A stretch of 12,381 nucleotides of DNA from the IMG/VR virus record IMGVR_UViG_3300010339_000161. One strand, given 5' to 3'. Below the pieces are notes generated by a model. It was given only the letters and a program-made list of their open reading frames with translations, was not told the DNA's origin and searched no databases. A program made the translations under genes and the position numbers. Below, piece after piece: positions 1 through 12,381 of the stretch; within the stretch, counting starts at the first letter, position 1; every line of letters starts with the position of its first letter. The DNA comes from a virus.

Positions 1-339
1 CCAAGACGAAACGCCGCCTTGAGAGCGCGGAATCACGTGGTCAAGGGTGTACTCGTGGAGCTTGAGGCTCTTGGAGCAAAACTGGCACTCGCCGTTGTCG
101 CGGACGTAGATGTTGCGCCGCGAGAACGGGACCGACTGCTTCCGGCGCTTCACCCATGCGTTGCGCACACGGATGACGCGAGGCATGCCCATCTCGAAAG
201 ATGGGGAATGCAGCTTCTTGCCGGACTCGTCTTCCTTGATGACGTCGGCACGATCTTCGTAGATGTTTTTGACTGCGCGGTCCCACGAGCAGAAGCCCAC
301 GGGGCGGTAGTTCATGTCGAGAATCAAGCAATCTGCCAT
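1..339 (-). CDS. HNH endonuclease (partial; C-terminus lies beyond the window start)
   Basis: I translated the minus strand by hand: ATG at 339-337, open reading frame to position 1 with no stop. Protein reads MADCLILDMNYRPVGFCSWDRAVKNIYEDRADVIKEDESGKKLHSPSFEMGMPRVIRVRNAWVKRRKQSVPFSRRNIYVRDNGECQFCSKSLKLHEYTLDHVIPRSQGGVSSW. This contains the CxxC ... LDHVIPRSxGG core of the HNH family. SD-like GAGGGG sits about 7 nt upstream of the ATG. It is absent from the ORF track only because no stop falls inside the window. Confidence 0.8.
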   Translation of the reverse strand, partial: MADCLILDMNYRPVGFCSWDRAVKNIYEDRADVIKEDESGKKLHSPSFEMGMPRVIRVRNAWVKRRKQSVPFSRRNIYVRDNGECQFCSKSLKLHEYTLDHVIPRSQGGVSSW

Positions 340-471
340 AAATTCCCCTCTTTCCAAGGGTTAAAAAGCCAAAACAATTTTAGTTGACCTAGCCCTTTCC
401 TCGGACAAGAGTGAGGGTATTCCGGTTGCTCGGTCACTTGCGTGCCTGCCGCGTTTCATTCAACCAAAACT

Positions 472-547
472 TGGTGCGGGCGGCAGGGATTGAACCTGCG
501 ACCTTCGGTTTAAGAGACCGTTGCTCTCCCAACTGAGCTACGCCCGC
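472..547 (-). tRNA. tRNA-Lys (anticodon CTT), CCA encoded
   Basis: Reverse complement folds as a cloverleaf: acceptor GCGGGCG/CGCCCGC, D stem GCTC/GAGC, anticodon loop CTCTTAA, T arm GCAGG-TTCAATC-CCTGC, discriminator A plus CCA. The 27:43 position is an A:A mismatch. Confidence 0.85.
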
Positions 548-571
548 ATAACTTGCAAAGACTGTCCCGCA

Positions 572-793
572 TTATTCCGCAAACTTTTCAATGGACGCAT
601 CCGTGATTCCGAGGCGCGCCATCCAGATGCGGTCGAAATCCTTCGTGTCCGCCAGCCGCTGGGGCTTTTCGCCTTTGCGAAGGAACCACGTCCCCGGCTC
701 CAGCCCCGGAGGATCGGCCCAGACCATCGAGTCAGGGACGAACCCGTCTCTCAAGATCAGCCCGAACGCATCTGCTATGCTGCCGATGTCCAT
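572..793 (-). CDS. hypothetical small protein (73 aa) inside the tRNA array
   Basis: ATG start, GC3-rich codons (ATG GAC ATC GGC AGC ...), non-repetitive composition. The overlapping plus-strand ORFs are Arg-rich antisense-type sequence. No recognisable domain. Confidence 0.4.
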   Translation of the reverse strand: MDIGSIADAFGLILRDGFVPDSMVWADPPGLEPGTWFLRKGEKPQRLADTKDFDRIWMARLGITDASIEKFAE

Positions 794-822
794 ATCTTAC
801 AATACCACGAAACTTAAAATTT

Positions 823-860
823 TGGTGCCCCCGCCCGGATTCGAACCGAGACGTACGTGA
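823..860 (-). pseudogene. tRNA 3'-half remnant (T arm, acceptor 3' strand and CCA only)
   Basis: Reverse complement ends CTCGG-TTCGAAT-CCGGG-CGGGGGC-A-CCA, a perfect T arm plus acceptor 3' strand. No complementary GCCCCCG 5' strand, D arm or anticodon arm can be found in the following roughly 80 nt. The acceptor 3' strand would pair with the 5' strand of the Arg(ACG) gene at 1872-1958. Confidence 0.4.
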
Positions 861-938
861 GTCTTCTTGTGCTTCTCGTACCAACGTCGTTGGCATTCTT
901 TCTGGCTCATCCAGAATAATACCGTGTTTTCAAGAACT

Positions 939-1016
939 TGGTGAGTGCGAAGGGATTTGAACCCTTATCTTACCGGGTAAGAGCCGGATATGTTAAGCCA
1001 TTGACACCACGCACCC
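939..1016 (-). tRNA. tRNA-Lys (anticodon CTT), CCA encoded, 10-nt D loop
   Basis: Acceptor GGGTGCG/CGCACTC (one GU pair), anticodon stem with a 27:43 T:T mismatch, loop CTCTTAC, T arm AAGGG-TTCAAAT-CCCTT, discriminator A plus CCA. Confidence 0.75.
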
Positions 1017-1097
1017 ATTTCAAAACTCGCGTGGGGATTGGAGGATTTCACGAAACGTTCCGCCGATCAAGCGTCTATCTCCCCCCTAGAAGCCTTT

Positions 1098-1166
1098 CGC
1101 CGCCGTTGGATTCGAACCACGCCTTCCCCTCACAAGGGGCGTTCTACCAATTAAACTACCATCGGC
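1098..1166 (-). pseudogene. degenerate tRNA-His-like element (TTGTGAG loop, G-1/C73-type ends, T arm incomplete)
   Basis: 5' end G-CCGATGG pairs with CCAACGG-C, which is a His-type G-1:C73 arrangement. D arm GTTT/GAAC with an AATTGGTA loop, and a TTGTGAG loop as in tRNA-His. The anticodon stem has only 3-4 pairs, and TTCGAAT runs directly into the acceptor 3' strand with no T stem. About 9 nt shorter than a canonical tRNA. Confidence 0.4.
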
Positions 1167-1260
1167 TACTGGGCTTCAATCTTGTCGAACTTGTTGAGCG
1201 ACCCGCTTTGGTCGTCGCCCTCCTGTGAACGAAGTTGCCTTCTACGCGACCGCTCAAGCT

Positions 1261-1335
1261 TGGCTCACCCGGTAGGTGCCGACCCTACTGCATCCCGCTT
1301 AACAGGCGGGCGCTCTGCCGTTGAGCTACGGGTGA
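1261..1335 (-). tRNA. tRNA-Asn (anticodon GTT), CCA encoded, unusual T loop GTCGGCA
   Basis: Acceptor TCACCCG/CGGGTGA (U1:A72, G73, as in E. coli tRNA-Asn), D arm GCTC-AACGGCA-GAGC, anticodon arm CCCGC-CTGTTAA-GCGGG perfect, T stem GTAGG/CCTAC. Confidence 0.8.
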
Positions 1336-1339
1336 ATCT

Positions 1340-1425
1340 TGGCTGGGACGAGAGGATTCGAACCTCTAGTGACCGTAGTCGGTGGGATCAGAACCCACTG
1401 GGGTTGCCAATTTTCCTACGTCCCA
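1340..1425 (-). tRNA. tRNA-Gln-like (anticodon CTG) with a 14-nt variable arm, CCA encoded
   Basis: Acceptor TGGGACG/CGTCCCA with G73-CCA; these are the E. coli tRNA-Gln end signatures. Anticodon arm GTGGG-TTCTGAT-CCCAC, T arm AGAGG-TTCGAAT-CCTCT. A 14-nt insert, CGACTACGGTCACT, lies between the anticodon and T arms and folds as GAC-TACG-GTC (UNCG-type tetraloop). 86 nt in total, which is class-II length. Confidence 0.7.
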
Positions 1426-1596
1426 AAAAATCAGAGAGCCCTCGCGTCCGTGATTTCTCCTACTGTGGGTACCCAGTTCGGAGACCGAGCCCTGCGGCTC
1501 TAATCCGTGGCGCTGCACAGATGGTCTGCACTCGCCGTGCCTCTACATCGGCGCACCGTCCTCCATCGGGGTGTCGGTGCGGGACTCTTCTACACT

Positions 1597-1672
1597 TGGC
1601 TGGCACGGAGGGCCTCGAACCCCCATCGTCTCGGTTAACAGCCGAGCGACTTACCAATTAGCCCACATGCCA
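1597..1672 (-). tRNA. tRNA-Asn (anticodon GTT), CCA encoded
   Basis: Acceptor TGGCATG/CGTGCCA (U1:A72, G73), D arm GGCT-AATTGGTA-AGTC, anticodon arm CTCGG-CTGTTAA-CCGAG perfect, T arm GGGGG-TTCGAGG-CCCTC. Confidence 0.85.
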
Positions 1673-1681
1673 AAACTTTTG

Positions 1682-1867
1682 TTACGCCTTCGTGAAACCC
1701 GCCTTGCAAAACCCGCAGGGACAACCAACTGCATGAACCGTGGAGCCAGCCCGCATGGCGGCGGCCGCCTTGGCGATTGCCTCGTCGCTGCCATAGCCCA
1801 TGGCGGCGAAAAGGTCGGCTTTCAGTTTCGCGCGTTTCGTTTTTTGTTCCTTCGTTGCTTCGCTCAT
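1682..1867 (-). CDS. hypothetical small Lys/Ala-rich protein (61 aa) inside the tRNA array
   Basis: Internal ATG at 1867-1865, 5 nt downstream of the Arg(ACG) tRNA 3' end. Reads MSEATKEQKTKRAKLKADLFAAMGYGSDEAIAKAAAAMRAGSTVHAVGCPCGFCKAGFTKA. GC3-rich codon usage, stop TAA at 1684-1682. The longer track ORF 1682..1960 would overlap the tRNA. Confidence 0.4.
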   Translation of the reverse strand: MSEATKEQKTKRAKLKADLFAAMGYGSDEAIAKAAAAMRAGSTVHAVGCPCGFCKAGFTKA

Positions 1868-1871
1868 ACCT

Positions 1872-1958
1872 TGGTACCCCCGACAGGACTCGAACCTGCA
1901 TTCCCTTTCGGGCAGGACGTTCGTAGCGTCCGTGGCGTCCAATTGCCGACACGGGGGC
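1872..1958 (-). tRNA. tRNA-Arg (anticodon ACG) with a 14-15-nt variable arm, CCA encoded
   Basis: Acceptor GCCCCCG/CGGGGGT, anticodon arm GGACG-CTACGAA-CGTCC perfect, T arm GCAGG-TTCGAGT-CCTGT, A73-CCA. Extra arm TGCCCGAAAGGGAA folds as CCC-GAAA-GGG (GNRA tetraloop). 87 nt in total; the D region is irregular. Confidence 0.65.
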
Positions 1959-1968
1959 ATCTAAAATT

Positions 1969-2055
1969 TGGAACCCGAGACAGGGGTCGAACCTGCATAT
2001 CTTTTCAGAACACCGCGTTCGAAGCGCGGGGCCTATCCATTCGGTCCACTCGGGC
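1969..2055 (-). tRNA. tRNA-Arg (anticodon TCG) with a 16-nt variable arm, CCA encoded
   Basis: Acceptor GCCCGAG/CTCGGGT (G1:U72), anticodon arm CCGCG-CTTCGAA-CGCGG perfect, T arm GCAGG-TTCGACC-CCTGT, T73-CCA. Extra arm TGTTCTGAAAAGATAT contains TCT-GAAA-AGA. 87 nt in total. Confidence 0.65.
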
Positions 2056-2497
2056 AAAAACCCCATCGCCACGTGCCAAACTGTTTAGCTGTTCTTCGTT
2101 TGTGGCAGTTCGCACATCGCACGTCGCACTTCAAAATTTCTCGTTTCAGCTTACTGAAGTTGTGACTGCTCAGCAATTTTCCGATTTCAGCTTCTTTTTC
2201 CTCGCCGTCTCGGTGGTCAAATTCTAGAACAACTAAGTCTGTTTCTCCGCAACCAATACATGGATGTTCTTTGAAGTAAGCGAGCAGCCATTCACGAATT
2301 CGTTGTAGATATTTAGCGTCGTTCCGTTTCGCTTTGTCAAAGTAGTATTGCTTGTTACCAGCGTAATGTTCACGTCCATAAAGACGCTGGCAGTTTATGC
2401 AATACGAAAACCACCCTTTGCGTTTTCCTTTACGCTCTCGAAACTCTGCTATAGGCTTCGGTTCCCCGCCGCAGCGAATACAAATCTTTGTTTCCAT
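2033..2497 (-). CDS. HNH homing-type endonuclease (154 aa from the ATG at 2497; the track ORF extends to a GTG at 2530)
   Basis: Protein carries CIRCGG ... CINC ... CIGCGETDLVVLEFDHRDGEEK ... CANCHKRR, the two zinc-ribbon CxxC pairs and the His-Asn-His core of HNH nucleases. The locus is visibly AT-richer than its flanks. Its 3' end overlaps the 5' end of the Arg(TCG) tRNA by about 23 nt. Confidence 0.75.
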   Translation of the reverse strand: METKICIRCGGEPKPIAEFRERKGKRKGWFSYCINCQRLYGREHYAGNKQYYFDKAKRNDAKYLQRIREWLLAYFKEHPCIGCGETDLVVLEFDHRDGEEKEAEIGKLLSSHNFSKLKREILKCDVRCANCHKRRTAKQFGTWRWGFCPSGPNG

Positions 2498-2543
2498 AAC
2501 TTCTAATACTGGTTTAGAAGCAGGAACCACACTTTCTAAATTT
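2056..2543 (-). mobile_element. AT-rich island carrying a free-standing HNH endonuclease between two tRNA genes (homing-endonuclease-type insertion)
   Basis: Base composition drops visibly relative to the flanking tRNA genes (about 60% GC). Its only content is the HNH ORF, sitting between the Arg(TCG) and Arg(GCG) tRNAs, an arrangement known from free-standing seg/mob-type endonucleases in phage tRNA clusters. Confidence 0.45.
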
Positions 2544-2620
2544 TGGTGCTCGCGGGCAGATTCGAACTGCCAACCTCATCCTTCGCAGGGATGCGCTCTG
2601 ATCCGTTGAGCTACGCAAGC
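2544..2620 (-). tRNA. tRNA-Arg (anticodon GCG), CCA encoded
   Basis: Acceptor GCTTGCG/CGCGAGC, D arm GCTC-AACGGATCA-GAGC, anticodon arm CATCC-CTGCGAA-GGATG perfect, T arm GGCAG-TTCGAAT-CTGCC perfect, A73-CCA. Confidence 0.85.
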
Positions 2621-2626
2621 TAAACT

Positions 2627-2696
2627 TGGTAGTCCCGTCCGGGTACGATCCGGAATCCCAGCCTTCGGAGGGCTGTGCCCTGTCCATTTGGACTAC
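2627..2696 (-). pseudogene. anomalous tRNA-Arg-like element (anticodon CCG) with a truncated D arm and nonstandard T loop ATCGTAC
   Basis: Anticodon arm CAGCC-CTCCGAA-GGCTG, T arm TCCGG-ATCGTAC-CCGGA and acceptor 3' strand CGGGACT-A-CCA are all good. The 5' acceptor strand AGTCCAA pairs at only 5 of 7 positions, and only about 12 nt are available for the D arm. It is either a D-arm-deficient tRNA or a decaying paralog. Confidence 0.4.
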
Positions 2697-2708
2697 GGAA
2701 CCAAACTT

Positions 2709-2891
2709 CTAAGCCCCCGGCGTACCGCGCACGGTCGGGCGATTCGATAAAGACGGTGGACTGATCCTCTTCCCAAGCTCAGCCGCCCTCTTCGCCAAGG
2801 CCTGTTTCATCGAGCCCGGTTCGAGGTCGTTCGCGATCCTGCGCAAATTCGCGATCTCGGCTTTTATTTTCAATACTTCTAGTCTGTCCAT
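2709..2891 (-). CDS. hypothetical small helical protein (60 aa)
   Basis: ATG at 2891-2889 and stop TAG at 2709. Reads MDRLEVLKIKAEIANLRRIANDLEPGSMKQALAKRAAELGKRISPPSLSNRPTVRGTPGA. It lies in the 200-nt spacer between the tRNA-like element at 2627-2696 and tRNA-His. Confidence 0.3.
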   Translation of the reverse strand: MDRLEVLKIKAEIANLRRIANDLEPGSMKQALAKRAAELGKRISPPSLSNRPTVRGTPGA

Positions 2892-2912
2892 TGCACGTCT
2901 CTCTTTAAAATT

Positions 2913-2992
2913 TGGGGTGTCGTGCTGGATTTGAACCAGCGCATAACAGATTCACAGTCTGCCGTGTTAAACCAACCTTCACCAACGACACC
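2913..2992 (-). tRNA. tRNA-His (anticodon GTG) with genomically encoded G-1, CCA encoded
   Basis: G-1 plus GTGTCGT pairs with ACGACAC plus C73. Anticodon arm GCAGA-CTGTGAA-TCTGT, T arm GCTGG-TTCAAAT-CCAGC, and a large D loop. Confidence 0.8.
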
Positions 2993-3127
2993 ATCGGGAG
3001 CCGGAGCGCCTGTATAAGCACATCTCCTATTTGGCTAGGCTCTCGCCTTGCAAACACATGCGGGGACTTGCTATCGTCCTTTCGGAAACCAAGCACATAC
3101 CGCGCCTAGATTGGTTCCCCGCAAACT

Positions 3128-3203
3128 TGGGGTGGGCGGTCGGGGTCGAACCGACAACTACTGGTTCCACAGACCAGCGTTCTGCCATTGAACTACGCTC
3201 ACC
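3128..3203 (-). tRNA. tRNA-His (anticodon GTG) with encoded G-1, CCA encoded
   Basis: G-1 plus GTGAGCG pairs with CGCCCAC plus C73, with an A4:C69 mismatch. D arm GTTC-AATGGCA-GAAC, anticodon arm CTGGT-CTGTGGA-ACCAG (G37), T arm GTCGG-TTCGACC-CCGAC. Confidence 0.8.
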
Positions 3204-3210
3204 ATAAAAA

Positions 3211-3289
3211 TGGGTGACAGGAGGGAATCGAACCCTCGAAACGACGCCTTCACAGGGCGCGGACACATCCCAACACTGCCGACTGTCAC
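3211..3289 (-). tRNA. tRNA-His-like (anticodon GTG); no G-1:C73 pair, CCA not fully encoded
   Basis: Acceptor GTGACAG/CTGTCAC plus C73. Anticodon arm GCGCC-CTGTGAA-GGCGT, T arm GAGGG-TTCGATT-CCCTC, D stem GGCA/TGTC with an 11-nt loop. The base at -1 is T. Confidence 0.65.
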
Positions 3290-3449
3290 ATCTTGCGCAC
3301 CCGGCTGATCCACGGGCACGACTTAAACTTTCATCGACGGCGGTCAGTGTCTCGGCTGCCGCCGTCTGGCGAAGCAAGGCTGAAACGGACCCCGAGTGGT
3401 GCCGTTTCTCATCCGCAGGAGCGCGGGCGCTTCGCGTCTGTCAAGCTTT

Positions 3450-3525
3450 TGGCAGGGGCAGAGGGACTCGAACCCCCGTCGCATCGTTTTGGAGACGAGC
3501 ATAATAGCCGCTATACGATGCCCCT
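3450..3525 (-). tRNA. tRNA-Trp (anticodon CCA), CCA end encoded
   Basis: Acceptor AGGGGCA/TGCCCCT perfect, G73-CCA. Anticodon loop CTCCAAA on a 4-bp stem with a 27:43 C:T mismatch. T arm GGGGG-TTCGAGT-CCCTC. 73 nt without CCA. Confidence 0.8.
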
Positions 3526-3532
3526 AAAATGC

Positions 3533-3560
3533 AAAACCCACCGTTTCGGTGGGTCTGTTT
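3533..3560. terminator. intrinsic-terminator-like hairpin with U-tracts on both sides (bidirectional)
   Basis: Stem CCCACC (3537-3542) / GGTGGG (3548-3553), loop GTTTC. The plus strand is followed by TCTGTTT. On the minus strand it is followed by UUUUGCAUUUU, which runs directly into the tRNA-Trp 5' end. Confidence 0.5.
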
Positions 3561-3712
3561 ACTCGTGTTTTGGAGTCTACTTAATTGGTTGGCTCCCCAA
3601 CACAGAACAGACCTGCGCCGAACCAGCGGTTATTCCGCTGGCAGACTCCGCCCTGATGCTTTCGGGCGGTCGAATTGGCTTTTGTGAAGGTCATATTCTT
3701 CTCTACTGTCAT

Positions 3713-3742
3713 ATAATACACGAAGTCGGGAAATTTTGTCTA
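3713..3742 (-). promoter_or_regulatory. candidate sigma70-like promoter TAGACA-18 nt-TATTAT reading toward the tRNA array
   Basis: Minus-strand hexamers TAGACA (reverse complement of 3737-3742) and TATTAT (reverse complement of 3713-3718) with an 18-nt spacer. It lies in the 200-nt intergenic region between the last protein gene and the terminator and tRNA array. This is pattern matching only. Confidence 0.3.
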
Positions 3743-3761
3743 GTTTATTTTCAAGAAATTT

Positions 3762-4010
3762 TCAGCGGGTAAGGGGGTAGTGCTGCCCTTCGTGCGGCGG
3801 CTCGTCAAATTCCGGGGTTTTCCTGCCCTCTATCCCCTTTGCCACTGCGGTGATAGCCTTGAAAGTCTCGGTGTCCGAATTGACATGCGTCAGGCAGTCG
3901 CGCAGCCAATCAGCCGTTTCCTGCAACGCGGCGTTCCGCGCCTGCTTGCGCACCTTGTCGAGGGAATCTTCCTTGTACGTATAGCCGCCCCTAACTTTTT
4001 CGTCCGCCAT
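3762..4010 (-). CDS. hypothetical protein (82 aa from the ATG at 4010; alternative ATG at 4022)
   Basis: The ATG at 4010 sits 2 nt downstream of the upstream gene's stop and is preceded by GGGG. Protein reads MADEKVRGGYTYKEDSLDKVRKQARNAALQETADWLRDCLTHVNSD... Confidence 0.5.
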   Translation of the reverse strand: MADEKVRGGYTYKEDSLDKVRKQARNAALQETADWLRDCLTHVNSDTETFKAITAVAKGIEGRKTPEFDEPPHEGQHYPLTR

Positions 4011-4011
4011 G

Positions 4012-4392
4012 TCACACCCCATCGACCGTGAACGAGGGAACGTCAGTCTGGATCAGCGGCACCAACTGCCGCCATTCATACGGGATGTCTTCCGCGATGA
4101 TGCGGCGCAACTCTTTGGATGAGAGATGACCAAGCTGGTTGGCGCGGAGCAATGTGACCACCCCGGCGACTTCCTGCCCGCAAACGTCCTTGAACAGCAT
4201 CCAGATGTGCGAGCCGTAAAGCCCGAGGTCGTCCAAGCGCAAAATGTAAAGCAGCCCGCCCATAAAAGCGCCCGGGTCGATCCGCGGCACCTGCTTCACA
4301 AGCTCTATCAGGACAGTCAAGCCGCCGGGATTGCCTTCGCACATCTCCACGAGGGCGCTTTGCAAATTGTCGTCAAGACTTATTCTTCCCAT
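4012..4392 (-). CDS. hypothetical protein (126 aa)
   Basis: ATG at 4392 with a strong SD, AAGGAG, 7 nt upstream. Protein-like composition. Confidence 0.6.
   Translation of the reverse strand: MGRISLDDNLQSALVEMCEGNPGGLTVLIELVKQVPRIDPGAFMGGLLYILRLDDLGLYGSHIWMLFKDVCGQEVAGVVTLLRANQLGHLSSKELRRIIAEDIPYEWRQLVPLIQTDVPSFTVDGV

Positions 4393-12381: not shown

Follow-up and report, generated by a model that had tools for sequence, protein, structure and literature searches.

Why would a virus carry a compact run of tRNA genes that serves only a few amino acids, most of them several times over? We addressed this question in a window of 12,381 nucleotides (the whole stretch of DNA analysed, from IMG/VR record IMGVR_UViG_3300010339_000161), in which ARAGORN called 13 tRNA genes at 472-3525, all on the minus strand, and none elsewhere in the 12.4 kb. 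These tRNAs serve six amino acids only: Arg, His, Lys, Asn, Gln and Trp.

tRNA genes of the window

The anticodons assigned by manual folding in the first-pass annotation were all reproduced by ARAGORN. Eleven of the 13 genes scored above the gathering threshold of the Rfam tRNA model (E from 4e-14 to 2e-4), and two, Arg-ACG (1872-1958) and His (3212-3289), fell short of even E=1 with that model; other phage contigs nevertheless contain orthologues of both, in which compensatory changes preserve the cloverleaf. The stems of the window tRNAs likewise carry compensatory changes across phages, and three tRNAs of 86-87 nt (Arg ACG, Arg TCG and Gln CTG) have long variable arms that are conserved and covary. 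In the ARAGORN register, the CCA end is encoded in 12 of 13 genes; His 3212-3289 has an encoded CCA only if its first G is taken as G-1. The anticodon loops are ordinary, with few exceptions (C/U32, U33, purine 37, A38): position 37 is A apart from G in His 3128-3202, position 38 is A apart from U in Gln and C in Lys 939-1016, and no obvious escape mutation was seen in the loops of the array. Each tRNA also keeps what we take to be its identity elements: G-1 and C73 in His, A20 and C35 in Arg, A73 in Lys, U1:A72 and G73 in Gln and Asn, and A1:U72 and G73 in Trp.

The first gene of the array is tRNA-Trp(CCA) (3450..3525, minus strand like all genes of the array; Rfam 48.4 bits), with A1:U72, G73 and an encoded CCA, whose orthologues in the related contigs L025, L015 and L017 are 87-92% identical. 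Three His(GTG) lineages follow. The third lineage (3212..3289) has an unusual D-loop (..TGGGATG..) and groups with L022:4690, L032:6110 and L034:5641; the canonical one (3128..3202; 60.8 bits), with an encoded G at -1 and C73, groups with His genes from 10 other loci; and the second, of 79 nt (2913..2991; 57.2 bits), has orthologues at L020:5798 and L033:4301.

The Arg genes read CCG (2627..2702; 47.1 bits), GCG (2544..2620; 67.3 bits; A20 present), TCG (1969..2055; 87 nt; 35.1 bits) and ACG (1872..1958; 87 nt). Their anticodon loops, described earlier as CT-A/T/G/C-CGAA, were confirmed by ARAGORN and by reading the sequence. Arg-CCG has A37 and an unusual T-loop, ATCGTAC, and is 80% identical to L024:5170. 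Arg-TCG has G1.U72 and a long, class-II-like variable-arm hairpin; that of Arg-ACG, which keeps A20, C35 and G36, is CCC-GAAA-GGG. The two long tRNAs form one structural family with covariation (71% identity between the window copies), and the orthologues of Arg-ACG at L020:6303 (87%) and L032:6580 (80%) show compensatory changes, the variable-arm loop being GAAA or TTCG. Bacteria typically read the CGN box with two anticodons, ACG (as inosine) and CCG, instead of four.

The remaining genes comprise two Asn(GTT) lineages, one beginning TGGCATG (1597..1672; 54.8 bits; 87% identical to L023:6706) and one beginning TCACCCG (1261..1335; 54 bits), which is 64% identical to the first and 77% to L015:8847. 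Between them lies tRNA-Gln(CTG) (1340..1425; 86 nt; 44 bits), with a long variable-arm hairpin and, presumably, the identity elements of E. coli GlnRS (U1:A72, G2:C71, G3:C70, G73, loop UUCUGAU); compared with its orthologues (L022:6142, L033:5630, L020:5507), it has double compensatory changes at 13 of 24 pairs, some of them in the variable arm. The two Lys(CTT) genes are lineage 1, of 78 nt (939..1016; 51.5 bits; orthologues L033:6231, L013:6378 and L020:7027), and lineage 2 (472..547; 70.7 bits), the last tRNA of the window.

Conservation of the array among relatives

The stretch 472-3525 makes up the first half of a tRNA array that is conserved and vertically inherited, and that belongs to an uncultivated huge phage. 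The order Trp, His, Arg CCG/GCG/TCG/ACG, two Asn, two Lys CTT and then an HNH gene, with the same composition, is common to L013, L014, L015, L017, L018, L020, L023, L032 and L151. The McrA-like HNH endonuclease gene at the window start (1..339, minus strand; its 5' part only, since it runs off the edge, ~181 aa from the translation of ENA contig L001) corresponds to the midpoint of the array in relatives: its homologues P0002-P0009 (77-86%) are each followed, past the point where the window ends, by Arg CCT, Gln CTG, Lys TTT and, in some, Arg TCT. Order and composition remain steady over HNH identities from 86% down to ~60%, which implies purifying selection on the set.

Window tRNAs are 57-71% identical to their paralogues and 75-92% to their orthologues, which places the origin of each isodecoder lineage before these phages diverged. 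The sequence-diverged copies proposed earlier are thus ancient lineages retained in parallel. Clade loci were taken with flanks of 8-10 kb round the array, shorter at contig ends, from 14 non-redundant members; Tyr, Asp, Thr and Glu tRNAs, all of them frequently attacked by tRNases, were absent from these loci and from the window. More distant members have Phe, three Met and three Pro genes within the equivalent array, so the six-amino-acid rule is not absolute.

Endonuclease genes, remnants and small reading frames

The first-pass annotation was right about the presence of HNH genes, and undercounted them: in place of two, the window holds three, namely the McrA-like gene, one outside the array (8538-8855) and a homing-type endonuclease (2033..2530, minus strand; phrog_2255, E=9e-36). 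The last, whose start is likely the ATG at 2494, is inserted between Arg-GCG and Arg-TCG, and its 3' end runs into the 5' end of Arg-TCG. Its homologues sit at other array positions in relatives, with a 44-aa remnant in L017/L018; this mobility, and the persistence of remnants, support the earlier suggestion of ongoing duplication and turnover.

A tRNA-like element and a tRNA 3' half also lie in the window, both on the minus strand. The former, previously called a decayed His copy, was located at about 1098..1166 and stays below the Rfam threshold (22.4 bits against 29); it folds as a cloverleaf whose anticodon loop has 6 nt, and lacks an encoded CCA. It is orthologous to L022:6531-6601 and L033:6075-6142, flanks included, and several of its pairs are broken in the window copy. 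The 3' half (823..850), read off the sequence and identical in L001, retains the T-arm, an Arg-like acceptor strand (CGGGGGC), A73 and CCA. A putative short reading frame, with the start MSQKECQRRWYEKHKK at ~915, precedes this half.

Three small ORFs occupy gaps of the array, again on the minus strand. The 73-aa ORF between both Lys-CTT genes (572..793) has an exact copy in L001 and lies at the equivalent position in the arrays of L015, L016 and L023 (59-66% identity). The 61-aa ORF between Arg-ACG and Asn (1682..1867) is partly conserved (tblastn, 78% over 27 aa in L015; weak in L020), and no homologue of the 60-aa ORF between His and Arg-CCG (2709..2891) was found in the fetched relatives.

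Flanking region and phage origin

Upstream of the array on the minus strand are a terminator-like or processing hairpin (3534..3556), 8 nt from tRNA-Trp, a small ORF (3581-3697) conserved in L020, L022 and L015, and a sigma-70-like promoter, TAGACA-18-TATTAT (3713..3742). Further upstream, an RlaP-family nucleotidyltransferase gene associated with RNA repair (9527..10540, minus strand; PF10127 E=3e-21, phrog_388 E=4e-44) is at the equivalent position in the gene tables of L015 and L017, and an unannotated 277-aa ORF holds that place in L046. The window, and 9 kb of upstream sequence in L046, yielded no RNA ligase. RlaP biochemistry and its role in jumbo phages have been described (PMC12776372 and PMC7824862, respectively). 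Beyond it lie the C-terminal two-thirds of a major-vault-protein homologue (10842..12338, minus strand; MVP_shoulder 2.5e-25, Vault_3 1.2e-9), which has 810-826 aa at full length in relatives, is complete in L046 and also occurs in L017.

The flanking genes belong to phage families (phrog_10079, phrog_388 and the HNH PHROGs), and synteny links the window to IMG/VR huge-phage contigs of 37-463 kb and to an 894-kb contig; the array is thus phage-carried, as first proposed. A search with the 393-aa protein adjoining the array through 185,579 species, each represented by a single genome, did not recover the parent contig. The parent genome probably measures hundreds of kb and could contain further tRNA clusters; as many as 67 tRNAs are known from huge phages (PMC7162821).

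Six amino acids against background and demand

The restriction to six amino acids, noted at first from the window, proved real, conserved and far outside the range of our background of 78 unrelated phage tRNA loci (including 44 arrays and 65 Arg tRNAs). The six isotypes account for 13 of 13 genes here and for 27.7% in the background, where no array exceeds a share of 0.625; Arg-GCG occurs in none of the 65 background Arg tRNAs.

Plain translational supplementation is a credible if somewhat unlikely explanation: the tRNAs would be those that become limiting for the phage proteome, or that run down late in a long infection when host tRNA synthesis ceases, and the six families would be the ones for which phage demand most exceeds host supply. 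Relatives carry HisRS-like and TrpRS-like fragments, an IF3 C-domain ORF and an amino-acid permease in or adjoining their arrays, and GCG pairs with CGC, the dominant Arg codon of the window genes (80 of 185). In the window proteins, K (6.7%), N (4.2%), H (3.0%) and W (2.1%) are, we presume, somewhat high for a GC-rich bacterium. However, tRNAs for the residues that the window genes use most (E, L, G, A, D, V) are absent, which argues against simple demand matching, and Arg has four to six genes although R, like Q, is not enriched. Gln-CUG, never Gln-UUG, together with both Lys anticodons does not match a GC-mismatch pattern, and dosage alone leaves unexplained why structurally distinct isodecoders, some canonical and some with long variable arms, were kept side by side for so long. 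Huge phages often encode numerous tRNAs and translation genes (PMC7162821).

It is more doubtful that the array is one of several clusters, shaped by local duplication and mutation of position 34 and not by selection. Relatives measure 100-463 kb, one contig 894 kb, and if other clusters exist elsewhere in the genome, the array could be a sub-set with no special logic. GCG and CCG are close paralogues in L013 and L017, with anticodon stem-loops in L013 that differ at position 34 only, so switching at that position after duplication does occur; the 71% identity of the two long Arg tRNAs points the same way. Moreover, L034 has Leu, Ile and TCA-anticodon tRNAs ~5 kb upstream of the core, and other members add Phe, Met, Pro or Cys. 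Against this stand the stable order and composition of the array and the lack of any further tRNA up to ~9 kb away in either direction in the window, L017 and L013. In addition, the Asn, Lys, His, Trp and Arg bodies are unrelated in sequence and differ in identity elements, and duplication cannot explain their co-occurrence.

Very improbable is a nitrogen logic, by which the array, with the permease and synthetase-like genes that relatives have near it, would keep residues rich in costly nitrogen being decoded when the host is short of nitrogen. The six amino acids are exactly those with side-chain nitrogen, the set matches exactly in the window, L013, L015, L017, L020, L023 and L032, and some related samples are, we believe, from peat or bog. 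The coincidence was nevertheless spotted after the fact, extra tRNA genes do not relieve an amino-acid shortage, the wider clade adds Phe, Met, Pro and Cys, and the permease is a generic APC transporter far under any subfamily cut-off. Finally, an ordinary host tRNA operon, or a prophage-borne copy, is scarcely tenable given the phage-family neighbours, the synteny with viral contigs, the four CGN anticodons and the 393-aa neighbour, which as a protein query found only two distant homologues (29-31%) in the 185,579 species.

A proposed reserve of tRNAs against host nucleases

The first-pass annotation read the locus as a tRNA-replacement cassette whose amino acids match the targets of anticodon nucleases. 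Phage origin, the six-family restriction, the diverged copies and RlaP support the cassette in part; the match to a target list is weakened, as it was built after the fact and other target families are missing. PrrC acts on Lys-UUU and PaT/zymocin on Gln-UUG, whereas the window encodes Lys-CUU and Gln-CUG, and colicin E5 also targets Tyr and Asp tRNAs, both missing from the array; the prediction that they would lie nearby failed in the window and in the flanking loci of the 14 members. Ser, Leu, Glu and Cys tRNAs are likewise targets of known tRNases. So are Thr, Tyr and fMet (PMC10264068, PMC7824862, PMC12409363, PMC12445682, PMC11555353, PMC13096335). None of these seven occurs in the array of the window or in those of its closer relatives; the exceptions are a single Cys gene in L033 and a single Met(CAT) gene in L026.

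Replacement of tRNAs by phages facing host defence has been shown experimentally elsewhere (the same six reports). Phage tRNAs Lys, Thr and Asn rescue infection from PARIS (PMC12409363), tRNA Thr from P2 OLD (PMC12445682) and tRNA Tyr from retron and Septu (PMC11555353, PMC13096335), and amplification of a phage tRNA gene by a homing endonuclease led to escape from defence (PMC13096335).

We put about even confidence in the explanation that the array sustains phage translation when host tRNAs of the six families are cleaved or depleted in infection. The minus-strand genes would probably be co-transcribed and then excised by host RNases, and host synthetases should charge the products in the normal way, since the presumed identity elements are kept. 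The phage would thereby hold its own tRNA pool for CAY, CAG, AAY, AAR, all CGN and UGG, and in relatives for AGR; with one Watson-Crick Arg tRNA for each CGN codon, inosine would not be needed for decoding. Most anticodons have two or three old, structurally distinct isodecoders, some with a variable-arm hairpin, and such diversity of tRNA bodies may make it less likely that a single tRNase would knock out an entire family. HNH homing endonucleases within the array would shift, duplicate and at times destroy genes, and RlaP upstream points to a second route, the repair of damaged RNA ends. The ancient lineages kept in parallel fit selection for diversity over dosage, and the conserved array is consistent with a store of spare tRNAs with which these phages would survive attacks on the tRNAs of their hosts.

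Genomic context of the array

When the DNA of the whole window was searched at near identity against 50,697 GenBank phages, no match was returned, and a distant-mode search of the GenBank phages matched single tRNAs only, at 77-82% identity. The flanking genes give PHROG matches, and the window is syntenic with IMG/VR viral contigs. The 393-aa protein encoded beside the array belongs to phrog_10079 and is 46% identical to Bordetella and Pseudomonas phage proteins; only two distant homologues of it occur among species-representative genomes, and searches of IMG/VR, JGI metagenomes and species-representative genomes yielded distant relatives only, none with tRNAs nearby. Exact-protein matches were limited to short fragments in one ENA assembly and one Logan run, the ENA fragments ending at the array.

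The HNH gene truncated by the window start has full-length homologues, 77-86% identical, on contigs syntenic with the window, and further viral contigs, of 37-463 kb, came from scanning IMG/VR with the HNH alignment. The gene order shared among these loci, which were fetched from other contigs and are designated here by L-numbers, comprises a homologue of the major vault protein (MVP), the nucleotidyltransferase RlaP, small ORFs, a 401-aa ORF, the tRNA array, the HNH gene and more tRNAs. The 401-aa ORF of the relatives occupies the position of the 393-aa phrog_10079 gene of the window, a correspondence of position only. The vault-protein homologue is 36-37% identical to proteins of two huge phages described by Al-Shayeb et al. 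(2020), LR756500 and LR756501, of 462 kb and 735 kb. Given syntenic contigs of such size and a vault-protein homologue shared with these two phages, the window is a piece of an uncultivated huge phage. No tRNAs lie within 17-20 kb of the MVP gene in LR756500 or LR756501, so that the arrangement is specific to a sub-clade.

One syntenic contig, L017 (JGI Ga0374055_0000025), is 894,233 bp long, 20 kb of which was examined. Its 894 kb is above the record of 735 kb set in 2020 and above the 841 kb given in the abstract of a 2025 preprint, and it may represent one exceptionally large phage genome, a concatemer, or phage DNA lying within a cellular contig.

The tRNA genes of the window

ARAGORN identified 13 tRNA genes at 472-3525; all are encoded on the minus strand, and the rest of the 12,381-base window contains none. 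In the order of transcription they are Trp CCA, three copies of His GTG, Arg CCG, Arg GCG, an HNH gene, Arg TCG, Arg ACG, Asn GTT, Gln CTG, Asn GTT and two copies of Lys CTT. The anticodons assigned manually in the first-pass annotation are identical to those called by ARAGORN for all 13 genes, and its statement that the four CGN-reading Arg tRNAs share the loop CT-N-CGAA was likewise borne out. Eleven of the 13 genes score above the curated (gathering) threshold of the Rfam tRNA model, with E-values from 4e-14 to 2e-4. The remaining two, Arg-ACG 1872-1958 and His 3212-3289, fall short even of E=1 with this model, but both fold as cloverleaves. They have conserved orthologues in other phages, for which reason we rejected the reading of these low-scoring copies as decaying pseudogenes. 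A 3′ CCA is encoded in 12 of the 13 genes in the ARAGORN register, and His 3212-3289 has one only when its first G is taken as G-1. The two best His genes encode a G at -1, opposite C73.

A relaxed ARAGORN threshold produced 34 calls scattered across both strands of the window, which were judged to be noise; because of these spurious calls we relied on the default ARAGORN calls and on Rfam, and retained from the relaxed calls only the element at 1098-1166, on Rfam and orthology support. The array is far beyond chance, and purifying selection on tRNA structure is evident from double compensatory changes in the two most unusual families and from orthologues that are 75-92% identical. A sigma-70-like promoter is located at 3742-3713, with a hairpin just ahead of the Trp gene, and we infer that the array is co-transcribed, processed by host RNases and charged by host synthetases.

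Two features of individual sequences were also recorded. Nearly all tRNAs of the array (472-3525, minus strand) continue after the encoded CCA with A and then (A/G)NTT, as in CCAAATTTT, CCAAGTTT, CCAAGCTT and similar trailers, which may constitute a common processing signal or flanks carried along by duplication. Arg-CCG at 2627-2702 (minus strand) has A37 in its anticodon loop, where bacterial Arg-CCG tRNAs carry G37 (the site of m1G); its T-loop is ATCGTAC, the usual sequence being TTCGAAT, so that positions 54 and 58 appear to have been exchanged.

Conservation and composition across relatives

The order and content of the array are conserved across relatives. In L017 and L018 it runs Trp, a HisRS-like ORF, His, Arg GCG, Arg CCG, Arg TCG, Arg ACG, Asn, Asn, Lys CTT, Lys CTT, an HNH gene, Arg CCT, Gln CTG, Lys TTT, Arg TCT and Lys TTT, and variants of this array are present in L013, L014, L015, L020, L023, L032 and L151. 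In L150, the closest HNH relative (86% identical), the HNH gene is followed by Arg CCT, Gln CTG and Lys TTT. Since the relatives, including L150, continue with tRNAs beyond the HNH gene, the window edge almost certainly cuts through the array, whose full set probably comprises up to six Arg anticodons and both Lys anticodons besides Trp, His, Asn and Gln-CUG. More distant members, with 63-66% HNH identity, have Phe, three CAT-anticodon and three Pro tRNAs in addition; in single genomes there is also Cys, or Leu-UAA together with Ile-UAU and a TCA-anticodon tRNA. No tRNA for Tyr, Asp, Glu, Ala, Gly, Val, Ser or Thr ever occurs in the array, either in the window or in the relatives examined, and no Gln-UUG was seen in the fetched loci of the relatives. 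A 73-aa ORF at 572-793 (minus strand) of the window has counterparts of 59-66% identity at L015:9014-9232, L016:122-340 and L023:7554-7760, in the same array position directly ahead of a Lys-CTT gene.

As a background for composition we used 78 unrelated phage loci with 860 tRNAs, returned by a pattern scan run for another purpose. The six isotypes of the array (Arg, His, Lys, Asn, Gln and Trp) account for 27.7% of these tRNA genes, and in the 44 background loci with at least eight tRNAs their share has a median of 0.28 and a maximum of 0.625. The corresponding share is 13 of 13 in the window and also 100% in six non-redundant relatives (11/11 to 15/15). Among the 65 background Arg tRNAs, the GCG anticodon does not occur and CCG occurs once. 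The composition of the array is clearly an outlier, stated here without a p-value because the isotype set was chosen after the fact.

Isodecoder lineages

Compared across phages, the tRNA copies are not redundant. Paralogues within the window are no more than 57-71% identical, and each has an orthologue in other phages at 75-92%. Clustering separated three His, two or three Lys-CTT, two Arg-ACG and several Gln lineages, each of which spans several phages, and inspection of the Asn pair distinguished two types of acceptor stem (TGGCATG/TGGGGTG and TCACCCG/TCCTCGG), with the order kept in L013, L015 and L017. Because the lineages cross phages and paralogues are less alike than orthologues, the isodecoders are older than the divergence of the phages and have been kept side by side since. 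In L013 and L017 the GCG and CCG genes are close paralogues, those of L013 differing in their anticodon stem-loops at position 34 only, and the Arg-TCG gene of the window belongs to the structural family of its Arg-ACG gene; switching of position 34 after duplication is visible in these genes.

Arg and Gln tRNAs with long variable arms

Arg ACG (1872-1958), Arg TCG (1969-2055) and Gln CTG (1340-1425) measure 86-87 nt, owing to a hairpin in the variable region. Their V-arms are 15-16 nt long with a helix of 3-4 bp, a class II arm being defined as 10 nt or more that form a helix. They share this long helical arm with class II tRNAs, which are normally Leu, Ser, (bacterial) Tyr and Sec only (PMC7609411); as the window genes carry Arg and Gln anticodons, they are class-II-like and not members of class II. 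A covariation test covering the Gln and Arg ACG/TCG families found double compensatory changes in 13 of the 24 pairs of the Gln family (four phages), including three of its four V-arm pairs, and in 12 of the 25 pairs of the Arg ACG/TCG family, whose V-arms covary. In Arg ACG and its orthologues the V-arm is capped by a tetraloop, GAAA in two phages and TTCG in a third, and L020, L032 and L033 each retain, beside the long-arm gene, one of normal length that has the same anticodon.

The long-arm tRNAs also retain features that we take to be identity elements, namely A20, C35 and G36 for Arg, and U1:A72, G2:C71, G3:C70 and G73 for Gln. Given the covariation, these presumed elements and the normal-length counterparts, the long-arm Gln and Arg tRNAs are not decay products. 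Because the elements kept are those of Arg and Gln and not those of Leu, Ser or Tyr, the tRNAs are probably charged with their cognate amino acid. Derivation from Leu, Ser or Tyr tRNAs by a switch of anticodon was considered and rejected, since acceptor stems, D-loops and discriminators match what we presume to be Arg and Gln identity.

Insertions of the same type are found within the clade in Asn, Trp, Arg-CCT, Lys-UUU and Ile tRNAs, and in unrelated phage contigs (L061, L077, L088 and L110) in Cys, Pro and Lys tRNAs. The long V-arm tRNAs of the relatives lie at L020:5507, L020:6303, L020:6601, L022:5947, L022:6142, L032:6580, L033:5194, L033:5630, L033:9227, L027:9382 and L150:1139-1224. Many long V-arm hairpins are capped by GAAA- or TTCG-type tetraloops. 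Other V-arm-bearing oddities are the nematode nev-tRNAs and the bacterial allo-tRNAs. The T-arm string AATGCAGGTTCGAGTCCTGTC of the long Arg tRNAs (window 1885-1905, minus strand) recurs exactly on 100 IMG/VR stretches and in many isotypes; among the 80 stretches fetched (L050-L129), 42 hold a Cys-GCA tRNA with G1.U72 and U73, and others Pro, Arg-TCT, Gly, Thr, Phe or Lys tRNAs. This pattern suggests that phages share one tRNA scaffold and reuse it under different anticodons.

HNH genes, remnants and a tRNA-like element

Where two HNH genes had been annotated at first pass, we count three. Homologues of the in-array HNH gene occupy other array positions in L026 and L027 and are reduced to a 44-aa remnant in L017 and L018. 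The intact HNH ORF extends into the first 23 nt of the Arg-TCG gene (window 2033-2055). A tRNA 3′ half with an Arg-like acceptor strand, at 823-850, is added to the remnants listed previously; it directly follows a short reading frame (window 823-915, minus strand) starting MSQKECQRRWYEKHKK. The 3′ half and the overlap of HNH and Arg-TCG may be read as traces of endonuclease insertion beside or into Arg tRNA genes.

The copy of tRNA-His described earlier as decayed was located at 1098-1166 (minus strand), with an Rfam score of 22.4 bits. The element has orthologues in two phages (L022:6531-6601 and L033:6075-6142), placed like it between the second Asn gene (Asn-b) and Lys with conserved flanks. 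In all three phages it has a 6-nt anticodon loop and no encoded CCA, and in the window copy several base pairs are broken. It may represent an ancient pseudogene common to these phages, or else a tRNA-like RNA without a decoding role.

The endonuclease family involved here is HNH, whereas SegB of T4/T6 belongs to the GIY-YIG family. As with the HNH genes of the window, the SegB region features a free-standing homing endonuclease that reshapes a tRNA array, and there it amplifies a phage tRNA gene, which leads to escape from Septu (PMC13096335). Only relocation and decay, in the form of truncated HNH genes and tRNA remnants, were observed in our loci, and no amplification.

Genes neighbouring the array

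The gene at 9527-10540 encodes an RlaP nucleotidyltransferase (PF10127, E=3e-21). According to the gene tables, RlaP has the same position in L015 and L017, and an ORF is present at the corresponding position in L046. RlaP is reported to extend damaged RNA 3′ ends by one or two nucleotides and to be required for heavily damaged, repaired tRNA to regain function (PMC12776372), and its distribution in jumbo phages tracks that of RNA ligases (PMC7824862). A scan of 10 window ORFs, and of seven in the 9 kb upstream of MVP in L046, revealed no RNA ligase of the RtcB or ATP-grasp type and no kinase or phosphatase; in L046 the MVP-RlaP pair is preceded by genes for an ABC ATPase, a SprT-like protein and unknowns.

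The homologue of the eukaryotic major vault protein lies at 10842-12338 (minus strand) in the window, and at L046:8990-11470, L017:1-374 and L013:13064-14428 in relatives. At full length it has 810-826 aa with Vault, Vault_3 and MVP_shoulder domains, and it is always found beside RlaP. In one relative, genes for an ADP-ribosyl glycohydrolase and a PARP-domain protein lie downstream of the array; the vault homologue, PARP and glycohydrolase genes resemble vault-particle components beside tRNA genes.

Relatives also possess translation-related ORFs in or beside the array (L013:4656-5117, L013:14854-15615, L017:7169-7642, L151:983-1228 and L046:19777-21093). They encode a HisRS fragment of 153-157 aa between tRNA-Trp and tRNA-His, a TrpRS-like protein of 253 aa, a generic amino-acid permease of the APC type, and an IF3 C-terminal domain of 81 aa located between the pair of Asn genes; scores of the permease and of the synthetase-like ORFs are well under the cut-offs of their families. 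The HisRS-like ORF is absent in the window, where the Trp-His gap is only 160 nt.

Discussion

The window carries a functional, conserved phage tRNA array of restricted and redundant composition. It is already known that phages carry tRNA arrays, that these abound in huge phages and that they have an anti-tRNase role. The literature examined does not describe a deeply conserved six-amino-acid array with every Arg anticodon, the pairing of canonical with class-II-like isodecoders, or a fixed neighbourhood of vault homologue and RlaP around such an array. The rationale that we favour, with chances that we put at roughly even, is that the phage uses the array tRNAs in place of host tRNAs lost to cleavage or depletion in the course of infection. 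Replacement of this kind is a published rationale (PMC10264068, PMC7824862), and counter-defence by phage tRNAs has been demonstrated with T5 tRNA-Lys, -Thr and -Asn against PARIS AriB (PMC12409363), phage tRNA-Thr against P2 OLD (PMC12445682), and T5 tRNA-Tyr against the PtuAB of Retron-Eco7 and against Septu (PMC11555353, PMC13096335).

This rationale is favoured by the narrow set, the full Arg coverage and the long maintenance of structurally distinct isodecoders, by the RlaP neighbour and endonuclease-driven turnover, and by the lack of tRNAs for the residues that the phage uses most, E, L, G, A, D and V. Supply-and-demand supplementation of tRNAs is a possible, if somewhat unlikely, explanation, and should it hold, the array would offer a clean test case for supply-and-demand models of viral tRNA acquisition. 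An effect of sampling or of duplication history seems to us distinctly unlikely; the isotype set is conserved across relatives, which shows that it is maintained. The six amino acids are exactly the class with nitrogen-containing side chains, and we regard a link to side-chain nitrogen as very improbable. An ordinary host tRNA operon, the alternative against which the first-pass annotation had set its own reading, is effectively refuted, since the window is a piece of a huge phage, with a phage gene context and synteny with IMG/VR viral contigs, and since the Arg anticodons GCG, TCG, ACG and CCG together are non-standard for bacteria.

Several observations count against tRNA replacement as a counter-defence. 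The anticodon loops have an ordinary, canonical appearance, the array lacks Tyr, Asp, Thr and Glu tRNAs, more distant arrays include Phe, Met and Pro, and the restriction is read at one locus of a genome of several hundred kb. The initial match of the isotype list to named anticodon nucleases proved only partly apt. The Arg set fits colicin D, whose range, according to a reference listed in PMC7824862, full Arg coverage matches: ACG, TCG, GCG and CCG are present in the window, and CCT and TCT follow the HNH gene in relatives, a correspondence only. The match to colicin E5, whose targets are the four G/Q34-U35 families (Tyr, His, Asn and Asp), does not hold, as His and Asn are present and Tyr and Asp absent in the window and the fetched array flanks, over 14 non-redundant members. 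PrrC and PaT/zymocin act on Lys-UUU and Gln-UUG, whereas the window has only Lys-CUU and Gln-CUG, with Lys-UUU found downstream in relatives.

T5 carries a broad tRNA set that covers most amino acids; the window, in contrast, has six families with up to six Arg anticodons and several old isodecoders per anticodon. Both combine a phage tRNA array with small ORFs and homing endonucleases, and Lys and Asn, among the proven rescuers in T5-type clusters (PMC12409363), are both families of the window array, whereas the proven targets Thr and Tyr are absent from it. The huge and jumbo phages of Al-Shayeb et al. (2020) and Iyer et al. (2021) present the same setting as the relatives of 100-463 kb, with tRNAs beside synthetase-like, IF3-domain and RNA-repair genes, although what is given there is counts (up to 67 tRNAs) and not a conserved, isotype-restricted array.

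A more specific joint reading, which we consider unlikely, is that the array mirrors the targets of an undescribed host system that depletes basic/amide/indole tRNAs (in codon terms CAN, AAN, CGN, AGR and UGG), and that the phage diversifies tRNA bodies and not loops, keeping for one and the same anticodon a canonical tRNA and a class-II-like tRNA with a tetraloop-capped V-arm hairpin. If this were true, the class-II-like tRNAs for Arg, Gln, Asn, Trp and Lys would form a new structural class of working elongator tRNAs that arose more than once among phages, either as escape variants or to serve as handles for a phage factor such as the vault homologue or RlaP. The covarying long-arm Arg and Gln tRNAs are useful for studies of recognition by synthetases and nucleases and for orthogonal tRNA engineering.

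The proven phage-tRNA counter-measures come from a few coliphages with broad sets, whereas the window array is narrow, deeply conserved, highly redundant and environmental. If it does serve counter-defence, its composition would be a read-out of the host tRNAs attacked in uncultivated soil and peat bacteria, and would point to an Arg-wide, colicin D-type tRNase in phage defence.

Follow-up and report, generated by a model that had tools for sequence, protein, structure and literature searches.

Two adjacent tRNA genes in a 12,381-nt stretch of viral DNA (the window) specify arginine tRNAs, with anticodons ACG and TCG, that each carry a 3-bp variable arm capped by a GAAA tetraloop. Judging from sequence comparisons, we think it probable that they are working arginine-accepting elongator tRNAs of a megaphage array and that the arm is a selected module that alters their shape and not their identity. 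According to textbooks, only Leu, Ser, Tyr, and Sec tRNAs have a long variable arm in bacteria, and annotation tools as well as some synthetases use such an arm to recognize the class. In these arrays, a mini-arm that is conserved and covaries is found on tRNAs with otherwise arginine marks, as well as on Gln, Asn, Trp, and His tRNAs; if they are charged with their cognate amino acids, then the arm can be uncoupled from identity in nature, it is tolerated by ArgRS and several other synthetases, and giant phages diversify the bodies of their tRNAs beyond the anticodon loops. We found no description of phage tRNAs of class-I isotypes with variable arms in the open-access literature.

Structure of the Two tRNAs and of Their Array

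ARAGORN places 13 tRNA genes on the minus strand of the window, among them the two extra-arm arginine genes (Table 1). The earlier note had described these as adjacent 87-nt genes with GAAA-capped extra arms, a description borne out by ARAGORN, RNAfold, and covariation among relatives. Their acceptor stems have 7 bp each and both begin with G1:U72, the stem GCCCCCG/CGGGGGU being followed by discriminator A in the ACG copy and the stem GCCCGAG/CUCGGGU by discriminator U in the TCG copy. The anticodon stems have 5 bp and close the loops CUACGAA and CUUCGAA, as had been claimed, and the T arms read GCAGG-UUCGAGU-CCUGU in the ACG copy and GCAGG-UUCGACC-CCUGU in the TCG copy. The variable regions, put beforehand at 14–16 nt, measure 15 nt (UG-CCC-GAAA-GGG-AAU) and 16 nt (UGU-UCU-GAAA-AGA-UAU), respectively. 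For both RNAs, a five-arm cloverleaf with exactly these hairpins is the minimum-free-energy fold as well as the centroid fold in RNAfold; the z-scores of the extra-arm tRNAs are unremarkable (−0.7 to −1.7).

Table 1. Positions of the extra-arm arginine tRNA genes, their structural elements, and neighboring features in the window
Feature	Position	Strand	Description	Basis
tRNA-Gln(CTG)	1340..1425	−	86 nt; extra arm GAC-UACG-GUC at about 1371-1380	ARAGORN, Rfam
tRNA-Arg(ACG)	1872..1958	−	87 nt; CCA encoded; extra arm	ARAGORN
Extra-arm hairpin of tRNA-Arg(ACG)	1903..1912	−	CCC-GAAA-GGG, tRNA positions 47-56	Sequence
Anticodon ACG	1922..1924	−	In loop CUACGAA	ARAGORN, sequence
A20 of tRNA-Arg(ACG)	1938	−	Right after G18G19 in the D loop	Sequence
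tRNA-Arg(TCG)	1969..2055	−	87 nt; CCA encoded; extra arm	ARAGORN; Rfam tRNA, 35.1 bits
Extra-arm hairpin of tRNA-Arg(TCG)	2000..2009	−	UCU-GAAA-AGA, tRNA positions 47-56	Sequence
Anticodon TCG	2020..2022	−	In loop CUUCGAA	ARAGORN, sequence, Rfam alignment
A20 of tRNA-Arg(TCG)	2036	−	After G18G19	Rfam alignment
HNH homing-endonuclease gene	2033..2530	−	165 aa	phrog_2255, E=8.9e-36
tRNA-Arg(GCG)	2544..2620	−	77 nt; canonical; comparator	Rfam, 67.3 bits
tRNA-Arg(CCG)	2627..2702	−	76 nt; normal 4-bp D stem; comparator	ARAGORN; Rfam, 47.1 bits

Among the other members of the array, the GCG copy is canonical, as the earlier note had it and as its Rfam score confirms. The CCG copy had been thought to lack most of its D arm and to span 2627–2696; both statements need correction (Table 1), and the oddity of this tRNA is its T loop, AUCGUAC. 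The glutamine tRNA is a third extra-arm gene, absent from the earlier note, and its orthologue in L111 carries GUC-UGCG-GAC, a compensatory swap relative to the arm in the window. The HNH gene is inserted between the GCG and TCG genes, shares its final 23 nt with the 5′ end of the TCG gene, and is rich in CGA and CGU codons; homologous HNH remnants lie between extra-arm arginine genes in L034 and L129. An RlaP-type nucleotidyltransferase is encoded near such arrays, and relatives encode truncated HisRS- and TrpRS-like proteins there.

With the Rfam tRNA model (RF00005; gathering threshold, 29 bits), the TCG copy scores above threshold, and the alignment places its anticodon loop identically and treats its extra arm as an insertion in the variable region. 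The ACG copy gives no match even at E≤10; ARAGORN calls both copies. Standard models miss or mislabel such genes, one of the two being without an Rfam match. The anticodon stays put under the covariance model where a match exists, and no Leu, Ser, or Tyr identity emerges. The weak Rfam matches to YrlA, skipping-rope, and mascRNA are sub-threshold, tRNA-like noise.

In the Rfam alignment, the D stem of the TCG copy has a 1-nt bulge after G10 and a G13·A22 pair; the D stem of the ACG copy is also bulged and can be drawn only with a bulge or as 3 bp, the bulged model resting on inspection and the Rfam alignment. An alternative D-arm pairing, GUC/GAC, appears in the RNAfold minimum-free-energy fold of the window copy, and we judge it unlikely because it would sequester G18G19. 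The D loops of both tRNAs have 8–9 nt and include G18G19 and A20; orthologues hardly differ in the D region.

The window ACG and TCG copies and the L034-CCG and L131-ACG types combine an arm with a D stem made irregular by a 1-nt bulge after position 10. This coupling could reflect structural compensation, in which a GNRA-capped arm props a core with a degenerated D stem and has no role in host conflict. Natural class-II tRNAs likewise join a 3-bp D stem with a long arm, and stable GNRA and UNCG tetraloops are typical of arms under selection for folding stability. However, arms also occur on L034 Arg-ACG, L129 Arg-GCG, and L131 Arg-CCU, whose D stems are regular and 4 bp long, and compensation leaves unexplained why phages keep armed copies beside canonical copies with the same anticodon. 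We consider this explanation rather unlikely.

Conservation of the Arm among Relatives

Orthologues and paralogues of the two tRNAs occur in at least eight other contigs (metagenomic, IMG/VR, or MAG), including megaphage contigs of 455 kb and 465 kb. The genomes in this 455–465-kb range are IMGVR_UViG_3300032770_000001 and Ga0672865_0000005. Across eight distinct related sequences, 99.4% of the stem cells are paired, 12 of the 20 pairs differ in both partners, and covariation extends to each of the three extra-arm pairs (CCC/GGG, UCU/AGA, CGC/GCG, and GAC/GUC); none of 500 shuffles reached the observed values of pairing and covariation. The acceptor (7 bp), anticodon (5 bp), and T (5 bp) helices are likewise backed by covariation, alongside U33 in a 7-nt anticodon loop, a T loop of the form UUCGAnn, and G18G19. 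The ACG orthologues in L083, L111, L124, and L177/L178 match the window at 76–81 of 87 positions, and all differences lie in loops or unpaired positions or are compensatory, as in the change of pair 6:67 from C-G to U-A and of the anticodon stem from GGACG/CGUCC to CCUCG/CGAGG. The hairpin CCC-GAAA-GGG is invariant in five ACG orthologues and reads CCC-GCAA-GGG in L131. Because the pattern used in the metagenome search specified both the GAAA loop and the T arm, likeness in these two elements is biased by the search.

The outcome of the searches depended on the pattern. Neither megablast with the whole window nor blastn with the two tRNAs returned a match among 50,697 phage records. A first IMG/VR pattern, CGAA-N5-TG-N3-4-GAAA-N9-GGTTCGA, gave nine matches, none of them in a tRNA, and was too specific in demanding UG after the anticodon stem; L177 and L178 were recovered with a later pattern. 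No tRNAs were present at the IMG/VR locus L001, which encodes a 31%-identical homologue of the 393-aa protein, and the ENA contig L002 overlaps the protein-coding part of the window only.

The suggestion that one isoacceptor family is present in structurally different scaffolds holds up, the scaffolds being conserved and covarying across relatives, and the comparisons support the arm being a conserved and presumably selected feature rather than noise. A contrasting explanation is that the arm is a neutral insertion, spread by gene conversion, possibly promoted by HNH endonucleases, and kept since the variable loop is tolerant. The two window copies are 72% identical overall and have in common a 3′ module, AUGCAGGUUCGA..CCUGUC, with differing 5′ halves, as such spread would leave behind. 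The TCG copy may be a chimera, because its acceptor stem and U73 are those of the canonical TCG tRNAs of L131; HNH genes or remnants abut extra-arm arginine genes in the window, L034, and L129; and engineered inserts in the variable loop are tolerated. Nevertheless, covariation is seen in the stem of the arm, its cap is in every case a stable tetraloop (of the GNRA or UNCG type in 22 of 26), and the arm is kept across contigs whose proteins share merely about 60–77% identity; from a neutral insert one would expect decay or changes in length. On balance, we regard neutral spread as improbable.

The genes might instead specify nontranslational RNAs, acting as decoys for tRNA-binding defense proteins, or be decaying relics. 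The failure of the ACG copy to match the Rfam tRNA model and the high redundancy of the arrays are compatible with this idea, and irregular tRNAs of acidobacterial polycistrons are charged yet unused in translation (PMC5389517). We nonetheless find decoys or pseudogenes very unlikely: all four standard helices show compensatory evolution; the anticodon loops, encoded CCA, A20, and T loop are intact; and the extra-arm copy is the sole ACG decoder of the arrays in the window, L111, and L124. In L083, L131, and L177, the extra-arm ACG copy adjoins a canonical ACG copy, and duplicates with the same anticodon in these arrays are only 62–71% identical.

The arm is not confined to the two arginine genes. 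Gln, Asn, Trp, His, and Arg(CCU) tRNAs in syntenic arrays carry the same type, which accounts for 3 of 13 tRNAs in the window, 5 of 15 in L131, and 1 of 14 in L135, and it recurs on Lys, Gly, Ile, and Met tRNAs of cultured phages. Cultured phages with extra-arm tRNAs include Roseobacter phage DSS3P8, Vibrio phage Achelous, and Salmonella phage Arash. Similar extra-arm genes are unannotated in GenBank phage records.

Arginine Identity Marks and Codon Use

The determinants of arginine identity are A20, C35, and G36 (or U36), with A73, G73, or U73 accepted (PMC9976931), these being rules for bacterial ArgRS, from which those of the phage's host may differ. Both window copies have C35 and G36 in their anticodons. 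An A follows G18G19 in 38 of 38 canonical arginine tRNAs and in 10 of 11 extra-arm arginine tRNAs when an automatic rule is applied (in all 11 when inspected), compared with 1 of 62 Leu, Ser, and Tyr tRNAs (Fisher p=2e-10). The discriminators, A in the ACG copy and U in the TCG copy, fit the ArgRS set, canonical arginine tRNAs of the arrays having A in 24, G in 8, and U in 6 cases; among orthologues the position switches between A73 and U73, the latter being found in L124 and L177. The nearest neighbors of both acceptor stems are canonical phage arginine tRNAs, and the D region does not resemble that of tRNA-Leu (best non-family score, 5–6/20).

By these marks, the extra-arm arginine tRNAs are not Leu, Ser, or Tyr tRNAs with mutated anticodons. 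The earlier note had proposed assembly onto class-II scaffolds. What stands of this proposal is the class-II-like character of the extra arm and of a D stem that is weak, having 3 bp or a bulge; the acceptor stem, the D loop with A20, the anticodon, and the discriminator are of the arginine type, and the comparison thus speaks against a body derived from Leu, Ser, or Tyr tRNAs. The geometry of the arm differs as well: it consists of 3 bp and three unpaired 3′ nucleotides, whereas the Leu and Ser arms in our data have 4–6 bp and one or two unpaired nucleotides.

We also considered individual class-II candidates. A tRNA-Leu needs A73, a D arm like GUGGCGGAAUUGGUAGACGC with Y20, and an NAG or YAA anticodon, and we found U73 (TCG copy, L124, and L177), A20, and NCG; a Leu-derived body altered from NAG to NCG is ruled out by A20, the discriminator, the acceptor stem, and the codon evidence below. 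For tRNA-Ser, the criteria are G73, a variable arm of 4–7 bp, and the pairs G1-C72 and G2-C71, and the window tRNAs have no G73, an arm of merely 3 bp, and acceptor stems that begin G1:U72, C2-G71. Bacterial tRNA-Tyr has a GUA anticodon and A73; the anticodons here are ACG and TCG, and the arm geometry (1/3/3) alone resembles the single Tyr tRNA in our data. We did not accept a chimera with class-II tRNAs on the strength of an identical T arm, because the search pattern forced the T arm and canonical arginine tRNAs of relatives have a near-identical one (for example L131 Arg-CCG, GCAGGUUCGAAUCCUGC).

Arginine codon usage (CGC 67, CGG 34, CGU 14, and CGA 14) is dominated by CGN codons, which make up 84% of the arginine codons of the phage. 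The CGA and CGU codons of the 393-aa protein align, among 44 homologues, to columns in which Arg is the commonest residue (43/44, 31/44, 28/44, 22/44, and 13/44). Judged by this alignment, the phage demonstrably uses its arginine codons in the standard way.

These results bear on the idea of mis-decoding, in which class-II Leu, Ser, or Tyr tRNAs with a mutated anticodon would insert Leu or Ser at arginine codons in the manner of nev-tRNAs. The long arm, the A73 of the ACG copy, and the single change that separates NAG from NCG would fit, and a genuine case exists: a genome scan uncovered tRNAs of Gemmatimonadetes with anticodon GCG on a textbook Leu body. However, that case has U20 and a Leu D arm, which the window tRNAs lack, and all extra-arm arginine tRNAs have the A20 that is so rare in class II. 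In addition, U73 (TCG copy, L124, and L177) is incompatible with Leu (A73 in 23 of 23) and with Ser (G73 in 37 of 37), the acceptor stems are of the arginine type, the 3-bp arm is below any common Ser arm, and CGA and CGU codons fall in conserved Arg columns. We therefore hold mis-decoding to be extremely improbable, and yet some charging of the ACG copy by LeuRS may be conceivable given its A73, its A15/U48-compatible pair, and its long arm.

Nev-tRNAs and nov-tRNAs offer a likeness in form, a class-II shape with the anticodon of a class-I amino acid (PMC3333845). The nev-tRNAs of nematodes and other eukaryotes keep Leu identity, are leucylated, and mis-decode (PMC3333845); in the window tRNAs, by contrast, the identity marks agree with the anticodon and the setting is viral or bacterial rather than eukaryotic. 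Allo-tRNAs and selC* tRNAs occur in soil and peat metagenomes, Acidobacteria, and phage tRNA clusters (PMC5389517). In allo-tRNAs, the acceptor/T branch is 8/4 or 9/3, the D stem is long and bears a tetraloop, and G73 or U73 together with the arm confers Ser identity (PMC5389517). The window tRNAs differ in their 7/5 branch, their 8–9-nt D loop with G18G19 and A20, and their lack of G73, and we rejected an 8/4 or 9/3 acceptor for them because the eighth pair would be U:U. With bacterial class-II tRNAs at large, they share a structured variable arm, often GNRA-capped there too, a weak or 3-bp D stem, a non-Watson–Crick 13:22 pair, and 7/5 geometry; they differ in the arginine-type anticodon, A20, acceptor stem, and discriminator, in an arm of only 3 bp, and in a D stem with an extra bulged nucleotide.

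Possible Roles of the Arm

If the two genes specify working elongator tRNAs, as we think probable, both would be transcribed along with the array and processed, the CCA being already encoded, and would be charged by ArgRS through A20, C35, and G36. Decoding would be confined to CGN codons, the ACG anticodon reading CGU, CGC, and CGA, presumably after editing of A34 to I, and the UCG anticodon reading CGA and CGG. The arm, with its 3 bp, GNRA tetraloop, and three unpaired 3′ nucleotides, would be a selected module in the variable loop, the one site of a tRNA at which EF-Tu, the ribosome, and class-I synthetases are known to tolerate bulk, and would be accompanied by the remodeled D stem with its bulge after position 10. 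Tolerance of this kind has been engineered: hairpins and aptamers in the variable loop of class-I tRNAs allow stable expression, and a tRNA-Tyr fusion with such a hairpin retains EF-Tu binding and protein synthesis (PMC5397188, PMC7590224). The arm in the window differs from these inserts in being natural, minimal (10 nt), and conserved in evolution.

We infer a selective advantage for the arm. Phage tRNAs that escape host defenses include anticodon-loop variants (PMC10264068), and tRNA-Tyr and tRNA-Lys of T5 act against retron PtuAB (PMC11555353) and PARIS (PMC11464382), respectively. Like these tRNAs, those of the window duplicate host isoacceptors in arrays interspersed with homing endonucleases; unlike them, they vary in the variable and D arms rather than in the anticodon loop or stem, and their standard CUNCGAA loops (CUACGAA and CUUCGAA) are the same as in the canonical arginine copies of these arrays. 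Because the loops match the canonical copies, the known route of evasion by anticodon-loop mutation appears not to be in use. For the suggestion in the earlier note that different copies are tuned to evade different nucleases directed against arginine tRNAs, we found no specific support, and nothing ties the arm to a particular nuclease.

Our preferred, tentative reason for the existence of the arm is that the tRNA bodies of these arrays have diversified at large, the arm being one element of this. Such diversity would set phage tRNAs apart from their host counterparts for shape-reading enzymes, candidates being tRNA-targeting defense nucleases of the host or a host-shutoff factor of the phage. 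A narrower and less likely proposal is that the arm is a self tag on part of the megaphage tRNA set (Arg, Gln, Asn, Trp, His, and others) that would leave aminoacylation and decoding untouched and let shape-reading proteins tell phage from host tRNAs. Candidate readers would be host defense nucleases, a phage shutoff nuclease, the RlaP-type nucleotidyltransferase, and the truncated HisRS- and TrpRS-like proteins. A self tag, if true, would amount to a body-based strategy of escape or orthogonality, distinct from the one based on the anticodon loop. If charged with their cognate amino acids, the extra-arm tRNAs would provide a testable handle on phage tRNA arrays in relation to tRNA-targeting immunity, as well as natural scaffolds for tRNA engineering.

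An uncoupling of tRNA class from amino-acid identity has been described in nature for the type-I (short-loop) tRNA-Leu of Streptomyces (PMC6614811), which is the converse case, a class-II isotype without its arm. Genes for tRNA-Leu of 75–78 nt are also present in these phage arrays.

Structure and relatives of the two arginine tRNAs

The adjacent ACG and TCG copies of tRNA-Arg fold into five-arm cloverleaves with both ARAGORN and RNAfold, the RNAfold minimum-free-energy fold coinciding with the centroid. As the earlier note had described, each copy is 87 nt long in the sequence, with a perfect 5-bp anticodon stem and a 3-bp hairpin capped by GAAA, and the anticodon loops also agree with that description. 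In the arm of extra-arm Arg tRNAs, 1–3 unpaired nucleotides are followed by 3 bp, a tetraloop and 3 further unpaired nucleotides. The earlier description has to be corrected, as both D arms are irregular by the Rfam tRNA model: the TCG copy scores 35.1 bits and is aligned with A20, a bulged nucleotide after G10 and a G13.A22 pair, and the ACG copy gives no match even at E ≤ 10 in a 198-nt search, which shows how far its D arm lies from the norm. Three subfamilies plausibly fit one model, in which one nucleotide bulges out of the D stem after position 10; it builds on how Rfam aligns the TCG copy and how RNAfold folds the orthologue from the metagenomic locus L111, with pairs read from few independent sequences: the ACG type (10:25 U-A, bulge C, 11:24 G-C, 12:23 G-C, 13:22 C-G), the TCG copy (10:25 G-C, bulge A, 11:24 C-G, 12:23 C-G, 13:22 G.A) and the CCG and L131-ACG type (10:25 G-C, bulge U or A, 11:24 G-C, 12:23 U.G, 13:22 G.A). 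A regular D stem and an extra arm occur together in the L034-ACG, L129-GCG and L131-CCU types. The Arg-CCG copy of the window (2627–2702, minus strand), previously thought to lack most of its D arm, extends to 2702 with a normal 4-bp D stem and scores 47.1 bits. Its T loop is AUCGUAC instead of U-U-C-R-A-N-N, with positions 54 and 58 seemingly swapped (A54/U58), a pattern that recurs in phage arrays (tRNA-Asp and tRNA-Val of L092, tRNA-His of L111).

Coordinates of tRNA and protein-coding features in the window and in compared loci
Feature	Locus	Coordinates	Strand	Length	Details
tRNA-Arg(ACG)	window	1872-1958	-	87 nt	GCCCCCG-UGUCGGCAAUUGGACGCCAC-GGACG CUACGAA CGUCC-UG CCC GAAA GGG AAU-GCAGG UUCGAGU CCUGU-CGGGGGU-A-CCA
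tRNA-Arg(TCG)	window	1969-2055	-	87 nt	GCCCGAG-UGGACCGAAUGGAUAGGCC-CCGCG CUUCGAA CGCGG-UGU UCU GAAA AGA UAU-GCAGG UUCGACC CCUGU-CUCGGGU-U-CCA
tRNA-Gln(CTG)	window	1340-1425	-	86 nt	extra arm GAC-UACG-GUC, UNCG-capped
HNH homing-endonuclease gene	window	2033-2530	-		within array, between Arg-GCG and Arg-TCG
Second HNH	window	8538-8855	-		upstream of array
phrog_10079 protein	window			393 aa	phage-type gene, upstream of array
RlaP-type "RNA repair pathway" nucleotidyltransferase	window	9527-10540	-		upstream of array
Major-vault-protein-like (MVP-like) protein	window	10842-12338	-		cut by window end; Vault repeat + MVP shoulder; upstream of array
Leu-bodied GCG tRNA	L160, Gemmatimonadetes MAG contig	3842-3926	+	85-86 nt	
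Leu-bodied GCG tRNA	L170, Gemmatimonadetes MAG contig	862-946	+	85-86 nt	
Leu-bodied GCG tRNA	L172, Gemmatimonadetes MAG contig	4761-4846	+	85-86 nt	
tRNA-Lys(CUU)	L180, Roseobacter phage DSS3P8, KT870145	14914-15001		88 nt	unannotated; arm UGC-GAAA-GCA
tRNA-Gly-UCC	L181, Vibrio phage Achelous, MK796244	14494-14580		87 nt	annotated; structured extra arm
tRNA-Ile-UAU	L181, Vibrio phage Achelous, MK796244	16288-16380		93 nt	annotated; structured extra arm
tRNA-Met-CAU	L182, Salmonella phage Arash, OQ632216	8525-8608		84 nt	unannotated; arm GGC-GAAA-GCC

Searching metagenomes for the motif formed by arm and T arm gave 119 loci, mostly ordinary Ser or Leu tRNAs, in a sample that the main pattern skews to one T arm and GAAA loops; among these loci, L083, L111 and L124 hold orthologues of the ACG copy. 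A CCG paralogue with arm CGC-GAAA-GCG is present in L034 and L129, beside an ACG/GCG pair with arm GAC-GAAA-GUC and a different T arm, whose detection was independent of the search pattern. Another search gave an ACG member with arm CCC-GCAA-GGG in L131, a 33-kb ENA contig, and further members lie in the IMG/VR contigs L177 and L178 (105 kb and 455,708 bp) and, 5'-truncated at the start of the stretch examined, in L139, a 45-kb contig binned as Acidobacteriaceae. When the helices of 8 distinct sequences are aligned without gaps, standard pairs fill 99.4% of cells, double-sided changes occur at 12/20 pairs and all three extra-arm pairs covary; none of 500 shuffles matched these values, and pairing collapses once the partner strand is slid. 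The ACG orthologues are identical to one another at 75–82 of 87 positions, and every difference is in a loop, unpaired, at the discriminator or compensated within a stem; among the stem changes, pair 4:69 goes from C-G to a U·G wobble. Given this pairing and covariation, with differences that are compensated or confined to loops, the substitution pattern is, in sequence terms, that of a structured RNA with a function; the pairing, the covariation and the compensated changes rule out that the genes are artefacts of the tRNA finder or pseudogenes in decay. The extra-arm copy alone holds the ACG slot in the window, L111 and L124 arrays, and it stands alongside a canonical ACG copy in those of L083, L131 and L177.

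Amino-acid identity

The two copies resemble ordinary phage tRNA-Arg in identity and class-II tRNAs in shape. Bacterial arginine determinants are A20, C35 and G/U36, with A, G or U73 all tolerated (PMC9976931). The same loci supplied at least 250 distinct tRNAs, with isotype labels based on the anticodon. Among them, an A directly follows G18G19 in 38/38 canonical Arg tRNAs and in 10/11 extra-arm Arg tRNAs when picked automatically (11/11 on inspection, the exception being a mis-picked GG), vs 1/62 Leu, Ser or Tyr tRNAs (Fisher p=2e-10). The discriminator is A73 in 23/23 Leu and G73 in 37/37 Ser tRNAs; in extra-arm Arg tRNAs it is A or U, switching within the orthologues of one gene (A in the window, L083 and L111; U in L124 and L177). 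Their acceptor stems have an invariant G1:U72, and the nearest acceptor stems are those of canonical Arg tRNAs in other arrays (L064 Arg-TCG, GCCCCCG/CGGGGGU-U; L107 Arg-ACG, GCCCCUG/CAGGGGU); GCCCG...CGGGU-U is common to the window TCG copy and the canonical TCG tRNA of L131. In the same data Leu and Ser arms have 4–6 bp and 1–2 unpaired 3' nucleotides, whereas extra-arm Arg tRNAs have 3 bp and 3 unpaired. CGN makes up 84% of the phage's Arg codons, and at the four CGA codons and one CGU codon of the 393-aa protein Arg is the commonest residue (28/44, 31/44, 22/44, 13/44 and 43/44 homologues), none of these columns favouring Leu or Ser among the 44 homologues. The Arg isotype of the earlier note thus holds in comparison with Leu, Ser and Tyr tRNAs, A20, discriminators and acceptor stems being Arg-type, and we conclude on sequence grounds that both copies are arginine tRNAs with an added arm. 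A Leu tRNA whose NAG anticodon became NCG by one substitution is rejected on A20, discriminator, acceptor stem, arm geometry and codon use.

We infer that ArgRS charges both copies, which it would do via A20, C35 and G36 with the arm jutting from the variable-loop face, and both tRNAs would then decode CGN codons. With class-I synthetases, that face stays exposed to solvent. Class-I tRNAs with hairpins inserted in the variable loop show stable expression, and a tRNA-Tyr with a variable-loop hairpin fusion retains EF-Tu binding and protein synthesis (PMC5397188).

Across 185,579 species genomes a pattern scan found 40 matches, 4 of them inside tRNA genes: the L139 copy and three in Gemmatimonadetes MAGs. 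Unlike the window copies, these three combine anticodon GCG with a textbook Leu body: U20 in the D arm GUGGCGGAAUUGGUAGACGC, A73, and an extra arm of 4 bp with a GAAA loop. Three species-level genomes keep them, and L160 also has a tmRNA. They are candidates for Leu-charged CGC/CGU decoders or for a lineage-specific identity change.

Extra arms on other class-I isotypes

In arrays not chosen by arm pattern, armed tRNAs of class-I isotype make up 3/13 in the window, 5/15 in L131 and 1/14 in L135, a 465-kb JGI contig, the arm being structured in each. The isotypes are Arg (ACG, TCG, CCG, GCG, CCU), Gln, Asn, Trp and His, with one Cys and one Asp elsewhere, and a GNRA or UNCG tetraloop caps 22/26 arms. 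Acceptor-end marks agree with the anticodon (U1-A72 and G73 in Asn and Gln, U73 in Cys, and C73 in the extra-arm His gene of L063); the other extra-arm His gene, in L083, has U73. Orthologues of the window tRNA-Gln(CTG) have a compensatory GUC-UGCG-GAC arm in L111 and a 4-bp arm in L131. Among a few cultured phages surveyed as controls, three have extra arms on Lys, Gly, Ile or Met tRNAs, and Bacillus phage G has none on class-I isotypes. Based on the array counts and this survey, extra arms on class-I isotypes are sporadic yet widespread among phage tRNA arrays.

The two copies lack the defining features of tRNA-Leu, Ser and Tyr, of allo-tRNAs, with their 8/4 or 9/3 branch and long D stem (PMC5389517), and of nev-tRNA-type mis-decoders, which have Leu identity (PMC3333845). 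We rate the extra-arm Arg tRNAs as belonging with non-canonical phage tRNAs, a known kind, because extra-arm class-I-isotype genes are already present in public records, some annotated, and because the literature search, which found no description of variable arms on phage class-I isotypes, covered open-access work only.

The converse case also occurs in phage arrays, as 75–78-nt, class-I-type tRNA-Leu without a long variable arm (L033, L052, L064 at 500–577, L107 at 6471–6545, and L180). A tRNA-Ser(UGA) that stands alone and is very common in soil, GGAGGGGUCGCAUAAUGGUAGUGCAG...GGCCGAAAGGCUAUGCAGGUUCGAGUCCUGUCCCCUCCGCCA, with a short D region, occurs at about 70 metagenome loci (such as L012 3644–3728 and L017 8780–8864); it has a GAAA arm loop like the window ACG tRNA, whose T arm it matches exactly, and may mark a host lineage or integration target.

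The tRNA array and possible reasons for the arm

The minus strand carries every convincing gene of the window, including 13 ARAGORN tRNA genes (472–3525) in the transcriptional order Trp, His x3, Arg-CCG, Arg-GCG, HNH gene, Arg-TCG, Arg-ACG, Asn, Gln, Asn, Lys, Lys. The in-array HNH gene runs at its 3' end into the initial 23 nt of tRNA-Arg(TCG), and 7 of its 15 Arg codons are CGA, the codon that the adjoining tRNAs would read; remnants of HNH homologues lie between extra-arm Arg genes elsewhere (L034 295–513; L129 743–877). The protein-coding part is syntenic with L131 and L135 (amino-acid identity 77% for the MVP-like protein, which has 811 aa in both, 63–70% for RlaP and 60–63% for the 393-aa protein), and a homologous tRNA array comes next in each. 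Because of this synteny and these arrays the window is, by sequence, a piece of a megaphage-type genome; BLAST of the window and both tRNAs against phage records found no cultured phage close to it at the DNA level. The binning of one relative with a bog Acidobacteriaceae MAG is only a hint of the host.

The MVP-like and RlaP-type pair is kept upstream of the array in related megaphage contigs. The arrays of the relatives include truncated translation-protein genes (L131 12905–13372 and 19588–20277; L135 13090–13671 and 14872–15063), their products being a HisRS-like fragment (155–193 aa, adjoining tRNA-His), a TrpRS-like protein (229 aa) and an IF3 C-terminal domain (63 aa), as well as an amino-acid permease; the window has no HisRS-like gene at the matching spot.

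Arms races over tRNAs are documented for T5 and other phages (PMC10264068, PMC11555353, PMC11464382). The array context fits such a race, given that same-anticodon duplicates of the window array are just 62–71% identical, that homing endonucleases lie between its genes, that the arrays of relatives encode truncated HisRS-, TrpRS- and IF3-like proteins, and that the window, its relatives and DSS3P8 all have a nucleotidyltransferase of RNA-repair type linked to their tRNA arrays. Anticodon-loop mutation, a known escape mechanism, is not used in the ACG and TCG copies, whose loops are those of the canonical copies. Based on this context we tentatively favour the possibility that the arm is kept for diversification of the tRNA body, which would let these tRNAs escape enzymes that read tRNA shape or be told apart by them. 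Among close rivals, stabilisation of the tRNA core by the arm appears rather unlikely, and we are similarly doubtful that the arm spread neutrally by gene conversion.

The third tRNA-His(GTG) of the window (3212–3289, minus strand) is called by ARAGORN only, with no call from the Rfam tRNA model and no full CCA encoded, and the three window His genes are just 62–63% identical to one another.
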